DNA of 64,000 nucleotides. Source: Parcubacteria group bacterium. GTDB lineage: Bacteria; Patescibacteriota; Minisyncoccia; Moranbacterales; UBA2206. Position numbers and translations under genes: made by a program. Every line of letters starts with the position of its first letter. Position 1 is the stretch's first letter. The notes under the pieces are model-generated. The model made no database searches, was not told the DNA's origin, and was given only the letters and a program-made list of their open reading frames with translations. Where the stretch lies: the NCBI GenBank assembly GCA_041674205.1, contig JBAYWF010000001.1, positions 149,003 to 213,002 of the forward strand. The letters are read 5' to 3'. Shown here piece by piece: positions 1-64,000 of the stretch.

Positions 1-689
1 CGCTAATCGCGGATACGCTGGCCCATGTTTCCCTGGCGGGCATCGCGATCGGATTGTGGCTGGGAATAAATCCCGTAGTGACGGCCATTATTTCCGCCGT
101 CGCCGCTTCTTTAGGCATTGAAAAACTGCGGACTTCCAAGCGGCTTTTCGGCGAGTCGGCGCTGGCGCTTTTTCTTTCCGGAAGCCTGGCTCTCGCAGTC
201 GTCATTTTGGGCTTGGCCAACGGTTTCAACGCCAGTCTGCTCAACTATCTATTCGGAAGCATCGTGACCGTGTCGGCGGCTGACGTGCGTATGATTTTTA
301 TTTTGGCATTCGTGGTGGTTTCGGTCTTGGGCATTTTTTATAAACAATTGGTCTATGTCACTTTCGATGAGGAAGCGGCTAGGATCAGCGGCGTTCCGAC
401 GCGCTTGGTGAATTCCATCCTGATCATCCTATCCGCCTTGACCGTGGCGCTGGCCATCCCGATTGTCGGAGTGCTTCTAATCTCGGCCCTCATCGTCATT
501 CCGGTGGTGACGGCGCTCCAGTTCAGGAAAAATTTCACCTGGACGATCATCTATGCCGAAGCCGTTTCACTTTTTTCCGTCATCGCGGGAATCTGGACCT
601 CTTTTTATTTCGATCTCGCGACCGGCGGTTCCATCGTCTTGGTTATGCTGGCGGTTTTCGCCGGCACGCTCGCTGTCCGGCGGCGCTGA
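1..689 (+). CDS. ABC-3 family metal (Zn/Mn) transporter permease, 5' partial (ZnuB/MntB/TroC-like)
   Basis: ORF runs off the 5' edge. It is polytopic and hydrophobic and carries the conserved ABC-3 permease motif FDEEAARISGV. TGA stop at 687-689. Confidence 0.75.
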   Translation, partial: LIADTLAHVSLAGIAIGLWLGINPVVTAIISAVAASLGIEKLRTSKRLFGESALALFLSGSLALAVVILGLANGFNASLLNYLFGSIVTVSAADVRMIFILAFVVVSVLGIFYKQLVYVTFDEEAARISGVPTRLVNSILIILSALTVALAIPIVGVLLISALIVIPVVTALQFRKNFTWTIIYAEAVSLFSVIAGIWTSFYFDLATGGSIVLVMLAVFAGTLAVRRR

Positions 690-898
690 AAAAGCCGTCG
701 ATTTCCACCGTCCCTGATTTTTTCCGAGGCTGTTTTTCCAATAGCAAGAACCGCTTGAAAAGCGGATTTTGCTTCGTATGCTAATATAAGATATATGGCA
801 TCGGCCATAAGAGTTATTTTTAGCGGCGGTCTTTTCTTTAACAACTTGAAAAAAAATGATATATCTATGCGTAATCCAGAAGGAGAGGAATTTTAGCT

Positions 899-1270
899 AT
901 GAAAGATGATGATGGGTTTTTAGTGTCGGATGGACAGCTTGAGAAGCTGATGAAAGATGATCGGTTCGTGCATTACGTGGGTATGTTTTTCCCGCCAAGG
1001 CCGGATATCGCAAAGTGTATCTTGTTGTCCCAGATGAAGTGCGTCCGTGACGCCCGGTCCCAAGAAGAAATTTTTACGGTACGGACCTCCGAATGGAACG
1101 GCGTGATATGGTCCATAGTCAGCGTGCTTGCTAGGTATAAGGATGTTATGGAGGAGGTCGCGGACAATTGCGGTGTCAAAGTTATCAAAGGAATTCCGGT
1201 TATGATCGACGCTGGCGATATCCGCTGGATGTTTCCAATTGATAACGGCCGGATTTTCACATTAGTTTGA
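899..1270 (+). CDS. hypothetical protein
   Basis: 123-aa ORF with a GGAGAGG RBS-like string 8-14 nt upstream of the ATG. I recognise no family. Confidence 0.4.
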   Translation: MKDDDGFLVSDGQLEKLMKDDRFVHYVGMFFPPRPDIAKCILLSQMKCVRDARSQEEIFTVRTSEWNGVIWSIVSVLARYKDVMEEVADNCGVKVIKGIPVMIDAGDIRWMFPIDNGRIFTLV

Positions 1271-1348
1271 TGGGCTGGCGGCAGTCCCTGCCGGTTTCCG
1301 GTATGGATCCCGGCGCACGGATCGCCGGCAAGAACCGACCTATTCCGA

Positions 1349-1397
1349 TCCGCCGGGCAGCAAACCTGTTCCGGCGGATTTTTATTTTTTTTTCAAG
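1349..1397 (+). terminator. rho-independent terminator
   Basis: 7-bp GC stem ccgccgg...ccggcgg followed by a long T-tract (atttttattttttttt). Confidence 0.5.
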
Positions 1398-1478
1398 CAT
1401 TTTCCAGCCTTGATTTTTTTTGGTCCGGCTGATATGCTTGCCATAGTCTGAAGTTTAAAAAATATCCAAGGAGGCTAT

Positions 1479-1610
1479 GATCCGCGTATTGGGATGATTT
1501 TTTTTTGAAAGGGTCGCTTGGTCGCTTATGTTTGCGCGGGGAGTCGAATGGCGAAACCGGTTTAGGTTGGAAAGTTGCGAAACTTTCCGGTTCTGGCCGG
1601 TTTTTTATTT
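1479..1610 (+). promoter_or_regulatory. conserved structured leader element, copy A (box1 gatccgcg.at.gg.atgatttttt; 46-nt box2 ggtcgcttatgt.tgcgcggggag..gaatggcgaaaccggtttag; hairpin; T-tract)
   Basis: Near-identical copy at 7993-8128. Box2 is 43/46 identical. The following hairpin differs in sequence but keeps its pairing (ggaaagtt/aactttcc versus gaaaagttt/aaacttttc), i.e. compensatory change. Both copies end in ccggtttttt and both sit directly upstream of + strand operons. Confidence 0.45.
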
Positions 1611-1643
1611 GCGGCAGCTGGATTTTCCAATAAATAAAACCCG

Positions 1644-3230
1644 ATGTATATACGATATCGAAAGGCGCAGACGGCCGGCAACGGTCCGCAAAATTCCTCT
1701 CCGGAGAGGATCGGTTTTGAAGAGGGCAAAAAGAAAAAACCCTTGAAAAAACCGATAAATTTCCGCGACTGCGCCTACTCCGGCGCCATCGGCAACGGTA
1801 TCCGTTACAAAGGGAATTATTTCGTGACTCACAGCGATCTGCCTCACCGGCATAGCGCCATCCAAACTTGCCAGCCTTACCAAAAAATCGTCCTATTGCT
1901 GATAGCTGGCCTGGTTTTGGCGGGAGCCCTGATGGATATCAAAAGCGCGCTGATCGTTGTGGTCGCCGTCTTGTCCGCTTTTTATTTTTTGGATCTGCTT
2001 TTTAATTTTTTTCTGATCATCAAAAGTTTCCAAAAATCGCGCGAGATAAAAATAACCGCCGCCGAGATAGGGGAGTTGGACGGCGAAAAACTTCCGGTGT
2101 ATACGATTTTTTGTCCGCTCTATAAAGAGTGGCAAGTCATCCCCCAATTCACCCGGGCCATTTCCAAAATCGATTGGCCGAAAGACAAATTGGATGTGCA
2201 GCTTCTTCTGGAAGAGGACGATCCCCAGACGATCGCGGAAGCGGAGAAGATGGATTTACCTGGTTATTTCCGGATTATCGTCGTACCGCATGGCCATCCG
2301 AAGACCAAGCCCAAAGCTTGCAATTACGGGCTGTGCCATGCCAAGGGGGAATATGCCGTTATTTTTGACGCGGAAGATATCCCTGATCCGGACCAATTGA
2401 AAAAAGCCTATCTGGCCTTCCGGAAACTCAAGGATGAAAAGGTCCTTTGCGTCCAAGCCAAACTTAATTTCTACAATGCCCGCCAAAATATCCTGACACG
2501 TTTTTTTTCGGCGGAATATGCCTTGTGGTTCAATCTGGTGCTGGTCGGGCTCCAATCGATCAAGTCGCCGATTCCGCTGGGCGGAACTTCCAACCATTTC
2601 CGCACGCGGGATCTGCAGCTGCTGAGCGGCTGGGATCCGTTCAACGTGACGGAGGATTGCGATTTGGGGATCCGGATCGCCAAATTGGGTTATCGCACCG
2701 AGATTTTCAATTCCAATACGATGGAAGAAGCGACCAGCAAAGTCGGCAATTGGATGCGCCAGCGTTCGCGCTGGATTAAAGGCTATATGCAGACGTATCT
2801 CGTGCATATGCGCCGGCCGTGTGAATTCGCGTCGGATCTCAGGAATCCGCAGGTTCTCACTTTCCAACTGGTAGTGGGCGGAAAAGTCCTTTCGATTTTC
2901 ATCAATCCGTTGATGTGGCTGCTGGTCATTTCCTATTTCTCTTTCCGCGCGACGATGGGCCCGCTCATCGAACCTTTGTATCCGAAGCCGGTTTTCTATA
3001 TTTCCATCTTCTCTTTGGTATTCGGGAATTTCCTGCAAGTCTATTATTATATGATCGGTTGCGCGAAGCGGGAACAGTGGGATATGATAAAATATGTTTT
3101 TCTGGTGCCGGTGTATTGGCTGATGATGAGCATCGCTTCCTGGAAGGCGCTGTGGCAATTGGTTTTCAAGCCCCACTATTGGGAAAAGACGGTGCACGGT
3201 TTCCATTTGGCAGTCAAAAAAAATGCGTAG
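1644..3230 (+). CDS. processive family-2 glycosyltransferase, cellulose/chitin/hyaluronan-synthase-like
   Basis: N-terminal TM segments, GT-A core (DAED, DCD-like motifs), the QRSRWIKG (QxxRW) motif of processive GT2 enzymes, and C-terminal TM helices. The exact start is uncertain and may lie downstream of 1644. Confidence 0.75.
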   Translation: MYIRYRKAQTAGNGPQNSSPERIGFEEGKKKKPLKKPINFRDCAYSGAIGNGIRYKGNYFVTHSDLPHRHSAIQTCQPYQKIVLLLIAGLVLAGALMDIKSALIVVVAVLSAFYFLDLLFNFFLIIKSFQKSREIKITAAEIGELDGEKLPVYTIFCPLYKEWQVIPQFTRAISKIDWPKDKLDVQLLLEEDDPQTIAEAEKMDLPGYFRIIVVPHGHPKTKPKACNYGLCHAKGEYAVIFDAEDIPDPDQLKKAYLAFRKLKDEKVLCVQAKLNFYNARQNILTRFFSAEYALWFNLVLVGLQSIKSPIPLGGTSNHFRTRDLQLLSGWDPFNVTEDCDLGIRIAKLGYRTEIFNSNTMEEATSKVGNWMRQRSRWIKGYMQTYLVHMRRPCEFASDLRNPQVLTFQLVVGGKVLSIFINPLMWLLVISYFSFRATMGPLIEPLYPKPVFYISIFSLVFGNFLQVYYYMIGCAKREQWDMIKYVFLVPVYWLMMSIASWKALWQLVFKPHYWEKTVHGFHLAVKKNA

Positions 3231-4509
3231 CGAAACGAACACAATCAAAGCTTTGTTCGCGGATGAATTTGCCAGAAGCAGCTCCATCTTCTTTTTCAGT
3301 TCCGCCGCCGCTGCTTTTTTGAATTATCTGTACCATCCTATCCTGGGCCGGCTGATGGATGTGGCGGATTTCGGCGAGGCGCAGGCGGCCATCTCGCTGT
3401 TTTTGCAATTCGGCGTCCTAGCGTCCGTCTTTTCTTTTTTCACTATCAGCCTGGCTTCCAATGCCGAGTCCGGCAAGTCAGGGGAAATGTCTTCCGTTAT
3501 CGCGGAGTTTCGGAAGCTTGCCGTGCTGGCGATTGCGGCGCTGGCCGTCGGTCTGGTTTTTTTCCATCAGGCAGTGAAGGAGTTTTTGAATTTTTCTTCT
3601 ATCTATCCGCTGCTGATCCTGATGTTGTTGTTATTGGCCAATGTGCTGTTCTCTTTCCGCCGGGCCTATCTGCAAGGAATGCGCAAAATCAAAAGCGTGT
3701 CCGCGGCGGATGTGATTTTTTCCGCTTCCCGCTTGTTTCTCGCAATCGCTTTCGTCTATGCCGGCTGGCGGTCGTCCGGAGCGGTCGCCGGTTTGCTGGC
3801 CGGACAGCTCATCGCTTTGGCCTATGTTTTTTCCAAAACCAAAGACGTCCTGGTTCCGGAAAATTGGAGCATCCTGCCGCGTTGGCGGCATCCCGCGTTC
3901 AGGCGGGAATTCAAATTCGGTTTGTTGGTGGCGGTAGCGGTTTTTTGCGTGACATTCTTTTACGCAAGCGATATCATTTTCGTGCGGCACTACTTTCCGG
4001 CGGAAGAAGCCGGTTTGTACGGCGGCATAGCGACGGTAGCCAGGATAATTTTTTTCGCTACCAGCCCGATAGTTATGGTGATGTTGCCGATGGTCAGGCT
4101 GAAAAATGTGCCGGAAAAAAACGCGGCGCTTTTCCGGAAAGCGTTCGCGGTAGTGGCCGTGCTCGGACTGGCCATAACGCTGGTCCTGCAGATTTTTCCA
4201 GAGTTCGTCATCAAGCTTTTGATTGGCGGGCGTTATGCCGTTTTCGCGCCGATTCTGCCGCGGCTGGGCTGGATGGTTTTTGCCGCCTCGCTGGCCAATC
4301 TGTTTTCCGCCTATTTCATCGCGCTTAGAAAATACACGCTGATCCCGATATCCCTCGCGTCCGTTTCGCTTACCGCGGTCCTGGCATTTTTTTTCCATAG
4401 CGATCCGATCCAGATAATAAACGATTTCATCTGCGGGCTGGCTCTTGTAATTTTTTTATCCTCCATAATATATGCGCAAAAAGATTTCTATCGTCATACC
4501 GGTCTATAA
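3223..4509 (+). CDS. polysaccharide biosynthesis membrane protein, Wzx/MOP-flippase-like
   Basis: 428-aa protein with about 12-14 predicted TM helices and Wzx-like architecture. Its start overlaps the upstream stop, which suggests operon coupling. Confidence 0.55.
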   Translation: MRSETNTIKALFADEFARSSSIFFFSSAAAAFLNYLYHPILGRLMDVADFGEAQAAISLFLQFGVLASVFSFFTISLASNAESGKSGEMSSVIAEFRKLAVLAIAALAVGLVFFHQAVKEFLNFSSIYPLLILMLLLLANVLFSFRRAYLQGMRKIKSVSAADVIFSASRLFLAIAFVYAGWRSSGAVAGLLAGQLIALAYVFSKTKDVLVPENWSILPRWRHPAFRREFKFGLLVAVAVFCVTFFYASDIIFVRHYFPAEEAGLYGGIATVARIIFFATSPIVMVMLPMVRLKNVPEKNAALFRKAFAVVAVLGLAITLVLQIFPEFVIKLLIGGRYAVFAPILPRLGWMVFAASLANLFSAYFIALRKYTLIPISLASVSLTAVLAFFFHSDPIQIINDFICGLALVIFLSSIIYAQKDFYRHTGL

Positions 4510-5410
4510 TGAAAAAGAAAACATCCGCCCGGTCTATGCCGGAGTGGAGGAGGTTATCCGGTCCGTCCCTGGCTACGAATTCGAAGTCATTTTCGTCAAT
4601 GACGGCAGTTCAGACGGGACTTGGAAGGAAATAATCAATCTGGCGGGGAGCGGAAAAGGGATCAAAGCTTTGAATTTCAGCCGCAATTTCGGGCATCAAG
4701 CCGCGATCGAAGCCGGGATGGCCAATGCCGGGGGAGCGGCGGTGATAACTATGGACGGGGATATGCAACATCCGCCGGAAATGATTCCCGAGCTGATCAG
4801 AAAATGGGAGCAAGGCTTTGAGATCGTGAATACCAAGCGGGAGGAAACCGAAGGTATCTCTTTTTTCAAAAAGATCGCTTCCGGCATTTTCTATCGCCTG
4901 CTAAACTGCATTTCCGAAGTGCATATCGAAAGCGGTTCGGCCGATTTCAGATTGATCGGCCGGCGGGCGATGGATGAATTGAACAAGCTGACGGAAAAAA
5001 ACAAATTCTACCGGGGTTTGATCAGCTGGATCGGATTTGAAAGCGCTATCGTGAAATATAAAGCGGGCAAGAGGCGGGGCGGAAAATCATCCTATACTTT
5101 CAACAAAATGCTGTCGCTGGCCAGGGTCGGCATAACCTCTTTCAGCATGCTTCCGATGAAAGTGATTTTTTTGTTCGGCGCGCTCCTTTTTTTCGGCGGA
5201 TTTTTGCTGACGGCCGGGATGGTTTTTTGGCGGTATTGCATCGGGTCGGCGCTGTTCAGCGGGACTGGGATATTGGCGGCTTTCATCATAATGAACAACG
5301 GTCTGTTTATGGTGATGCTCGGAATCGTTTCGATGTACCAGATCAATATGTGCAAGGAATTGCAGAACCGGCCGAACTACATCATCACTGAAAAAATAAA
5401 TCTCAACTAA
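4472..5410 (+). CDS. polyprenyl-phosphate glycosyltransferase (GtrB/ArnC/DPM1-like GT2)
   Basis: N-terminal GT2 core (IVIPVYNE, VIFVNDGSSDGT, DGDMQHPP) plus two C-terminal TM helices, as in GtrB/ArnC. Confidence 0.8.
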   Translation: MRKKISIVIPVYNEKENIRPVYAGVEEVIRSVPGYEFEVIFVNDGSSDGTWKEIINLAGSGKGIKALNFSRNFGHQAAIEAGMANAGGAAVITMDGDMQHPPEMIPELIRKWEQGFEIVNTKREETEGISFFKKIASGIFYRLLNCISEVHIESGSADFRLIGRRAMDELNKLTEKNKFYRGLISWIGFESAIVKYKAGKRRGGKSSYTFNKMLSLARVGITSFSMLPMKVIFLFGALLFFGGFLLTAGMVFWRYCIGSALFSGTGILAAFIIMNNGLFMVMLGIVSMYQINMCKELQNRPNYIITEKINLN

Positions 5411-5434
5411 CCATTAACCATCAAGATTAATATT

Positions 5435-6253
5435 ATGGATGAAAAAAAACCGGAAGTTTCCGTCCTGATGTCCGCGTACAATGAGGAAAAATATGTCAGC
5501 GCCGCCATCGAAAGCATCTTGGACCAGACCTATCGCGATTTCGAATTGATCGTCATCGATGATTGTAGCCGGGACGCGACTTGGAAGCTGATTGCCGGAT
5601 ATGCCGGGCGCGATCCGCGGGTGCGGGCGTCCAGGAATGAAAAAAATTTGGGGATTTCCAGCACGCTCAACAAGGGACTCGCGCTAGCCCGCGGGAAATA
5701 TATCGTCAAGATGGACGCGGACGATTGGTCCTACCCGGACCGTTTGGAAAAGCAAGTCAGGTTTATGGAAAAAAATCCCCAGGTCGCCATCAGCGGCGGT
5801 ACGATGGAAGTGTGTGATGAGGGGATGGTTGTCCTGAATAAGCGGCCGTACAACTTGACTGACCGGGAGATACGCCGGAAAATTTTCCTGTATAATCCGT
5901 TCTGCCATCCGGCGGTGATCTACCGGACGGACATCGCCAAAAGGGTCGGCGGCTATTGTTTGATCGATTCGGCCGGCGATTATGAATTGTATTTCAAGCT
6001 CGGATTGCACGGGGAGTTCGCTAATTTGCCGGATGTCCTGTTGAAATACCGGGTCAACCGCGGTTCCATTTCCGTCTATAAGGCGAGAAGCCAGGAGCGC
6101 GACACGCTGTATGTGCGGCTCAAGGCGGTTTTCGAATACGGCTACAGGATGCGTCCGGTCGATAAACTATATTTCGCCTGCCAGTTTTTGAGTATGTATC
6201 TCATCCCGCAACGGACCAAGGCCTGGATATTTAACCGGTTAAGAAGCAATTGA
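5435..6253 (+). CDS. family-2 glycosyltransferase
   Basis: VLMSAYNEEKYV, LIVIDDCSRD and KMDADD motifs identify a GT-A fold GT2. Confidence 0.8.
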   Translation: MDEKKPEVSVLMSAYNEEKYVSAAIESILDQTYRDFELIVIDDCSRDATWKLIAGYAGRDPRVRASRNEKNLGISSTLNKGLALARGKYIVKMDADDWSYPDRLEKQVRFMEKNPQVAISGGTMEVCDEGMVVLNKRPYNLTDREIRRKIFLYNPFCHPAVIYRTDIAKRVGGYCLIDSAGDYELYFKLGLHGEFANLPDVLLKYRVNRGSISVYKARSQERDTLYVRLKAVFEYGYRMRPVDKLYFACQFLSMYLIPQRTKAWIFNRLRSN

Positions 6254-7935
6254 TCACTATGGTCGGATTTTTTCAAAAAATCAGCGCGTCCTTCCGCAAA
6301 AACATATTGCCGGTCACTTTGGCCTTGGCGGTTTTTTTCAGTCTGGCCAGCTTCCTTTTTTTCTATTTGGACGGACAGCGGAACACCACCTATTTCGACG
6401 CGCAATCCCATCTCAATATGGCCCGCAAAATCGTGGACAATTTGAATCCCGGTTTGGGCCAGCTCGGCGGCTTGTGGCTGCCGCTTCTGCATCTTTTGAT
6501 GGTGCCGTTCATCTGGAATGATTTTATGTGGCATTCCGGTTGGGCGGGAGCTTGCGTTTCGATGCCGGCTTTCGTCCTGTCGGTCTATTTCGTTTTCAAG
6601 ACCGTCGAACTGCTTTTCCGCGATCGGACGGCGGCCTTTCTCGGCGCTTTGGTATATATGTCCAGTTTCAATATGCTTTTGCTCCAGAGTATGGCGATGA
6701 TGGAACCGCTATTCAATCTGACGATCATCGGCAGCATCTATTATCTTTCCCGCTGGGCCAGGACGGACAACTTGGTGGATCTGTCCGGCGGGGCTTTCTT
6801 TGTTTTTTTGAGCACGCTGACCCGCTATGAAGGCTACGCGGTTTTGGCGGCATCGGCCGCCGCCGTGCCCATCGTCACTTTCATAAAAAATTTCAACGCG
6901 TCTCATCGGTATCGGATCGTGGAAGGCAAATTCCTGATTTTTATGACGCTGGCGTCTTTCGGCGTCTTGCTGTGGCTGGCCTACTCGCTGGTGATTTTCG
7001 GCGATCCTTTGCATTGGACCCATCCTAATGCCGCGGATGTGGCAACGGTCGCTGAAACTGTCCGGAGCGGAAGCCCGTCCGAAATTATGCGCGGGGATCC
7101 TACGGATTATTACCGGCACGATTTGTCCAAGGCACTTCTGACATTTTGGTGGACCGCGGCCATCGGCAACGGTCTGGTGGTTTTTTTCGCGGGCATAGCG
7201 GGCTTCCTGTCGCTCTTGTGGTTTTGCGGGAGGAATATCCGCTATGCCTATCTGTTCATTCCGGCCGTGTTGGTTTCTGTCGCGTTTCCGCTGTTCATCC
7301 TGGTGCTGATGTATCTGGGCCAGGTTTCGCTCCTGCCGCCGTTCCTCGGTTTCGCCGGCATCTTCGACAAGGGGAATAATCTGGCTGACGAAGCCGGCAT
7401 CCGTTACACTCTCGCGATGCTGCCGCTCCTTGCGATTTTTATAGGCTGGCTGGCCGCGGGCGGAGCGTACCGTAAAATTACCGTTTTCCTGCTCATCGTT
7501 TTCCAAGTCGGCGCATTTTTTTCCGGACCGCTGTTCCTGACCTATGACCTTTCCTTGAAATGGGAAAGCGTGTACGGACAGGAAAACCGTTCGGTGGAAT
7601 GGTTCAAGGAAAATTATTCCGGCGGACTCATCCTGGCAAGCGCGTTGTCCCACGAGGCGGAAATTTTCCAGAACGGGCTGGCGTACAAGAACTATATCCA
7701 CGAGGGAACCGGCCATTATTGGGAAGAATCCTTGAAAAACCCGGTGCGTTACGCGACCTGGATAATTATGAACAAAAGCGCCAAGACGGACACGTCCGGC
7801 ATCTGGGGACAGGACATCCTGACCAACCGTTTCCGCAATTCAAAGGTCCTGCGGAACAATTTCGACTTGGTATATGATGACGGTAAAATTATGATTTACA
7901 AAATAAAAGCCAATAAGGAATTGCTCCATTTTTGA
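6250..7935 (+). CDS. GT-C fold membrane glycosyltransferase (ArnT/PMT/GT39-83-like), putative partner of the GtrB-like enzyme
   Basis: 561-aa polytopic protein with periplasmic loops. It sits in an operon with a polyprenyl-P-sugar synthase, matching the classical ArnC-ArnT / GtrB-GtrC logic. The family call is inference. Confidence 0.5.
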   Translation: MITMVGFFQKISASFRKNILPVTLALAVFFSLASFLFFYLDGQRNTTYFDAQSHLNMARKIVDNLNPGLGQLGGLWLPLLHLLMVPFIWNDFMWHSGWAGACVSMPAFVLSVYFVFKTVELLFRDRTAAFLGALVYMSSFNMLLLQSMAMMEPLFNLTIIGSIYYLSRWARTDNLVDLSGGAFFVFLSTLTRYEGYAVLAASAAAVPIVTFIKNFNASHRYRIVEGKFLIFMTLASFGVLLWLAYSLVIFGDPLHWTHPNAADVATVAETVRSGSPSEIMRGDPTDYYRHDLSKALLTFWWTAAIGNGLVVFFAGIAGFLSLLWFCGRNIRYAYLFIPAVLVSVAFPLFILVLMYLGQVSLLPPFLGFAGIFDKGNNLADEAGIRYTLAMLPLLAIFIGWLAAGGAYRKITVFLLIVFQVGAFFSGPLFLTYDLSLKWESVYGQENRSVEWFKENYSGGLILASALSHEAEIFQNGLAYKNYIHEGTGHYWEESLKNPVRYATWIIMNKSAKTDTSGIWGQDILTNRFRNSKVLRNNFDLVYDDGKIMIYKIKANKELLHF

Positions 7936-7992
7936 TTGCGTGGTATATTTATAACATACCAGGGAATCATAGAGCCATGTTTAAAATGTGAT

Positions 7993-8128
7993 GATCCGCG
8001 CATCGGAATGATTTTTTGGTGAGTATATATTGGTCGCTTATGTGTGCGCGGGGAGCTGAATGGCGAAACCGGTTTAGACCGAAAAGTTTTTTTAAACTTT
8101 TCAGTTTGAGCCGGTTTTTTGTTTTTTG
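7993..8128 (+). promoter_or_regulatory. conserved structured leader element, copy B
   Basis: Same box1, box2, hairpin and T-tract as 1479-1610. It lies about 135 nt upstream of the TasA-like operon. Confidence 0.45.
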
Positions 8129-8260
8129 AAAACAACCTCATTTTAATATATTTAAAGGTCGAGGCGGAAACTGCCATAAGTTTCAAAATTTTTATTCCGA
8201 TTCATAAAATAGGAATAAAAAATAATTTTAATCAGCGCTTAATAAATAATAAAAAAAACT

Positions 8261-9442
8261 ATGAAAAAAATGATCAAAAGCGGGCTCATCGTGCTTGCGG
8301 TCGCTGCGATTGCCGGGTATGGAACATACTCGTTCTTCAGCGACACAGAAACATCGACGGGAAACAATTTTACCGCAGGAGAAATCGACCTGACCGTAAC
8401 CCATACTGACAGCGCTACGGACGGCGCTTGTACGTTTGACAATACATCAGGCGGACCGATTTTTAATTGTACCGATGTAAAACCTGGGGACGCAGGTGAA
8501 AGCACGTTGACATTCAACCTTACAAGCAACCCTGCTTGGGCATGTATGTATGTGGATAATGTCGTTGATAGCGATAATGGATGCAATGATCCGGAATTGG
8601 CCGCTGAATCAGTTTGTGCGGTAGATGGAAATGGTGAATTGGACGACGCTTTGATGCTTACTGTTTGGGTTGACGATGGGGTTGGAGGTGGAATAGTATG
8701 CAATAATATCCGAGACGGATCGGAACAAATAATTATAGAAGATCAGTCATTGAGCTCTTTCGTGTTACCAACAGGAGGCTATGTCCTTCCTATTTCAGAC
8801 GCGAGTGCCGATTCTATGATGGCTGATCCAGTCCAACCGGGTGACCATTGTGTCGGTGTCGCGTGGAGTGTCGATCCAACGGCAGGAAACGAAGTGCAGA
8901 CGGATAAATTAGGCGGTGATCTGACCTTCTATGTTGAACAGGCAAGAAACAATGATGGATTCACATGCGCGGCACATTTCACGCCTGCGGAAGGAGTGCA
9001 AACATTGACTCTTGAAAATGAGATACAGAATCCGACAGGACCTTGGACACCGATTACCGGTGACGGGATACAAGGAACATTAGCTTGGCAAGGAGATGGA
9101 GATACATTTGATTACACTCTAGCTGCGCAAGGATTACCCGCTAATTCATCATACAGTTTGATTTATTATGCTGATCCTTACCCAGGTAATAATCCAGGTA
9201 AATTAATCGGAACACACATGACCGATGGAGGTGGCAACATCAATGCTGCTGGAAATCCAGATCTAGGAATGGATTTGCCAGATCCTGCAGATGCTAACTT
9301 CGGGACTGGTGCTAAGATTTGGTTGATTCCAAGCAGTGCATATGATGCTGCGAGCAGTAGTATCATTTCTTGGACACCAGATACTACTACCTGGTTGTTC
9401 GAAGGTAATGTTTACATCCATTACAACGATACGAATAACTAA
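8261..9442 (+). CDS. TasA/camelysin-like secreted protein with SipW-cognate signal peptide (paralog 1)
   Basis: The N-terminus AIAGYGTYSFFSDTETSTGNNFTAGEIDL resembles the B. subtilis TasA signal/cleavage region (TWAAFNDIKSKDATFASGTLDL). It shares internal motifs VKPGDAGE...AWACM and ADLTFYVEQARNN with paralog 2. Confidence 0.7.
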   Translation: MKKMIKSGLIVLAVAAIAGYGTYSFFSDTETSTGNNFTAGEIDLTVTHTDSATDGACTFDNTSGGPIFNCTDVKPGDAGESTLTFNLTSNPAWACMYVDNVVDSDNGCNDPELAAESVCAVDGNGELDDALMLTVWVDDGVGGGIVCNNIRDGSEQIIIEDQSLSSFVLPTGGYVLPISDASADSMMADPVQPGDHCVGVAWSVDPTAGNEVQTDKLGGDLTFYVEQARNNDGFTCAAHFTPAEGVQTLTLENEIQNPTGPWTPITGDGIQGTLAWQGDGDTFDYTLAAQGLPANSSYSLIYYADPYPGNNPGKLIGTHMTDGGGNINAAGNPDLGMDLPDPADANFGTGAKIWLIPSSAYDAASSSIISWTPDTTTWLFEGNVYIHYNDTNN

Positions 9443-9553
9443 ACAAGATGTAGTCTTTCACTTCCGCTCATTTTCAAAATGGGCGGGAGAATAAAGATCT
9501 AAGGATAATTAATTACTTGCATAAGTAAGTACCTAAGTAAGTATTAAAACAAT

Positions 9554-10897
9554 ATGGTGAAAATATTGAAAAGCCTTACAATCGTCATTGCCATCGCGGC
9601 CATCGCGGGGGGAGCATCCTATTCGTTTTTCTCCGACACGGAAACGTCGACTGGCAATATGTTCACGGCGGGGGTTATCAATTTAAAAATTGATAATTCA
9701 AGTTATGCCATAGATTCTGTTATTCCTGGGTTTGATGATCCGGTGGGAGATTTGGTTGCGAGTCCGCACAATACCTGGTCCTATGACAACCTCACCGATC
9801 AACTATTTTTCAATTTTGAAGATTTGAAACCGGGGGATATAGGGGAAGACACGATCGGTTTGCAAGTTTCCAGTAATGACGCTTGGGCGTGCATGAAGGT
9901 GGACATAACGGACACTCCTGAAAATGATTTGATAGATCCGGAAGCGGAAGCGGGGGACAAGACGGAAAAGAACGGGGAGCTTCAAGATGAGCTAAGTTTC
10001 GCTTTTTGGGCGGATGACGGGGACAATGTATATGAAGATGAGGAAGTCATGCTTGACGACGGCAATCCAGGCATATTTTTAGAAGGAAAAGCCGCGGATA
10101 TTTTCAAAAATAAATTTATTACGCTGGCTGATTCAACGACTGATGTGTGGCCTGGCGGCAATGGACATCCGATAATTGCAGGCGAAAATTATTATATTGC
10201 TAAGGTTTGGTGCTTTGGAGAATTGACCCCGGCACCTGTCTCATCCGGAGATGGAGATCCTCTCCATCGCGGAACCGGATTTTTATGTGATGGAGACTCA
10301 GTTTCCAGCGCGTCTCAAACGGATGGGATAAAAGCGGATGTGACGTTTTATTCGGAACAAGCCAGGAACAATCCGCAGTTCGTTTGTTATCAGCAGGAGT
10401 GTTCGGCTGATGCTGTCTATACGTCAGAGGTCGTAAGTAATATCCAAGGCACGCTTAATGACGGTAGTCCCGTCATTGATCCGGATCGGACTGACCCGGA
10501 TGAAGCCAATGGTCCGCCGGATTGGGTTAGCGGAACCGGTACGAACTTTTATAGTCTGGGTAAGGATGGGACGGTGACTTTGAAATTTGCCGATATGGTC
10601 GGCAATGGTAATGGAAATGACCTCGCTGTCTATGAAGTGACCAATGGGCGCGATTCATATCCGCTGGAAAGTGCGGATGTGGAAGTGAGTCTCAATGGAA
10701 AGACTTGGTATCCTGTCGGCGTAGCTACGAGTGAACCTGGTGGGGATGGCGTTTCATATTTTGACATATCTTCCACCCCTCTTTCAATGTTCAAATATGT
10801 AAGACTGGCTGATTCGACTGATTTCTCTTTGCACAACAGTATTTCCGACGGGTTTGACTTGGATGCGGTTGGCGCTATCTACGGGGAATGTGAATAA
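9554..10897 (+). CDS. TasA/camelysin-like secreted protein with SipW-cognate signal peptide (paralog 2)
   Basis: N-terminus AIAGGASYSFFSDTETSTGNMFTAGVINL, plus LKPGDIGEDTIGL...AWACMKVD and ADVTFYSEQARNN motifs. Confidence 0.7.
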   Translation: MVKILKSLTIVIAIAAIAGGASYSFFSDTETSTGNMFTAGVINLKIDNSSYAIDSVIPGFDDPVGDLVASPHNTWSYDNLTDQLFFNFEDLKPGDIGEDTIGLQVSSNDAWACMKVDITDTPENDLIDPEAEAGDKTEKNGELQDELSFAFWADDGDNVYEDEEVMLDDGNPGIFLEGKAADIFKNKFITLADSTTDVWPGGNGHPIIAGENYYIAKVWCFGELTPAPVSSGDGDPLHRGTGFLCDGDSVSSASQTDGIKADVTFYSEQARNNPQFVCYQQECSADAVYTSEVVSNIQGTLNDGSPVIDPDRTDPDEANGPPDWVSGTGTNFYSLGKDGTVTLKFADMVGNGNGNDLAVYEVTNGRDSYPLESADVEVSLNGKTWYPVGVATSEPGGDGVSYFDISSTPLSMFKYVRLADSTDFSLHNSISDGFDLDAVGAIYGECE

Positions 10898-10944
10898 TCA
10901 TTGCTAAATAGGTGTCCCATTGCGTGTTATAAAAATATATCTCA

Positions 10945-12027
10945 ATGAGTAAAATTCTAACAAGATTTTCTAGAAACCTGATTATAGCCATTTTTATTTT
11001 AGCTATGGGGGGATATGAGACGTATGCTTGTGTCGTGCAAGGCAAGGAGCCTTTTTGGCATAACTTTCCCGATAAGAAATTGGATTTGGAGATAAGTTAT
11101 GCCGGATATTATAATAAGGATGCCGACAACCATCCTAATGCGGGAAGCTGGCGGCAACAGGACCTGACTACGCAGAAATTTTTTGATTTCTATGATATCA
11201 AACCGGGCGATTTCGGTGAGGGCACAATCGGTTTGCGCCTCAAACACCAAGACGCTTGGGGTTGTGCTACCATCCGTCCGACCGAAAACGATGATAACGG
11301 CTCCACTGAACCGGAATTGCTCGAGGATGCGCAAAATGCGGCAGCTGATAAATGGGATGGCGAGTTGGCGAAAAAAATTAATTTTAAGATCTGGGCCGAT
11401 GTTTGTTCGAAAAGATATGTGAAAGCGGGCGATAACGTTTTTCAGCCTGATTGCGATCGGCTTATAACCAGCGGTACCGGTCCGTTGCAGGAGCTTAACT
11501 TGGTTTTGGCTGACGCTGAAAATCCGAATGTTTTCAATGGGAATATAGGACCGCTCAAAAAAAACAAAAACTATTATATAGGCGTAGATTGGAATATCGA
11601 TTCGGATGTCGGCAATATCATCCAAACTGATTCATATAAGGCAGACATAACTTTTTTTGTCCAGCAGTCGGACGGCAACCAGGACTTCCGTTGCGCGGAT
11701 ATCCGTAATGATGATCCGGATAAATGCGCGGATGGCGCCATACGCAATTGTTATTCAGGTGATTTCGATAAAATCGATATCGGCATCTGTCGAAGCGGGA
11801 CTGAAGCTTGCGTTCAAGGAAATTGGGGAAATTGTTCCGGAGAGATTTTACCTGACAAGGAAATCTGCAAAGACAATCTGGATAACGACTGTGACGGGCA
11901 AATCAATAAAGGATGCCCGCCGATATGCCAGCGCGTGAGTGATTGCGATGACCACAATTCAAAAACCGATGACAACTGCGTGAACAAAGAATGCGTGCAT
12001 GCGGAGAAAAAGAACTTAAAGCGGTAA
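10945..12027 (+). CDS. TasA-like paralog 3 with C-terminal Cys-rich MopE-like putative metal-binding domain
   Basis: Shares IKPGDFGEGTIGL...AWGCATI and ADITFFVQQSDGN with paralogs 1 and 2. It has a different hydrophobic N-terminus. The C-terminal ~110 aa carry about 16 Cys, including CKDNLDNDCDGQINKGC (a C-x-DG-x-DNDCDG signature). Confidence 0.6.
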   Translation: MSKILTRFSRNLIIAIFILAMGGYETYACVVQGKEPFWHNFPDKKLDLEISYAGYYNKDADNHPNAGSWRQQDLTTQKFFDFYDIKPGDFGEGTIGLRLKHQDAWGCATIRPTENDDNGSTEPELLEDAQNAAADKWDGELAKKINFKIWADVCSKRYVKAGDNVFQPDCDRLITSGTGPLQELNLVLADAENPNVFNGNIGPLKKNKNYYIGVDWNIDSDVGNIIQTDSYKADITFFVQQSDGNQDFRCADIRNDDPDKCADGAIRNCYSGDFDKIDIGICRSGTEACVQGNWGNCSGEILPDKEICKDNLDNDCDGQINKGCPPICQRVSDCDDHNSKTDDNCVNKECVHAEKKNLKR

Positions 12028-12050
12028 CACATAAGATAATATGAAAAGAT

Positions 12051-12707
12051 ATGCTAGATAAAATTTTTAAAATTTTAAAAAATCTCATTTGGACTGCAAT
12101 CGTCGCATTTCTGATTTTGATCGGCATAACATTCATTCCGATCAAAGGAAATTACAAGGTTTATACGGTACAATCAGGTTCGATGGAGCCAGCTATCCAT
12201 ACCGGCAGTTTGATTTTTGTCAAAAGCCAGGAGGATTACAACGTCGGTGACATTGTAACGCGGGCGACCAAAGATCCAAGAGTGACTGTCACGCATCGTA
12301 TCATTTCTAAAAAAACGGAAGGTAGTAAGGTAGTATTTGAAACCAAAGGAGATGCTAATGAGGATCCAGATAGGGAAAGCGTAAGCCAAGATAGGATTAT
12401 CGGCAAGGAATTTTTTCAGATACCGTATATCGGTTATCCAGTCGGATATGCTCGGACGATGCCAGGATTCATCATTCTTATAATTATCCCAGCTGTAATT
12501 ATCGTTTATGAAGAGATTAGGAAAATCAAAGAAGAAATCGTGAATATTTGGAAAAAGAAAAATGGGAAAGAAGATCTGCCTGCGGAAGATCATTTATTGG
12601 AAAAGAAATATGTTCGGGTGTCGAGAGAAGATAATATCTCAAATATAAGTTTTGAAACTAAGGAAAATCAGACTAAGAAAGAAAAAATCAGTCGGAAAAA
12701 AAGATAA
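12051..12707 (+). CDS. sipW: signal peptidase I, archaeal/eukaryotic type (SipW-like, S26B)
   Basis: N-terminal TM anchor, catalytic Ser motif VQSGSMEPAI, conserved His in VTHRIIS, and KGDANEDPD box. It has a Lys-rich C-terminal tail. Confidence 0.8.
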   Translation: MLDKIFKILKNLIWTAIVAFLILIGITFIPIKGNYKVYTVQSGSMEPAIHTGSLIFVKSQEDYNVGDIVTRATKDPRVTVTHRIISKKTEGSKVVFETKGDANEDPDRESVSQDRIIGKEFFQIPYIGYPVGYARTMPGFIILIIIPAVIIVYEEIRKIKEEIVNIWKKKNGKEDLPAEDHLLEKKYVRVSREDNISNISFETKENQTKKEKISRKKR

Positions 12708-12722
12708 TTCTTTTAAGGAGGT

Positions 12723-13181
12723 TTGCGCGGGCCATATAAAAAACATTCAAATATGAAAGAGATTTACAAATCATTGGCACGGATTTCCATCGTAACCTTT
12801 CTGGTTGTTTTTTTCTTTGATATGAATCGTATTATTGGCACTAATTCTTCTTTTGGTGATATGGAATTGTCTTCAGATAATTCGTTTGTTGCTGGAAAGT
12901 GGGAGGAAAAAACAGATGCCATACTCAAAATCAAAGATCTTAGTTTGCCTGAAGATAAATTGGACACGGTAATTTTTCCTACGATAAGCGAGCAAGTTGA
13001 CAGTCCGCTATCTGAGCCGTCCTTGCCTGTGGATGATGATGTTTATGCTCAAGAAGAGGTTCCCAATGAAGAGGTTCAGAGTGTTCTTGATGCTGAAGAT
13101 CCGGTAGAACAGGAGCAACCTTTGCCATCGGATGAGTCGGACGCTCCGGCTGTGGATGGAGAGGAACAGGAATCATTGTGA
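12723..13181 (+). CDS. small SipW-cognate secreted protein with acidic C-terminal tail (TapA-like accessory candidate)
   Basis: TM/signal segment then GTNSSFGDMELSSDNSFVAG, the same motif class as the TasA-like N-termini. The C-terminal half is strongly acidic (D/E/P-rich). Start is uncertain: TTG at 12723 or ATG at 12753. Confidence 0.5.
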   Translation: MRGPYKKHSNMKEIYKSLARISIVTFLVVFFFDMNRIIGTNSSFGDMELSSDNSFVAGKWEEKTDAILKIKDLSLPEDKLDTVIFPTISEQVDSPLSEPSLPVDDDVYAQEEVPNEEVQSVLDAEDPVEQEQPLPSDESDAPAVDGEEQESL

Positions 13182-13367
13182 TAAACACTTGTGATGTAAT
13201 CCAGGATATTTATTCAATGGGAAGTGGATAGGATGGGACTGCTACAATAATCGGCAATCAATGCCGTTTTTTTGTTTTTTACGCTTTTATTGACAAACCA
13301 ATCCGGTTGGGATAGCTTGGAAGCAACCAATAAAATCAAAATACAACTTAAATAAGGGAGGAGCCAG

Positions 13368-14561
13368 ATGAAAGGGATCGAAAGGATCTATTGTGATTTT
13401 GCGGTTCAGACCGTTTTGGGCGCCGCATTGGATTTGATGCGGACTCCCGTGGCGGAGGTTATCAGCAAGCAAAAAATCGGTAAAAGGGACACTTTAGGAA
13501 TGGACGCCGTGCCGGAAAACAGCATCCGTGAAGCGGTCGATGGGTTTTTTATCAATCCGGTGTTGGTGACTGAAGAAACGGACCACATCACCCGGACGTA
13601 TTGGCCGGAAGATTCCGATCCTGACAAACAACCATTGATGTTCTTTGCCGATCCGATGGATCGGTCGACCAAATTCGGGCGTTTTCTGAAACATTTTCCG
13701 GCCACTTGCGGAAAAAGCGAAATCGATTTGGTCGGTGATGTGATCGCTTCTCCGGAAGCGGCCGGGTATTGGGAGAGGGAAATCGACAGCATCTCGCCGA
13801 TTATGATTTCCGGCGCGACTATCGCCCTGACTTGCGTGAACCGGGGTAACATAGTCGTTTCCGCGGTTATGAATATTATGACCCGGACGATTTTCGTCGC
13901 TTGTCCTAGCGGAGTATATTCATTCCAAATTTGCGGGGATATGGATCAGATGGGCAAAATCCACTCCGCTATCAACCTGCGGATGGTTGAACGGCGGGGT
14001 AAAAAAATCCATTTCGGGTTCAACAAAAACAGATGCAAAATCAGGGATGATTTTATCCGGTTCGTATCCTATGTCGGCAACGCCGATTATGTGGATAATC
14101 TGTCCGGTAGCGGCATTTTGCCGGACTACCAGTCCCATTTGTACCACGATTGTCCCGGCGGTCCCTCAAGGATCCTGTTCCTGTCCGATTTCCAGCCTGT
14201 TGACTTGCCGATCGGATTTATTTTGGCGAACGGGGAGAAAATCGGCGAGTGGATCCATTGGTTGGCGTACGTCAAATTCGCCAAGGACGCCCAGGGTAGG
14301 AACCTCTTCAATATTTATGAAGTCACCCTGGTGCACCCGTGCACGAACAACAGCATCTTAATGTCACCGTTGCCGCCGTATTCGATTTTCCGGCACAAAA
14401 GCAATAGTGCCAGAAGTTCGTTTCTGAATCTCAGCCGCCTGCGCGATTTGGATCGGCCGAGCAATTTCCGGTCGACGGTTATCGTGACCAGGGCTGACAA
14501 CATCCATGTGAAGAACATTATGTATGGCAAAGGCTTCCACGAAATCAGCGCGTCGCTTTGA
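13368..14561 (+). CDS. hypothetical protein (weak inositol-monophosphatase/FIG-superfamily-like motifs)
   Basis: Good RBS (AAGGGAGGAG then ATG). VLVTEETDH and FFADPMDRSTKF resemble the IMPase metal-binding gEE and DPxDg[ST] motifs. The third WD..AG motif was not found. Confidence 0.45.
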   Translation: MKGIERIYCDFAVQTVLGAALDLMRTPVAEVISKQKIGKRDTLGMDAVPENSIREAVDGFFINPVLVTEETDHITRTYWPEDSDPDKQPLMFFADPMDRSTKFGRFLKHFPATCGKSEIDLVGDVIASPEAAGYWEREIDSISPIMISGATIALTCVNRGNIVVSAVMNIMTRTIFVACPSGVYSFQICGDMDQMGKIHSAINLRMVERRGKKIHFGFNKNRCKIRDDFIRFVSYVGNADYVDNLSGSGILPDYQSHLYHDCPGGPSRILFLSDFQPVDLPIGFILANGEKIGEWIHWLAYVKFAKDAQGRNLFNIYEVTLVHPCTNNSILMSPLPPYSIFRHKSNSARSSFLNLSRLRDLDRPSNFRSTVIVTRADNIHVKNIMYGKGFHEISASL

Positions 14562-14629
14562 TCGAACGGATCGCTATGCGTAACCCGTCCTGTTTTTTTC
14601 TCAGGGCGGGTTATTTTATTTCAAACGAA

Positions 14630-14661
14630 AAAAGATGGCGGGAAGCCATCTTATTTTTTGC
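14630..14661. terminator. bidirectional rho-independent terminator between convergent genes
   Basis: aagatggc-ggga-gccatctt 8-bp stem flanked by A-run and T-run. A second hairpin with T-tract lies at 14583-14620. Confidence 0.5.
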
Positions 14662-14679
14662 GGAAATTAACTTTTTCTT

Positions 14680-15804
14680 CTAATCAGTCGGGTCGATCAG
14701 TTCCAGATTGCGCGTGTGCCAATTCAGGACGGCCGTTTTTTTGACCATCAACTTGAACATATCAGGATGTTCCTTTTGGATGACCTCGGAAGCATATTGG
14801 CTTAAAAATTGCGACTTCAATTCGGCTCGGGCTTTGTCCACGCCGATTTCCGAATAGGGGGCCGAAGTCAGAAGCAGGAAGCCGTCCTTGGGGATCATCC
14901 CGCGCTCCATATTTGATTTGATGATGCCGGCCGCGGTCTTGATCGGTCCGCTGATGTCGGGACTGTATGGTCCGATGATGAGCGCGATGTTGGGCACGTG
15001 CAAAAAGTCGAAACCGCGTCCGATGCAAATGATCCATTCGCGATGCACCGAATCCAGTTCCAAATTCCGGTGGGCGTTGCGGATGTCGGCGATGTGTTCG
15101 ATGTTGCCGGTGACCAGCGGCAACAAATCGCGCAACACTTGGTCGGGCATATCCGGATACATCGCGCGCAATTTGTTGGTCAGGAATTCTTTGGATGGGT
15201 CCGTGCTTTCAGCCAGATTGAAAATTTCTTTGTTTTCCCCGTCGTGGAGGATTATCGCGTCTTCGTCGGTTTCGATTCCGCAAATCAACGGATAGACAGC
15301 CTGGTGGTTTTGGCCGAAAATATATTCCGCTTGCTTTTTGACTTCGAAAACGTGCTTGACGGCGGCAGCGCAATCATATTGGAAGCCGGCGCATCCCCGG
15401 TGTCCGTCGCCTTTGGAATAGTGGTAGGTGATGATCATCAGGACCCGGCGGGAATCTTCGATGGCGGCATTGACCGTGTTATAGAGCACTTCGCCCAGAT
15501 ACGGCCAGCCCAAATCGAACATTCCGCCGATATTGCGGAAAGGCTTGATGATACCCAGGGGGGTCTTGGTCGCGTAGGGCAGGTGGATCCGGCCGTCCAT
15601 ACATTTTAAAGCGATTATCATCGTCGGATGTTTGGCGGAATATCTTTTGCGGGAAAGATAGGCATCGGAAGAACAGTAGGCATCGGAATGTTTTTTGCTC
15701 AAATCCAAGAGCCAGTCGATCCGTTCCTGGATCGGCATATGGTAGATATCCGCTTCGCGGGCATCGATGTATTTATTGATTTCCTTCATATAGGTGGATT
15801 GCAA
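14680..15804 (-). CDS. hypothetical protein with beta-carbonic-anhydrase-like zinc-ligand motifs
   Basis: LKCMDGRIH (C68-x-D70-x-R72) and HRGCAG (H135-x-x-C138) match the beta-CA signature CxDxR...HxxC with similar spacing (67 versus about 60 residues). A 170-aa C-terminal extension is unassigned. Confidence 0.45.
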   Translation of the reverse strand: MQSTYMKEINKYIDAREADIYHMPIQERIDWLLDLSKKHSDAYCSSDAYLSRKRYSAKHPTMIIALKCMDGRIHLPYATKTPLGIIKPFRNIGGMFDLGWPYLGEVLYNTVNAAIEDSRRVLMIITYHYSKGDGHRGCAGFQYDCAAAVKHVFEVKKQAEYIFGQNHQAVYPLICGIETDEDAIILHDGENKEIFNLAESTDPSKEFLTNKLRAMYPDMPDQVLRDLLPLVTGNIEHIADIRNAHRNLELDSVHREWIICIGRGFDFLHVPNIALIIGPYSPDISGPIKTAAGIIKSNMERGMIPKDGFLLLTSAPYSEIGVDKARAELKSQFLSQYASEVIQKEHPDMFKLMVKKTAVLNWHTRNLELIDPTD

Positions 15805-15937
15805 TAATATTAGCGTGCTGTTTCAAAGTATAGTTCTTGGACCGGCAAAGTCAATATTGGACAAGCCGTTCCGGATTATGATAAAATTGCCACTTGATAT
15901 GGCAGCTTAACAATAAAATCAGACCGGTGGGGTACAT

Positions 15938-16393
15938 ATGTTGAAATCGAGACTTGTTAAATTGGGAGCGGATAAAAAAAGTTTCGCGATTGTCAGACGT
16001 GATATGGCGGAACTGCCGAATGGCATACTCGAAGCGGAAAGCATATTGTGGAATCTTTGGGATGTCGGGGTGAAATTCGGCCAAGAATATCCCAGTGGCA
16101 TACGGTTCAATGCCGAACCTTTGATTCTGGATCTGTATGATTTTCGCGGTGCCCGGAATAGCAACTTCGGATTTTCAGTCGGGCGGGCGGATAAGATCGG
16201 AACCGTGGCCCGGATACTGATGTTCGAATTGGTGAACGGTATGCAGGTTTTTTGGGATTCGGGGTTGGAAATTCCGGAAGTCCGGCAAGTCATCGAGGAG
16301 ATCGACGCGTATGCGGACTCGCAAAGCCTGATTAAAAATGACATCCGGCTGATGGATTACAACGGTGCTTTCGGGGTGAGGGACGCGGAATGA
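15938..16393 (+). CDS. hypothetical protein
   Basis: 151-aa ORF with a GGTGGGG RBS-like string. I recognise no family. Confidence 0.4.
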   Translation: MLKSRLVKLGADKKSFAIVRRDMAELPNGILEAESILWNLWDVGVKFGQEYPSGIRFNAEPLILDLYDFRGARNSNFGFSVGRADKIGTVARILMFELVNGMQVFWDSGLEIPEVRQVIEEIDAYADSQSLIKNDIRLMDYNGAFGVRDAE

Positions 16394-16616
16394 ATTTTTC
16401 CGGAAAAATCGCCTATGTTTCAAAAAAACATAGGCGCAAAAAAGGGTGGCTGGTCATTGACCGATCACCCTTGTTTTATCAGGGCGGGTTTGACAAAAAC
16501 CGCGAAACGGGCAATCATAGGCGTAACGTAAAACAGCGGCTCTTTGAAATATAGGCGGGCTCCGAAAAATCGGAGGCTTTTTTTGTAGCATTCAAAAAGA
16601 AAAGAAAGGAGAAGAA

Positions 16617-17507
16617 ATGAAGACCGTAGTAGAAACAAACTTTGATGATCTGCATCTGCTCCATCGTGGCAAGGTCCGCGATCTCTATGAAGTAGAAGAT
16701 AAATTGCTTATGGTGGCGACCGACCGCATCTCCGCCTTTGACGTGGTGATGAATGAGCCTATCCCCAACAAGGGGGTGGTGCTGACCAGCCTTTCCTTGT
16801 TCTGGTTCGATTATCTGCGGGATATCGTGCCCAACCATCTCATCTCCGCTGATCCGGCTCAATATCCCGCCGTCTGCGCCTCCTACTGCGAACAGCTTGA
16901 AGGGCGGAGTATGTTGGTGAAAAAAGCCAAACCCCTGCCCGTGGAATGCATTGTCCGGGGCTATCTGTCCGGTTCATTCTGGAAGTCCTACCGGGAGAAC
17001 CCCACGGTCTGTGGTTTTGCCCTGCCGGCCGGCCTGCAAGAATCGGAAAAACTGCCGGAAATCCTCTTCACCCCCTCCACCAAAGCGGAGCTGGGGACCC
17101 ATGATGAGAACATCTCGCTTGATCGGATGGCGGAGATGGTTGGGCGGCAGGAAACGGAAAAAATCGCTTCCATTTGCAAGCGGTTATACAGTAAGGCCGC
17201 CGATTATGCCCGCAAGCGTGGCATCATCATCGCCGATACGAAATTCGAACTGGGTTGGTATGAGGGCGAGCTGATCCTCATCGATGAGGTGCTCACCCCG
17301 GACTCATCCCGCTTTTGGCCGGCATATGATTATGTGGTCGGCCGGGGGCAGGCTAGTTTCGACAAACAGTTCTTGCGGGACTATCTCCTCACTCTTGATT
17401 GGTGGCCGCAGACCCCGCCGGCTCCACCTCTCCCATTTGATGTGATTGAGAGAACCATGGAATGTTACAGTGACGCCTGTGAATGGTTGACGGGCCGAAC
17501 TATGTAG
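16617..17507 (+). CDS. purC: phosphoribosylaminoimidazole-succinocarboxamide synthase (SAICAR synthetase)
   Basis: LHRGKVRDLYEV, MVATDRISAFD and IIIADTKFELG signature regions. RBS AAAGGAGAAGAA. Confidence 0.92.
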   Translation: MKTVVETNFDDLHLLHRGKVRDLYEVEDKLLMVATDRISAFDVVMNEPIPNKGVVLTSLSLFWFDYLRDIVPNHLISADPAQYPAVCASYCEQLEGRSMLVKKAKPLPVECIVRGYLSGSFWKSYRENPTVCGFALPAGLQESEKLPEILFTPSTKAELGTHDENISLDRMAEMVGRQETEKIASICKRLYSKAADYARKRGIIIADTKFELGWYEGELILIDEVLTPDSSRFWPAYDYVVGRGQASFDKQFLRDYLLTLDWWPQTPPAPPLPFDVIERTMECYSDACEWLTGRTM

Positions 17508-17536
17508 TTTTCTGTGCGGCTTCCTTGGCCTCGTTG

Positions 17537-17595
17537 CGACATTATGTCCTTACACTAGCGTGTGTATGGACGTCGCGGCGAGGCTTTTTTTAATC
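17537..17595 (+). terminator. putative terminator after purC
   Basis: ggcctcgttgcgac...gtcgcggcgaggc long stem with a large loop, followed by ttttttt. Confidence 0.35.
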
Positions 17596-17716
17596 TTTTT
17601 CATAATTAAGCCGGTTATGGCACAAAAAACGATCCAAGCTTGTACTAAGGCAATGGAACTAGGGCGGCCGGTTTTTGAAAAGGCGGCCAAAGTTTGTGAT
17701 TATGATAAATATAAAT

Positions 17717-18514
17717 ATGAAAAAAGGACATATCTGGGGAATAATTTTTATTTTAGCCGGCTTGGGAGGAGGTTATTTTTTGGCGGCGCTAAATGACAAC
17801 GGATCAAGGCGGATAAGCGTGCCGGCCGATTTCCGGAACGAAGACATTTCAAGGGTCAAAAATAATTTGCAGACGGTCGAAATGGGTATGGGCGGACAGG
17901 CGCCTTTGGAAAGCGCTCCGGACAAACTGGTGGAATTCGACGTTCCTTTCGTCGTCCAGGCTCCGACCGCGAATTGGGACGATCCTGTTTTCCAGAACGC
18001 TTGCGAAGAAGCGTCGATCATTATGGCGATGGGATGGGTCAGAGGGACTAAATCCATATCTTCGGCTGACGCGCAAAAGCAGATATTGGATCTGGATGGT
18101 TTTGAAATGAGGACTTTCGGTTATAGCTATGACACCGATGTTTCCGACGTCAAACGCATCTTCGAGGAATATTACCACCATCCCGGCGTTTCGGTCCGCG
18201 AGGATATAGCGGCTCCCGATATCATAAAAGAATTGCAAGCCGGCAACCTTGTCCTGGTTCCGGCTTTCGGCCAGGCGCTCGGAAATCCCAATTATACCTA
18301 TCCCGGTCCGGTCGTACATATGCTGGTCGTCCGGGGATATGATCCCGATAGAAGGGAATTCATCACCAATGATCCCGGAACGAAACGGGGTGCCGGGTAT
18401 CGGTATGGCGAAAAAATTTTGTTGGACGCGATCTGGCGATATCCGAGCGGGCAAGGTGTTCCGCCGGTCCCTGTAGGAAATTTTAAAAAAGCGATGGTGG
18501 TCGTTGCGAAATGA
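17717..18514 (+). CDS. secreted/anchored papain-like C39_2-type peptidase-domain protein
   Basis: Signal-anchor, then VPFVVQAPTANWDDPVFQNACEEASIIMAMGW (Gln/Cys block) and a C-terminal HMLVVRGYDPDRREFITNDP block (His, DP), as in C39-like peptidase domains. Start taken at the ATG at 17717 rather than the TTG at 17675. Confidence 0.55.
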   Translation: MKKGHIWGIIFILAGLGGGYFLAALNDNGSRRISVPADFRNEDISRVKNNLQTVEMGMGGQAPLESAPDKLVEFDVPFVVQAPTANWDDPVFQNACEEASIIMAMGWVRGTKSISSADAQKQILDLDGFEMRTFGYSYDTDVSDVKRIFEEYYHHPGVSVREDIAAPDIIKELQAGNLVLVPAFGQALGNPNYTYPGPVVHMLVVRGYDPDRREFITNDPGTKRGAGYRYGEKILLDAIWRYPSGQGVPPVPVGNFKKAMVVVAK

Positions 18515-18588
18515 CCCGTCATCGCGATACCCGAAGATGTTTTTTAGCTGCATTTATGCTATGATGGAGCTACTAAATATCGGGAAAT

Positions 18589-20877
18589 ATGCCTAAACAT
18601 AAAAAAAACCAGCAACGGGGCGGAGCCGATCGGCAAGCCGCAAACGCATCGGGATCCTTGCGTTTTTTTCCCGGATCTCAGATTGAAAAAACGGTCAAAC
18701 TGCTGCTTTGGTTGCTTCCGTTCGTTCCCCTGGCCAGCTGGAAATATTTTTTCTTTCCGTATATTTCAATCAAACTTTTCATAGTCTATATCCTGAGCGA
18801 GGCGGTCTTCGGTTTGTATCTGATTTTGTGTTTTTCGGATAGGAGTTATCTGCCGGATTTCCATTGCAAAGATGGGCAGGGCGGAAAAAGTAAAAATTGG
18901 ATTTTGATCAGTCTGGCGTCCTATATGGCGGTTTTGGTCCTGACTACCTTTTTTTCCGTGGACATTTCCAAAAGCTTTTTCGGCAGTATCAGTTCTATGA
19001 ACGGACTGCTGACCGTGCTGCATTTTTTCCTGCTGTTCGTGGTTTTTTCCCGGGCATTCATCGATCGGAAATTCTGGATTATTTTCTTTCGCGCCAATAT
19101 GCTCGTCGGAATTTTTATCTCCGTTTGCGCGCTGTTCCAAAAGATGGGCGGTTCGGCATCGCCGATGGTGACCTTTGGAAATCCGGCCTATCTTTCCGGT
19201 TATCTTGTTTTGATCATCTTCCAGGCGATGGCTTTGTTCTGGTGGGATAACCGGAATAATTGGAAAATAGCGCATCTGATCGCCGGAATCATCAGTATGT
19301 CGGTGGTATTCTTAGCTGTCGATATCCGCGGTTCGCAACTAGGTGTCGCAACCGGCTTGCTCGCGGCGGTTTTGCTATACGGCTTGGCGAATGAAAAAGA
19401 AATAATCAGGAAGGTTTTCCGCTGGACATTCCTGGCCGGATTGGTGATGGCGGTGGCGATTTCCTTTTATGCGATAAGTTCAGGCAAGATTTATTCTTTT
19501 TTTGGGCGGTCATATACCGTTAAAACCCGTCTGGTAGCTTGGGAATCAGGACTGCGCGGATTCGGCGACAAATTTTTGACCGGCTACGGCTTGGAAAATT
19601 ATACGGTGCCGTTTGAAAAATATTTCCAGCCGACCTATTACAACCAAGGCAGGGGCAGTGCCACGGAATTCGGTGCGGATTCCCCGCATAATAAGGTTAT
19701 CGAGGTGGCGGTTTCTAATGGGATTTTCGGCGTAGCGGCTTATTTAGGGATATTCGCGGCTGTTTTCCATCTGATTTATGCGCGATATCTGGTTTCGCGC
19801 CGGAAAATTTTTCTGGGCCTGGCCGGACTTTTCAGCGCTTATTTCGTGCATCTGCTCTTTATTTTTGATACGGTGTCCGCTTCCTTGCTATTTTTCCCAT
19901 CCCTGGCCTTTTTGATTTTCGTATCGTGCGGGGACGGGATCGGTTCGGCGGGAAAAGAAAAACAGACCGGACTGTCTTTCGGCAAAATGGCTTCTGTCGC
20001 TGGAGCCGTCGCGATAATTTTCTGTGTCGCGGCTTTCTATTTCGTCTGGAAACCGGCCAAGGCGGTCCGGTATGCCAACATTGCCATAAACTCAGCCAAG
20101 GCTGGAAAATATGCTGAAGCTGCGGATGGATTGGACAGCCTGCGTCGGGAAAATGTCTATGCGGTGGAAGAAAGCGCTATTTTGGAAATCGGCAAAATAA
20201 CCCAGATCAATTTTTTCAACAAAACCGATTTCACCGGGGATGACAAAAAATATTTTGAAAAAATAATCGGACTGGCGGAATATAATCTGCGGCGCAATCC
20301 GGACAATCTGCATTATTACATCGAATTGGCTTCGTTGTATGACCGGGCCGGCCGCTATGACCAGAGCTATTACGGGAAAAATATCGAGCTTTTGGAAAAG
20401 GACCTGCAAAAAGGCACTAAAAGGGTGGAGGCCTATATGATGTTGGCCGATGCTTATGGCGCGACCGGCAACCGGGCCAGGGCGGAAGAATTGGGCCGGG
20501 CCGGAGTGGCGCTGGATCCGACCTACGGCTACGGCTATTTCTTGCTGGGCAATATTTATTTTTACAGGCTGGATGACGCGGGCAAGGCCGATGAGAATTT
20601 CGAAAAAGCTTTCGAATACGGATATAAAAACGTGAATTCTTTGAAATCCTACGCGGATGTGAACGTGAAGACCGGCAACCTGCCTAAAGCTATTTTCGCT
20701 TTTGAAGAACTCATCAAGCTCAATCCAAAAGATCCGCAACAGTATGCCAATCTGGCCATGCTCTATCTGAGCAACAAAGACTACCAAAAGGCGCGGGATA
20801 TGGCGGAGAAAACCAAGCGGAAATTTCCCGGCACCCAGGCCCAGATCGACGCATTCCTAAAAATAATTCCCAAATAA
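18589..20877 (+). CDS. O-antigen ligase/polymerase-like (Wzy_C) membrane protein fused to C-terminal TPR repeats
   Basis: About 10 TM helices with Wzy_C-like periplasmic loop region, then about 250 aa of TPR-like repeats (YYIELASLY..., AYMMLADAY..., YANLAMLYL...). Confidence 0.6.
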   Translation: MPKHKKNQQRGGADRQAANASGSLRFFPGSQIEKTVKLLLWLLPFVPLASWKYFFFPYISIKLFIVYILSEAVFGLYLILCFSDRSYLPDFHCKDGQGGKSKNWILISLASYMAVLVLTTFFSVDISKSFFGSISSMNGLLTVLHFFLLFVVFSRAFIDRKFWIIFFRANMLVGIFISVCALFQKMGGSASPMVTFGNPAYLSGYLVLIIFQAMALFWWDNRNNWKIAHLIAGIISMSVVFLAVDIRGSQLGVATGLLAAVLLYGLANEKEIIRKVFRWTFLAGLVMAVAISFYAISSGKIYSFFGRSYTVKTRLVAWESGLRGFGDKFLTGYGLENYTVPFEKYFQPTYYNQGRGSATEFGADSPHNKVIEVAVSNGIFGVAAYLGIFAAVFHLIYARYLVSRRKIFLGLAGLFSAYFVHLLFIFDTVSASLLFFPSLAFLIFVSCGDGIGSAGKEKQTGLSFGKMASVAGAVAIIFCVAAFYFVWKPAKAVRYANIAINSAKAGKYAEAADGLDSLRRENVYAVEESAILEIGKITQINFFNKTDFTGDDKKYFEKIIGLAEYNLRRNPDNLHYYIELASLYDRAGRYDQSYYGKNIELLEKDLQKGTKRVEAYMMLADAYGATGNRARAEELGRAGVALDPTYGYGYFLLGNIYFYRLDDAGKADENFEKAFEYGYKNVNSLKSYADVNVKTGNLPKAIFAFEELIKLNPKDPQQYANLAMLYLSNKDYQKARDMAEKTKRKFPGTQAQIDAFLKIIPK

Positions 20878-22265
20878 TGTTTTATAACGATCGTTTGCTG
20901 ATGCGGAAAATAATCTTATTGGCAGGGGATGTTGCACTGTTTTTCTTCGCGCTTTTTTTAGCGCTTTCCATCAGGCAGCTGCGGCTGGTTCCGGCGGACT
21001 ATTATCAGATAAATCTGCAGGTTTTTTGGCCGATTTTCGCCATATCGGTCATCGTCTATTTCCTTTTTGATTTGTACAATATTAAAATGTTGCAGAAAAT
21101 TTACCGCTCGGTCTATTTTCTTTTTTTAGCGGTGGCAACCAATATTTTGCTAGCCGTTTCATTTTGGTATGCTTTCTATTCGGAAGCCGAAGTGACGCCG
21201 AAGACCGTGCTGTTGCTCTATGGGGTCTTGGTGTTTCTGTTGACGGTCGTCTGGCGCTTCCTCTATCACGACCTATTTTTCAATAACAGCAGATATCAAA
21301 AAAGGATCGTGATAGTCGGCGGGGAAGATCAAAGCGAAGAATTGCTGAAAATCGCCAATCCGCCGCAAGGCGCGGACTATAAAATCGTCGGCTATATCTC
21401 CCAAGCGGCCGGCCAAGACCAGGTGGCTTTCCAAAACATACCATGCCTGGGGAATTTCCATGATATCCAGAAAATCATCCGGGAGCATAAAGTGGGGGAA
21501 TTGATCGTGGCTTTCGACTATCGCCGCAACCGCGAATGTGTGAAAGAATTGTCCGACTCTTTGAATTTCGGAATTAAGATTTTTGAATGGCCGGTTTTTT
21601 TCGAACAGGTTTTTCAAAAAGTCCCCACCAATCAGATAGACCATTTTTGGTTCATCTATGGTTTGGGCGATGCGGATAGGAAGCTCTATGAAAGAATAAA
21701 GAGGTTGCTGGATATGCTGGTCGCGGCAGCCGGCCTGGTTTTTTTAGCGTGCGTTTTGCCTTTGATCGCGATTGCGGTAAAATCAACGTCGCCAGGCCCG
21801 ATTTTCTACCGGCAAAAAAGGATGGGATTCAACGGCCAGCTGTTCACTTTGATAAAATTCCGCACGATGGAAAATGGAGCCGAGAAAAATGGCGCGCAGT
21901 GGGCTTCCAAGAATGACGCCAGGGTGACGAAAATCGGCTGGTTCTTGCGCCGGACGCGCTTGGATGAAATCCCGCAGTTCGTGAACATCCTGAAAGGGGA
22001 GATGAGTTTGGTCGGACCGCGGCCGGAACGCCCTGAATTTTTAGAAACGTTGTCGGAAAAAATCCCGTTCTATTACAAAAGGAATATGGTCTTGCCGGGG
22101 CTGACCGGATTCGCCCAGATAATGTATCCCTATGCGGCGACCGTCGAAGACTCATTGGAAAAAGTCGGCTACGACCTCTACTACATCAAAAATCGCTCCT
22201 TTTTCCTGTATTTGAAAATAGTCTTGCTGACGGTGAGGACGGCGTTGTCTTTCAGCGGCCGGTAA
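20877..22265 (+). CDS. polyprenyl-phosphate glycosyl-1-phosphate transferase (WbaP/WcaJ/EpsL-like priming sugar transferase)
   Basis: N-terminal TMs, and a C-terminal catalytic domain with PGPIFYRQKRMG, LFTLIKFRTM, DEIPQF and SLVGPRPE motifs. Confidence 0.85.
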   Translation: MFYNDRLLMRKIILLAGDVALFFFALFLALSIRQLRLVPADYYQINLQVFWPIFAISVIVYFLFDLYNIKMLQKIYRSVYFLFLAVATNILLAVSFWYAFYSEAEVTPKTVLLLYGVLVFLLTVVWRFLYHDLFFNNSRYQKRIVIVGGEDQSEELLKIANPPQGADYKIVGYISQAAGQDQVAFQNIPCLGNFHDIQKIIREHKVGELIVAFDYRRNRECVKELSDSLNFGIKIFEWPVFFEQVFQKVPTNQIDHFWFIYGLGDADRKLYERIKRLLDMLVAAAGLVFLACVLPLIAIAVKSTSPGPIFYRQKRMGFNGQLFTLIKFRTMENGAEKNGAQWASKNDARVTKIGWFLRRTRLDEIPQFVNILKGEMSLVGPRPERPEFLETLSEKIPFYYKRNMVLPGLTGFAQIMYPYAATVEDSLEKVGYDLYYIKNRSFFLYLKIVLLTVRTALSFSGR

Positions 22266-22267
22266 TC

Positions 22268-23533
22268 CTATCTGAAAAATAATTCACCTAAAGAGATGTT
22301 TTGTTTTTGATTCAGTATCACCGAATATCTTAAATTAAAAAAGACGAAAAGCGATAAGGATAAGGCGATTCCGGTAAAAATAAATTTCCTCAAGACGGGG
22401 GATTTTATTTTTTCCTGGACGAACTTCACGCCATAAAAAGTGAAAAAAGCGGCGATGAGGTAGGTCAGCGGCCAGAGCAAAATAAGCGAACGAAAAGCGT
22501 AATAATTGACTGAAGAAAGCATTGTAAAGGTGAAGGCGGCTAAGAAGGCGGCTAATATCTTGTATTGCCCGTAGTATGCCAGCAGCAACATAAGCATCGG
22601 GAAAACGGCGACCGCCGACCAATGGGGGAATATGAATTTGAAATAATCCCTTTCAAGAAAAACTATTCCCGGAAAGATGCCTGGTCCGGCTACGTTCTCC
22701 CTTTGGTCTTGGAACGCATAACTCTCGCTTTTGATTATCTGGGCAGTCGATTCATTGGAAAGACGCGATGGTCCGTATGGATTATTTTTGTAATACATCG
22801 ATGGGATGATGTAGGCTAAAAATAACAAAAACAAGACGAACGCGGTTTTTTTGATGATTGTCCAGTCTATCTTTTTGGACAATAGGCTGTAAAAAAAACA
22901 AAAAGCGGCTAGGACAAAGGAGAAATATATCCCGATGGTATGCGAATAAACCATCGCGGGGACGGCTAATAGTGAAATTACTCCCCAATATTTGTTATCA
23001 TCGAGTATCAATGCGAACAGGAGCAGGAAAAGCAGCAATGCGAAGAAACTTGGAACGACCCAAAAAAAACCGTGATAAGTGCCGGCACCGTTAAACAGCG
23101 CCAGGAAAAATATCGATAGCGCCGTTAGATTTTTATTGTCGCTGAATTGTTTTACGAAATAAACCAAAACCGGTAGCAGTAGGATCGTTCCGATGTAAAA
23201 ATTCAGCTTGAATGCCTGGTAAGACGTTATATCGAGAATTTTTGCCAGCAAACCCAGCGGCAGCCTGTATGTCAGATGTTCCCAGAAAGCATATCTATCC
23301 GGCGTAAAGTTGCCTGTGCTGCAAAAAATTAAGCTGGGGCAATTTCTTACGGATTCGATGTGCCGTACATATGATGCGATGTCATCTGCCGATCCAGGGA
23401 CATTCAAGCCGTTGTTTAAAAAAATACCTATTAAAAAAAATTTCCAGGCGATGAAAAATATGACGGCCAGTATGATCCATTTGTTTCCATTGATAAACGA
23501 TCCCAGTTTCCCTTTTTCAAAATAAGTGTTCAT
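22268..23533 (-). CDS. polytopic membrane protein of glycan cluster (possible Wzy-like polymerase or GT-C)
   Basis: 421 aa with more than 10 TM helices. It is convergent with the WbaP-like gene and flanked by GT4 genes. Confidence 0.4.
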   Translation of the reverse strand: MNTYFEKGKLGSFINGNKWIILAVIFFIAWKFFLIGIFLNNGLNVPGSADDIASYVRHIESVRNCPSLIFCSTGNFTPDRYAFWEHLTYRLPLGLLAKILDITSYQAFKLNFYIGTILLLPVLVYFVKQFSDNKNLTALSIFFLALFNGAGTYHGFFWVVPSFFALLLFLLLFALILDDNKYWGVISLLAVPAMVYSHTIGIYFSFVLAAFCFFYSLLSKKIDWTIIKKTAFVLFLLFLAYIIPSMYYKNNPYGPSRLSNESTAQIIKSESYAFQDQRENVAGPGIFPGIVFLERDYFKFIFPHWSAVAVFPMLMLLLAYYGQYKILAAFLAAFTFTMLSSVNYYAFRSLILLWPLTYLIAAFFTFYGVKFVQEKIKSPVLRKFIFTGIALSLSLFVFFNLRYSVILNQKQNISLGELFFR

Positions 23534-24459
23534 AGTTTCTGTTTATTATAAATTTCGATGTATTGGGCGGTTATTCCGGTCCAAGAAAAATTTTGAGCAA
23601 GCTGGATGGCTTCCGCCCCGCCCCGCTCCCTTTCTTCCTTTGAGGCGATGAATTTTTTCAGGATTGCCTGGTAATCCGCATCGGTGCGGGCGATGTATCC
23701 CTCCGTCCGTCCGGTCAATATCTCTTCGATCGATCCGACGACATTGCTCACGACCGGCAAGCCGGAAGCCATCGCCTCAAGCACGGCCAGCGGTTGGTTA
23801 TCAAGCATCGAATAATAAGCGAATATGTCGATCCGGTTGAAAAGATCTTCTTTTTCGCAATAGCCTAAAAATTCAGTGTCGGCATGGATTTCCAAGATAG
23901 TTTTTTTATAGGCTTCAAAAAAAACCCCGTTGCCTCCGATGACGAGCGTCGCTTCGGGAAAAACGGCCTCGACTATCCGGGCGAGCCGTACGGTTCCGTC
24001 AGCTTTTTTTGGGAAATTGAAATTGGTCAGGATCCCTAGTTTGGGATTTTTCGGATCAAGGTCGTGGATCGCTTTGGGCGTTTCAGGAATATCTACGCCG
24101 TTGGGAATGACGATAGCTTTTTTAATGCCTAAGGTTTTTTTGAGGAAATTTGAAGGCGTGGTGACAAAATCGGCTTGCTTGATGATCAATGGAAAGAAAA
24201 ATCGGCCCAAATGTTTTTCGGCCTTGAAATTGCCATGGATAGTCAGGATATATTTTTTGCAAAGCAAGTTCGGCACCGGCACGCAAGAATGGACGATGTC
24301 GTAACGTCGGAACATCTGTTTGAAGTAGGCTTTCCTGCCCCAAATCACCGTGACGGCATAGCCGTTTTTTTGCAAATGCTTGGCTAAATTTTGCGCCCAA
24401 ACAAATGGTCCGCCTTGGGAGAATGTCACGATGAGGACGGTTTTTTTTGGGGATGGCAT
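23530..24459 (-). CDS. family-4 glycosyltransferase (GT-B, GT4)
   Basis: C-terminal GT-B signature LAVLEAMASGLPVVS with EX7E-like spacing. Confidence 0.8.
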   Translation of the reverse strand: MPSPKKTVLIVTFSQGGPFVWAQNLAKHLQKNGYAVTVIWGRKAYFKQMFRRYDIVHSCVPVPNLLCKKYILTIHGNFKAEKHLGRFFFPLIIKQADFVTTPSNFLKKTLGIKKAIVIPNGVDIPETPKAIHDLDPKNPKLGILTNFNFPKKADGTVRLARIVEAVFPEATLVIGGNGVFFEAYKKTILEIHADTEFLGYCEKEDLFNRIDIFAYYSMLDNQPLAVLEAMASGLPVVSNVVGSIEEILTGRTEGYIARTDADYQAILKKFIASKEERERGGAEAIQLAQNFSWTGITAQYIEIYNKQKL

Positions 24460-24569
24460 AAAAAGCTCGGTTACTTCATAATTACTTACTATTATACACT
24501 TTTTCGCTTTTTTCCGCCTCTGTTTCGTGATATATTTAGGATAGCTTATGGAAAATCGGCTTAAATCCT

Positions 24570-25691
24570 ATGAAAAAGGCAAAAATCCTCTATATCATCA
24601 CCCAATCCAGCTGGGGCGGGGCTCAGAAGTATGTTTTTGACTTGGCGAACGGCCTCAGGGGCGAATTTGAGGTGGCAGCGGCCTTCGGCGGCGAGGGAAG
24701 GCTGGCGGAGCGGTTGCGGTTGGCGGGTATCAGGACATATGGATTGAAAAACTTGGTGCGTGAGATATCTCCTTGGCGGGACTTTTTGGGATTGTGGGAG
24801 ATTTACCGCTTAATCAAAAAAGAACGGCCGGACATCGTGCACACCAATTCTTCCAAGGCGGAAATCTTGGGCAACATCGCGGCCTGGTTGGCCGGAGTCG
24901 AAAAAATCGTTTTCACGGCGCACGGTTTCGTTTTTAACGAGGATCTCGGTTTTTGGAAAAAGACCTTTTTTATTTTCTGGGAAAAGTTGGCCGGACTTTT
25001 CGCGGACAGGATAATTTGCGTGTCGGATTTCGATCGTGAATCAGCTTTGGAAAATAAAATAGCCTCGGCTGGAAAATTGCGTGTCATCCGCAACGGCATT
25101 GGGATCCCAGCGGAAAATCCAGCGCGTGTTGGAAGGGAAGATGGCAAAATCATCATCGGCACCATTGCCAATTTCTATCGCAACAAAGGCTTGGAATTTT
25201 TGGTCCAAGCGGCGGCGGAATTGAATGGAAAAATTCCCAATCTGGAATTTTGGGTGGCAGGCGATGGGGGTGAAAGGCGGAATATTGAAAAGGCCATAGA
25301 AAAACAACGATTGCCAAACTTCCAGTTGCTGGGTTTTCAAGAAAAACAATATGATTTTTTGCGGCAGTTGGACGTTTTTGTTTTGCCGTCGCTCAAGGAA
25401 GGTTTGCCATATGCGCTTCTGGAAGCGCTGTCGCTGGGCGTGCCGGCGGTAGCCAGCAAAGTCGGCGGGATTCCGGAGATAATAACTGATGGAGAAAACG
25501 GCTTTTTGGTGGAACCGAAAAATTCCAAGATGCTGGCGGAAAAAATCGGCCTTTTGCTCGGTAATGAAAGGCTGAAGACGGAATTTTCCCGGTTAGGACA
25601 GGAAAAAATCCGCACGGAATTCTCATTGGAGCGGATGTTGGAAAGGACCAAAAGGGTGTATAGAGAGTGTCGTGAAGAAGGCCAGTCGTGA
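24570..25691 (+). CDS. family-4 glycosyltransferase (GT-B, GT4)
   Basis: FVLPSLKEGLPYALLEALSLGVPAVASKVGGIPEII signature. Divergently transcribed from the previous GT4. Confidence 0.85.
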   Translation: MKKAKILYIITQSSWGGAQKYVFDLANGLRGEFEVAAAFGGEGRLAERLRLAGIRTYGLKNLVREISPWRDFLGLWEIYRLIKKERPDIVHTNSSKAEILGNIAAWLAGVEKIVFTAHGFVFNEDLGFWKKTFFIFWEKLAGLFADRIICVSDFDRESALENKIASAGKLRVIRNGIGIPAENPARVGREDGKIIIGTIANFYRNKGLEFLVQAAAELNGKIPNLEFWVAGDGGERRNIEKAIEKQRLPNFQLLGFQEKQYDFLRQLDVFVLPSLKEGLPYALLEALSLGVPAVASKVGGIPEIITDGENGFLVEPKNSKMLAEKIGLLLGNERLKTEFSRLGQEKIRTEFSLERMLERTKRVYRECREEGQS

Positions 25692-25807
25692 TTTTGCGAA
25701 TGAACGGGCGTTTGTCCTCCTGGCTTTTTAGTGGTTAAATGGGAGAATAGGTTGTTTTACAAAATAGGCATAGCGAGATTCAAATTCAAAAAAACGGAGG
25801 TCGCGGG

Positions 25808-26080
25808 ATGTTTAACTTCAATATCGAAGTACATGGTCACTCGAAGGGCATCGGGGACCAAATCAGGGATGAGATTCTCGATCTTTTCTCGGGTTGGCAG
25901 CTTGATGAGTTGGCGGTCACTTTCTATGACAATGAAAGCAACCGCCAAAGATTGATCACCACCCCTTTTCTCAGGGTGTATTATGACAACGGGGATAAAT
26001 TACAAGAAGTCATCGATAAGCTCGGAAAGTTCAAATACAGGATCGAGCTTATCCGGGTTGGATTCATTCTCCCTGCCTGA
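25808..26080 (+). CDS. hypothetical small protein
   Basis: 90-aa ORF with an ACGGAGG RBS 7 nt upstream. It is followed by a GC hairpin and long T-tract. Confidence 0.35.
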   Translation: MFNFNIEVHGHSKGIGDQIRDEILDLFSGWQLDELAVTFYDNESNRQRLITTPFLRVYYDNGDKLQEVIDKLGKFKYRIELIRVGFILPA

Positions 26081-26091
26081 ATAATGCAAAC

Positions 26092-26150
26092 CGGGAGCAT
26101 CTGTCGCAAGCGCGCGGCGGAGGCTCCTTTTTATTTTTTTAGTTTTTTCC
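26092..26150 (+). terminator. rho-independent terminator
   Basis: GC-rich stem (gggagc...gctcc) followed by tttttattttttt. Confidence 0.45.
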
Positions 26151-26192
26151 CGGACTGGGATGATCAAGCCGGCATCGGCCTGGCGGATGTCC

Positions 26193-26645
26193 CTAGGCCT
26201 GATAACGCTTCATTTCCTCAATGAGCATTTCGATATGCTGTTCGGTTTCGTCGTTCAATTTTTGAAGCAAGGCCCGCATGGTCGTATTCGCGGGCGTGAA
26301 TATGTCGAAGCATTTTTTTTCCAGCATAGAACGCTCGACGCGCAAGGCGGTATGCAAGGCGTCGTGGTGTGACAGCGTTTCTTTTTCCGCTCGGCGGGTT
26401 TCTTCCAGCACGAAATCCATCACATATCGGATGACGCCGCGGGAAAATTTGTTTTCGATGATGGATTGCGCCGAATCGATATCTGAGCCGTCATTGCTCA
26501 GGGAAGCGGCGTGTGAAATTTCTTCGCGGGAAAGCCGGTCCCAAAAAGCTTTTTTGCGGGGGATTTTTCGCGCATAAATCGAATAAAGCGAAGAAATATT
26601 GAGTTCGTTTTCTTCGAGCAATAGGAGGATAGGTTTATTATCCAT
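26193..26645 (-). CDS. hypothetical protein
   Basis: 150-aa ORF, helical and charged. I recognise no family. Confidence 0.4.
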   Translation of the reverse strand: MDNKPILLLLEENELNISSLYSIYARKIPRKKAFWDRLSREEISHAASLSNDGSDIDSAQSIIENKFSRGVIRYVMDFVLEETRRAEKETLSHHDALHTALRVERSMLEKKCFDIFTPANTTMRALLQKLNDETEQHIEMLIEEMKRYQA

Positions 26646-26810
26646 AGTCGGATGCCGTTAAATTGTTTAATCGTGGCGATGTTATTTTAGCGGATTTTTT
26701 AGGGATTGGCAACGTTCCGGATCGCCGGTTTATTCCGGTTTTCGATGTCGCGCCGGTTTTGCTATAATAGAAGGGATATAGCGGCTATTAATTTTTAAAT
26801 CTATAAATTT

Positions 26811-27278
26811 ATGTTGGACATCAAACCTTATCGCCAAAAGCCTGGATTTTGCGGTCCGTCTGCCTTGAAGATGGTGTTGGGTTTCTATGGTGTGGAGAAA
26901 AGCGAGGATGAATTGGGCTGTCTTACCAAGTGCGATCCGGACAAAGGCATTACCGGGTCAGCCATTGTCAAAGCGGCCGGGGAATTGGGTTTTGCCGGGT
27001 TTGTGAAAGATTCTGCCGAGCTGGAGGATATCCAGAAATTTTTAGACCAAAAGATACCTGTCATCGTGGAGTGGTTTTCGGAGGATGACGGGCACTATTC
27101 GGTGGTGGTGGAGATGGATAAGGAAAATATTTATTTGCAAGATCCGGAATTGGCCGGATTGCGGAAATTTGATTTGGAAACTTTCAGGAGGGTCTGGTTC
27201 ACCTTCGGCGGTGAATTTATGCGGACTAAAGACGACCTGATCTTGCGCCGGATGGTCGTAATTGAAAAGAAAGGTTAA
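26811..27278 (+). CDS. standalone C39-like cysteine peptidase domain protein
   Basis: RQKPGFCGPSALKMVLGFYG matches the C39 Gln/Cys N-terminal block (Q...DCG.A.L.M...YG). DGHYSVVVEMDKENIYLQDP matches the C39 His block (gHfVV......v.i.DP). Confidence 0.6.
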   Translation: MLDIKPYRQKPGFCGPSALKMVLGFYGVEKSEDELGCLTKCDPDKGITGSAIVKAAGELGFAGFVKDSAELEDIQKFLDQKIPVIVEWFSEDDGHYSVVVEMDKENIYLQDPELAGLRKFDLETFRRVWFTFGGEFMRTKDDLILRRMVVIEKKG

Positions 27279-27536
27279 AATCCGTTGTTTTTGGGATAGC
27301 GTCCGAAGTTGTCGTTCCTGTGAGCGGCTTTTTCGTATTGGTTGGCGCATCCCTTCCGGGTCGATCGGATAGATCCGTGGTATTTTACCGCGACAGGCGA
27401 AAAATCGGCAAAATTCTTCGGTTTATTTCCATTATCTTTAAATTATGGGATAATTGTTTATGCTGTTTGTAATATGTTAAAACGGAACGGATCGAATGTT
27501 GTTTAAAAATCAACCAAGTTGAAGGTAGGAGGCAGT

Positions 27537-27914
27537 ATGGTGTTTATGGAGATTGTCTATCGGAAACCGCAAAGCGGGAAGAAAAGATCGGGAAAAAAAC
27601 GTGGTCCGGTAACGAAGTGGGGAGTTAATCCTTGCCTCCTGTGCCAGATAAAACTGACGCAGGAGGAGGAGCGTACAAGGATAACGGCGCATCCTTATTG
27701 CGCCCTCCTGAGATGTAAGGAAGTTTTTGAAGCGCATGGGATGAGGATCCCGTCGCAGAGAAACGCGGACGCTTTCCTGAAATATGTTCTTTTTCAAATC
27801 GATATTTCGGAAGAAACCGAAGAGATATTGGAGGCGGCCTTTTTCTTCTTGAGCGCTGCGCGTCCGTTTTTCGCCTTCAACCGTCTTCGCCGAGAAGCGG
27901 AGGCGTTCGGATAG
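27537..27914 (+). CDS. hypothetical small basic protein with Cys/His cluster
   Basis: AGGAGG RBS 4 nt upstream of the ATG at 27537. A hairpin plus T-tract terminator lies at 27927-27972. Residues CLLC...HPYC...C suggest a possible Zn site. It sits in an otherwise ORF-poor 690-nt gap. Confidence 0.4.
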   Translation: MVFMEIVYRKPQSGKKRSGKKRGPVTKWGVNPCLLCQIKLTQEEERTRITAHPYCALLRCKEVFEAHGMRIPSQRNADAFLKYVLFQIDISEETEEILEAAFFFLSAARPFFAFNRLRREAEAFG

Positions 27915-27968
27915 GGTTATATCCGCGCCGAGTCTGTCCATTCAACCGCAATGGACAGGCTCGCTTTT

Positions 27969-30560
27969 TTATGGCGCGTAAGTAGTGTTTTTTTCAAAAA
28001 CCAGATATCTCACGTCGGCGTCTTTTTGTGATTTGTCCTGGAAGTAGCGGGTGGCGACGTATTTGTTTTCCAAGTTTTGGTTGCCGATGATTTTTCCGCC
28101 AGAATCTTTTTCGGGAAGCAGTTTTTTCAGCGCTTCCTGGAATCCGAAGAAGTCTTTTTGCACATCGAAACGCAGGACAATCGTTTCGTCGCCGATCAGC
28201 GCGTCGAGATTTCCATAGTCTTGCGCCATCGCCGCAAGCTCCGGATAACTTCTGGCGTCTTCTTTTTCTTTGCCTTCATCGCGGAAAGAATAATCCTTGT
28301 TGGCTTTTTGATCAAGCGTTATGTTGATGACCGGTTCGCCGGTTCCTTGCAAATCCGGCACGATTCCGTCGATGACGAACCCGTATTTTTCCACATAAGC
28401 CGTTCCGACCGCGATGCGCGGGGAAGTGGTGGCGCGGATGACGTTCTTTTTCGCTTTGTCTTGGATGATTTTTTCAAGCATTTCAGTCCCGATTTTGAGA
28501 CCGTGCAGATCCTTGGAAACCCCGAAGGAACTGGCGAAAAGTTCGTTCTCGCCGAGCCGCGCGAATTTCATAAACGCGATCAATTCGCCTTGGTATTTGA
28601 GCGCGTAGCATTCGAACCGTTCCGGATTTTCCAACAGATCCGCTTCCAGTTTTTCTCCGGCATAAACGCCGGCGAGGGCGGGGACTTGCCCGAGCCAATT
28701 TTCCCGCGTCATCGCGACCGCTTTGCGCGCGTCCTCCTCGTCCAACCCCTCTCCGAACCCCGAAACCTCCAAATCCAAATCCCGGATCATCTCAAAATCG
28801 ATTTCCTGTCCGGATTGTTTGAGGGATTTGAGGAAAGAAGAAAGCAGAATTATTTCCGTCCGTTTTGATTTGAGCTTTTCAATCAGTTCCGCTATGTCGT
28901 TTTCGCTCGCACCGCTCCGGATGTTTTCCGAAAATTCAATGATTATGGTGCGGGCTTCTTCGAGTAGTTGCAACTTTAGCAGATGCCCCATATCGGAATC
29001 AACGTCTTTCGTGATGATTTTTTCCAGAGATCCAGCTTCTTTTTCAGATAGATCGATTATCTGGGAAACTCTTTCAAAAATTTCGGCGGCCTTATCGGGA
29101 GAAATTTTTTCTCCTATGTTCAAAATTTTCCGGCTGTCTTGCAAATCGAATTCACAGATTAAAAATGCTTTCAATCCGTCCAGCTTATAATTTTCCGCGA
29201 ATGAATATAACCTATCTAGCTCGCCGGAAAAACCCAAGTCATACGCGGCAGCGGCCAACCATTGTTGTTCATGCCAAGTGATATTATGTATGCCTGTTCC
29301 GGTTTTTGCCGCAAAATCTCGGGAAATTTTTTGGATAAAGTCATAATTCGTAATAGATCTCAATCTTTTCGCATAATCTTCCGGGCTTTCTTCTTTTCTT
29401 TGCGGATTTTCTTGTGTGATGTCCCATGGCGCAGTCCGGGATAATGTTTCGTCCCTGTCTAATAGCATATAGGCAGTTACCCTGAAGTTGTCCGGCATTT
29501 TTTTCTCCGCCATAATCTTTTGCCTTCTTTGCGTTTTTTCTTCATCGTCCAAAAGGTCGATGACATATTTCACTTCCTTGTAGTTTCCATTATTGGCTAT
29601 GATTCCCGCTTTGCCTTTTTCCAATATAACTATCGTTATGTTTTCCGCAGGTATTCCTTTAAGAAGTGGCAATCCCAGCGCCTTTTTGCCGATAGGATAG
29701 CGCACGCCTTCAAGCCGGACATCGTAATCTATTTCGGACAAGTAAATTTCTTTCCTTTGGACTTCACTGCCTTTTTTCGTCGTCGCCAAATTGAAATCTT
29801 CAAGCTGGACAAGTCCGCTAGCCAGAAGGTTTTTGCATTGGGATGCGAGCGTTTTGTGCGGATTCTGGCTGAAAGACTCTTTGCCTTCGCCAAGATTGCC
29901 GATGAGTTTCTTTGTCCGTTGGGCAGTTAACTTTACAAAACTATTTTTTTCTTCGTCAAAGATCATTAGATTCCCATTTTCATCCCTATATCCTTGATGG
30001 GTTCTGAGTATTTCAGTCGCCAGGGCCATTTCTTTTGCTCCGATTTCTTCACCGTTTTTCGTTTTGATTTTGTAATCCCACTTGCCTTTAATACTTGTTT
30101 TGCCGGGAGCATCATATTGATTCCAATAATTCAAATAATATTTTTTGTCTTTTACAGAATCAATATCGAAAGCCTCTTCCTTGTTTGCAGGAATATTAAA
30201 CAAGGGGATTGCTTCCGGAATAGGAAGATTGTTTTGTATGGCGTTATCAAAGTCTTTTTTTGATACGATAGGAAATTCTCCCAATTGTTCAAAAAACAAT
30301 TGATAAACATTAGAGCATTTATTTTTTTCCAACGAAATCCCTTTTTCCGCATAACTATTTTTGGAAACAAGGAGGGCGGAAAATTTTTCCAAATCCAAAA
30401 TAGGAATCCCTTCATGGAATTCCATTATCCCATTTTCTTGCAGGATTTCCAGAACCTTCTCCTTTGTCTCCTCACGCTCCTGATTTTTTTCCGGGGTAAG
30501 TATTTTCGGATCGGAAGTCCCGGGATTTGGCATAAAAGGCTCGCGCATCATATATTTCAT
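27969..30560 (-). CDS. large (863 aa) cytoplasmic hypothetical protein with C-terminal GNAT-like acetyltransferase domain
   Basis: No TM or signal. Residues about 640-740 show a GNAT-like core (YALKYQGELIAFMKF..., VSKDLHGLKIGTEMLEKII = motif A-like R/QxxGxG/A, then YVEKYGFV). The N-terminal 600 aa are unassigned. Confidence 0.55.
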   Translation of the reverse strand: MKYMMREPFMPNPGTSDPKILTPEKNQEREETKEKVLEILQENGIMEFHEGIPILDLEKFSALLVSKNSYAEKGISLEKNKCSNVYQLFFEQLGEFPIVSKKDFDNAIQNNLPIPEAIPLFNIPANKEEAFDIDSVKDKKYYLNYWNQYDAPGKTSIKGKWDYKIKTKNGEEIGAKEMALATEILRTHQGYRDENGNLMIFDEEKNSFVKLTAQRTKKLIGNLGEGKESFSQNPHKTLASQCKNLLASGLVQLEDFNLATTKKGSEVQRKEIYLSEIDYDVRLEGVRYPIGKKALGLPLLKGIPAENITIVILEKGKAGIIANNGNYKEVKYVIDLLDDEEKTQRRQKIMAEKKMPDNFRVTAYMLLDRDETLSRTAPWDITQENPQRKEESPEDYAKRLRSITNYDFIQKISRDFAAKTGTGIHNITWHEQQWLAAAAYDLGFSGELDRLYSFAENYKLDGLKAFLICEFDLQDSRKILNIGEKISPDKAAEIFERVSQIIDLSEKEAGSLEKIITKDVDSDMGHLLKLQLLEEARTIIIEFSENIRSGASENDIAELIEKLKSKRTEIILLSSFLKSLKQSGQEIDFEMIRDLDLEVSGFGEGLDEEDARKAVAMTRENWLGQVPALAGVYAGEKLEADLLENPERFECYALKYQGELIAFMKFARLGENELFASSFGVSKDLHGLKIGTEMLEKIIQDKAKKNVIRATTSPRIAVGTAYVEKYGFVIDGIVPDLQGTGEPVINITLDQKANKDYSFRDEGKEKEDARSYPELAAMAQDYGNLDALIGDETIVLRFDVQKDFFGFQEALKKLLPEKDSGGKIIGNQNLENKYVATRYFQDKSQKDADVRYLVFEKNTTYAP

Positions 30561-30815
30561 TTGGAAAATTATGCTCTCATTCTACCATCTTCATAGCAAA
30601 AAAACCAACAAAATCCGCAGAACATCCAATGAGGGATCTGAATGATCCTCAAGAGAGAGATTTGAAAAATCGCCCAAAATCCCTCTTTGCTCCGCGAAAT
30701 TCTATCGGTTTTTTGCAAGTTTATTTGTAAAAATAGCTACTATGAAATTTCAATATATTAAAATATCAATAATAGAGCGAACCCGTGAAATTACAACGAG
30801 TTCGCTTATGGATTG

Positions 30816-31319
30816 TCACCACTCAAGAATAAATTTTGATGGTGCCAACTTTTCGTCCGCCAGGGAGTTTTTGATTAGGAATTCTTTTTTTCCGTCATGA
30901 GACCGGATCGTATAAAGTCCCAACCAAACCAACTCAAAAACTTCCTGGTGTTGGTTTTCTGGAACCACCTCCTTCAGTTTGTTTTTGAAAACACTTTCAG
31001 TAATGCCGAGACAGGGTATCATGGGATCGATACTATCAGTCTCTTCGAGGGCTTTTTTATAAAAACTCTCGAAAAGTTGCAGATCTGCCCACTCATAGTT
31101 TGTCTCCGCTGGAGTGTCAGCGTCAAAAGGCTCAAATACTCCGAGGGCTTGCACTACCTCTTTTCTGCCACAAAATTTCCTTCTTCTCTTAAAATATAAA
31201 TACCAAGAAGAAGGATTTTCCGGAGCCTGCTCAAGCCTTGCTGAAACAAATGCCCTTCGTTTTGGCATATTATTAAATGCCTTGACTGCTTCAAGAATAG
31301 CCTCTTCATAGTTTTTCAT
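30816..31319 (-). CDS. hypothetical protein (cassette gene 3)
   Basis: 167 aa, with an AGGAGG RBS on the minus strand (ccctccttg on +). Confidence 0.45.
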   Translation of the reverse strand: MKNYEEAILEAVKAFNNMPKRRAFVSARLEQAPENPSSWYLYFKRRRKFCGRKEVVQALGVFEPFDADTPAETNYEWADLQLFESFYKKALEETDSIDPMIPCLGITESVFKNKLKEVVPENQHQEVFELVWLGLYTIRSHDGKKEFLIKNSLADEKLAPSKFILEW

Positions 31320-31350
31320 GGCTGCACCCTCCTTGTTCTTGTTTTTAAGA

Positions 31351-31426
31351 GTACTTCTGAAAATTTATATTTCAATAATATAAACTTTATTGAAGGGGCA
31401 AGCGGTCGGATGACGCGCTTGCCCAT
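31351..31426. repeat. 76-nt intergenic repeat, copy 2: terminator hairpin (gggcaagcg/cgcttgccc) plus AT-rich inverted repeat (ttcaataa/ttattgaa), continuing into a conserved RBS region
   Basis: About 89% identical to 31861-31936. The stem is conserved while the loop differs. Confidence 0.6.
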
Positions 31427-31428
31427 AG

Positions 31429-31836
31429 CTAGATGATTTCACTAACTATATCAACATGTTCAAAATCATACTCCCAAGTTAATCTGCAGTCATTGCATAC
31501 ACAGCTCATTTTTCTAAAAGTGGACTGTATTTTTTTGAGCAGTTTTTTTCCGATTTTACTTTGTGCGTCGATAAAGACACCTGCCTTGGCTTCAACTTCT
31601 ATCTCGTGATATATGTGAGATATAGTCAATCCGCTCATTAGTGTGCATTCCTCCGGATCATCGCTGATCTTACAACTCTCTCTGCACACTCTGCAGGTGA
31701 GGGTGGGGTCATCAAAGACACGCTCTTCGATGCAAATTGGCACCGAGTAGAGGGTTTTCCCAACTTTGATTCCCACCACCCTGTTTATGGAGTGATATTG
31801 CTCTGTTATAATAGGGGATATCTCTGTTTTATTCAT
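31429..31836 (-). CDS. hypothetical Cys-rich small protein (cassette gene 2), possible zinc-finger/ribbon
   Basis: 135 aa with CRVCRESC and CVCNDC pairs. AGGAGG RBS on the minus strand. Confidence 0.45.
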   Translation of the reverse strand: MNKTEISPIITEQYHSINRVVGIKVGKTLYSVPICIEERVFDDPTLTCRVCRESCKISDDPEECTLMSGLTISHIYHEIEVEAKAGVFIDAQSKIGKKLLKKIQSTFRKMSCVCNDCRLTWEYDFEHVDIVSEII

Positions 31837-31860
31837 GGTTCCTCCTAGGTTTTTTTGAAG

Positions 31861-31936
31861 GTACTTCTAAGAGTTTATATTTCAATAATATAAACTTTAT
31901 TGAAGGGGCAAGCGATCAAATGACACGCTTGCCCAT
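31861..31936. repeat. 76-nt intergenic repeat, copy 1
   Basis: Repeat of 31351-31426. A third, diverged copy (AT-rich tttcaata motif plus agcgaac/gttcgct hairpin) lies at about 30740-30806. Confidence 0.6.
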
Positions 31937-31941
31937 ACCCT

Positions 31942-32577
31942 CTAGCCTAGTGACCAGTAAGACAAGAAGTCCTTATCGGCTGTGGCATCAGCATACCAAG
32001 CCGATAGTTCCGGAATGGTGACTTTTTTCTCGTCATACTCTTCAGACGAGAAAAAAACATACCAAGGAAAAAGATATTGTTCGTCCTCTTTGATGGAGGA
32101 TAAACAACGTCTACGCTCTTTGTTAAGCGGGGTCAACCTATGATAGGGAATTTTTTCAATTATTCCCTCATATGCTGAAGGCATCTCAATTCCACTTTCA
32201 TGCGCGCCAATTACAATCATCGCGTAGCAATCAAGTATAAAAAATGCCATTGACACCAGTAATTGGTTTTTTTGTTCGAGACTTTTAACCATCTCGACCA
32301 CGATTTTTGCGTTTTCATCATCGCGGTCAAAATTGCATCCCAGTTCGTTTCCACTAAGATCGAATGTCACGCCTGATCCTAAAACCTCAACTGCCATTTC
32401 GACTCCGCGAATAATTCGCGGGGTGATTTTTGCGGGCATTATTGAAGATACCTCATTAAATCTGGCTTCGTCGCACGCCCCTATAATGTGTTCAAAACCT
32501 ATTGAACACAAAAAGGATTCTTGTTTGGACATTTTGTTTAAAAATGACACCAACCGTTTGATTCTTCTCTTATTCAT
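31942..32577 (-). CDS. hypothetical protein (cassette gene 1)
   Basis: 211-aa ORF. I recognise no family. Confidence 0.45.
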   Translation of the reverse strand: MNKRRIKRLVSFLNKMSKQESFLCSIGFEHIIGACDEARFNEVSSIMPAKITPRIIRGVEMAVEVLGSGVTFDLSGNELGCNFDRDDENAKIVVEMVKSLEQKNQLLVSMAFFILDCYAMIVIGAHESGIEMPSAYEGIIEKIPYHRLTPLNKERRRCLSSIKEDEQYLFPWYVFFSSEEYDEKKVTIPELSAWYADATADKDFLSYWSLG

Positions 32578-32799
32578 GGTTTTCTCCTGTCAGGGATTGA
32601 TTTTAAAAGAACTTTTGTCAAGTCTGCCCGCCTTGGGAGGAATCTATCTTTTTTGCTCTCTCATCTTGACTTGGCAGTATAGCATAATGGGAGCGGAATG
32701 TCAATAACAAAAAGCACAAAAATGGCTAATTTGTCATAATTTTGCTAACAAAAAGAAATAATTTGGCTTGGTTTCGTTTGCAAAGTGTCATATCCAAAA

Positions 32800-32829
32800 T
32801 TGACACAATCTTCAAAATCTGCTAAAATA
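32800..32829 (+). promoter_or_regulatory. sigma-70-like promoter (TTGACA-18-TAAAAT) for the TrmB-family regulator gene
   Basis: TTGACA at 32800-32805 and TAAAAT at 32824-32829. Confidence 0.4.
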
Positions 32830-32861
32830 ACAGCAGGATTAACTTTGTAAAGACAGCGGAT

Positions 32862-33617
32862 ATGGAAAATAGCATATTTTTAGCAGCCGGATTGACCCAG
32901 GCGCAAGGGGAAGTGCTGGACTTCCTGTTGGAAAACGGGGAGTGCCGGGCCAGTTTCATCACCCGCCGGATCAACCGTCCCCGGGGCGTGGTCTATAAAG
33001 TGCTGGATGATTTGGAAAAGATGGGGCTGGCGAAGCGCAAGGATCTGGCGGACAGCGTGGGCGTCTATGTTTCCGAACATCCGGCGAAAATCGAGGAATT
33101 GTTCGAACGGAAAGCGCGGGAATTGGAGCGGCAGAGGCGGATTTTTTCCCAGGTGTTGCCGGATTTGGTTTCTTCCTACAACCTGTCCAGCGACAAACCG
33201 GACATCAGGTTTCTGGAAGGCAATGAGGGGATCAGGACCGTAATCGAGGATACCCTCAAAAGCCAGGGGGAGATCCGCACGTTCATCGATATGGAGGCGC
33301 TCGAATCGGATCCGGAACTGGTGGAGATAAACCGGGAATATGTCAAAAAAAGGGTGAAGACCAACACCCGGAAAAAGATGATCGTCCCGGAATCGGACCG
33401 GAAATATTTCAAGGATTACGACACCTCTATGACCGAAGTGCGGTTTTTGAAAGGGGACGCCTATCCGTTCAAGTCCGGTATGCAGATATATGGCAACAAG
33501 GTGTCTTTCCAAACCATCGACAAGGGCAAGCGGATCGCGGTCATCATCGAAGACAAAAATATCTGCGAAATGCACAAATTGCTTTTCGAATATATCTGGA
33601 AAACGCTGGAAACGTAG
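32862..33617 (+). CDS. TrmB-family (sugar-responsive) transcriptional regulator
   Basis: N-terminal winged-HTH LTQAQGEVLDFLLENGECRASFITRRINRPRGVVYKVLDDLEKMGLAKR, typical of TrmB, plus a C-terminal effector domain. Confidence 0.75.
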   Translation: MENSIFLAAGLTQAQGEVLDFLLENGECRASFITRRINRPRGVVYKVLDDLEKMGLAKRKDLADSVGVYVSEHPAKIEELFERKARELERQRRIFSQVLPDLVSSYNLSSDKPDIRFLEGNEGIRTVIEDTLKSQGEIRTFIDMEALESDPELVEINREYVKKRVKTNTRKKMIVPESDRKYFKDYDTSMTEVRFLKGDAYPFKSGMQIYGNKVSFQTIDKGKRIAVIIEDKNICEMHKLLFEYIWKTLET

Positions 33618-33688
33618 TTTTTGTCCGGCTGTTGACTTTTTCTGGAAGGTGTGTTATAAAAAACAATTAAATATTAAATATCAGAAAA

Positions 33689-34687
33689 ATGAATAACGTT
33701 AATAAATTAAAGGTAGCCTACCTATTGGCAGTGCTTGTGCTTTCAACCGATTTGATCCTGTATCTTGTAAACAATGAAGAAGGATTGGGTATCTTTGATT
33801 TCGTAATGCCATTGTTCGTATTTTTCTTTGTTTCAATTTTCCTATCATTTTTTTATGCCCTGGGATTTGAAGGCATAAAAAGGAGCTCCATTGTTTCTAA
33901 ATCTATCGGAATTAGTTTTATTGTCTGGATCATTACGCTTAGTGCGCCCAGATTGTTATTTCAAATATTGGGAGTCGATACTGACAAAACAATCCTTATT
34001 TGGGATTATATGATTCAATTGGGCGTAGGATTGTTCCTGATTAAGCGTTTTAGATTGGTGAAATCATCGGTCATCCTGGCTATTTTGTTCCCGCCGTTGT
34101 CCAATTTGTATTTCTTATTATATGGGTTGTATAAGGATAACTTAGGATACGGAGGTGCAAAAAAAGATGTTATTAAGGAAAATTCACCAGGGCTTGAATC
34201 GACAGAGGAAATTGAAAATAAGGATAACGGCAAATACAAAGGATTGTGGGGGTGGGTAATTATGATTTTGTGGTCGTTGATTTTTGTAATAACCATGAAT
34301 GCATATGGTTTTTTAAAAGGGGTCCGCACCTTTGAAACTATTGGTTATTCCGAAGCATATCTATTCGTATTAAATGGGGGCTATGATATGTTTTTAGTAT
34401 TTTTTGTCGTATTAAAGACATTGGCTTTGTTTGTATTCGCGATTATGTTCATATATTCAGCGTGGCTTTTTTTTAGGGGAAAACGGGATTTTGTAGCATT
34501 TGTTTCCAGAATTTTAATGATAGAGTTGTTATTCCTGGTTGCAGTATCTGTCTATGGATGGTTCCATCATAATGATTCGGCATATTTGGGTAATGGCGCA
34601 GATTATATCTGGTTTTTAGCGGTATTTTTGATATGGAAGATTTTTGTGTCAAAATCTAAACGAGCTAAAGCAATTTTTATAAATTGA
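33689..34687 (+). CDS. hypothetical polytopic membrane protein
   Basis: 332 aa with about 9 TM helices. No motif I recognise. Confidence 0.45.
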   Translation: MNNVNKLKVAYLLAVLVLSTDLILYLVNNEEGLGIFDFVMPLFVFFFVSIFLSFFYALGFEGIKRSSIVSKSIGISFIVWIITLSAPRLLFQILGVDTDKTILIWDYMIQLGVGLFLIKRFRLVKSSVILAILFPPLSNLYFLLYGLYKDNLGYGGAKKDVIKENSPGLESTEEIENKDNGKYKGLWGWVIMILWSLIFVITMNAYGFLKGVRTFETIGYSEAYLFVLNGGYDMFLVFFVVLKTLALFVFAIMFIYSAWLFFRGKRDFVAFVSRILMIELLFLVAVSVYGWFHHNDSAYLGNGADYIWFLAVFLIWKIFVSKSKRAKAIFIN

Positions 34688-34752
34688 CGCTTTTCTTCAC
34701 AAAATTTAGAATCTATATTATAATGGTATCTCGATAGTAATCATATTTTTTT

Positions 34753-36204
34753 ATGGCCAACGATAACGTAGCGGTCAGATTCAATAAAGTGTCCTTTGAT
34801 TTCGGACGCGACAAGCCTATTTTGGACGAGGCGTCTTTCGCTTTGCGCCGCGGCTCCAAAATCACTTTGATGGGCCAGAACGGGGCCGGCAAGAGCACGA
34901 TTCTCAATATGATCACCGGGGAATTGAAAGCGCACGACGGTTCCATCTATGTCGATCCGGACCTGAAGATCGCCTATGCCAAGCAAGTCATTCCGAGGCA
35001 ACAGTTGACGCTGACTATGCGGGAATTTTTCGCGGCTTGTTTTTCCGGGAAAGATTATGAACTTGACCGGCGGATCGAAGAGGTTTTGGAGGTGGTCAAT
35101 TTGAAGGCGCCGTCCGACCGGCTGATCAAGGACTTTTCCGGCGGGCAACAGGCGCGCTTGCTTTTGGCTTCCGCTTTGATCCAGAATCCGGACATTTTGA
35201 TTTTGGACGAGCCGACCAACAACTTGGACCGGGCTGGCATCGAACACCTGACCCAATTTTTGATAATGTATGACAAGACTTGCATCGTCATTTCCCATGA
35301 CGCGGACTTTTTGAATATGTTCACCGACGGCGTGCTGTATCTGGATGTTTTCACGAAAAAAATCGACCAATATATCGGCGACTACTATGTGGTGGTGGCG
35401 GAAATCGCGGCCCGCATTGAAAAGGAAGAGCGCAAGAACGCGCAATATGAAAAAGAAATCATCGCCAACAAGGAAAAAGCTAATTTTTTCGCCAACAAGG
35501 GCGGCGGTATGCGTTTGGTAGCCAAGAAAATGCGTGAAAAAGCGGCGGCGATGGAGGAAGCCAAAGTGGACGTGCGGCGGGAAGACAAAGCGATCCGGGA
35601 ATTTGAGATTCCGGTCCAAGAGGGATTGGGCGGGGAAATTTTGAACATCTCGTCTTTTACGATTATGCAGGAGCATAAACTGGTGGAGAAAAAAGCTAAC
35701 ATTTCCTTGAAGAAAAAGAACCACCTTTTGATTTCCGGACCCAACGGCATCGGCAAAAGCACTTTGATCGAGGCGATGGCGCGAGGCAAGGCCAAGGGAG
35801 CGCAAATCACCGAGGGTGTGCGGGTGGGCTATTACCGCCAAGATTTTTCGACTTTGAATTTCGAGCACACCGTGCGCGAATCGTTGTTTTCCGTTATGCG
35901 CAGTGAAGATGAAGAGCGTATGCGCAGCGTAGCCTCCGGATTTTTGCTGACCAAAGAAGTCATCAATTCCAAAATCGGCACTCTGTCGGAAGGTCAAAAA
36001 GGTTTGGTGGCTTTCGCGCAGCTGGTGCTTTTGGAACCGGGGCTTCTGATTCTGGACGAGCCGACCAACCACATCAATTTCCGCCACTTGCCGATCATCG
36101 CCAAAGCCTTGGATCAGTTCGAAGGCGCGATGATTTTGGTGAGCCATGTGCCGGAATTCGTGGAACAGATCCGGATCGACGAAACGCTGGATTTGGAGAA
36201 ATAG
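34753..36204 (+). CDS. ABC-F family ATPase (tandem ABC domains, no TMD; EttA/Uup/YheS-like)
   Basis: Two Walker A sites (GQNGAGKST, GPNGIGKST), two ABC signature motifs (LSGGQQ, LSEGQK) and a linker between the domains. Confidence 0.9.
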   Translation: MANDNVAVRFNKVSFDFGRDKPILDEASFALRRGSKITLMGQNGAGKSTILNMITGELKAHDGSIYVDPDLKIAYAKQVIPRQQLTLTMREFFAACFSGKDYELDRRIEEVLEVVNLKAPSDRLIKDFSGGQQARLLLASALIQNPDILILDEPTNNLDRAGIEHLTQFLIMYDKTCIVISHDADFLNMFTDGVLYLDVFTKKIDQYIGDYYVVVAEIAARIEKEERKNAQYEKEIIANKEKANFFANKGGGMRLVAKKMREKAAAMEEAKVDVRREDKAIREFEIPVQEGLGGEILNISSFTIMQEHKLVEKKANISLKKKNHLLISGPNGIGKSTLIEAMARGKAKGAQITEGVRVGYYRQDFSTLNFEHTVRESLFSVMRSEDEERMRSVASGFLLTKEVINSKIGTLSEGQKGLVAFAQLVLLEPGLLILDEPTNHINFRHLPIIAKALDQFEGAMILVSHVPEFVEQIRIDETLDLEK

Positions 36205-36294
36205 CCTTTTGGAAGCCGATGTGATTTTCAATATGCCGGGCGCAGTTTTTTTATTTTTTAATATTATGCCGTTAACTTTCCATAAGGGGGAAAT

Positions 36295-36570
36295 ATGAGG
36301 AAAAAATTAGAGCTGTTTCTTTGGGCGGTAATCTGGCTCTCGCTAGGGGGCATACTGGAAAAGATGGGGAATGGGCCGAGAGTGATCCCGTTCCAAATCA
36401 GTCCGAATTCGGTTTGCTTCATTCCATCGGATGCGGAAGTGGTCGAAGTGGAACATTCCCTGGACGGTTGCTACTATTATAGCGACGGAAAGCGGTATTT
36501 TTCCGCTGGTTATGGCGATGCGGAAACATCCGGTCGCGGCAAAGGGTTCGATATCGCGCTAAGGAGGTGA
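36295..36570 (+). CDS. hypothetical small secreted protein
   Basis: RBS GGGGGAAATATG and an N-terminal signal-like hydrophobic segment. Confidence 0.35.
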   Translation: MRKKLELFLWAVIWLSLGGILEKMGNGPRVIPFQISPNSVCFIPSDAEVVEVEHSLDGCYYYSDGKRYFSAGYGDAETSGRGKGFDIALRR

Positions 36571-36598
36571 ATGAAGCGGTATCGCAGCGGCAATTTTG

Positions 36599-36635
36599 GG
36601 CCTATGGATTTGATCCCGAATCCATAGGCTTTTTC
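36599..36635 (+). terminator. rho-independent terminator
   Basis: cctatggatt-tgatcccga-atccatagg followed by cttttt. Confidence 0.55.
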
Positions 36636-36652
36636 TATATATACCTCTGCCC

Positions 36653-36682
36653 CTTTACAAAAAGCAAGGGGTATGCTATACT
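36653..36682 (+). promoter_or_regulatory. sigma-70-like promoter (TTTACA-17-TATACT) of the cold-shock gene, giving a ~90-nt 5'UTR
   Basis: Sequence ctttacaaaaagcaaggggtatgctatactgg. Confidence 0.5.
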
Positions 36683-36772
36683 GGTTTTAATCACAGTAGC
36701 GTGCAGCAGTAGCGTAGTCGAACTTTCTTTGCATTGCGGTATGTGTATTTAATCAATTTGTACTATATCAAA

Positions 36773-36973
36773 ATGGCACAAGGAACAATCAAACGATTGA
36801 CTGATCGTGGATTCGGATTCATCACACAAGATGGTGAAGACAAGGATCTATTCTTTCATGCAAAAGAACTACAAGGTGTAGAATTCAATGACTTGAAGGA
36901 AGGCGACCGTGTTCAATTCGAAGTTAGCGAAAGCCCGAAAGGACCGAACGCTACCAACGTATCAAGAGCATAG
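36773..36973 (+). CDS. cspA: cold-shock protein (CspA family)
   Basis: MAQGTIKRLTDRGFGFITQDGEDKDLFFHAKEL carries the RNP1 and RNP2 motifs. Start moved to the internal ATG at 36773. Confidence 0.9.
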   Translation: MAQGTIKRLTDRGFGFITQDGEDKDLFFHAKELQGVEFNDLKEGDRVQFEVSESPKGPNATNVSRA

Positions 36974-36990
36974 TTCGATTCGCGAACAGA

Positions 36991-37020
36991 AAAAGCTCCG
37001 CTTCACGCGGAGCTTTTTTG
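36991..37020 (+). terminator. rho-independent terminator of cspA
   Basis: aagctccgc-ttcac-gcggagctt followed by tttttt. Confidence 0.7.
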
Positions 37021-37070
37021 TTTGCCAGGGAGCCATTGATTAATCTGATAAAAAGGAGTAGGATGCTAGG

Positions 37071-38423
37071 ATGACAATTCTAGATAATATCATTATGAAA
37101 AGTAAAATTGAAAAATTCGATATCGCGGTAATCGGCGGCGGACCGGCCGGAATGATGGCGGCGGGACGGGCAGCCGGACTCGGCGCGCGCGTGGCTCTGC
37201 TTGAGAAAAATTCCAGCCTCGGCCGGAAGCTTTTGATTACGGGCAAGGGGCGTTGCAACCTGACGCAAGCGGAATTTGATGACAAGGAAATTATCAAGAA
37301 ATTCGGCAAGAACGGAAAATTTTTATTTTCCGCCTTGGATGCTTTCGGTCCGGAAGAGGTGATCAGGTTTTTCGAAGACCGGACGGTGCCGGTCAAAATC
37401 GAAAGGGGCGGACGGGTTTTTCCGAAATCCGATCGGGCGCAGGATGTGTTGCGGGCGCTGGAAAAATATTTGGAAAAAAACAATGTCGAAATAATTTATG
37501 ACGCCCAAGTCGCCGGATTCGATGTGGCGCCGATCGCCAGCGGGGGAAAAATCGCTAGCGTGAAATTGGCCGAGAAGGGGTATGTGTCGGCGGAAAAACA
37601 AGCTATGATGCCGGCAAGAAGGATTTATGCGGATAAGTTCATCATCTGTACCGGTGGAAAATCCTATCCGGCGACCGGTTCGACGGGGGACGGCTATCAG
37701 TGGGCTAAGGATTTGGGGCACAAGATAATCCCGCCAGCTCCGGCTTTGGTGCCGATCAAAACCAAAGAAACTTGGGTCAAAGACGTGCAGGGCCTGAGCT
37801 TGAAAAACGTGACGGTCAATCTTTTGCAAAACAATAAAAAACCTGCCTACCGGACAGGCAAGCAGGATTCGCGATTCGGCGAGATGATGTTCGCGCATTT
37901 CGGCCTGACCGGTCCGATCGTGCTCGATCTCAGTAAGAAAGCTGGAGAATTGATGGCGCAGGGCGAGGTGGCTATTTCCATCGATCTGAAACCGGCCTTG
38001 GATCTCGATCAATTGGACGCGCGCCTGCAGCGGGATTTCAAAGAGAATAGCAATAAGGATTTCATCAACTATCTGCCGGAACTTCTGCCGCAAAAAATCA
38101 TCGCCAGCATCGTAAACTTGTCCGGCATTGATCCGCGCAAAAAAATAAATTTAGTCACCAAAGAAGAACGGAAAAGACTGGCCGGTTTGCTCAAAGACTT
38201 GCGGCTGACAGCCGACGGTACGACCGGCTATAACCAAGCCATCGTCACCAGCGGCGGCGTGGACACTAGGGAAGTGGATTCCAAAACGATGCGTTCGCGG
38301 ATCGTCGGCAATCTTTTTTTGGCCGGGGAAATCCTGGATTTGGATGGTCCGACCGGCGGGTATAATCTGCAGATGTGCTGGAGCACGGGTTACGCGGCCG
38401 GGACATACGCGGCGAAGCTTTGA
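37071..38423 (+). CDS. HI0933/BaiN-family FAD-dependent flavoprotein
   Basis: DIAVIGGGPAGMMAA dinucleotide-binding motif, GRKLLITGKGRCNLT HI0933 signature, and C-terminal GYNLQMCWSTGYAAG. Start could be 37071 or 37095. Confidence 0.8.
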   Translation: MTILDNIIMKSKIEKFDIAVIGGGPAGMMAAGRAAGLGARVALLEKNSSLGRKLLITGKGRCNLTQAEFDDKEIIKKFGKNGKFLFSALDAFGPEEVIRFFEDRTVPVKIERGGRVFPKSDRAQDVLRALEKYLEKNNVEIIYDAQVAGFDVAPIASGGKIASVKLAEKGYVSAEKQAMMPARRIYADKFIICTGGKSYPATGSTGDGYQWAKDLGHKIIPPAPALVPIKTKETWVKDVQGLSLKNVTVNLLQNNKKPAYRTGKQDSRFGEMMFAHFGLTGPIVLDLSKKAGELMAQGEVAISIDLKPALDLDQLDARLQRDFKENSNKDFINYLPELLPQKIIASIVNLSGIDPRKKINLVTKEERKRLAGLLKDLRLTADGTTGYNQAIVTSGGVDTREVDSKTMRSRIVGNLFLAGEILDLDGPTGGYNLQMCWSTGYAAGTYAAKL

Positions 38424-38550
38424 AACGGTTTCGCGCCATAGGCAGCTGATCCCTGGACGCTGATCCGGCATTGTGTTTTTTTTGCGGAAGTGGTAGATTG
38501 GATAGGTTGTTTTTCTTTTAATATCTTAAACGGAGGGGTGGAATATCCTC

Positions 38551-40341
38551 TTGTGTTTGCCGGTATCGATAAATCATATGAAAAAAAATGCTAGAAATTA
38601 TTTAGTGGCCGCTTTGGGAATTTCAGCGGTCTGGTCCGTTTCCAACTTCGGAGGAAGGATCTATCAAGCCTTGGAACATAACCATGAGCATGGGATGCTG
38701 GTAGCCTTTTTCGTTTTGGCGGCCTTGTTTATGTTGAGTTTCGTGGTCTTCTACCTGTCGCATCTGGTCAAGCTACCCTCTTTTATCTTGGCGATTTTTT
38801 TAGGCTTGGCAGCCAAGCCATTACTGACTCCCATACTCGGCAATGATGAATTATTGGGCGTAATCGTAAGTTTCGGAGCCACTTTGATATTGTTCGCAGG
38901 CGGATTGGAAACGCCTTTCGCCAATTTCAAGAAACTGATTTGGAAAATATTTTCCGTTTCTTTCGCCGGCCTGTTCATTACGGCTTTCCTATTTTCCTGG
39001 ACCATCTGGCTCTTAAGCGTGATTTTCGGCTTGGAAATCTCGGTCCTGGCGGCGGTTTTGCTGGGAGCCTTGCTGGCTTCGACCGATCCGGCGGCGATTA
39101 TTCCGGTCTTGAAAAGGCTGCGCTTCCATAACCGTTCCATAAAAGACATCATCATTTCGGAAAGCGCCGTTACGGATGTGGTCGGTACTTTATTGACGGT
39201 AGTTTTTTTGGCGTTGGCAGTGGGTGGAAATTTTTCCGGCGGCATCAACCAGTGGTATCAGTCTATTTTCAGCTATGGGAGTATGGCGGTATTGGCGACC
39301 CAGCTGTTTTTCGGAACCTTGCTGGGTTTGGCAGGCTATTTCTTCCTGGAGCTTCTTTTGCGTGCCAAGCATCTGTATGGGGAGGAATTTGAAGCCGATG
39401 CCGCTTTTTTCATTTCGGTGCCGGTCATCATTTTCACCGGTGCCATCTTTTTCGGCGGCAGCGGATATTTGGCCGCTTTCGTGGCCGGGTTGATTTTCCA
39501 CATCACCGAACATTTGAGCGAGACTGAAAGATTTTTCAATAATCTGGTGGACGGCTTCCTGAAGCCGATCATATTCGTCCTGTTGGGCGCTTTGGTCGAT
39601 CCGGCGCAGCTGCTGACCTATGCGCCGATCGGTATCGTGGCCGCCCTAATATTTATGTTTATCATCCGTCCTGTCGCGGTATTCGTATCCTTGGGCGGTT
39701 TCCATTTTTTCGGACAGGAAAAATTGAGTTGGCGCGATTTGTTGTTCATCTCGTTCGTGCGCGAGACCGGCGCTATCCCGGCCGTGTTGATGGTGACCAT
39801 CATCAGCCTGGGGCTGGCAGGGATGGAAGGTTTGGTTGAGATAGGTATGTGGACGATCTTGCTGACTTTGATCATCGAACCGTTGCTGACGCCGTTCGTC
39901 GCCAAATATCTCCAGGTAGCTGAAGAAATGCAAGACCGGAGCAAGGCGCCTTTGAATAAGAAATCCACGATTGTCCTGGTGACGCGGGGCGAATCTTTTC
40001 TAGACAGGATGCCGTATGTGGTCAAATGGGCTTCGAAACATTCTATCAGCGATGTCGCGGTTATGCTATGCTTGGAAAATAAATATACTGCCACGCTGGA
40101 AAAGGATATTAAGGCGAAGGCCCAGGCGGCTTTCGCGCGGGAGGCCGGGGAGCTCAAGATAAAATCCCTATCCCATATCGATTTTACTTTCATAAGCCGC
40201 AAAGGTTCATTACATGAGAATATCGACACCCTGGCGAAGACTGACAATAAAGTCGTGGCCATATTCGTCGGCAAAAAGATGCTTGACTACCGTTTGTCCG
40301 AGATAAAACAATTGGCCGTCCCTTTTTACTTTATGGACTAG
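38551..40341 (+). CDS. cation:proton antiporter (CPA1/CPA2 Na+/H+ exchanger family) with C-terminal soluble domain
   Basis: 12-13 TM helices and a conserved LLGALLASTDPAAI (TDP) motif. C-terminal cytoplasmic domain of about 170 aa. Confidence 0.7.
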   Translation: MCLPVSINHMKKNARNYLVAALGISAVWSVSNFGGRIYQALEHNHEHGMLVAFFVLAALFMLSFVVFYLSHLVKLPSFILAIFLGLAAKPLLTPILGNDELLGVIVSFGATLILFAGGLETPFANFKKLIWKIFSVSFAGLFITAFLFSWTIWLLSVIFGLEISVLAAVLLGALLASTDPAAIIPVLKRLRFHNRSIKDIIISESAVTDVVGTLLTVVFLALAVGGNFSGGINQWYQSIFSYGSMAVLATQLFFGTLLGLAGYFFLELLLRAKHLYGEEFEADAAFFISVPVIIFTGAIFFGGSGYLAAFVAGLIFHITEHLSETERFFNNLVDGFLKPIIFVLLGALVDPAQLLTYAPIGIVAALIFMFIIRPVAVFVSLGGFHFFGQEKLSWRDLLFISFVRETGAIPAVLMVTIISLGLAGMEGLVEIGMWTILLTLIIEPLLTPFVAKYLQVAEEMQDRSKAPLNKKSTIVLVTRGESFLDRMPYVVKWASKHSISDVAVMLCLENKYTATLEKDIKAKAQAAFAREAGELKIKSLSHIDFTFISRKGSLHENIDTLAKTDNKVVAIFVGKKMLDYRLSEIKQLAVPFYFMD

Positions 40342-40368
40342 TCCGTCCAAATTCTTGGTTGACACTCC

Positions 40369-40397
40369 TTGGCGCGATAACTATACTTGACCGTTGT
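40369..40397 (+). promoter_or_regulatory. sigma-70-like promoter (TTGACA-17-TATACT) upstream of the ECF sigma gene
   Basis: TTGACA at 40369-40374 and TATACT at 40392-40397. Confidence 0.45.
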
Positions 40398-40460
40398 AAC
40401 CGTCAGGCTGGCCTTGGCAGGGCCGAGCCGGCAAGTTTTCGGCCATAATTCGCAAAAACA

Positions 40461-41015
40461 ATGGAAAAAGCAGATCGACAATTGATTGAAGAATTTTTGG
40501 ACGGATCGGATGATTCCTTTGAATATCTGGTGGGGCGGTATTTGAAACCGGTTTATAACTTCCTATACCAATTCACCCAAGACCGGGATTCCCTGGACGA
40601 TCTGACGCAGGAAACTTTCATCAAGGCTTGGAAGAATATCAAAAAATTCGACCCGGAAAAAAATTTCCGGACTTGGCTTTTTACGATCGCCAAAAACACG
40701 GCCTATGATTTTTTGAAAAAGAAAAAAACCCTGCCCTTTTCCGATTTTCTTGATGAAGCGGGGAATAACAGGCTGGAAAACGTAGTCGAGGACGGTCCTC
40801 GGCTGGAAGAGGTCTTGGCCGGAAAAGATCTGGCGCGAGAGTTGGAAAAGAAATTGCAAGAGATTCCCGATAGCTACCGCATCCTCCTGCTGATGCGCTA
40901 CAAAGATGGTTTTTCACTCCAAGAAATCGCCCAAATTCTCGACCTGCCCTACAACACCGTCAAAAGCCAGCACGCACGGGCTCTGGCCAGCCTGAAAAAA
41001 ACCTGGCTGGCCTGA
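40461..41015 (+). CDS. ECF-subfamily RNA polymerase sigma-70 factor
   Basis: Region 2 (LTQETFIKAWKNIKKFDPEKNFRTWLFTIAKN) and region 4 HTH (SLQEIAQILDLPYNTVKSQHARA). Confidence 0.85.
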   Translation: MEKADRQLIEEFLDGSDDSFEYLVGRYLKPVYNFLYQFTQDRDSLDDLTQETFIKAWKNIKKFDPEKNFRTWLFTIAKNTAYDFLKKKKTLPFSDFLDEAGNNRLENVVEDGPRLEEVLAGKDLARELEKKLQEIPDSYRILLLMRYKDGFSLQEIAQILDLPYNTVKSQHARALASLKKTWLA

Positions 41016-41306
41016 ATTTTCAGAAGGCGCTAGTTTTCCTTGGGCCATCTTTTCTTGGCCACGGGAAGATGATGTATTGCGTGAAAAAGAATCATAGGCT
41101 ATTATTTGTATATGGAGGTCAGGTTTGATAAAAAGAGGTTGGGGCGGAAGCTTATCCGGGAAGACCATCCGAATATTTTTAATAGTTGCCAGGCAAAGTC
41201 ATAAATCGAGAATATATCTCGATTTTTTAATTGCTAAATACATACCCCAACAAAAACAAAAAAACGATTCCGGCAAAATTTTTGCGGAAATCGCGGAAAC
41301 AAAAAC

Positions 41307-44300
41307 GTGCCAAAAACAAATAAAAACATACTGCTGGTATTTTGTCTGGCCCTTGGTTTGGTTTTTTCTTGCGAGGGAGCCAGTGCCAGAGAAACCATAA
41401 ATATCAATACCGACACGACCTGGACCAAGGAAACTTCTGATCTGGTTTTTGACAAGCCGATTGCCATTGGAAATGGTGCGACCTTGACCATCGAGAAAGG
41501 TACGAGGGTGGTTTTCCAAGTTAATCCCAACCAGCCTTTCAACTCTGCGGGGTTCGAGGTACTTGACGGGAAACTGGTCGCGAACGGGACGCGCGAGGAA
41601 AATATCGTATTCACTTCGCCGGACGACGGTTTCAAGCTGCTTTTTAGCGATAATGATCAGCCTTCTTTTTTGCTCTATGTGACCCTGGAAAACGGCGGTT
41701 TCATTCCGACTATGGAAGGCAGCGGCGATTTCGTGCCGAAATTTCCGGTTTTTGAAATCAACGGTGGCAAGGTCCATATCGAGAATTCCCAGTTTGCCAA
41801 TAGCCGGTTCAGGGAAATAAGTATTTCAGATGTTCCAATCCAGGATGCGGAAGGCAACGATGTGTATGATGAAAATGATAATCTTGTGCAAAACAAAGCC
41901 CAAGTGGATGTCATAAATTCCAATTTTTCCAACCAAAATGCCGTGGATTCCCAACTGGATTGCTGGGCGTATGATGAAGAAGCGGATGAAGATTATGTGG
42001 ATCAGGATTGTCTCAAACGGGTGAATTTGAAAGATGATTGGTTTGGGAATCCGGCCGGACCGACGACTGATGAGGATGAAGAACAAGGGATTGTAAAAGG
42101 CTATCGGGTAACCGGACAATTTTATCTGGATTCTTGGCGGACGGCTGATGAGATAATTGATGCCAGTCAAAATTGCATGGAAAATTGTTTTTCCAACGTG
42201 CTTTTTTTGCCAGGCATCAAAACCAGCCGGCTGTATAGAGATGGAGATGATGGAAAGAAGGATAAATTGTGGTTGCCTGATTATTTTGAGGATGATCTGG
42301 AAAAATTAGCACTGGATGAAAACGGGAAAAGCGTTAATGAAGTATATACACAGGACGTTTTGGATAGCATCGGTATTTGGGGGATTGGCGGTGATATTTA
42401 CAAAAATTTCATAGATATTCTGGCTGAATTGAAAACTAAGAATACGATCAATGATTATGAATCCTTTGCTTATGACTGGCGTCAAAGTGTGGAAGATGTG
42501 GCACAGAACGGAACTCCGTATGAAAATATAACGAAATCGGCGATAGTCGATTTGCAGGCGCTGGCAGAGAATTCTAAAAGTAAAAAAGTGACCATCGTGG
42601 CCCATTCCAATGGCGGCTTGGTAGCTAAAGCAGTGATGATGGAGCTGGAAAAATTAGGAATGGCTGACAAGGTGGACAAGGTTATCCTTGTTGGCACTCC
42701 GCAGATGGGGACGCCAATCTCGATCCTTTCGCTTCTGTATGGCTATGATGAAGAATCAACCTTTCTGCAAGTGTTGATTTCGCGGGAAGATGCCCGCGCT
42801 TTAGCGGAAAATATGCCTGGAGCCTACGGGCTTTTGCCGGGTGAAAAATATTTTGAGCGTATGGAAAGTCCGTTCATCAAATTTTCATCCGAAAATACCC
42901 GATACAAAAGTTTCAAGGACGCATATGGTGAAAACATCGACAATTTTGATGAATTCAGGAAATTTTTGCTTGGGAAAGATGATGGCCGAGAAGACCCCGA
43001 CAAAAGCGATGTTGAAATGGAGAATGTGTTAAATGAAAAAATATTGAACCAGGCTAGGGAAATCCATCAGCATTTGGATAATTGGGTGCCACCATCAACA
43101 GTCGAAGTTATTCAAATTGCCGGTTGGGGGTTGGATACGATAAGCGGAGTGGAATATACAGAAAAAGAAAAAACCCAATGTTATATCGCTCCCGGAGCTA
43201 AAATCCCATCTTGTTCCGGTATGGGAGAATATGAGTCGGTTTATGAACCGAAATTCACCGTGGATGGCGACAGGGTGGTGGTGGCGCCAAGCGCTTTGAT
43301 GTTGGCCGAGTCAGAAAATGTAAAGAGATATTGGGTGGATTTATATGGGTATAATGATAATAATGTTCCAGATAGAGAACATAAAAATATTACAGAGATA
43401 GAATCAGTAAGAAATGTATTGGATATGTTGATTAGAAATTTAGATTTATCTTCAAATTTGCCTGAGTTTATTAAGTCTTCACGTCCAGATGATTATGCCT
43501 ATGCCCAACCTCGTTTAAGGATGTCCCTGTATTCACCTTTGGACATCCATCTATATGATGATTTCGGTCATCATACCGGACCTAAAAAAAACACGGATGA
43601 AAACGGGCAAGAATACGTGATTTTTGAAAAAGAAATTCCGAATAGCTATTATTATCAGTTCGGAGAACGGAAATATGCCGGCTTCCCTAAAGGTGAACAT
43701 ATCCGCGTAGAAATGGATGGCTATGCCCTGGGTTCATACACTCTAAAATTAGAAGAAGCGAAAGTGACTGAAGCAGGCGAAGAAACAATCGCACAAACGG
43801 CTTTTGAAAATCTTCCAACTACGGCTGACACGACCGTAAAGCTGGAGATTCCGGAAACCGGCATCGAAAATCCATTGTCTTTGCAGGCCGACATCGACAG
43901 CGATGGCGCGGTTGAATATGAATTGGCTTCTGTTCAAGATGGCGCAGTTACCTTGGATGTGATCGCTCCCGTTGCAGAAATTTCCATAGCTGGCACAAAG
44001 AGTAATAAAGAAGAATCAAAAACCGAAACGATCAGAATTGACAAAGCCACGTTGGAAGCCAACGTGCAGTTTAATCCGGATACGCAAAAAACGGATATCA
44101 GCGGTGCTGATAACCTGACCCAGGTTTCGGTTGTGCCAGAAGAACAAATAGGTGATAATAGCCATAAGTCAAAAAACAAAATATATTCCTGGCTTTCAAA
44201 ATTGTTCTTGGGAAAACAGGATAGGATCACTACGGTAGTCGCTACTTTAATGATGGCAACGATGACAGTGATCGGCGTCCGGTTCGTAAAAAAATGGATG

Positions 44301-44309
44301 GGATGGTGA
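41307..44309 (+). CDS. large secreted, C-terminally anchored protein with beta-helix-like N-domain and alpha/beta-hydrolase (lipase/PGAP1-like) domain
   Basis: Signal peptide (LVFCLALGLVFSCEG). N-terminal parallel-beta-helix-like repeats. Central VTIVAHSNGGLVAKAV (GxSxG nucleophile elbow) ... ILVGTPQMGTP. C-terminal TM anchor TTVVATLMMATMTVIGV. Confidence 0.6.
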   Translation: MPKTNKNILLVFCLALGLVFSCEGASARETININTDTTWTKETSDLVFDKPIAIGNGATLTIEKGTRVVFQVNPNQPFNSAGFEVLDGKLVANGTREENIVFTSPDDGFKLLFSDNDQPSFLLYVTLENGGFIPTMEGSGDFVPKFPVFEINGGKVHIENSQFANSRFREISISDVPIQDAEGNDVYDENDNLVQNKAQVDVINSNFSNQNAVDSQLDCWAYDEEADEDYVDQDCLKRVNLKDDWFGNPAGPTTDEDEEQGIVKGYRVTGQFYLDSWRTADEIIDASQNCMENCFSNVLFLPGIKTSRLYRDGDDGKKDKLWLPDYFEDDLEKLALDENGKSVNEVYTQDVLDSIGIWGIGGDIYKNFIDILAELKTKNTINDYESFAYDWRQSVEDVAQNGTPYENITKSAIVDLQALAENSKSKKVTIVAHSNGGLVAKAVMMELEKLGMADKVDKVILVGTPQMGTPISILSLLYGYDEESTFLQVLISREDARALAENMPGAYGLLPGEKYFERMESPFIKFSSENTRYKSFKDAYGENIDNFDEFRKFLLGKDDGREDPDKSDVEMENVLNEKILNQAREIHQHLDNWVPPSTVEVIQIAGWGLDTISGVEYTEKEKTQCYIAPGAKIPSCSGMGEYESVYEPKFTVDGDRVVVAPSALMLAESENVKRYWVDLYGYNDNNVPDREHKNITEIESVRNVLDMLIRNLDLSSNLPEFIKSSRPDDYAYAQPRLRMSLYSPLDIHLYDDFGHHTGPKKNTDENGQEYVIFEKEIPNSYYYQFGERKYAGFPKGEHIRVEMDGYALGSYTLKLEEAKVTEAGEETIAQTAFENLPTTADTTVKLEIPETGIENPLSLQADIDSDGAVEYELASVQDGAVTLDVIAPVAEISIAGTKSNKEESKTETIRIDKATLEANVQFNPDTQKTDISGADNLTQVSVVPEEQIGDNSHKSKNKIYSWLSKLFLGKQDRITTVVATLMMATMTVIGVRFVKKWMGW

Positions 44310-44376
44310 TTTCGTTTATTATGACTGAAAATGGATCGGTAAATATTCAATATTAATCAATTTTAAATTTAATTTT

Positions 44377-44772
44377 ATGCGAAAAAAAACTTATTGGTGG
44401 AAAATTAGTTTATTTGTGGCAGCTTTAACTATGTTAATTTTAGAATATGTCGGTGTTTGTGATTTCAAGTTTGGAAGATGTATAGGTGGAAATAGTATTC
44501 CAGTGATAAGAACATCCTTTCATTTATTTCTAGCTATATTTATAATTTCAATATTTTTATTTTTCACATCTGACAAGATTTTTCTCAAATGGCTGCGCTT
44601 TGCTTTTATTTGGATCGTATTAGCAGTAATTGTAATTATTGTGACTCCAGAATATGCCAGTACTGGAATTGTGAGTGGTCCAAATAGGGAAATAGTTTCT
44701 ATCTGTATGAGCTCACTTTTTGTCATTATCAGTCTGATAAAAATAATTTGGGACAGTAAAAAAACAAAATAA
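44377..44772 (+). CDS. hypothetical small membrane protein
   Basis: 131 aa with 4 TM helices. Confidence 0.4.
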   Translation: MRKKTYWWKISLFVAALTMLILEYVGVCDFKFGRCIGGNSIPVIRTSFHLFLAIFIISIFLFFTSDKIFLKWLRFAFIWIVLAVIVIIVTPEYASTGIVSGPNREIVSICMSSLFVIISLIKIIWDSKKTK

Positions 44773-44866
44773 AGAATTTTAATTTTATAAAACGGCAATG
44801 TCACGCGGTAGATAGTTCCCATCAAATGGAAATTATTGGAAGCGTGGCCATAGACCGCACAAAAAA

Positions 44867-46048
44867 ATGAATTTGCAAAATGAAAAACAACCGGAGGAGA
44901 AGATGGGGAAAAGCGATCAAAATTCCTACGAAGAGATAAGCGAAAAAAGGACTTCGAAATTGGGCTATATCCTCCTGGTATTGATGGTGGCTTTTGTGAT
45001 CGGCGTCGGAGAAACGGTTTTTTCGGACTTGGCGAAAATTCCTGAAAAACCGGTCGCTCCTTCCGGTTGCATCCTGAATTCCGTACGAAATCTCAAAAGC
45101 CTGACAAAATATTCAACCTGTCAAAATTATGGGAATTCGCTCAATGCTGTGGATAAAAAATTCGGATTGGATAAAAAGTATGATGGCATAAAGCCGCAAC
45201 TGCAAGAGATAGTTTCATTGAATGCCGGCATAGAATCGAATAACAGTGAAATCAGAAGCCTGGAAAGCAATATCCAAAAATTGAATAGGGAATATGGTTT
45301 GAGCTTGCAAGAAAAGATGGCTGGCGAAAAGGCGATAGCGGACAAGGAAAATATCAAAAATGAAATCACGGGCACAAAAGCTAAAATCAGCAGCCTTCAA
45401 GAAGAGAATGGTTCTTTGGAGAATAAAAAAAATCTTGCCATTTCCCAAATAAGTTCTTCCGCGCAATCAATCGAGCAGAGCCATAAAGAGGCGACGGACT
45501 ATTTTTTGAATAAGGCGGCCTGGTTCAAATTCAAGGTATTTCTGCTGACACTGGTTTTTGTCCTCCCGTTCTTCGCATTTTCCGTGTTTTTTTATTTCAA
45601 ACTGAAAAGAAAAAATAGCCCCTATACTATCATATTTACCGCGACAACGACGGCATTTTCAATTTTGTTCCTGCAGGTGGCTGGTGTTTTTCTCTATGAT
45701 ATCCTTCCGAAAGAATGGCTGGGAAGGATTTTTAGCTTCTTTATGGAGGTGCCGTTTTTGCGGTATGTGGTTTATTACGGCTCCATAATCCTTGTTATCG
45801 GGATTTTCGGCGGAATCGTTTATTATATCCAAAAGAAAGTGTTCAGTCCCGCCAAGGTCGCGATCAGAAGGCTGAAGGATAAAAAATGTCCCGGATGTTC
45901 TTTTGCGCTGGATCCGCAACATATCTTTTGCCCTAATTGCGGACTCCGCTTGAAAGAAAAATGCCAATACTGCGGAGAACCTAGGAATAAATATCTATCC
46001 CATTGTCATAATTGCGGAAGAGAGGAAGTTGGAATGTTCGAGGCTTGA
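44867..46048 (+). CDS. membrane protein with coiled-coil region and C-terminal double zinc-ribbon
   Basis: TM1, about 170 aa of heptad-rich Q/E/K sequence, three more TM helices, then CPGCSFALDPQHIFCPNCG...CQYCGEPRNKYLSHCHNCG (two CxxC...CxxC ribbons). Confidence 0.5.
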   Translation: MNLQNEKQPEEKMGKSDQNSYEEISEKRTSKLGYILLVLMVAFVIGVGETVFSDLAKIPEKPVAPSGCILNSVRNLKSLTKYSTCQNYGNSLNAVDKKFGLDKKYDGIKPQLQEIVSLNAGIESNNSEIRSLESNIQKLNREYGLSLQEKMAGEKAIADKENIKNEITGTKAKISSLQEENGSLENKKNLAISQISSSAQSIEQSHKEATDYFLNKAAWFKFKVFLLTLVFVLPFFAFSVFFYFKLKRKNSPYTIIFTATTTAFSILFLQVAGVFLYDILPKEWLGRIFSFFMEVPFLRYVVYYGSIILVIGIFGGIVYYIQKKVFSPAKVAIRRLKDKKCPGCSFALDPQHIFCPNCGLRLKEKCQYCGEPRNKYLSHCHNCGREEVGMFEA

Positions 46049-46142
46049 ACTGTGTTTTGAAAAAATTTTACAATGTCCCCGGTTCGGAAATAAACCAGGG
46101 CGCCGGGTTGTTTTAGGTGTAATAATGATTAATCGAAAATTT

Positions 46143-46460
46143 ATGAAAAAAAATTTACGCGTCACGGTGCACGGCCGGGTGCACGGCGTGTTTTTCCGGC
46201 GGACCGCTATGGAAGAAGCCGTGAAGCTGGGCCTTTCCGGTTATGCGGACAGATTGGAAAACGGCAGAGTCATTATCGAAGCCGAGGGGGATATGCGCTC
46301 TTTGGAAATCTTTTTGCGGTGGTGCCGCCGCGGTCCGTTTCTGGCCAAAGTCAATTTGCTGATATTCGAATATTCTTCGAACTTGAAAAATTTTAATGTT
46401 TTTATAATCAAAGAAAACACGGTCAGGTATGTCAGCCAGGGTCCGTACGCCTGTTATTGA
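46143..46460 (+). CDS. acyP: acylphosphatase
   Basis: VHGRVHGVFFRR matches the acylphosphatase signature VxGxVQGVxFR. Start moved to the internal ATG at 46143. Confidence 0.8.
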   Translation: MKKNLRVTVHGRVHGVFFRRTAMEEAVKLGLSGYADRLENGRVIIEAEGDMRSLEIFLRWCRRGPFLAKVNLLIFEYSSNLKNFNVFIIKENTVRYVSQGPYACY

Positions 46461-46517
46461 AAAATAGCGGGGTGAAATTGATGCGTCCGTCCGCGCCAGA
46501 CGGTCGTATTAATAGAT

Positions 46518-46922
46518 ATGGACCAAAATTTACACGAAATTTTTAAGGACATCGCGGAAATCCAACCGGCTTCAGGGCTTGAAAATCGGATTTTTCAAGC
46601 TGTCGCGGTGGAAAAAGATAGGGCCATCAGACGCAAGCTGCTGTTTTCCCGCCTGGGACTGGGCGCATCAACAGCGGTTTTTTTGGCGGCCATTTCCACT
46701 TATGGCAACGCGATTTTACAATCTGAATTTTGGAGCATGCTGTCGCTGGCCGCTTCCGATATGTGGGTGGTGGCGCAAAACTGGCAGGACTTCGCGTATT
46801 CTCTGATGGAAACTTTCCCGACGGTCAGCGTGGTCGCCATTCTGGCTCCGGTAATGACGCTGTTGTTTTCATTCGGTATTTATTTGGAAGCTGATAACAA
46901 GCATAAACATAAGTATATTTAA
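46518..46922 (+). CDS. hypothetical membrane protein
   Basis: 134 aa with a soluble N-terminal 50 aa then 2-3 TM helices. Confidence 0.4.
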   Translation: MDQNLHEIFKDIAEIQPASGLENRIFQAVAVEKDRAIRRKLLFSRLGLGASTAVFLAAISTYGNAILQSEFWSMLSLAASDMWVVAQNWQDFAYSLMETFPTVSVVAILAPVMTLLFSFGIYLEADNKHKHKYI

Positions 46923-47006
46923 TCGACCTGTGGTCGTCCTGAACTTGATTCAGGATCTCTAACAATTAATTAGATTCCGGGTCAAGCCCGGAATGACAAC
47001 AATAAT

Positions 47007-47519
47007 ATGAAAGAGTTCATCCAATCCAGGACATTTAAAATCATAGCGTCCGTCATCGGCGTATTTCTGATCGCGGTCGCCAGTTTCGGAACCGGCGTGG
47101 CGGTCGGTTTGCACAAAGCCAGGTTTTCATCCGACTTCGGCCGGAATTACGAACGCAATTTTATGGGCGGGCGCTTTGATGGCGTACCTGGGCCGATGGG
47201 CGGGCCTGGATTTTTTGACGGATCAAAATATCCGGATAAGATGATGCGCCAATTGGAAGGACGCGATTTGCGCAATGGCCATGGATTGGCCGGAACCGTC
47301 ATTTCCGTCATTGATAATAATATAATCGTCAAAGATAAGGACAATAAGGAAAGCACCGTGGCGGTCAACGATAAGACCTTGATCAAATCCCGCCAGGATG
47401 ATTTGAAAGTGGGCGATCTGAAAACGGATGACCAAATCGTAGTCATAGGGAGTCCCGATGACAACGGGGTTATAAATGCCAGCTTGATCCGGGTATTTAA
47501 TAATAATCAAACCAACTGA
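47007..47519 (+). CDS. small secreted/anchored protein, DUF5666-like (paralog of 50572-51048)
   Basis: Signal-anchor. The C-terminal region GTVISVIDNNIIVKDKDNKESTVAVNDKTLIKSRQDDLKVGDL...DDNGVINASLIRV aligns with the paralog (GQIISKDDKSITVKSQDGSSKIVFFSDSTAIGKA...DLAVGE...ADGSLSAQNIQI). Confidence 0.45.
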   Translation: MKEFIQSRTFKIIASVIGVFLIAVASFGTGVAVGLHKARFSSDFGRNYERNFMGGRFDGVPGPMGGPGFFDGSKYPDKMMRQLEGRDLRNGHGLAGTVISVIDNNIIVKDKDNKESTVAVNDKTLIKSRQDDLKVGDLKTDDQIVVIGSPDDNGVINASLIRVFNNNQTN

Positions 47520-47520
47520 T

Positions 47521-48600
47521 ATGGTAAAAAAACATTATCTCTGGATTTTGGGCGCGCTTGTGATAGCCGGGGGAAGCTATTATTGGTATGTCAAAACGCA
47601 TCCGCAAACCGAAGCGGCGCAGTATAAGACGGCTACCGTGGAGAAAGGCTCTTTGATAAGTTCGGTTTCCGGCAGCGGACAGGCGGAAGCGGTAAGCCAG
47701 GTCGATTTGAAACCGGTCGTAGCCGGTGACGCGATCGATGTCATAAATGTCTATGTGAAGAATGAACAGCCGGTAAAGAAGGGTGAATTGATCGCCCTGT
47801 TGGATAATGAAGACGCGCAAAAAACCGTGCGGAATGCGAAGTTGAATCTGGAGAGCGCCAAGGCTAAATACACCCAAGCCAAAAGGGATTTCGATCACGA
47901 ATCTATAAATAGGCTCAGCTTGGATGGGCAACGGGTGTCTTTGGAACAAAGCAGGAATTCTTTAGCGGACGCGCAGGAAAAATTGAACGATTACTATATC
48001 CGGGCGCCGTTTGACGGGATAGTCACGGGACTCAGCGTCGAAGCCGGTGATTCGGTTTCCCGTTCGGATGTTTTGGCTTCGGTCATCACTAGGGATGTCC
48101 AAGCTAATGTTTCCATCAATGAAATCGATGCGGCCCAGGTGAAAGTCGGCAATAAGGTCATTGTAAAGATAAGCGCGCTTTCCGACGCGACGATTGCCGG
48201 AAAAGTGACCAAGATAGATACGATCGGCCAGATATCCCAGAATGTCGTTTCTTATGACGCCGTAATTTCTTTGGATAACCAAAACGAGCTGTTGAAGCCG
48301 GGAATGAGCGTTTCAGCTTCCGTCATCATAGGCGTCAAGCAGGATGTTATTACGGTGCCGAACAGCGCCATAAAAACGCAAAATGGCAGCAGTTATGTGG
48401 AAGTTTTGAATAGCGGTACGACCCCGCAACAAGTGCCGGTAGAAACCGGGTTGGCTAATAATTCCGATACGGAGATAATCAGCGGCTTGGCTGAAGGCGA
48501 CAAAGTGGTGACGCAGACCGTCAACCCGAGCGCGACCGGTACGGCGGCTACGGGAGGAAGCAGCAGCGTAAGATTGCCCGGATTGGGAGGATTGCATTAA
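47521..48600 (+). CDS. periplasmic adaptor (membrane-fusion, HlyD/MacA family) subunit of ABC exporter
   Basis: N-terminal anchor, lipoyl/biotinyl-like half-motifs flanking a coiled coil (KLNLESAKAKYTQAKRD), and beta-barrel domains. Confidence 0.8.
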   Translation: MVKKHYLWILGALVIAGGSYYWYVKTHPQTEAAQYKTATVEKGSLISSVSGSGQAEAVSQVDLKPVVAGDAIDVINVYVKNEQPVKKGELIALLDNEDAQKTVRNAKLNLESAKAKYTQAKRDFDHESINRLSLDGQRVSLEQSRNSLADAQEKLNDYYIRAPFDGIVTGLSVEAGDSVSRSDVLASVITRDVQANVSINEIDAAQVKVGNKVIVKISALSDATIAGKVTKIDTIGQISQNVVSYDAVISLDNQNELLKPGMSVSASVIIGVKQDVITVPNSAIKTQNGSSYVEVLNSGTTPQQVPVETGLANNSDTEIISGLAEGDKVVTQTVNPSATGTAATGGSSSVRLPGLGGLH

Positions 48601-48615
48601 TCTTAAAAAAAATAA

Positions 48616-49308
48616 ATGATCGAATGCAGGAATTTGGTAAAAATTTATCGTAATGGCGATATGGAAACGATCGCCCTGAAGGGAGTCTCCCTTAAAATCG
48701 GAAAAGGCGAGTTCGTGTCGATCATCGGGCCGTCCGGTTCTGGAAAATCAACCTTGATGCATATTTTGGGCGCGCTTGATTCGCCGACTAGCGGAGAATA
48801 TTTTTTAGATGGTTCGGAAGTTTCCAAGCTTGGTGACGACGAATTGTCCGATATGCGGAGAAACAAAATCGGTTTCGTATTCCAAGCTTTCAATTTGTTG
48901 CCCCGGGCCACGGTTTTGCGCAATGTGATGCTGCCTCTGGTATATTCGAACATATCTTCCAAGGAGCGGGAAGAACGGGCCAGGGAATGTTTGCGTTATG
49001 CCGGGATGGAAGAAAGCAAATTCCACAACCTATCCAACCAATTATCCGGAGGACAGATGCAACGCGTAGCGATCGCGCGCGCTCTCATCAATAATCCCTC
49101 GATCATCCTGGCGGATGAACCGACGGGAAACTTGGATACGAAGACCAGCCAGATCGTTATGGAAACGTTGCGCGAGTTGAATGACAAGGGGCATACGATC
49201 ATAATCATCACCCATGAAAAAGAAATAGCCGATCTGACTGACCGCATAATTTCAGTGCGGGACGGGATAATCGAGTCGGATGCCGTCGTGGACCATAACC
49301 TAGCATAA
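48616..49308 (+). CDS. ABC transporter ATP-binding protein (MacB/LolD family)
   Basis: [10 protein letters not shown] Walker [16 protein letters not shown] signature, and [11 protein letters not shown] Walker B. Confidence 0.9.
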
Positions 49309-49361
49309 TAAAAAAATCCTGATTACTATCGCGGATCATCATCCGCTAATCGCAAAAAAAT

Positions 49362-50579
49362 ATGTTTGTAGATTTATTCAAGGAAACGCTCTGGTCACTG
49401 GCTGGCAACAAGGTCCGGTCCGGCTTGACGATGTTAGGCATCATAATAGGCATCGCTTCGGTGATCGCTTTGGTGGCGATCGGGCAGGGCGCGCAGAATT
49501 CGATCGAGGCCAATATCCAGGCGATCGGATCGAACTTGATCGTGGTTACGCCCGGAGCCCAAAAAAGCGGCAGCGGTTTGAGCGGCGGACGGGGCAGCGC
49601 GCAGACGCTGACTTTCGAAGATGCCAACGCGATCGCCGACGGGATAACCGATTTGAAGGGCGTGGCGCCGGAAGTTTCCCGGAGATATCAAGTGACAGCC
49701 AAAAGCAATAACACCAATACCCAAATTATCGGAACCGTGCCGGCCTATCCGGCAGTGCGCAATATCAGCGTCGATCTGGGAACGTTCATAACCGGACAGC
49801 AGGTCAAGACATCGGCCAAGGTCGCGGTTTTGGGTTCGACGGCGCGGGACGATCTGTTCGGTGCGGAAGTCGATCCGACCGGCAAGACGATCCGCATCCA
49901 GGATATCGATTTCGATGTCATCGGTGTGATGCTTTCCAAAGGCGGTTCGGGTTTTTCCAATCCGGACGACGCGATTTATATCCCGCTGACCTCCGCCCAA
50001 CATTTCCTCTCCGGCGATGATTACGTATCATCCATCAGCGTGGCGGCTGCGGATCAAAATTCCATCTCGTCCGCCCAACAACAGATCACTGACCTGTTGC
50101 TTGCGCGCCACAAAATTTCCGATCCGAACCAGGCGGATTTCAGTACTATAAACCAATCGGATATCGTAGCTACCGCTTCCAGTATCACGGGCACCTTTAC
50201 GATGCTGCTTTCTTCGATCGCCGGCATCTCGCTGGTGGTCGGCGGAATCGGGATTATGAATATGATGCTGACGACCGTTACGGAACGGACGCGTGAAATC
50301 GGTTTGCGCAAAGCGGTCGGCATCCGCAAAATTTACATCAATCTGCAATTTTTAGCTGAAGCTATCGTGCTGACTTTCTTGGGCGGGGCCGTGGGGATAG
50401 CGCTGGGCTGGGCCGCTTCTTTGATAATTTCCAATCTCATAAGCTTGCAGGCGGAAGTTTCATTGTCTTCGATCTTGTTAGCCTTCGGCGTCTCAGCCGG
50501 GGTGGGAATCATCTTCGGATTTTATCCTGCCCGCAAAGCGGCGGCGATGAGTCCGATCGAGGCATTGCGGTATGAATAA
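49362..50579 (+). CDS. ABC transporter permease (MacB/FtsX-like, 4 TM with large periplasmic loop)
   Basis: N-terminal TM, about 200-aa periplasmic domain, and C-terminal 3 TM helices with the FtsX-type conserved region (MNMMLTTVTERTREIGLRKAVG). Confidence 0.85.
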   Translation: MFVDLFKETLWSLAGNKVRSGLTMLGIIIGIASVIALVAIGQGAQNSIEANIQAIGSNLIVVTPGAQKSGSGLSGGRGSAQTLTFEDANAIADGITDLKGVAPEVSRRYQVTAKSNNTNTQIIGTVPAYPAVRNISVDLGTFITGQQVKTSAKVAVLGSTARDDLFGAEVDPTGKTIRIQDIDFDVIGVMLSKGGSGFSNPDDAIYIPLTSAQHFLSGDDYVSSISVAAADQNSISSAQQQITDLLLARHKISDPNQADFSTINQSDIVATASSITGTFTMLLSSIAGISLVVGGIGIMNMMLTTVTERTREIGLRKAVGIRKIYINLQFLAEAIVLTFLGGAVGIALGWAASLIISNLISLQAEVSLSSILLAFGVSAGVGIIFGFYPARKAAAMSPIEALRYE

Positions 50580-51048
50580 TTTTTTAAATTTAACAAATAT
50601 GGACAACAAAAAAATAATCACCATCGCGATCGTGGCTGTCATCGCGGTCGGAGCGGGAGCGTTTTATGGCGGAACCGCCTATGAAAAAAACAGTCTTTCC
50701 TCCCAGGGCTTGTTGCGTAACTCTAATCCTTCGCAATTCGGCAACCGCGGAGGACAACAGCCGGGGCAGCCTAGGCAAAGCGGGGCGATGGGATCTAATG
50801 GTACAGGCCGGGGAGGGGACCTCGTGACAGGACAGATCATATCCAAGGATGACAAAAGCATTACCGTCAAATCCCAGGACGGGAGTTCCAAGATAGTTTT
50901 TTTCTCCGATTCGACGGCTATCGGCAAAGCTACCCAGGGTTCATCCGCCGATTTGGCCGTTGGTGAAAACGTATTGGCTAATGGCAAGAGCAGCGCGGAC
51001 GGCAGCTTGAGCGCGCAAAACATCCAAATCAGGCCGGCTACGAATTGA
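50572..51048 (+). CDS. small secreted/anchored protein, DUF5666-like (paralog of 47007-47519)
   Basis: See 47007-47519. Gly/Gln-rich linker then the conserved beta-rich C-domain. Confidence 0.45.
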   Translation: MNNFLNLTNMDNKKIITIAIVAVIAVGAGAFYGGTAYEKNSLSSQGLLRNSNPSQFGNRGGQQPGQPRQSGAMGSNGTGRGGDLVTGQIISKDDKSITVKSQDGSSKIVFFSDSTAIGKATQGSSADLAVGENVLANGKSSADGSLSAQNIQIRPATN

Positions 51049-51056
51049 TCCGGATA

Positions 51057-51095
51057 AAAATGATGCGGCGCAAAACGGCCGCATCATTTTTTTAT
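51057..51095 (+). terminator. rho-independent terminator
   Basis: atgatgcggc-gcaaaac-ggccgcatcat followed by ttttttt. Confidence 0.6.
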
Positions 51096-51151
51096 GGCAT
51101 TAGACACTGATTTTAAGAAAAGCTATTATGTATGTAGGTTAATTCCGATAT

Positions 51152-51760
51152 ATGCTTATTGATTTTACGAATTTCCAACAGGCATCCGACTGGGCTATGG
51201 GCCATAGTTATTTTTTTATTTTCCTGATTATGTGTGCGGAAGGACCGATAACCACGGCGGCCGCCGGATTCGCTGCGGCGTTGGGTTATTTCAATCCCTG
51301 GGCGATTTTAGCGATTTCTGTTTTGGGCGATTTGGTGCCGGACTCGATTTACTATCTTTTCGGTTATTTGAGCCGTCTGACTCTGATAGAAAAAATAGGT
51401 TTCCGCTTGGGGCTGACGCAAAGCAGAATAGATAGTCTTGAGGATAAGCTTAAAAAACATTTTGGGAAATCGATGGTTATTTTAAAACTTACTCCGGTAT
51501 TGCCCACTTTCGGTTTTATGCTGGTAGGTTATTTGAAATTATCATTCATAGCGTTCACTAAATTCTCAGCGGCCGTAACCGTGCCTAAGTCCATCCTTTT
51601 TCTGGCATTGGGTTATTTTTTCGGCCGGCTCTATGATATCAACCAATATTTGCATTATGCCGAAATATTTTTCCCAGCGGTCATCGCGGGCGGTATGGTT
51701 GTTTTCGCTATTTATAAAAAAATGATAAACGCGGTCGCTAAAAAAATAGAAAAATTATGA
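51152..51760 (+). CDS. DedA/VTT-domain family membrane protein
   Basis: CAEGPITTAAAGFAAALGYFNPWAILAISVLGDLVPDSIYYLFGY matches the DedA core (F..E..P....AG.....G). Confidence 0.7.
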   Translation: MLIDFTNFQQASDWAMGHSYFFIFLIMCAEGPITTAAAGFAAALGYFNPWAILAISVLGDLVPDSIYYLFGYLSRLTLIEKIGFRLGLTQSRIDSLEDKLKKHFGKSMVILKLTPVLPTFGFMLVGYLKLSFIAFTKFSAAVTVPKSILFLALGYFFGRLYDINQYLHYAEIFFPAVIAGGMVVFAIYKKMINAVAKKIEKL

Positions 51761-52944
51761 AAATAGCGATGTTTTCCGACAATTTTTATCCTGAAATCAG
51801 CGGCATTTCCGATTCGATAATCGCGACAGGGAAGGAGCTAGGAAAACTGGGGCACGAGGTGGCTTTTTTCGTACCGAGCTATTCAAAAAAAAATTATCTT
51901 AGAGTTGGAATCCCGTCAAAGCGGGAAATCGATTTGGGCCATAGCATCGAAGTCCATCGGCTTTTCTCTTTGCCATATCCGGCGCCTACCCAGCAAGCCA
52001 GAATGGTGATTCCGACCGGTTCGTGCCTATTGAAAATCAGGGATTTCAAACCGGACATTATCCATTCGCAGCTTTTCTTCGGTGCCGGGCTGGAAGCTTT
52101 GTTGGCCGCTAAAATTTTCAAGGTTCCGTTCGTCGGCACCAATCATACCGCGATTACGGAGTTCGTCAGATATGCCCCCATAAAGGCCAGGTGGTTGGAA
52201 AAACTCAGCCTGGATTATGTCAATTGGTACTATGGAGAATGTGAAATTACCAGCGCTCCATCCGGATCGGTTTTCGCAGAAATGGAAAAAAGCGGTTTCA
52301 AAGGCGTGCGCAAAGTGGTTTCCAATCCGGTGGATATGGAAGCTTTCAACGTCGTCGCGGATTATGACAAGGATGGGTTGAAAAGAAAGTTCAATTTGAG
52401 CGGCAACGCGGTGGTTTACGCCGGCCGGTTCGCGCCGGAAAAAAACATCGATATCATAGTGCGCGCCATAGCGCTGGCAAAAGGACAAATCCCGGATATT
52501 ACATTGGCGATGGCTGGACATGGCGCATCTTTTGATGATATAAAAAAGCTAGTAACTGATTTAGGGATAGAGGAGAACGTCAGATTTGTCGGTACGTTGA
52601 ATCGTTTCGAGCTGGCTGATTTGTACCGGGCTTCGGAAGTTTTTGCCATCACCAGCACTTCCGAAACGCAAAGTATGACGCTTATCCAAGCAATGGCTTG
52701 CGGTTTGCCGGCGGTCGGAGTGAGGGCGCGGGCCTTGCCGGAATATATCGAGGGCAACGGGCTCTTGGTGGATCCGGGCGATTCAGAATCGCTGGCGGAA
52801 AAAATAGTCGAGCTGCTGCGTAACCATAAGTTGAGAGGTGAATTGTCGGAAAAATCCCTTGGATCAGTGCAAAAATTTTCGGATAGGAATGTCGCCTTGC
52901 AATGGGAAGGGATTTATAAAAAAGTATTAAATGAACGCAAATGA
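51757..52944 (+). CDS. family-4 glycosyltransferase (GT4)
   Basis: GT-B signature ETQSMTLIQAMACGLPAVGV. Start overlaps the upstream stop. Confidence 0.85.
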   Translation: MKIAMFSDNFYPEISGISDSIIATGKELGKLGHEVAFFVPSYSKKNYLRVGIPSKREIDLGHSIEVHRLFSLPYPAPTQQARMVIPTGSCLLKIRDFKPDIIHSQLFFGAGLEALLAAKIFKVPFVGTNHTAITEFVRYAPIKARWLEKLSLDYVNWYYGECEITSAPSGSVFAEMEKSGFKGVRKVVSNPVDMEAFNVVADYDKDGLKRKFNLSGNAVVYAGRFAPEKNIDIIVRAIALAKGQIPDITLAMAGHGASFDDIKKLVTDLGIEENVRFVGTLNRFELADLYRASEVFAITSTSETQSMTLIQAMACGLPAVGVRARALPEYIEGNGLLVDPGDSESLAEKIVELLRNHKLRGELSEKSLGSVQKFSDRNVALQWEGIYKKVLNERK

Positions 52945-53681
52945 AACTGAGTATAATCATACCGGCTTACAATGAAGAGAATTATATCGGGGAATGTTTG
53001 GAATCAATCCAATCTGAAATGGAGGGAAAGACTTATGCCGTTGAAACCATAGTGGTGGACAATGCCAGCACTGACAAGACTGCGGAAACGGCGCGTGCTT
53101 TTCCGGGGGTGAAGGTCGTATATGAGCCGGCCAAAGGATTGACCAGCGCGAGGCGGGCCGGCTATTTGGCGTCCGTCGGCGATTTGGTCGCCAATATCGA
53201 TGCCGACACGAAGCTTCCGGCAGGCTGGATCGACAAGGTTTTCAGCGAGTTTTCCCACAATGGCAAGCTTGTCGCTTTAAGCGGCCCATATATCTATTAT
53301 GATCTTTCGTATCTGCAACGTGGCGCCGTGAAATTTTTTTATTTTTTAGGCTATCTGACGCATATAATCAACCATAAGATTTTGAAAAAAGGGGCGATGC
53401 TCCAAGGAGGAAATTTCATCATCAGAAGATCGGCGTTGGAACGGATCCATGGGTATAATACAAAAATAGATTTTTACGGGGAAGATACGGATGTGGCAAG
53501 AAGGATACAGAAGGTGGGAGAGGTGAAATTCACTTTCGATCTGCCGATGTATACGTCCGGCCGGCGTTTGCGCGCGGAAGGCATCCTAACGATGGCCGTG
53601 CGTTATTTAATCAATTATTTTTGGGTGCTGGTTTTTAAAAAACCATTTACAAAAAAATACAAAGACATAAGAAATGCATAA
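52941..53681 (+). CDS. family-2 glycosyltransferase (GT2)
   Basis: LSIIIPAYNEENYI, IVVDNASTDKT and NIDADT motifs. Confidence 0.8.
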   Translation: MKLSIIIPAYNEENYIGECLESIQSEMEGKTYAVETIVVDNASTDKTAETARAFPGVKVVYEPAKGLTSARRAGYLASVGDLVANIDADTKLPAGWIDKVFSEFSHNGKLVALSGPYIYYDLSYLQRGAVKFFYFLGYLTHIINHKILKKGAMLQGGNFIIRRSALERIHGYNTKIDFYGEDTDVARRIQKVGEVKFTFDLPMYTSGRRLRAEGILTMAVRYLINYFWVLVFKKPFTKKYKDIRNA

Positions 53682-54327
53682 TATAAAAAACATATTTTTA
53701 AAGCATAGGAATTTGTGGAAGAATAAAGAATTTTTGAATTCAGTCTCGACGAGTTTTTTGTTCGTAGCTACCAGCCTGCTGCTGAACCATTTTACGAGCA
53801 TATATGCGACTGGGAGGGCCGGAAACGCGGTGGAGGATATTTTCCTGAGTAATTTGCCGGTATTCAATGTCGATTTGATCGTGAATGAAGGGACTCTCGC
53901 GTTCGTTTTTTTCGTCGCTTGGATGCTTTTTTTAGAGCCGAAAAAAATCCCTTTCACTTTGAAAAGCGTGGCGCTATTATACATAGTCCGTTCGATTTTT
54001 GTGACTATGACCCATTTGGGACCGTTTCCGGAGCGGTCATATCTGGACCCGAACGATTTGCTGTATTCTTTCAATATCGGAGGCGACTATTTTTTCTCAG
54101 GCCATACCAGCTTTCCTTTTTTGGTCGCTTTGGTGTTCTGGGAAAATAAGCGGATCAGATGGATAGCCCTAGGCACTTCAATCATTTTCGGCACGAGTGT
54201 GATCCTGGGCCATCTGCACTATTCAATCGATGTTTTCTCGGCTTTCTTCATTTCCTACGGGGTGTATCATCTGGCGCAGAAATTCTTTGCTAAAGATTTC
54301 GAGATATTCCATCGGGAAGAGAAATAA
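53674..54327 (+). CDS. PAP2-superfamily membrane phosphatase-like protein
   Basis: 6 TM helices, with FFSGHTSFPF (PSGH-like motif 2) and LGHLHYSIDVFSAF (SRx5Hx3D-like motif 3). Confidence 0.5.
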   Translation: MHNIKNIFLKHRNLWKNKEFLNSVSTSFLFVATSLLLNHFTSIYATGRAGNAVEDIFLSNLPVFNVDLIVNEGTLAFVFFVAWMLFLEPKKIPFTLKSVALLYIVRSIFVTMTHLGPFPERSYLDPNDLLYSFNIGGDYFFSGHTSFPFLVALVFWENKRIRWIALGTSIIFGTSVILGHLHYSIDVFSAFFISYGVYHLAQKFFAKDFEIFHREEK

Positions 54328-54377
54328 TCCTTCAAGCGAAGCGGTATGAATTTATAAGCGGGATAATTTATAACCGT

Positions 54378-55088
54378 ATGCGATCAATCCATAAGATGTG
54401 GGCGATTATCATGGTTATCGGCTTGGGAGCCGGACTTTTTTGGGTGAGGAATTTTTACAATCGAAGTCCTGGCACTGTCCCTTCCGGCAATCAATCGCAA
54501 AGCGCGGATACTAATATGTCAGCCGATCAGAATAATGGCGCCAGCGCGCCAGCAAGGCAAGATGTGAATCCGCAAAACCCATATGGTTTCCAGTCGCCAT
54601 TGGATAGGGCTGGGGAGCGGGTCACTAAAAAACCGTTCGGGATATTCATCACTCCGCAAAATTCACCGGTCCAGCCGGAGAAATTCCGCGGCTACCATAC
54701 CGGTGCGGATTTTGAAATCTTCCCGGAAGAATTGAATTTGGACGTTCCGGTGCGCGCGGTATGTCCAGGACGACTGAAAGTCAAAAAATACGCCGACGGT
54801 TATGGCGGAGTGGTTGTTGAAAGTTGCAGTTTGGACGGACAGCTGATTACAGTGGTTTATGGCCACCTTAGGTTGGCAAGCGTGGATTTGGCGGTCGGAT
54901 CCGATTTGAAGGCCGGAGACGTCATCGGGGTTTTGGGAAACGCCTACAGTTCTGAGACCAGCGGGGAGCGCAAGCACCTGCATTTGGGATTCCATAAGGG
55001 ATCCGGCATGAATATTTTGGGTTATGTGCAAAACCAATCGGAGCTTTCGGGTTGGATCGATCCATGCTTGTATGTTTGCCATAATTGA
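54378..55088 (+). CDS. M23-family metallopeptidase (LytM-like)
   Basis: Signal-anchor, then YHTGADFEI (HxxxD) and ERKHLHLGF (HxH) zinc-ligand motifs. Confidence 0.85.
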   Translation: MRSIHKMWAIIMVIGLGAGLFWVRNFYNRSPGTVPSGNQSQSADTNMSADQNNGASAPARQDVNPQNPYGFQSPLDRAGERVTKKPFGIFITPQNSPVQPEKFRGYHTGADFEIFPEELNLDVPVRAVCPGRLKVKKYADGYGGVVVESCSLDGQLITVVYGHLRLASVDLAVGSDLKAGDVIGVLGNAYSSETSGERKHLHLGFHKGSGMNILGYVQNQSELSGWIDPCLYVCHN

Positions 55089-55178
55089 AAGACAAAAACC
55101 AACAAACCGTCCCTGGTTCAAGCCGGTTTATCGGTCAATATGTAGTTTTGGATTATTAAGCAGGAAAGAACTTGGGTT

Positions 55179-55499
55179 TTAAGACTTATTTTTCACTTTC
55201 AGGGCGCTCATCGTCTTACCGGAAATTTTTCCAGTAGCTTTAACTACGTCATCGCTCCGGATGTCGGTGATTTTTATCGCTTTTCCGGTCTTGCTTAGAA
55301 GATCGGTGTCCGGGTTTATCTTGACCGTGTAGGTCGTCTTCTTGGTTTTCAAGCTGAATGATCCGTTTGAAACCGAAATCACCGTGCCTGATATGACGCT
55401 GCTATATTTGCTGGTTTTGGCGCCGGCTTCGGTAGCTATGCCTGAAATAAGCATCGCGACCGCCAAGGTGGAGAATATTAATTTTTTTGAATTTTGCAT
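55179..55499 (-). CDS. small secreted protein, DUF5666-like third paralog
   Basis: Signal peptide, then GTVISVSNGSFSLKTKKTTYTVKINPDTDLLSK...ITDIRSDDVVKATG, matching the pattern of 47007 and 50572. Confidence 0.45.
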   Translation of the reverse strand: MQNSKKLIFSTLAVAMLISGIATEAGAKTSKYSSVISGTVISVSNGSFSLKTKKTTYTVKINPDTDLLSKTGKAIKITDIRSDDVVKATGKISGKTMSALKVKNKS

Positions 55500-55947
55500 A
55501 GTGTCCGTTTAATTTTTAAAGTCTATTTGGTTTTGTCTGCAGCCCTTTCCGTTTAGCTGGCAATTTATTGCGATGTTTTTCAAATTTTGAAAAACCTTAT
55601 GGATAAATCGGAAATTGGAACCATCTTTCTGATTTCCGTGGCTGTCGCGCGAATAAGGCCTTTTTTCTTGCCTGATATATATTTTCTGGCGTATGGTCGG
55701 GCGAATAGCGCTTGTCACAGCGGATTTTCCCCGGCCTGCTTATTTAATAAAAAAAGAAAAATTATAGGCAAAAAATCGTACTATGCGCACGCATAATAAA
55801 TACAACAGGCGGGATAGTTTATTGCAAAAAAACATCCTGCGTCCGCTCTTTGGCTTAAACGCGGGCATAGGTGGGATGCTTCTCTTGAGGTGGGTAGTAT
55901 GCTAAAATAAAATAAGATTTTTTAATATTTTTAAGCTGTATATTTTT

Positions 55948-56325
55948 ATGCAAGACATGCAAACCGTATTCAATGAGATCCGCGAAATGAAGAAGGAGAT
56001 GAAGGGGATCCGCGAAATGTATAAGGACGCGTTGGCCCAGACGGATGATTACTCCGAAATCGTGGAAAAGGCCAAGGAATTGCGCGACAAGAAAAAACAG
56101 ATCGAAACCCGGGTGCAAAACGCGATGGGCAAATCCTATGAGAAATATGAAGATTTGAAGAGCGAAGTGGCTGCCAACGAGGAACTGTTGAACGATATCG
56201 CGATGACGACTTTGATGGACGGCAAGACCGTCGAAGTGGTGGATGAGTTCAGTAATAAATATGAGCCTACGTATGTAGTACGTTTCAAGAAGACCAATGA
56301 AATCAAAACTGAGGAAAATAAATAA
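55948..56325 (+). CDS. hypothetical coiled-coil protein
   Basis: 125-aa charged helical ORF. Confidence 0.4.
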   Translation: MQDMQTVFNEIREMKKEMKGIREMYKDALAQTDDYSEIVEKAKELRDKKKQIETRVQNAMGKSYEKYEDLKSEVAANEELLNDIAMTTLMDGKTVEVVDEFSNKYEPTYVVRFKKTNEIKTEENK

Positions 56326-56341
56326 ATAATTTTTCAAAAAT

Positions 56342-56539
56342 ATGGTAAAAAATGAAAGCGGCATTGACCGGATCGTCCGGGCGATCGCGGGAATCGCGTT
56401 GGTTGCGGCAGCTTTCCTGTTGGACGCCAATAGGTTTACCGTAGCTTTCTATGTGGTGGGCGTGGTTTTGATCATAACCGCCATTACCGGCTTCTGTGCC
56501 TTGTACAAGGTTTTCGGGATCGACACAAGCAAGAGATAA
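56342..56539 (+). CDS. DUF2892-family small inner-membrane protein (YgaP-like)
   Basis: SGIDRIVRAIAGIALVAAAFL...ITAITGFCALYKVFGIDT is the typical DUF2892 pattern (two TM helices, conserved G.C.LY). Confidence 0.7.
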   Translation: MVKNESGIDRIVRAIAGIALVAAAFLLDANRFTVAFYVVGVVLIITAITGFCALYKVFGIDTSKR

Positions 56540-56555
56540 CTGCCGGGAAATGAAA

Positions 56556-56587
56556 AAGACGGGCCAGTGAGGTCCGTCTTTTTTGAT
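56556..56587 (+). terminator. rho-independent terminator
   Basis: agacgg-gccagtgaggt-ccgtct followed by tttttt. Confidence 0.6.
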
Positions 56588-56589
56588 TT

Positions 56590-56894
56590 TCCCCGGTTCC
56601 GTGGTAGAGTGTGTATGGCAAGCACCGCGATCCGCTACGCGTAGCGGTCCAGCTGGCTGGCGTTCTCCCATCAAGATGGGTTTCTCGAGGAATGTTGGTG
56701 TGTCCATAGGGCCGAAAAAATCCAACGGATTTCCTTGAGGCGGTTAGGACGCCTAATGCACGGTCACCGACGTTATGCCCGGCGTCTTTTGGCCCCGGCA
56801 CAATATGGGCTTATTGAGGATCGGGTGGATATCGTCCGCCTTCCAACCGGAAGCAGCCTTAATGCTCTTCCCGGTTCCGATCCTCAATTTTTTT
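56590..56894 (+). ncRNA. candidate structured non-coding RNA of unknown class (~300 nt), ending in a long terminator-like hairpin
   Basis: A 500-nt region with no credible ORF. It contains many short GC hairpins (ccgctacg/cgtagcgg, aaatcc/ggattt, gacg/cgtc, cttcc/ggaag) and a 9-bp closing stem gaggatcgg/ccgatcctc plus T-tract at 56815-56894. Its strings resemble RNase P CR-I/CR-V and SRP domain IV but do not satisfy either consensus. Confidence 0.25.
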
Positions 56895-56895
56895 A

Positions 56896-56924
56896 TTGAC
56901 AAATCCCGCCCGGAGGAGTATGAT
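56896..56924 (+). promoter_or_regulatory. near-consensus sigma-70 promoter (TTGACA-17-TATGAT)
   Basis: TTGACA at 56896-56901 and TATGAT at 56919-56924. Confidence 0.5.
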
Positions 56925-56947
56925 TTCCGAAGTGGATTAACTCGTTT

Positions 56948-56970
56948 CTGCTGGCTAACGGCAGTTTTTT
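56948..56970 (+). terminator. hairpin plus T-tract about 25 nt downstream of the promoter (attenuator or about 40-nt sRNA 3' end)
   Basis: ctgctg-gctaa-cggcag followed by tttttt. Confidence 0.4.
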
Positions 56971-57066
56971 AATTCCTACGGAAGTACAAATTATTACAAA
57001 AGTACGAAAAATTTTGTAAATTCGTGTTTTTGTAAATATTTGTAATTTTGTAGATACATAAATTTT

Positions 57067-58851
57067 ATGGAAATCAGAAATATCGCGATTATCGCCCATG
57101 TGGATCATGGCAAAACTACCCTGACTGACGCGATTTTGCGCCAGACCGGGATGGTGACCGACGAGTCCGTCAGTATGGACTCCAATACGTTGGAAAAAGA
57201 GCGTGGCATCACGATTTATGCCAAGAACACCTCGATTTTTTATAAGGATACGAAAATCAATATCGTGGATACGCCGGGCCATGCCGACTTCGGTTCGGAA
57301 GTGGAACGGGTTTTGCGTTCGATCGACTCGGTGGTTTTGGTGGTGGACGCGCAGGAAGGGCCGATGCCGCAAACCCGGTTCGTCTTGAAAAAATCTTTGG
57401 AATTGGGACTGAAACCGATCGTGGTCATCAACAAAATCGACAAGCCGGCTGCCCAGCCGGATATCGTGCAAGAAGAAGTATTTGAATTGTTTTTGGATTT
57501 GGGAGCTAATGATGAACAATTGGATTTCCCAGTGGTCTATGCGATCGGCCGCGAAGGCATCGCTAAATTGCATATGGAGGATGAGGGGCATGATTTGACC
57601 CCGCTTTTGGAAACCATCATCGCTAAAGTAAAGCACGCCGATGGCGACGTGGCCGCTCCGCTCCGGATGCAAGCTTTCAATCTGGGTTATGACAATTTCC
57701 TGGGCCGGATGGCGGTGGGCCGCATCTATGAGGGGACCTTGAAAGACGGGCAAGCCGTGATAGCCAAAAAGCCGACTGGTGAAACCAGGACCGGCCGGAT
57801 CACTAAGCTTTATACTTTCCATGGCACCGTGCGTAAAGAAGTGAAAGAAGCCGTGGCTGGCGACATCGTGATGATCGCGGGCTTGGCGGATATTTTTATC
57901 GGTGAGACGATTTGTGAAAATCCCGAGCAGGAAGCTTTGCCGGCTATCCACATCGACGAGCCGACCATTTCCCTGAACTTCATCGTCAATGATTCGCCGT
58001 TCGCCGGACGGGAAGGAAAATTCGTGACCAACAAGCAGATCCGTGAAAGGTTGGAAAAGGAATTGGAAATCAACGTCGGACTCCATATTGATTTTGAAGG
58101 CGATCACTATAAAGTCTACGGCCGTGGTGAATTGCATATCGCGATTTTGCTGGAAAATATGCGCCGCGAAGGTTATGAATTGCAAGTGTCGCAACCGCAA
58201 GTCATCATCAAGGAAATTGAGGGCGTGAAGTCCGAGCCGTTCGAGGAAGTGACGATCGACGTGCCGGATGTTTCGGCCGGAACGATTATCGAGAAGATGG
58301 GTCGGCGGAAATCGATTATGACCAATATGAAACAAGCCAACGGGCAAAGCCGTTTGATATTCGAAGGTCCGACCCGCGGACTTCTGGGGTATCGCGGCGA
58401 GTTCGTGATCGACACCAAGGGCGAAGGCATTATGTCTTCCCGGGTGATCGGTTTCCGGCCATACGCCGGGGAAATCCAAAGAAGATCGGCTGGGGCGATG
58501 GTTTCGATGACCAGTGGCAAAGCCTTGGGATTCTCTTTGGCTAATTTACAAGACAGGGGCTCTTTATATATCGCTCCGGCTACGGAGGTCTATGAGGGAA
58601 TGGTTATCGGTGACACGTCCAAAGGCTTGGATATGGCGGTTAATCCGACCAAAGGCAAGCAATTGTCCAATATGCGTTCTTCGGGCGCGGATGAAGCCTT
58701 GCAGTTGGTGCCGCACCATGAGATTTCCATCGAAATAGGTTTGGAAATTATGGGTGCCGACGAATATCTGGAAATCACTCCGAAATCAGTCCGTCTTCGC
58801 AAGCAATATCTGACCGAAGTAGAAAGGCGGAGACACGAAAGAAAACAATAA
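57067..58851 (+). CDS. typA: translational GTPase TypA/BipA
   Basis: IAIIAHVDHGKTTL (G1), DTPGHADF (G3), NKIDK (G4) and an EF-G-like domain arrangement. 594 aa. Confidence 0.95.
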   Translation: MEIRNIAIIAHVDHGKTTLTDAILRQTGMVTDESVSMDSNTLEKERGITIYAKNTSIFYKDTKINIVDTPGHADFGSEVERVLRSIDSVVLVVDAQEGPMPQTRFVLKKSLELGLKPIVVINKIDKPAAQPDIVQEEVFELFLDLGANDEQLDFPVVYAIGREGIAKLHMEDEGHDLTPLLETIIAKVKHADGDVAAPLRMQAFNLGYDNFLGRMAVGRIYEGTLKDGQAVIAKKPTGETRTGRITKLYTFHGTVRKEVKEAVAGDIVMIAGLADIFIGETICENPEQEALPAIHIDEPTISLNFIVNDSPFAGREGKFVTNKQIRERLEKELEINVGLHIDFEGDHYKVYGRGELHIAILLENMRREGYELQVSQPQVIIKEIEGVKSEPFEEVTIDVPDVSAGTIIEKMGRRKSIMTNMKQANGQSRLIFEGPTRGLLGYRGEFVIDTKGEGIMSSRVIGFRPYAGEIQRRSAGAMVSMTSGKALGFSLANLQDRGSLYIAPATEVYEGMVIGDTSKGLDMAVNPTKGKQLSNMRSSGADEALQLVPHHEISIEIGLEIMGADEYLEITPKSVRLRKQYLTEVERRRHERKQ

Positions 58852-58865
58852 ACTTGATCAAAAAA

Positions 58866-58891
58866 ACTATCCGGCAGCGGATAGTTTTTTA
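58866..58891 (+). terminator. rho-independent terminator of typA
   Basis: ctatccg-gcag-cggatag followed by tttttt. Confidence 0.65.
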
Positions 58892-58935
58892 ATAGGGGTG
58901 TGCTATAATGCGAGAATAACAGTATCGAAATTACT

Positions 58936-59211
58936 ATGCAAAAATTCAAAGAAGAACTGCGCAATAAATCATTCGGCTATATCACGACCGCTTTCGGGCT
59001 GGTGGCCGGCTTGGCTTGGAACGAGGCGATCAAATCCGTAATCGACGGATTTTTTCCGGTGAGCGATGGCGGCGGGATGATCGCCAAATTTATCTATGCG
59101 ATTTTTATCACTATCGTGTTGGTTTTTATCAGCGTGTATATTTTGAAAACTAACGAAGATAATGAAAGAAAATCTTCCAAGGAGGTAGATGGTAAGAAAA
59201 CCAAGAAGTAG
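58936..59211 (+). CDS. hypothetical small membrane protein
   Basis: 91 aa with two TM helices and a Lys-rich C-terminus. Confidence 0.4.
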   Translation: MQKFKEELRNKSFGYITTAFGLVAGLAWNEAIKSVIDGFFPVSDGGGMIAKFIYAIFITIVLVFISVYILKTNEDNERKSSKEVDGKKTKK

Positions 59212-59232
59212 TCTTTAGAAGAATACCGTCGG

Positions 59233-59934
59233 TTAAAAATATTTTTTAACCGATTCGAATTCTTCCAATCGTTCCGGATGGCAGACGATTTCGATGGTGC
59301 CTTCCGGCAAGCGAGCCAGGGTTTCCTGGATGTTTTCCGGCCAATCCAAACTGAACATATGGTCGGAAGATTCCAAGCGGGAGGCGCGGAAAAGTCCCAG
59401 ATCCATTTTCCGCAACCAATACAGAATCAGATAGACCTTGCCGCGATGCCGGACAAGGCTTTTTTTGCCGAAGCGGATGAACGGAATGCCGTTTTCCTGG
59501 GCCAGGCGCGCGACGGCTTTGAAGTAGGTGGGAAAAAAATGGATATGGTGGTGGGAATTGATGCCGTCGGGATCGCGTCCGAAAAGGGAATGGAATTTTT
59601 CCAATTGATTCTCCCAGTGTAATTTTTTCGAACCGGCATCCAGGAGGCTTAGGAAATTTTTGGAGAAAAATACCAAGATCCGCAAAAGCACGCTTTCTTT
59701 TAATTTGCGAGTGGAAGAGGGGGAATGGGTGGAATCAAGATGGATGTCCAGTTTAACGCCGGATTTTTTGAGTCTTGTGATGTCATTCGGGCCGAAAGTG
59801 CCGTCAGCCATCACTGCCACGCGATCAAGTTTCCCGGTTTCGGCCAGCGTCAAAATGTTGTCGTTGGCTGCCGGGCTGATGCCGAAATCATCGGCGGAAA
59901 TAATCATTTTTTTGCGGTTTTTTGTCATTTCCAT
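59233..59934 (-). CDS. YdjC/ChbG-family carbohydrate deacetylase
   Basis: MIISADDFGISPAANDNI... (ADDFG motif) and a His-rich metal site (NSHHHIHFFP). Confidence 0.8.
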   Translation of the reverse strand: MEMTKNRKKMIISADDFGISPAANDNILTLAETGKLDRVAVMADGTFGPNDITRLKKSGVKLDIHLDSTHSPSSTRKLKESVLLRILVFFSKNFLSLLDAGSKKLHWENQLEKFHSLFGRDPDGINSHHHIHFFPTYFKAVARLAQENGIPFIRFGKKSLVRHRGKVYLILYWLRKMDLGLFRASRLESSDHMFSLDWPENIQETLARLPEGTIEIVCHPERLEEFESVKKYF

Positions 59935-60656
59935 CGATATATACCCCTTATGTCATTATGGCGTATTTCCAAAAGCGCGATAAACATATTGAGCGGGTCG
60001 AAAAATATCCGGATATGGGTCGTTCGGGGGTTTTGCAGAGTGATGGGCAGTTCTTTGATCGCGTAGCCGAGTTTTTTGGCGATGAAGATGATTTCCGCGT
60101 CGAAAGCGAAGCGGTTGACGGTGGCCCTGGAGAATATTTTTTGCGCGACGTCCCGGCGGAAAACTTTGAATCCGCATTGTGTGTCCTCGATTTTCCAACT
60201 GTTATGGATGATTTTGCGGAGCATCCGGAAAGCCCTTTCCATTATTTTCCGGTACCACAGGACCGGAGTAAGGACTTTGAGGCCTGGAACGAAACGCGAG
60301 GCGATCGCGATGTCGCATCCTTGGGATATGGCCATCGCGAATTTCTCCAGTTCCTCGATCGGAATCGCCAGATCGGCGTCCAAGAACATCACCAATCCGT
60401 AACGGCTGCGCATAATCCCGTCGCGCACCGCTTTGCCTTTGCCGGCATTGGTCGAATTGTCGATTATTTCTATGGAGAAATCCCGTCGCGCCCGTTTGAG
60501 TTCGTCCAGAGTGTCGTCCGTACTGCCGTCATTGACAGCGATTATTTCAAAAATCCGGAAAGAGTTTTTCAAGTAGGAGTTTATTTTTTCTATGTTCCGA
60601 TGGATGGTTTCACCCTCGTTGAAACAGGGGATGACTACCGATATTTGATCATACAT
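59925..60656 (-). CDS. family-2 glycosyltransferase (DPM1/GtrB-like short form)
   Basis: ISVVIPCFNEGETI, IIAVNDGSTDDT and MFLDADL motifs. Confidence 0.8.
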   Translation of the reverse strand: MYDQISVVIPCFNEGETIHRNIEKINSYLKNSFRIFEIIAVNDGSTDDTLDELKRARRDFSIEIIDNSTNAGKGKAVRDGIMRSRYGLVMFLDADLAIPIEELEKFAMAISQGCDIAIASRFVPGLKVLTPVLWYRKIMERAFRMLRKIIHNSWKIEDTQCGFKVFRRDVAQKIFSRATVNRFAFDAEIIFIAKKLGYAIKELPITLQNPRTTHIRIFFDPLNMFIALLEIRHNDIRGIYRWK

Positions 60657-60726
60657 ACTTGTTTATTTCGCTAAGATATAATAATATTATCAAATTACGG
60701 ATGTTATAACAATAAGTAGAATTTTT

Positions 60727-61311
60727 ATGGAAGTATTCAAGGAATTTTCCGGCAGCTTGGCGGAAATCATAAAAAACGGCGGAGTGGGCGTCTTGCCGAC
60801 GGACACTGTGTATGGCTTGGTGGCCTCAGCTTTGCAACCGGCAAGCGTTGAGAGGATATATCGCTTGCGAAAAAGAAATCCGGATAAGCCGATGATAATC
60901 TTGATCAGTTCATTGGAAGATTTGAAATTATTCGATATTAAGCTTGATGAGGAAAGTAAGAAAATACTCATGACTTTTTGGCCAGGCCAAGTGAGTGCTA
61001 TTTTGCCTTGTCCAAGCGAAAAATTTGTTTATTTGCATCGCGGACAAGACAGCCTGGCTTTCCGCTGGCCGGACAAAAAAGATTTACTGGAGCTATTGCG
61101 AAAAACCGGACCGCTAGTGGCGCCCAGCGCCAATCAAGAAGGGAAAGAGGCGGCCAAGACTATCGCGGAAGCCTGGAAATGTTTCGGTGAAAAGGCGGAT
61201 TTCTATGTGGATGGTGGCCTGCTGGATTCACCGCCCTCGACGCTGGTGGCGATTGAAAACGGCAAATTGGCAATCAAAAGAAAAGGCGCAGTTGACGGAG
61301 GGTTATTATAG
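60727..61311 (+). CDS. tsaC: L-threonylcarbamoyladenylate synthase (TsaC/YrdC/Sua5 family)
   Basis: GGVGVLPTDTVYGLVASAL, RIYRLRKRNPDKPMIILISS and LVAPSANQEGK regions typical of YrdC. Confidence 0.85.
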   Translation: MEVFKEFSGSLAEIIKNGGVGVLPTDTVYGLVASALQPASVERIYRLRKRNPDKPMIILISSLEDLKLFDIKLDEESKKILMTFWPGQVSAILPCPSEKFVYLHRGQDSLAFRWPDKKDLLELLRKTGPLVAPSANQEGKEAAKTIAEAWKCFGEKADFYVDGGLLDSPPSTLVAIENGKLAIKRKGAVDGGLL

Positions 61312-61348
61312 TGATATCATATCATCATAATAATTCCAATAAAAAAAT

Positions 61349-62191
61349 ATGCAAAATAAAAATACCCTTGCGATTTTTGAAGGACATAAAATCCGTCGGC
61401 AATATGATGAAAAAACGGAAACTTGGTATTTTTCAGTGATTGATATTGTGGCCGCACTATTAGATCAAGCTGATTACAACAGAGCAAAGAGTTATTGGAC
61501 AACCTTAAAAAATCGCTTGAAAGAGGAGGGAAGTGAAGTGGTCACAAGATGTGACCAGTTGAAAATGTTAGCTCAAGATGGAAAAATGCGAGAAACTGAT
61601 GTGGCTAATCCAGAAACGATATTACGTCTCATCCAATCCGTGCCAAGCAAAAAAGCGGAGCCAATCAAATTGTGGCTAGCTAAAGTCGGATATGAGCGGA
61701 TGCAAGAAATCGCCGATCCGGAAAGGGGTCTGAATCGTGCGCGGGAGAATTGGCAAAAACTCGGCCGAAGCAATGAATGGATCCAGCAACGTATGATGGG
61801 GCAAGAAATCCGAAACAAACTGACGGATTACTGGAGTGATAATGAGGTGAAAAAGGGAGAAGAGTTTGCCATTCTGACTAATATCATCCACGAAGAATGG
61901 ACGGACTTGTCGGTCAAAGAGCACAAAAATTTGAAAGGTCTGAAAGCGCAAAATTTGCGCGATCATATGACGGATGCGGAACTGGTTTTCACCGCCCTAG
62001 CGGAACTATCCACTAAACAAATCGCGGAAAGTTTGGAAGCGAAAGGCTTGATAGAAAACAAAGTCGCCGGCCGGAAAGGCGGCCGGGTTGCAAAAAACGC
62101 GCGGGTTGAGTTGGAAAAGAAAACCGGCCGGAAAATCGTGTCAGGCAGAAATTTTCTGGACGCAAAGTCGCAAAAGAGGCTGGGGAAATAA
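61349..62191 (+). CDS. DinD-like (DNA-damage-inducible protein D) protein with N-terminal Bro-N/KilA-N-like domain
   Basis: N-terminal LAIFEGHKIRRQYDEKTETWYFSVIDIVAAL matches the Bro-N pattern. The C-terminal region parallels E. coli DinD (FAILTNIIHEEW..., LKGLKAQNLRDHMTDAELVFTA..., KKTGRKIVSGRNFL). Confidence 0.6.
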   Translation: MQNKNTLAIFEGHKIRRQYDEKTETWYFSVIDIVAALLDQADYNRAKSYWTTLKNRLKEEGSEVVTRCDQLKMLAQDGKMRETDVANPETILRLIQSVPSKKAEPIKLWLAKVGYERMQEIADPERGLNRARENWQKLGRSNEWIQQRMMGQEIRNKLTDYWSDNEVKKGEEFAILTNIIHEEWTDLSVKEHKNLKGLKAQNLRDHMTDAELVFTALAELSTKQIAESLEAKGLIENKVAGRKGGRVAKNARVELEKKTGRKIVSGRNFLDAKSQKRLGK

Positions 62192-62316
62192 AAAGCTGCA
62201 TTCGTATGACAGAGTTCTTATAACATAATAAATAGCATGTCTTTTTATAATTAGCTATATATTGTTTCAACCCTGGTTTGAGCCTCGACAGAAATGTTTG
62301 AGGTTTTTTGAAATAT

Positions 62317-62344
62317 TTGACAGGAGGCCGATGTAGTATATGAT
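62317..62344 (+). promoter_or_regulatory. sigma-70 promoter (TTGACA-16-TATGAT) of the csoR operon
   Basis: TTGACA at 62317-62322 and TATGAT at 62339-62344. Confidence 0.5.
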
Positions 62345-62346
62345 GT

Positions 62347-62362
62347 TACCTAGGGGGGAGGT
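62347..62362 (+). promoter_or_regulatory. putative CsoR/RcnR-type operator (TACCT-A-GGGGGG-AGGT, a G-tract flanked by an inverted repeat)
   Basis: It lies immediately downstream of the -10. The form resembles type-1 RcnR/CsoR operators (TACT-G6-N-AGTA). Confidence 0.4.
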
Positions 62363-62423
62363 TGGGGCCTGAGGGCGAATTTTCAATTAAAGCGGAATAT
62401 TAATTTTAAATTTTAAAATAAAC

Positions 62424-62687
62424 ATGGAGGACAAAGAAATTTTGACGGCGCTCCGGAAGGCGCAAAGCCATCTGGGCAACGTGATCAAGATGGTGGAAAA
62501 CAAGGAATATTGCATCGATATTTTGCAGCAAAATCTGGCCGTGATCGGCCTTTTGAAGTCTGGCAATAACAAACTGATGGCAAGGCATCTCAACAGCTGT
62601 TTCGTCAACGCGATGAGGGGAACGAATGAAAAGAGGAAGCAAGAGATGATTGAGGAAATTTTGAAAATCAATTCATTATCTAAATAA
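62424..62687 (+). CDS. csoR: CsoR/RcnR/FrmR-family metal-sensing transcriptional repressor
   Basis: 87 aa. LRKAQSHLGNVIKMVENKEYCIDILQQ...ARHLNSC carries the family's W-X-Y-Z ligand positions (C...H...C). Confidence 0.8.
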   Translation: MEDKEILTALRKAQSHLGNVIKMVENKEYCIDILQQNLAVIGLLKSGNNKLMARHLNSCFVNAMRGTNEKRKQEMIEEILKINSLSK

Positions 62688-62825
62688 TTTTGTAATTTTT
62701 AATTTTATAAATACCTTGCCTGCCGGCAGGAATCTTAATTTTTAATGTTTAAAGCATTTAGGAATTAGAAAATTATTTAAAAATTAAAAATTGGAAATTA
62801 AAAATTTAAATTACGAAGCTTAATT

Positions 62826-64000
62826 ATGAAAACCAAAAAATTCCATATACGGGGTATGCACTGCGTCAGTTGTGAGAAACTGCTGGATGATGAATTCCGG
62901 CAAGTCGCGGGCGTCAAAGACGTGCGGGTCGACCGCCTGAAAAATACCGGGGAAGTGGATTATGAAAACCAAGAACCGGATTTCGCGGAAATCAAAAAAG
63001 TCGCTAAAAAATTCGGTTACGAGGCATCTGAATCCCAAGACGGTTTTGGGCGCTTAGATTCCAAGGAGGTTCCGAGTGCCTCCAAGTGGCTGGATTGGGC
63101 CAAGGCGATTTTGACGGTTATCGCGATTTTATTCCTGTTTCGAATTTTTCAAAATACGGGCTTGATTGATCGCATAAATTTGCAAAGTTCCAATGTGACT
63201 TTGGGATTAGCCTTGTTAATCGGACTAGTGGCTTCAGTTTCTTCTTGTTTGGCGGTCGTCGGAGCGGTGATTATCGCTTTCGGGGAAAAATATAGAAGTG
63301 AAGGCAAAGGTTTTTATAATAATGCCGTCAAACCAAATTTGCTTTTCCATGCCGGCCGGCTGGCGACATTTTTTATCCTGGGAGGATTATTGGGGCTTAT
63401 CGGAGGAGAGTTGAATATCAGCGGGAATTTCATTTCCATTTTTACGATCATAATCGCGATTGTGATGGGCTGGCTGGGGTTGAATATCTTAGGTCTTGTA
63501 CCGTCTATTTCCAATTTCGGAATCCGGATGCCCAAACGGCTGACAAAAAAATGGTCGGCGCTCAAAGGCTCGGAACATAAGGCGGCGCCGTTCCTGCTGG
63601 GCGGACTGAGTTTCTTTTTGCCCTGCGGTTTCACGCAAAGTATGCAGATTTTCGCTTTGACTTCCGGCAGTTTTTGGACCGGCGGGCTGACGCTGTTTAT
63701 TTTCGCTCTTGGCACGGTGCCATCTTTGATGGTTTTGGGAATCACGGCTTCGTGGACCAGAAACAACAAGATGGCGGTTTTTCAAAAAGTCGCCGGCATA
63801 TTGGTGGTAATGTTTGCAATTTTCACTTTGCAATCCGGCTTGGCGTTGCGGGGCGTGGGCGCGAACGTATTGAGCACGGACGATGTGAAAAAGACGGAAC
63901 AAAAAAACGTTCCCAGTCCATCTGCCATCGGATCACAAAGCGGCCAACAAATCGTGGAGATGCACGTCAATAGTTCCGGCTTTTCTCCAGCTACGCTGAA
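62826..64000 (+). CDS. HMA-domain (GMHCxxC) membrane protein with DsbD_2/CcdA-like transmembrane core, 3' partial; putative metal (Cu) handling partner of CsoR
   Basis: N-terminal HIRGMHCVSCEKL heavy-metal-associated motif. Six TM helices with TM Cys (SSCLAVVG, FLPCGF) as in the DsbD_2 family. There is no in-frame stop before the window edge. The tail QQIVEMHVNSSGFSPATL looks like the start of a cupredoxin-like domain. Confidence 0.65.
   Translation, partial: MKTKKFHIRGMHCVSCEKLLDDEFRQVAGVKDVRVDRLKNTGEVDYENQEPDFAEIKKVAKKFGYEASESQDGFGRLDSKEVPSASKWLDWAKAILTVIAILFLFRIFQNTGLIDRINLQSSNVTLGLALLIGLVASVSSCLAVVGAVIIAFGEKYRSEGKGFYNNAVKPNLLFHAGRLATFFILGGLLGLIGGELNISGNFISIFTIIIAIVMGWLGLNILGLVPSISNFGIRMPKRLTKKWSALKGSEHKAAPFLLGGLSFFLPCGFTQSMQIFALTSGSFWTGGLTLFIFALGTVPSLMVLGITASWTRNNKMAVFQKVAGILVVMFAIFTLQSGLALRGVGANVLSTDDVKKTEQKNVPSPSAIGSQSGQQIVEMHVNSSGFSPATL

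Follow-up and report, generated by a model that had tools for sequence, protein, structure and literature searches.

The locus described here lies in the window, that is, the whole 64-kb stretch of DNA that was analysed, which belongs to a 322-kb chromosomal contig of a CPR (Parcubacteria) bacterium. Three small ORFan genes on the minus strand are enclosed by two fixed ends. The left end is the gene of a TrmB-family winged-helix regulator (32862..33617, plus strand; Pfam TrmB, E=1.1e-8), divergent from the array, and the right end is a minus-strand gene of 863 aa, here called Big (27969..30560). Between them are cassette A (31942..32577, minus strand, 211 aa), which is first in this array and last in that of the Moranbacteria, the Cys-rich cassette B (31429..31836, minus strand, 135 aa) and cassette C (30816..31319, minus strand, 167 aa). 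In the divergent promoter region the palindrome GTGTCA-N10-TGACAC (32785..32806) overlaps the -35 element of the trmB promoter and is a candidate TrmB operator, to which the regulator may bind; TGTCA-N8-10-TGACA palindromes occur at the equivalent place in L002 (a Moranbacterium), L005 (a third lineage), L026 and L031. The array promoter, TTGACA-17-TATACT with an upstream TG (32676..32704, minus strand), matches the consensus at 11/12 positions. Its sequence (ATTGACA...TGCTATACT) is common to L002, L005 and L031, and L026 has a TTGACA-17-TATAAT version at this place. It is followed by a 5' leader hairpin, GTCAAG...CTTGAC (32617..32670, minus strand; read from the sequence), whose start motif TCAAGATGAGAGAGC is also found directly 3' of the promoter in L002 and L031, with the variant TTAAGATGAAAAT in L026. 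Downstream of the last cassette lies a long imperfect hairpin with a U-run at its end (30601..30712, minus strand; MFE -52 kcal/mol, z = -4.7), which is probably the terminator of the array transcript; it is conserved in L002, and L005 has a short hairpin and a T-run there. The strong upstream promoter, the lack of a promoter in the first two junctions and this terminator-like hairpin point to one transcription unit. Big itself has a putative separate promoter with an extended -10 element (TTGGTT-18-TGgTAGAAT, 30579..30608, minus strand), which was found by reading and received no flag in the consensus scan; L005 has TGgTAAAAT at this position.

Big consists of an N-terminal domain of ~600 aa (28761-30560, minus strand), which belongs to no Pfam family and matched no PDB sequence, of a GNAT acetyltransferase domain (about 28371-28637, minus strand) and of a C-terminal tail. 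The full-length model reached a pLDDT of 88, and among the top PDB fold matches listed only the GNAT part was represented. The family with both domains is newly defined and uncharacterised. It comprises 468 cluster representatives, the named members of which are all CPR, and Big had no match in phage and plasmid records. A scan of GTDB species representatives with stringent peptide patterns returned the Moranbacteria genome as its sole match. In 8/10 lineages examined a TrmB-family regulator gene adjoins Big, and variable cargo is found near most of them. Full-length TrmB orthologues (31-63% identity) adjoin a Big-family gene in L002, L005, L026, L028, L031 and L033, and at the P0015 locus a TrmB-family gene, assigned by Pfam only, stands beside a Big-family gene.

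The three small genes have no mutual homology (hhalign probability <1%), as the preliminary description of this DNA had held, and no hidden homology was detected by hhalign among cassettes A-F, which include the additional families of the relatives. Only one other homologue of cassette A was found in 5.8e9 proteins (58% identity). Residues 142-182 of A carry a motif of the Csx30 N-terminal domain (NCBIfam NF041234, E=5.7e-12). A partial match of 45 bits against a curated cut-off of 125 denotes a shared motif and not membership of Csx30 (Type III-E), and the match to PDB 8eey_E covers residues 138-167 with E=1. The AF2 model of A alone had a pLDDT of 39. Cassette B has 8 Cys, including C48xxC51 and C112xC114xxC117, which agrees with the CxxC-containing, Cys-rich middle gene noticed earlier. 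Apart from the Csx30 motif in A (NCBIfam), the small proteins gave nothing significant against Pfam, PADLOC, PHROGs and PDB. An array of immunity or effector genes had been considered for them; the Pfam colicin-immunity match is insignificant (E=0.17), PADLOC, PHROGs and PDB returned nothing significant, and the immunity-protein identity is thus unsupported.

The junctions after A and B are nearly identical. The repeat search returned an 86-nt direct repeat (31342-31427 and 31852-31937) with 88% identity at a spacing of 510, close to the ~89% given before, and for a 33-nt core (CCTTCAATAAAGTTTATATTATTGAAATATAAA) the 64 kb contain exactly two occurrences, with 0 expected from 100 shuffles. A covariance model of this type-1 module had only two matches within the window, J1 (31837..31941, minus strand, 104.9 bits) and J2 (31320..31428, minus strand, 101.3 bits). 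As described, each junction runs from the stop codon of the upstream gene through a first hairpin (HP1), an AT-rich palindrome and an A-rich spacer to AGGAGG and ATG. The connector of ~90 nt is thus made up of the GC-rich HP1, a short single-stranded TCAAT(A/T)AA linker and an AT-rich second hairpin (HP2) closed by CTTC/GAAG. On the minus strand, HP1, HP2 and the ribosome-binding site are at 31906-31934, 31864-31905 (including the closing stem, then the A-rich spacer) and 31841-31846 in J1, and at 31396-31424, 31354-31395 and 31328-31333 in J2. The HP1 stem is 9 bp (GGGCAAGCG/CGCTTGCCC) with loops that differ between the copies. By reading of the sequence, a CCUUC/ACUCUU stretch 5' of AGGAGG could pair with the Shine-Dalgarno (SD) sequence. 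Downstream of cassette C lies J3 (30737..30805, minus strand; HP1 30777-30805, HP2 30737-30775), which had been taken for a diverged third copy. It shares the two-hairpin layout, but it is a sequence type of its own (type 2) and leads not to a ribosome-binding site but to the long terminator-like hairpin and Big's own promoter. The type-2 module follows gene C in every genome, regardless of the next gene. No known RNA family matched at gathering thresholds in the whole window, and a search of the array and L026 at E<=1 gave sub-threshold noise only.

Both hairpins are maintained by compensatory change. In the type-1 alignment 87.6% of cells are paired, against at most 52% when the partners are slid, 7 pairs have changed on both sides (1/500 shuffles), and the covariation score is 0.214 versus 0.129. 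The stem that is kept in HP2 is AGTTTATATT/AATATAAACT, closed by CTTC...GAAG; the inverted repeat first proposed, TTCAATAA/TTATTGAA, overlaps it but is not the conserved stem. In L002 the HP2 loop is swapped (ATTGA to GTCGG) with an unchanged stem, and two further junctions of L002 have other stem sequences in identical geometry. At the type-2 junction 98.7% of cells are paired, with 3 compensatory pairs. One HP2 pair is kept as GU in 5/8 sequences, and two U-G pairs are present in 3/3 type-2 copies. The sense RNA of type 2 folds 5-13 kcal/mol better than the antisense, whereas the sense and antisense forms of type 1 are about equally stable; therefore, the latter may form a hairpin at the DNA level. 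The sequence itself is also constrained. Upstream of B, a 65-nt core is identical between the window and L002 at 59/65 positions (91%), whereas the adjacent gene is 74/85/55% identical at codon positions 1/2/3 (P ~4e-10 against the third-position rate). The junctions are thus noncoding elements that are more strongly conserved than second codon positions in the adjacent gene. We conclude that purifying selection acts on the module and that it is of old origin. Conservation of the unpaired TCAAT(A/T)AA linker suggests that some factor recognises this sequence specifically.

Modules of this kind are found between genes at the equivalent locus in four other CPR lineages, in some of which Big is only 27-39% identical. 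L026 (Big 39% identical) has homologous modules between genes (71-74 bits), and in its junctions the array promoter and leader recur in part; the Falkowbacteria locus L028 (Big 27% identical) has weaker copies 40-46 nt upstream of start codons. The related loci L031 and L035 carry cargo without the module, and some junctions of L005 are short and lack it; therefore, the module is not obligatory. The cargo of sister lineages includes E1/E2/JAB ubiquitin-like operons, a radical-SAM and SAVED pair and an AAA+ module. PADLOC gave only weak E1-E2 and AAA matches on the cargo of L031, L033 and L026, so that the term defence cargo refers to Pfam domain names only. The module does not behave as a dispersed repeat of the REP, BIME or MITE kind: it has 2 copies in 64 kb, a 20-mer from it occurs once in a 788-kb Moranbacteria contig, and among the exact-pattern matches, 3 in viral contigs and 11 in JGI metagenome contigs, the hairpin context is found only at the Moranbacteria locus, the others being chance matches. 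The module as such is absent from viral contigs. A literature search for an earlier description of this CPR locus found nothing.

Cassettes are permuted between the constant TrmB and Big ends. The order is A-B-C in the window, D-B-E-C-A in L002 and D-F-E-B-C in L005, and B stands between direct-repeat modules in 3/3 arrays. One exchange can be delimited closely. The stretch 31398-31914, which holds cassette B, is 99.2% identical to L005 with 4 mismatches, whereas the flanking sequence is 71-83% identical; the tract is bounded by HP1 of both junctions, at the loop in J1 and at the 3' arm in J2. Cassette B (99% DNA identity to the L005 copy) is thus the product of a recent exchange whose breakpoints fall at the hairpins. 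Chimeric modules are present in the E-B loop of L005 and at D-B in L002. The array was also exchanged as a block with the Big N-domain between strains and lineages, with breakpoints in TrmB, in the leader and near residue 600 of Big, so that the N-domain goes with the cassettes rather than with the GNAT domain of the same protein. Base composition was compared as GC3. In the window and L002, the GC3 of A, B, C, E and the Big N-domain is 0.40-0.51, whereas host-like genes have 0.61-0.71 in the window and 0.23-0.32 in L002; the contrast is weak in L005, with 0.30-0.43 for the cassettes and the Big N-domain and 0.35-0.41 for host-like genes. Judged from these values, cassette GC3 is independent of host GC. 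The modular and horizontally assembled array of the preliminary description is borne out by the permuted families between fixed ends, the recent exchange and the composition. That description had looked to a module unique to the locus, and a locus invariant across strains, as speaking against modularity. The locus varies between species, and the module is confined to this locus type. No cassette polymorphism was seen at the strain level: L002, L003, L004, L013 and L017 are 100% identical, L025 is 99.9% identical, and L005-L009 are at least 99.5% identical. Arrays with shared cassette families number three only (window, L002/L025 and L005) and the strains are identical; therefore, shuffling must be rare, and its proposed mechanism rests on one dated exchange and the permutations.

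We give a probability of roughly one half to the reading in which a variable cargo operon has the three small genes as its cassettes and the structured connectors double as portable homology for shuffling. The locus would be a CPR-specific type composed of a TrmB regulator, a strong divergent promoter with its leader, the cargo, a terminator, and Big with its own promoter. Within a polycistronic transcript the connector may act as an intercistronic insulator: its hairpin would protect or attenuate the 3' end of the upstream cistron, and the connector would supply a standard 5' structure and translation start to the downstream one, so that any cassette could be expressed at any position. Unrelated genes have these ~90 nt in common at their flanks, so that the connectors could also serve as portable homology. 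Recombination between connectors, within the array or with DNA from related CPR bacteria, would then delete, insert, replace or reorder cassettes and leave the genes intact, and may have caused the observed permutations. Since relatives have the same genes in other orders, the spacers resemble connectors kept by selection more than a duplication that arose by chance. The conserved linker counts against this reading, since plain homologous recombination does not need such recognition. CPR genomes are reduced, and the locus is a compact, regulator-controlled site for cargo, exchanged between lineages of very different GC. In view of the TrmB neighbour and of variable cargo with several defence-flavoured gene sets, the Big family and the ORFan cassettes are testable candidates for phage or host interaction.

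An explanation that we consider unlikely restricts the modules to RNA-level regulation or processing, as RNase sites, attenuators or SD-sequestering switches, with no part in rearrangement; the cassette orders would come from ordinary rearrangement and whole-segment transfer via the flanks. It would account well for the covariation, the kept G-U pairs and the strong purifying selection, the breakpoints of the block exchange (TrmB, leader and Big near residue 600) lie away from the modules, and the possible pairing with the SD sequence fits a switch. However, the 99% tract around B stops at the two flanking HP1 hairpins, chimeric modules exist, and random rearrangement within a 2-kb array would hardly permute genes one by one and leave the junctions intact.

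It is also tempting to speculate about an integron-like capture platform, which we regard as rather improbable, in which the folded hairpins are sites for an enzyme other than a tyrosine integrase, encoded elsewhere or represented by the ~600-aa N-domain of Big, that cuts at the TCAAT linker. Consistent with this, hairpin structure rather than sequence is kept beside an invariant unpaired motif, all cassettes are co-oriented behind a single strong promoter, and the hairpins bound the exchange tract. The type-1 sense and antisense folds are equally stable, as DNA hairpins would be, the Big N-domain moves with the cassettes and not with the GNAT domain, and only the GNAT part of Big appeared among the top PDB fold matches listed. 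The speculation in its full form has a similarly low probability: a CPR platform for gene capture, either recombinase-less or with a novel recombinase, where the TrmB-controlled site takes up cassettes at two-hairpin TCAAT sites and the Big N-domain recognises the sites or the cassette products. If true, it would be a functional analogue of integrons that evolved independently in ultra-small bacteria. An integron-like mechanism, as suggested earlier, is not supported. A search by regular expression for a pair of attC R'' (RYYYAAC) and R' (GTTRRRY) sites found none in 30500-32900 on both strands, with single cores only inside gene A, and in the contexts of the window, L002 and L005 no gene within 10 kb belongs to an integrase or recombinase Pfam family; that attC cores and an integrase are not evident had been stated correctly.

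Slimmer still is the chance that each junction combines a terminator with an internal promoter or operator, so that every cassette is its own regulated unit, as in phage PeSLs (promoter-early stem-loops) or morons. This resembles the terminator-promoter unit first proposed, which the data do not support; the array has one strong upstream promoter. In J1 and J2 the consensus scan found no sigma-70-like -35/-10 pair at 9/12 or better. HP1 is followed by CUUCAAUAAA and not by the direct U-tract that, with a GC-rich hairpin, defines an intrinsic terminator, and the scan gave no flag there. Moreover, HP2 changes in sequence and keeps its pairing, whereas an operator or promoter recognised by its sequence would show the reverse, and the real promoters of the locus are canonical. 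In favour of internal promoters, a weak 9/12 match (TTGTAA-16-TATTAT, 30796-30769) overlaps J3, the L026 junctions hold their partial promoter and leader copy, and a regulator could bind the AT-rich palindromes. By reading, the TTGTAA and TATTAT hexamers recur at the same junction in L002. That the repeat is merely an intergenic segment duplicated nearby in recent times and devoid of a function of its own, the alternative raised at the outset for a promoter unit, is very improbable: only two near-identical copies lie in the window, 510 nt apart, but homologous modules occur in four other lineages, conservation is far above that of synonymous sites, and compensatory changes preserve both stems.

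The preferred reading, in which connectors insulate and recombine, can be compared with several known systems. The RNase III sites of the phage T7 early mRNA and REP elements within operons are intercistronic hairpins for processing or stabilisation. Like these, the CPR hairpins lie between cistrons of one transcript, have no U-tract and are repeated at successive junctions. Neither T7 RNase III sites nor REPs are known to move together with permuted cassettes, and REPs are scattered over the whole genome, whereas the CPR module is confined to one locus.

The likeness to integrons lies in co-oriented cassettes without detectable internal promoters behind one strong promoter, in structured imperfect palindromes at the cassette boundaries whose structure is kept more than their sequence, and in a cassette order and content that vary between relatives, with a composition unlike that of the host. 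In contrast to integrons, there is no IntI or nearby recombinase, no R''/R' cores and no attI here, and the hairpins are short (9-13 bp), paired, and include the ribosome-binding region of the next gene. The orphan-immunity arrays of Bacteroidales, rAID-1, have as their defining features a recombinase of the XerD family and genes homologous to those for T6SS immunity (Ross et al., bioRxiv 10.1101/471110). They share with the CPR array small unrelated genes, repetitive intergenic sequences and a GC content unlike that of the flanks, which is suggestive of active acquisition. However, the contexts of the window, L002 and L005 contain no XerD-family recombinase, the searches given above (Pfam, PADLOC, PHROGs and NCBIfam) yielded no homologues of immunity to interbacterial toxins, and the fixed partners are the TrmB regulator and a large GNAT protein.

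A further likeness is to the PeSLs of T4-type phages, which consist of a stop codon, a stem-loop, an SD sequence and ATG, flank ORFans and shuffle by homologous recombination (Arbiol et al. 2010, PMC2839356; Comeau et al. 2014, PMC4122927). Each phage genome has about 50 PeSLs, which include an early promoter of the sigma-70 consensus type (PMC2839356; PMC4122927). Both are conserved intergenic modules of ~100 nt that lead from the stop codon of an ORFan through a stem-loop to the next SD sequence and ATG, both are confined to variable regions between non-homologous small genes, and both coincide with the ends of segments that have been inserted, deleted or replaced among relatives; homologous recombination between modules is the proposed mechanism in both. 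In contrast to PeSLs, J1 and J2 have no promoter match of at least 9/12 and J3 has only its weak 9/12 overlap. Instead of ~50 copies per phage, 2-5 copies occur at one chromosomal CPR locus, and the setting is a CPR chromosomal contig and not the hyperplastic region of a T4-like phage genome. The CPR module furthermore has two hairpins and a conserved linker, and it has been kept across a much wider divergence, in which the anchor proteins are 27-39% identical. In short, the module is similar to a PeSL of T4-like phages that lacks the promoter part and lies in a bacterial chromosome. If the connectors do insulate and recombine, the PeSL principle would extend from T4-like phages to bacterial chromosomes, and the module would provide a signature of sequence and structure with which to search for further arrays.

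On the minus strand of the window, which belongs to a 322-kb contig from a Parcubacteria-group (CPR) MAG, a strong array promoter found by promoter scan (TTGACA-17-TATACT, 32704-32676) is followed by gene A (31942-32577, 211 aa), junction J1, gene B (31429-31836, 135 aa), J2, gene C (30816-31319, 167 aa), J3, a long hairpin and the gene for Big (27969-30560), an 863-aa N-domain and GNAT protein. The preliminary description had reported near-identical junctions between three non-homologous genes, and this was confirmed. J1 and J2 share an 86-nt direct repeat (88% identity, spacing 510; 31852-31937 in J1, 31342-31427 in J2), and its 33-nt core is present twice in the 64 kb of the window versus 0 expected occurrences. 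With hhalign, no similarity was detected among A, B and C, nor between them and three additional cassette families of relatives (probability <1%). The long hairpin (30601-30712, minus strand; MFE -52 kcal/mol, z -4.7) ends in a U-run and separates the last cassette from the putative Big promoter, an extended -10 promoter-like site directly after it. It is conserved in a Moranbacteria locus (L002, about 10735-10840), and a third lineage (L005) has a short hairpin instead. The motif CAAATCTCTCTC within this hairpin was found again in the leaders of two more distant loci, L026 and L031. Given the promoter before A, the U-run hairpin after the last cassette and the promoter-like site of Big itself, the cassettes appear to form a single transcription unit, separate from that of Big.

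RNA folding of all junctions revealed a common two-hairpin plan: a stop codon, a GC-rich first hairpin (HP1, 9-13 bp), a short linker (C)TTCAATAAA, an AT-rich second hairpin (HP2, AGTTTATATT / AATATAAACT, with CTTC/GAAG closing), an A-rich spacer, AGGAGG and ATG. The inverted repeat previously taken for the conserved element overlaps HP2, yet the conserved pairing is that of another stem. In the D-B junction of L002 the HP2 stem is kept and the loop changes from ATTGA to GTCGG; the A-Big and E-C junctions of this locus have the same geometry with other stem sequences. By comparative analysis, the hairpin structure is demonstrated: in the alignment of J1/J2-like (type-1) junctions (n=8), 87.6% of cells pair versus at most 52% with partners slid by 1-3 columns, seven pairs are changed on both sides (reached in 1/500 shuffles), and the covariation score is 0.214 versus 0.129. 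The junction after C is of a second sequence type (type-2) with the same plan, and follows C in 3/3 genomes regardless of the next gene; 98.7% of its cells pair, three pairs are compensatory, and two U-G pairs are invariant. In type-2 the fold of the sense strand is 5-13 kcal/mol more stable than that of the antisense strand, whereas both strands of type-1 fold about equally stably. The junctions had also been described as terminator-promoter units. This was not borne out, since a consensus promoter scan found no sigma-70 promoter inside the module and a terminator scan of the window rejected canonical intrinsic terminators at the junctions.

Only three arrays have cassette families in common, those of the window and of the L002 and L005 lineages. 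Their orders are TrmB / A B C / Big in the window, TrmB / D B E C A / Big in L002 (identical in L003, L004, L013 and L017; L025 at 99.9%) and TrmB / D F E B C / Big in L005 (L006-L009 at ≥99.5%). One frame, bounded by two fixed end genes, thus holds the same families with differing contents and permuted order, and outside this frame gene content differs in all three genomes. The proposed variation in gene content therefore exists between lineages, but no cassette polymorphism was detected among strains of one lineage (L002 group with L025; L005-L009).

Between the window and L005, DNA identity is 71% in TrmB, 72% in the leader, 93% in the junction upstream of B, 99.0% in B (97.8% at third positions), 90% in J2, 83% in C and 80% in Big. 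A sliding comparison delimited a 99.2% tract from 31914 to 31398, with its limits in the HP1 loop of J1 and the HP1 3' arm of J2; beyond these, identity decays to 63-83%. This bounded exchange around B, together with the varying content and order, upholds the earlier view of a modular, horizontally assembled locus. Modules are chimeric between genomes: the loop of L005 E-B combines J1 and J2 variants, and L002 D-B joins a J2-type HP2 arm to a J1-type spacer. For A, B, C, E and the first 600 codons of Big, GC3 is 0.40-0.51 (window, L002), versus 0.61-0.71 (window) and 0.23-0.32 (L002) for the host-like genes (TrmB, D, Big C-terminus); L005 shows a weak contrast (cassettes and Big N-domain 0.30-0.43, host-like genes 0.35-0.41). 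Big is mosaic in its own right: identity to L005 is 70-90% over the N-terminal ~600 residues but 38-50% in the C-terminal part, with a recombination breakpoint at about 28750 (residue ~600); in the window, GC3 is 0.43 (cassette-like) in the N-terminal 600 residues and 0.61 (host-like) in the GNAT-containing C-terminus. The strains L005 and L006 differ by 1 SNP in 4.3 kb of leader, array and Big N-domain; the final 0.8 kb of Big holds 24 SNPs, and TrmB 6. This SNP pattern and the Big mosaic argue that the array travels together with the Big N-domain. Single cassettes also move on their own.

The best-supported reading is that of a structured intercistronic connector doubling as a homology patch. 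For its RNA role, we infer that the connector between cistrons would standardise expression of whichever cassette comes next; for recombination, that it could act as a homology patch for deletion, insertion, replacement and reordering, because the same ~90 nt flank both sides of unrelated genes. A minority alternative is a site-specific, hairpin-directed mechanism. Since the invariant single-stranded TCAAT(A/T)AA linker and the equal strand stability of type-1 hairpins fit poorly with simple homologous recombination, this alternative is kept alive.

The module is old, under selection and specific to this locus type, as argued by distant homologous modules, core conservation and negative scans elsewhere. 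Upstream of B, the window and L002 agree at 59/65 positions of the 65-nt core, versus 74/85/55% identity at codon positions 1/2/3 of the adjoining B gene (P about 4e-10 against the third-position rate). Homologous modules lie between the genes of L026 (Parcubacteria; Big 39% identical), with GGGACAAGC...GCTTGTCCC, CTCAATTAAA and then HP2, and Falkowbacteria L028 (Big 27% identical) has two weaker copies, 40-46 nt ahead of start codons. A recent duplication of a promoter unit is ruled out by the core conservation and these distant modules. A covariance model trained on seven junctions detected untrained copies at L005 E-B (91 bits), L002 E-C (41 bits) and L002 B-E (25 bits), nothing beyond J1 and J2 in the whole window, and no module in the cargo of L031 and L035. 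Exact-word scans of viral and metagenome contigs found no module outside the TrmB...Big locus type, and this confinement rejects a dispersed repeat (REP/MITE).

TrmB is a winged-helix regulator divergent from the array. Three elements of this region are found again in L002, L005 and L031: TGTCA-N8-10-TGACA palindromes, the promoter ATTGACA-17-TGCTATACT and the TCAAGATGAGA leader; L026 has a variant promoter (TTGACA-17-TATAAT) and leader (TTAAGATGAAAAT). The L026 junctions (9400-9465, 9075-9140) each carry a third hairpin that is a partial copy of array promoter and leader start (TTGAAC..TGAAAAAGGATTTAAGATGAAAAT versus TTGACA..TGAAAAAGGTATATAATGGATTGTTAAGATGAAAAT at the array head) and resembles the promoter minus its -10 box. 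In L026 (7640-8240) and L031 (1860-2790, 3550-4010), long leaders of 0.5-2 kb separate the conserved promoter from the first cargo gene. They are noncoding, GC-richer and apparently structured, and the two loci have blocks in common (AGTAATGAGTGrGGrTGGAGA... and CTGTAAGTGA...TCACTTrCAG). An Rfam scan of the L026 leader gave no match, so these leaders could be an undescribed RNA.

The Big N-domain (600 aa) family comprises 468 cluster representatives among 1.84 billion proteins, 230 with E <= 1e-10; all named members are CPR (Moranbacteria, Parcubacteria, Falkowbacteria), and a GNAT domain is detectable in 24 of 52 family members. An alignment-based AF2 model of Big is confident (pLDDT 88, pTM 0.79); among the top PDB fold matches listed, only its predicted GNAT part is matched, resembling RimI/Nat-type protein acetyltransferases. 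A TrmB-family gene adjoins Big in 8/10 lineages examined, seven by full-length BLAST orthologues and the eighth (P0015) by a Pfam TrmB match alone; L036 and L038 have no TrmB within the available sequence. Most of these loci carry variable cargo on the far side of TrmB relative to its coding strand: ORFan cassettes (window, L002, L005, L026), an E2-like / JAB / ThiF-E1 / small-protein ubiquitin-like operon (L028, L031), an AAA+ module with unknowns (L033), or a radical-SAM and a SAVED-like protein (P0015). In L028, L031, L033 and P0015 the cargo is under the TrmB-divergent promoter and often accompanied by a small GIY-YIG gene. PADLOC did not classify the cargo of L031, L033 and L026. Across CPR, the TrmB-Big locus looks like a cargo or defence hotspot.

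A, B and C are near-ORFans among 5.8 billion proteins. Beyond their own 100%-identical records, A has one homologue (58% identity, Candidatus Moranbacteria GW2011_GWE2_35_2) and C one at 73%; B has one, at 99%. The suggested relation to immunity proteins found no significant match in Pfam, PADLOC, PHROGs or NCBIfam. The sole functional lead for families A-F is a 40-residue motif in A (residues 142-182; 32032-32154, minus strand) common to the Csx30 N-terminal domain (NCBIfam E=5.7e-12, under the family cut-off; PDB 8eey_E), the anti-sigma-like part of this type III-E protein, which binds RpoE (PMC9825189). An ECF-type sigma gene lies in the same window (40461-41015, plus strand). At 26811-27278 (plus strand), just downstream of the locus, lies a gene for a 155-aa stand-alone Peptidase_C39/C70-like protein (Pfam), and no ABC transporter or bacteriocin gene was noticed beside it. 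Further away (8261-12707, plus strand), judged from translations, three tandem genes encode secreted paralogues, two starting with a ...SFFSDTETSTGN signal typical of TasA/camelysin-type proteins, followed by a 218-aa SipW-type signal peptidase-like protein.

Among known systems, the rAID-1 array of Bacteroidales, with a XerD-type recombinase and immunity homologues (bioRxiv 10.1101/471110), was rejected because neither was found (Pfam, PADLOC, PHROGs, NCBIfam). Of the integron-like idea in the preliminary description the architecture stands, but an integron was rejected, as there are no attC cores and no integrase near the array in the window, L002 and L005 contexts. PeSLs, the promoter-early stem-loop cassettes of T4-type phages, are described as ~100-bp stem-loop modules that begin at a stop codon and end at the next SD/ATG; they border ORFans of variable regions, and their recombination leads to gene shuffling and mini-circles (PMC2839356, PMC4122927). 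The window locus likewise has a ~90-nt stop-to-SD/ATG hairpin module beside ORFans in a variable region; however, its module has no sigma-70 promoter, and the locus was not found in phage (viral contigs and phage records). On this comparison, we rate the array as probably working most like PeSLs and resembling integrons in its architecture.

What the first reader, a model, noticed from the sequence alone, without database searches (positions are those of the whole stretch)
56590..56894. 300-nt ORF-free, hairpin-dense region upstream of typA: candidate structured ncRNA of unknown class
Between the DUF2892 gene terminator (56556-56587) and a consensus promoter (56896) lies about 300 nt with only antisense or short ORFs. 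It holds numerous GC-rich local hairpins and ends in a 9-bp stem gaggatcgg/ccgatcctc enclosing a sub-hairpin, followed by aattttttt. I tested it by eye against RNase P RNA, SRP RNA and tmRNA. It has look-alike strings (GAGGAA.GU...UCCAUAGGGC, GGUUAGGACGCCUAA, ACAAUAUGGGCUUAU, CCGGAAGCAGCC) but lacks the obligatory CR-II/III block and P4 complementarity of RNase P, and the GGAA-GGAAG loop of SRP. It is therefore either a divergent housekeeping RNA or a novel sRNA.
Basis: seen in the sequence. Interest (0 to 1): 0.55.

Follow-up and report, generated by a model that had tools for sequence, protein, structure and literature searches.

The report
Orphan structured small RNA upstream of typA
The 300-base gap upstream of typA in this Moranbacteria (CPR) genome most likely encodes a separate, roughly 280-nt folded non-coding RNA with its own promoter and terminator; it matches no known RNA family, is missing from many close relatives, and its function is unknown.

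Summary
Window 56590-56894 is GC-rich and hairpin-dense, has no conserved ORF, and lies between the DUF2892 terminator and a near-consensus typA promoter.

It is not RNase P, SRP, tmRNA or 6S RNA. Rfam gives nothing, even at E<=10, and ARAGORN finds nothing.

Homologues exist only directly upstream of typA, in five other Candidatus Moraniibacteriota assemblies. One of these (L008) carries a reduced ~130-nt core. Across them, a TTGnnn-16/17-TAnnnT promoter-like site, several helices, a loop-to-tail pseudoknot and a three-way-junction terminator are kept. Compensatory changes preserve the pairing (93% of cells paired versus 34-47% in slid controls). G·U pairs outnumber A·C by 27 to 3, which places the RNA on the + strand.

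The primary sequence drifts at about the synonymous-site rate. The element is absent from many relatives with 92-96% identical TypA, so it is dispensable.

Best reading (about 0.5): an independently transcribed, lineage-restricted structured sRNA (~56617-56894, +) of unknown function. Rivals are an auxiliary cis-acting leader of typA and a hairpin-rich spacer with no RNA function.

Interest is moderate to low. A separate and much more widespread terminator-like hairpin in the typA leader was noticed in passing.

The parts
56553..56586 (+). Flank: terminator hairpin of the DUF2892/YgaP-like gene. It has A-run and T-run flanks, so it could act in both directions. It separates the element from the upstream gene.
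   Evidence: Inverted repeat I4, 13-nt arms, 92% complementary; sequence.
56583..56610 (+). P1: promoter-like site of the element, TTGATT-16-TAGAGT. It predicts a transcription start near 56616-56618.
   Evidence: A TTGnnn-16/17-TAnnnT site lies at the equivalent place in all six genomes, including the far-diverged L004 and L008. It is a consensus match only; transcription has not been shown.
56617..56894 (+). Predicted ~278-nt non-coding RNA (the element proper).
   Evidence: No conserved ORF. Homologues in L171, L003/L165, L002, L004 and L008. The consensus fold is better on + (-40.7) than on - (-27.8 kcal/mol). 27 G·U against 3 A·C cells.
56618..56661 (+). H1: 5' hairpin domain, with tip CCGCUA/UAGCGG at 56632-56647. 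It is absent from L004 and L008.
   Evidence: The tip helix has compensatory changes at 4 of 6 positions (helix 3).
56667..56680 (+). H2: small hairpin CCCAU/AUGGG.
   Evidence: Invariant in four genomes. L004 has a different hairpin (CUCUA/UAGAG) at the same place.
56683..56740 (+). H3 and H3b: long hairpin. H3 is the 10-bp helix UCUCGAGGAA (56683-56692) with UUCCUUGAGG (56731-56740). H3b is GUUGG (56694-56698) with CCAAC (56722-56726).
   Evidence: H3 is paired in all 50 cells over five genomes, with two compensatory and four one-sided positions (helix 4). H3b reads GUU/AAC, ACC/GGU, GCC/GGC and CGG/CCG in different genomes.
56768..56787 (+). H5: 6-7 bp hairpin with conserved loop AUGCCC (56775-56780). 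It is part of the conserved core.
   Evidence: Compensatory changes in L003/L002, L004 and L008. It is the best-conserved block when L004 is scored with an HMM built without it.
56777..56810 (+). Pseudoknot: H5 loop GCCC (56777-56780) pairs with GGGC (56807-56810) in the conserved AUAUGGGCUU tail, just 5' of the terminator stem.
   Evidence: The pairs read GCCC:GGGC (window, L171, L004), GCCC:GGGU (L003), ACCC:GGGU (L002) and GUCC:GGAC (L008) (helix 7, 73, 88). RNAalifold chose this pairing on the core alignment.
56813..56894 (+). T1: three-way-junction terminator. The 12-bp outer stem (56813-56824 with 56877-88) encloses two hairpins (about 56825-56839 and about 56846-56876). The U-tract is 56888-56894, which abuts the -35 of the typA promoter.
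   Evidence: Inverted repeat I5, 100% complementary. The outer stem covaries at 3 positions. L004 has a 15-bp stem of different sequence with the same layout.
56896..56924 (+). Flank: P2, the typA promoter TTGACA-17-TATGAT. It is not part of the RNA.
   Evidence: Matches 11 of 12 positions. TTTTTTATTGACAAA is invariant in the four-genome alignment. The promoter is present in relatives that lack the element.
56931..56970 (+). Flank: conserved typA leader with a terminator-like hairpin, UCUGCUGG-CUA-ACGGCAG plus U6 (hairpin 56948-56964). It is a separate feature.
   Evidence: Terminator scan. The pattern occurs once in the 64-kb window and once in 41 of 170 loci, always on the + strand; in the 39 distinct copies listed it lies just 5' of typA.

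Best explanation
Window ~56617-56894 (+) is a stand-alone gene for a ~280-nt structured non-coding RNA, restricted to a small clade of Candidatus Moraniibacteriota.

Inferred course of events: a sigma-70-type promoter (TTGATT-16-TAGAGT, 56583-56610) starts transcription just after the DUF2892 terminator. The RNA folds into:
- a variable 5' part (H1, H2 and the long H3/H3b hairpin);
- a conserved 3' core, made of hairpin H5 whose loop GCCC pairs with a downstream GGGC (a pseudoknot);
- a 12-bp stem that closes a three-way junction and, with a U7 tract, ends transcription 1-2 nt before the -35 of the typA promoter.

The product is therefore a discrete small RNA, not part of the typA mRNA. It is an accessory RNA, not a housekeeping one. 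Its structure is under selection while its sequence drifts.

What is shown: no conserved ORF, homology, conserved helices, strand, and patchy distribution. What is inferred: transcription from P1, termination at T1, and any activity. My guess is a regulatory or protein-binding sRNA whose constant position next to typA reflects either a functional tie to typA expression or simply inherited synteny.
For: No known family:
- Rfam gives no hit at gathering thresholds in the 64-kb window and nothing credible at E<=10. The homologues give nothing either.
- ARAGORN finds no tRNA or tmRNA.

Non-coding:
- Every frame has 1-7 stops in all four homologues tested.
- ORFs are not collinear between genomes, and a 4-nt indel breaks the only similar minus-strand reading frame.
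- Six-frame tblastn against 1 Mb of related loci finds nothing outside the element-bearing loci themselves, whose hits were set aside.

Homologues, always directly 5' of the typA promoter:
- L003/L165, L002 and L004.
- L171, 183 bits.
- A reduced form in L008, 20.7 bits, E=7e-4, scored by a model that did not contain it.

Structure:
- The RNAalifold + strand consensus is -40.7 kcal/mol with 16 compensatory pairs.
- On the MAFFT alignment A4, 42 named pairs are 93.4% paired, against 34-47% when partners are slid.
- 10 of those pairs change on both sides, against 1-5 in slid controls.
- 0 of 500 shuffles reach the observed value on four of five measures.
- A hand-registered table of 61 positions has 20 covarying positions and 96% canonical cells.

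Strand: 27 G·U against 3 A·C cells.

Selection:
- typA fourfold-degenerate sites are saturated between the window and L004 (0.37 identity).
- L004 and L008 nevertheless keep the promoter-like site, H3, H5, the pseudoknot and the three-way-junction terminator.
Against: - There are no expression data.
- Only six distinct sequences exist, four of them close relatives, so covariation cannot be tested formally. My helix registers were partly set by hand.
- Between the window and L002/L003 the element is 71-74% identical. This equals the identity at typA fourfold sites (0.69-0.73), so there is no excess primary-sequence conservation there.
- An HMM built without L004 scores L004 at only 6.7 bits, E=1.1 over 1 Mb. 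Its homology rests on synteny, collinearity and architecture.
- The element is absent at the typA locus in many near relatives, so any function is dispensable.
- The P1 promoter is a moderate consensus match.
- A multi-branched terminator is atypical.
- No target or partner was found.
Confidence: 0.5

Rival explanations
1. The element is a cis-acting leader. It would be the sensor and terminator (riboswitch-like or protein/temperature-responsive attenuator) of an auxiliary upstream promoter P1. Read-through of T1 would add transcripts to typA on top of the constitutive proximal promoter P2.
For: - In all six genomes the element is co-oriented with typA and immediately 5' of it, even where the upstream gene differs: YgaP-like in the window, DNA_alkylation in L004.
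- The core layout, a hairpin-loop pseudoknot whose 3' strand lies 2-4 nt before a terminator stem, resembles small pseudoknot riboswitches.
- The 5' arm of T1 (UUGAGGA or CCAGGGAA) can also pair with the 3' strand of H3, at -6 to -9 kcal/mol in every genome.
Against: - A strong, better-conserved promoter (P2) sits between T1 and typA. It is present in relatives without the element.
- Read-through RNA would meet a second terminator-like hairpin at 56948-56970.
- Folding of truncated RNAs gives no common antiterminator: the partners of the T1 5' arm differ in each genome.
- The alternative duplex is weaker than H3 in four of five genomes.
- No Rfam riboswitch or leader matches.
Confidence: 0.17
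2. There is no RNA function. The element would be a hairpin-rich spacer or decaying relic (for example of a lost gene or element) that drifts neutrally, is being deleted in many lineages, and keeps hairpins only because it ends in a terminator.
For: - Identity to L002/L003 equals the synonymous-site identity.
- The element is absent from many close relatives, and the stretch upstream of typA is an indel hot-spot with varying genes.
- It cannot be detected by sequence beyond a narrow clade.
Against: - Neutral drift of 26-30% should break helices. Instead 93-96% of cells stay paired, with many double changes, including in helices unrelated to termination: H1 tip, H3/H3b, H5 and the pseudoknot.
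- G·U is tolerated and A·C is not, which points to selection on the + strand RNA.
- The architecture and the promoter-like site persist in L004 and L008, where synonymous sites are saturated.
- There is no protein-level similarity to any neighbouring gene.
Confidence: 0.22
3. The element is a divergent housekeeping RNA (RNase P RNA, SRP RNA, tmRNA or 6S RNA).
For: Strings resembling RNase P CR-I/CR-V and the SRP GGAAGCAGCC motif are present.
Against: - No Rfam hit, even at E<=10 with permissive filters.
- ARAGORN finds no tmRNA.
- GAGGAA is paired in H3 with covariation.
- The 5' and 3' ends do not pair with each other.
- The SRP-like string is not conserved.
- The element is absent from this locus in close relatives and diverges at the neutral rate.
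Confidence: 0.02
4. The element is a small protein gene or a type I toxin-antitoxin locus hidden in the region.
For: - Short ORFs exist on both strands.
- A patchy distribution is typical of type I toxin-antitoxin loci.
Against: - No ORF is conserved in position or frame among homologues.
- The similar minus-strand peptide stretch is broken by a 4-nt indel.
- No hydrophobic small ORF is present.
- There are no Pfam hits.
- The L008 form is only ~130 nt.
Confidence: 0.03

Closest known systems
Orphan structured ncRNA candidates found as GC-rich intergenic regions. One example is the raiA motif RNA (Rfam RF03072), whose details I give from memory. The search approach is described in PMC8632094, which turned up in search but which I did not read.
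   Same: - A ~130-280 nt GC-rich, ORF-free, multi-helix RNA in a lower-GC intergenic context.
- Its own promoter and intrinsic terminator.
- Located next to a gene for a ribosome-associated factor.
- Function unknown.
   Different: - No sequence or structure match to raiA or to any of the 4227 Rfam families.
- Known from only six CPR assemblies.
- Patchy even among near relatives.
- Sequence drifts at about the neutral rate.
Small pseudoknot riboswitches with terminator expression platforms (preQ1-I/II, SAM-II/V, fluoride). The comparison is from my own knowledge.
   Same: - A hairpin loop pairs with a downstream tail located just before a terminator stem.
- The pairing covaries: GCCC:GGGC, ACCC:GGGU, GUCC:GGAC.
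   Different: - The linker between hairpin and tail is 19-47 nt.
- A strong promoter lies between the terminator and the downstream gene.
- There is no conserved antiterminator.
- The terminator is a three-way junction.
- No Rfam match.
Bacterial RNase P RNA (type A)
   Same: - Size class.
- The strings GAGGAAUGU..UCCAUAGGGC and ACAAUAUGGGCUUAU resemble CR-I and CR-V of E. coli M1 RNA.
   Different: - No P4 complementarity.
- No P1 pairing of the two ends.
- No CR-II/III.
- GAGGAA lies inside a covarying helix.
- No hit to the RNaseP covariance models at E<=10.
- Not conserved across related genomes.

Membership tests
RNase P RNA (Rfam RNaseP_bact_a/b and related) | Match to the family covariance model | tested here: not met
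   No RNase P hit in the window at gathering thresholds, in 56300-57100 at E<=10, or in the homologous loci at E<=5.
RNase P RNA (Rfam RNaseP_bact_a/b and related) | P4 helix formed by CR-I and CR-V, and P1 pairing of the 5' and 3' ends | tested here: not met
   The CR-I-like GAGGAA pairs locally with UUCCUUGAG (H3), 100% paired with covariation. The 3' end is a self-contained terminator domain. P4-like pairing fails by inspection.
RNase P RNA (Rfam RNaseP_bact_a/b and related) | Essential gene conserved across related genomes | tested here: not met
   Absent at the syntenic site in relatives with 92-96% identical TypA, and not found elsewhere in 1 Mb of loci. Whole genomes could not be searched.
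Bacterial SRP RNA (4.5S / Bacteria_small_SRP, large SRP) | Domain IV hairpin with GNAR tetraloop and conserved internal loops; match to the covariance model | tested here: not met
   No Rfam hit. CCGGAAGCAGCC is the stem of inner hairpin B and reads GGAAGUGCUCC or GGAAGUGUCCC in L003 and L002.
tmRNA | tRNA-like domain plus tag-peptide reading frame | tested here: not met
   ARAGORN finds no tRNA or tmRNA in the 64-kb window. No Rfam hit.
6S RNA | Single long irregular hairpin with a central bubble; match to the covariance model | tested here: not met
   No Rfam hit. The consensus fold is multi-domain.
Riboswitch or transcription-attenuating leader (generic) | Lies in the 5' UTR of the regulated gene, with no promoter between the element and the gene | tested here: not met
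   A conserved TTGACA-17-TATGAT promoter-like site lies between T1 and typA. It is present without the element in relatives.
Riboswitch or transcription-attenuating leader (generic) | Conserved, mutually exclusive terminator and antiterminator pairings | tested here: inconclusive
   A possible pairing between the H3 3' strand and the T1 5' arm exists in all genomes (-6 to -9 kcal/mol). However, the truncated-RNA folds show no common partner.
Stand-alone bacterial sRNA gene (generic kind) | Own promoter and intrinsic terminator, with no conserved ORF | tested here: met
   A promoter-like site is conserved in six genomes. A 12-15 bp stem plus U-tract is present in the five full-length homologues; L008 has a comparable stem with a broken U-tract. 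There is no conserved ORF. These are sequence predictions only.
Stand-alone bacterial sRNA gene (generic kind) | A discrete transcript is detected | not testable with these tools
   No transcriptome data are available here.
Repeated or mobile intergenic element (REP/MITE-like) | Multiple copies per genome, terminal repeats or target duplications | tested here: not met
   The element is single-copy in the 64-kb window and in 1 Mb of related loci. The 10-nt direct repeat CCCGGTTCCG (56592 and 56870) is not kept in the homologues. There is no match in phage or plasmid collections.
Type I toxin-antitoxin locus | Conserved short hydrophobic toxin ORF with an overlapping antisense RNA | tested here: not met
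   No conserved or hydrophobic short ORF is present.

The most novel reading that the evidence does not exclude
The element would be the first described member of a CPR-specific class of pseudoknotted regulatory RNA that is functionally coupled to the ribosome-associated GTPase TypA/BipA. One possibility is a sensor (ligand, protein or temperature) that gates an auxiliary promoter. Another is that its termination complex sits on the -35 of the typA promoter and tunes it. The ~130-nt core seen in L008 would be the functional unit.
Probability: 0.15. Interest if true: 0.6.

Novelty: new member of a known kind. Interest (0 to 1): 0.35.

Why it matters
My three full-text literature searches returned no paper describing a regulatory RNA of Candidate Phyla Radiation bacteria. 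These organisms are uncultivated, have tiny genomes under strong deletion pressure, and lack many known regulators. A 280-nt non-coding unit that keeps its fold through saturating divergence is therefore probably doing something, and it sits next to a gene for ribosome assembly and stress adaptation.

The practical value is limited. The family is tiny and patchy, and no function can be assigned. At present it is one more orphan sRNA candidate.

The check also removes a wrong lead: it is not a missing RNase P, SRP, tmRNA or 6S gene.

Tried and rejected
- **Known families.** Rfam at gathering and at permissive thresholds, on the window and on the homologues, gave nothing. The only weak hits were eukaryotic snoRNA models on the AT-rich leader and RAGATH-21 at E=8.8 on the minus strand; I dismissed them as chance. 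ARAGORN found nothing.
- **Pseudogene or relic of a neighbouring gene.** Six-frame tblastn of four homologues against all fetched loci gave no hit below E~0.2 outside the element-bearing loci themselves, whose hits were set aside. The DNA_alkylation gene, which replaces or precedes the element in relatives, is intact next to the element in L004, so the element is not its remnant.
- **Small ORF.** No ORF is conserved in position or frame.
- **Mobile or repeated element.** There is no second copy in the window or loci, and nothing in the phage or plasmid collections. A degenerate core pattern found six IMG/VR contigs, but they score only 11-13 bits with the model, so they are chance matches. The 10-nt direct repeat at both ends is not conserved.
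- **Widening the family.** nhmmer and three covariance models over 174 loci (1 Mb) added only L171 and L008.
- **Riboswitch-type switching.** No conserved antiterminator was found.
- **Pairing with the typA mRNA.** RNAduplex gave whole-length, non-specific duplexes with z from -1.2 to +1.7, which is uninformative. A possible kissing pair between the H4 loop GUUAG and the leader loop CUAAC in the window is not kept in L003 or L002 (by eye).
- **Strand from thermodynamics.** z-scores are similar on both strands. The strand call rests on G·U against A·C counts and on the promoter and terminator.
- **Literature.** Three full-text searches found nothing on CPR ncRNAs or on a typA leader.

Full report
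**1. The observation**

Reading 56200-57300 and listing ORFs confirms the layout.
- A 65-aa YgaP-like_TM/DUF2892 gene lies at 56342-56539, Pfam E=1.9e-20.
- Its hairpin is at 56553-56583, followed by a T-run.
- An ORF-poor stretch follows.
- A TTGACA-17-TATGAT promoter-like site lies at 56896-56924, matching 11 of 12 positions.
- typA is at 57067-58851.

The stretch is the GC maximum of the neighbourhood (0.58). It folds somewhat better than shuffles (z=-2.72). It ends in a perfect 12-bp stem (56813-56824 with 56877-56888) that encloses two hairpins and is followed by seven T counted from the final stem base, 56888-56894. The ORFs overlapping it have no Pfam match. So the description is accurate; only the closing stem is longer than stated, and it holds two sub-hairpins.

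**2. Not a known RNA**

cmscan of the whole 64-kb window finds no Rfam family at gathering thresholds. A permissive scan of 56300-57100 at E<=10 lists only chance matches. The homologous loci give nothing either. ARAGORN finds no tRNA or tmRNA.

**3. Source organism and relatives**

The TypA protein is found on one ENA metagenome contig of 322 kb. NCBI names it as a Parcubacteria-group MAG protein. The nearest genomes are Candidatus Moraniibacteriota MAGs.

Homologues of the element were collected from four sources:
- TypA-anchored loci from genome and metagenome collections;
- members of the 90%-identity protein clusters;
- contig look-ups;
- a search for TypA homologues.

Searching them with blastn, nhmmer and covariance models gave six distinct homologues:
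- the window itself;
- L171 (183 bits);
- L003, which is identical to L165;
- L002;
- L004;
- a reduced form in L008, which scored 20.7 bits (E=7e-4) with a model that did not include it.

L164 shows only the last ~40 nt before its contig ends. In every case the element lies directly 5' of the typA promoter, on the same strand. The upstream gene differs: YgaP-like in the window clade, a DNA-alkylation-repair gene in L004.

**4. Non-coding**

All six frames carry 1-7 stops in the four homologues tested. Six-frame tblastn against the loci finds nothing outside the element-bearing loci themselves, whose hits were set aside. Short ORFs are not collinear between genomes. The one minus-strand peptide stretch that looks similar (…ADDIHPILNKPI…) coincides with a conserved hairpin and is put out of frame by a 4-nt indel.

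**5. Rate of evolution**

At typA fourfold-degenerate sites the window is 0.73 identical to L003, 0.69 to L002 and 0.37 to L004, the last being saturated.

The element is 71-74% identical between the window and L002/L003. That is about the neutral rate, so primary sequence is not visibly constrained among the close relatives. An HMM built without L004 scores L004's element at only 6.7 bits. The aligned part is H5 plus the AUAAC-AUGGGCUUGC tail.

What persists in L004 and L008 is architecture: the promoter-like site, H3 (L004 only), H5, the pseudoknot and the terminator domain.

**6. Structure**

RNAalifold gives a better consensus on the + strand than on the - strand: -40.7 kcal/mol with 58 pairs, 16 of them with compensatory changes, against -27.8 kcal/mol.

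On the unedited MAFFT alignment of five sequences (A4), I named only helices whose columns are in register. Results:
- 42 pairs are 93.4% paired, against 34-47% when the 3' partners are slid by 1-3 columns.
- 10 pairs change on both sides, against 1-5 in the slid controls.
- 0 of 500 column shuffles reach the observed value on four of five measures.

A hand-registered table that also covers helices MAFFT misaligns has 61 positions, of which 20 covary, and 96% of cells are canonical. Examples:
- H3b reads GUU/AAC, ACC/GGU, GCC/GGC and CGG/CCG.
- H1 tip position 4 is C-G in the window and U-A in L171.
- The H5 loop pairs with the downstream tail as GCCC:GGGC, GCCC:GGGU, ACCC:GGGU and GUCC:GGAC.

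In these helices there are 27 G·U cells and only 3 A·C cells. This places the RNA on the + strand. Thermodynamic z-scores alone do not separate the strands.

Caveats: there are six sequences, four of them closely related; some registers were chosen by me; and no formal covariation test such as R-scape was possible.

**7. Boundaries**

A TTGnnn-16/17-TAnnnT site lies at the same relative position in all six genomes (window: TTGATT-16-TAGAGT, 56583-56610). It predicts a start near 56617.

The 3' end is the three-way-junction stem plus U-tract. Its last U is one base from the TTGACA of the typA promoter.

In L008 the unit is only ~130 nt: promoter, H5, pseudoknot, terminator. I therefore take H5, the pseudoknot and T1 as the conserved core, and H1-H3 as a lineage-specific extension.

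**8. Distribution**

At the typA locus the element is missing from L162, L163, L168, L170, L172 and L173/L174, whose TypA is 92-96% identical. There the intergenic region holds only the typA promoter and leader.

On a TypA tree, carriers and non-carriers are interleaved, and the L008 carrier lies outside them. This means either many losses or exchange by recombination between relatives. Either way the element is dispensable. That, together with the neutral-rate drift, rules out a housekeeping RNA.

**9. Mechanism**

I could not find a function.
- No antiterminator is conserved.
- A crude duplex search against the typA mRNA was uninformative.
- P2 and a second terminator-like hairpin lie between T1 and typA. 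This argues against a classical riboswitch.

I therefore commit to an independent, terminated, structured sRNA (confidence ~0.5). An auxiliary cis-leader (~0.17) and a non-functional spacer (~0.22) are the main rivals.

**10. Known comparators and novelty**

The element works like, and is best filed with, orphan structured sRNA candidates from GC-rich intergenic regions. It is not a member of any curated family. Three full-text literature searches found nothing on CPR ncRNAs or on a typA leader. I rate it a new member of a known kind, with interest 0.35.

**11. Side finding**

The typA leader itself carries a terminator-like hairpin that is far more widely conserved than the element. Details are in the noticed items.

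Noticed in passing
window 56931-56970 (hairpin 56948-56964); also L002-L009, L011-L013, L016, L018, L019, L068, L072, L075, L082, L084-L087, L089, L090, L102, L106, L109, L129, L136, L137, L139, L147, L150, L154, L163-L165, L167, L168, L170, L171, L173: The typA promoter is followed within ~5-25 nt by a terminator-like hairpin, UCUGC-loop-GCAG plus U4-8.

- The exact pattern occurs once in the 64-kb window (0.02 expected by chance) and once in 41 of 170 TypA-anchored loci, always on the + strand. In the 39 distinct copies listed it lies just 5' of typA, often only 6-22 nt before the ATG.
- Other Patescibacteria have a hairpin of different sequence plus a T-run in the same place, for example CGCUG..CAGCG, AGGCG..CGCCU and ACUGG..CCAGU.
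- 91 of 143 loci have such a site within 150 nt of the start. One of them is the cultured Minisyncoccus archaeiphilus.
- There is no Rfam match.

This looks like a conserved attenuator or operator in the typA leader. I did not run a control on the upstream regions of other genes.
   Followed up: partly
window 56975-57066: In the window lineage only, 90-130 nt of AT-rich DNA lies between the leader hairpin and the typA ATG.
- It holds three direct repeats of TTTTGTAAAT at 57010-57055, spaced 16-18 nt apart.
- It also holds a 33-nt imperfect inverted repeat and TACGAA/TTCGTA-like words.
- Similar ATTCGTA/TTTGTAA words occur upstream of typA in L002, L003, L010 and L083.
- Other relatives have only 6-22 nt here.

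These may be operator sites.
   Followed up: no
window 1-64000: The whole 64-kb window has no tRNA or tmRNA (ARAGORN) and no Rfam family at gathering thresholds. This is unusually RNA-gene-poor for 64 kb of a small genome.
   Followed up: no
upstream of typA in L004, L162, L163, L167, L168, L170, L172, L173 (compare window 54378-57066): The DNA immediately 5' of typA is an indel hot-spot among genomes with 92-98% identical TypA. In various combinations it holds a YgaP-like gene, a DNA-alkylation-repair gene, GcpE, an amino-acid kinase plus a 57-aa membrane ORF, a 23S_rRNA_IVP gene, or two extra small genes. The typA promoter and leader stay constant.
   Followed up: partly
L082 1-135; L005 ~2670-2920: Two relatives have other hairpin-rich, apparently ORF-free stretches ending in a T-run just before the typA promoter. 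L082 has a long hairpin, CAUAGAGGUGGUGGGGAUUUA...UAAAUCCUACCACUUCUAUG; L005 has a GC-rich ~250-nt stretch. Neither matches the element models. It is unclear whether they are unrelated spacers or further diverged versions.
   Followed up: partly
window 56592-56601 and 56870-56879: There is an exact 10-nt direct repeat, CCCGGTTCCG, near both ends of the element. Two copies are seen in the window against 0.18 expected. The 3' copy is changed in L171, and neither copy is present in L003, L002 or L004. It is probably chance rather than a target-site duplication.
   Followed up: yes
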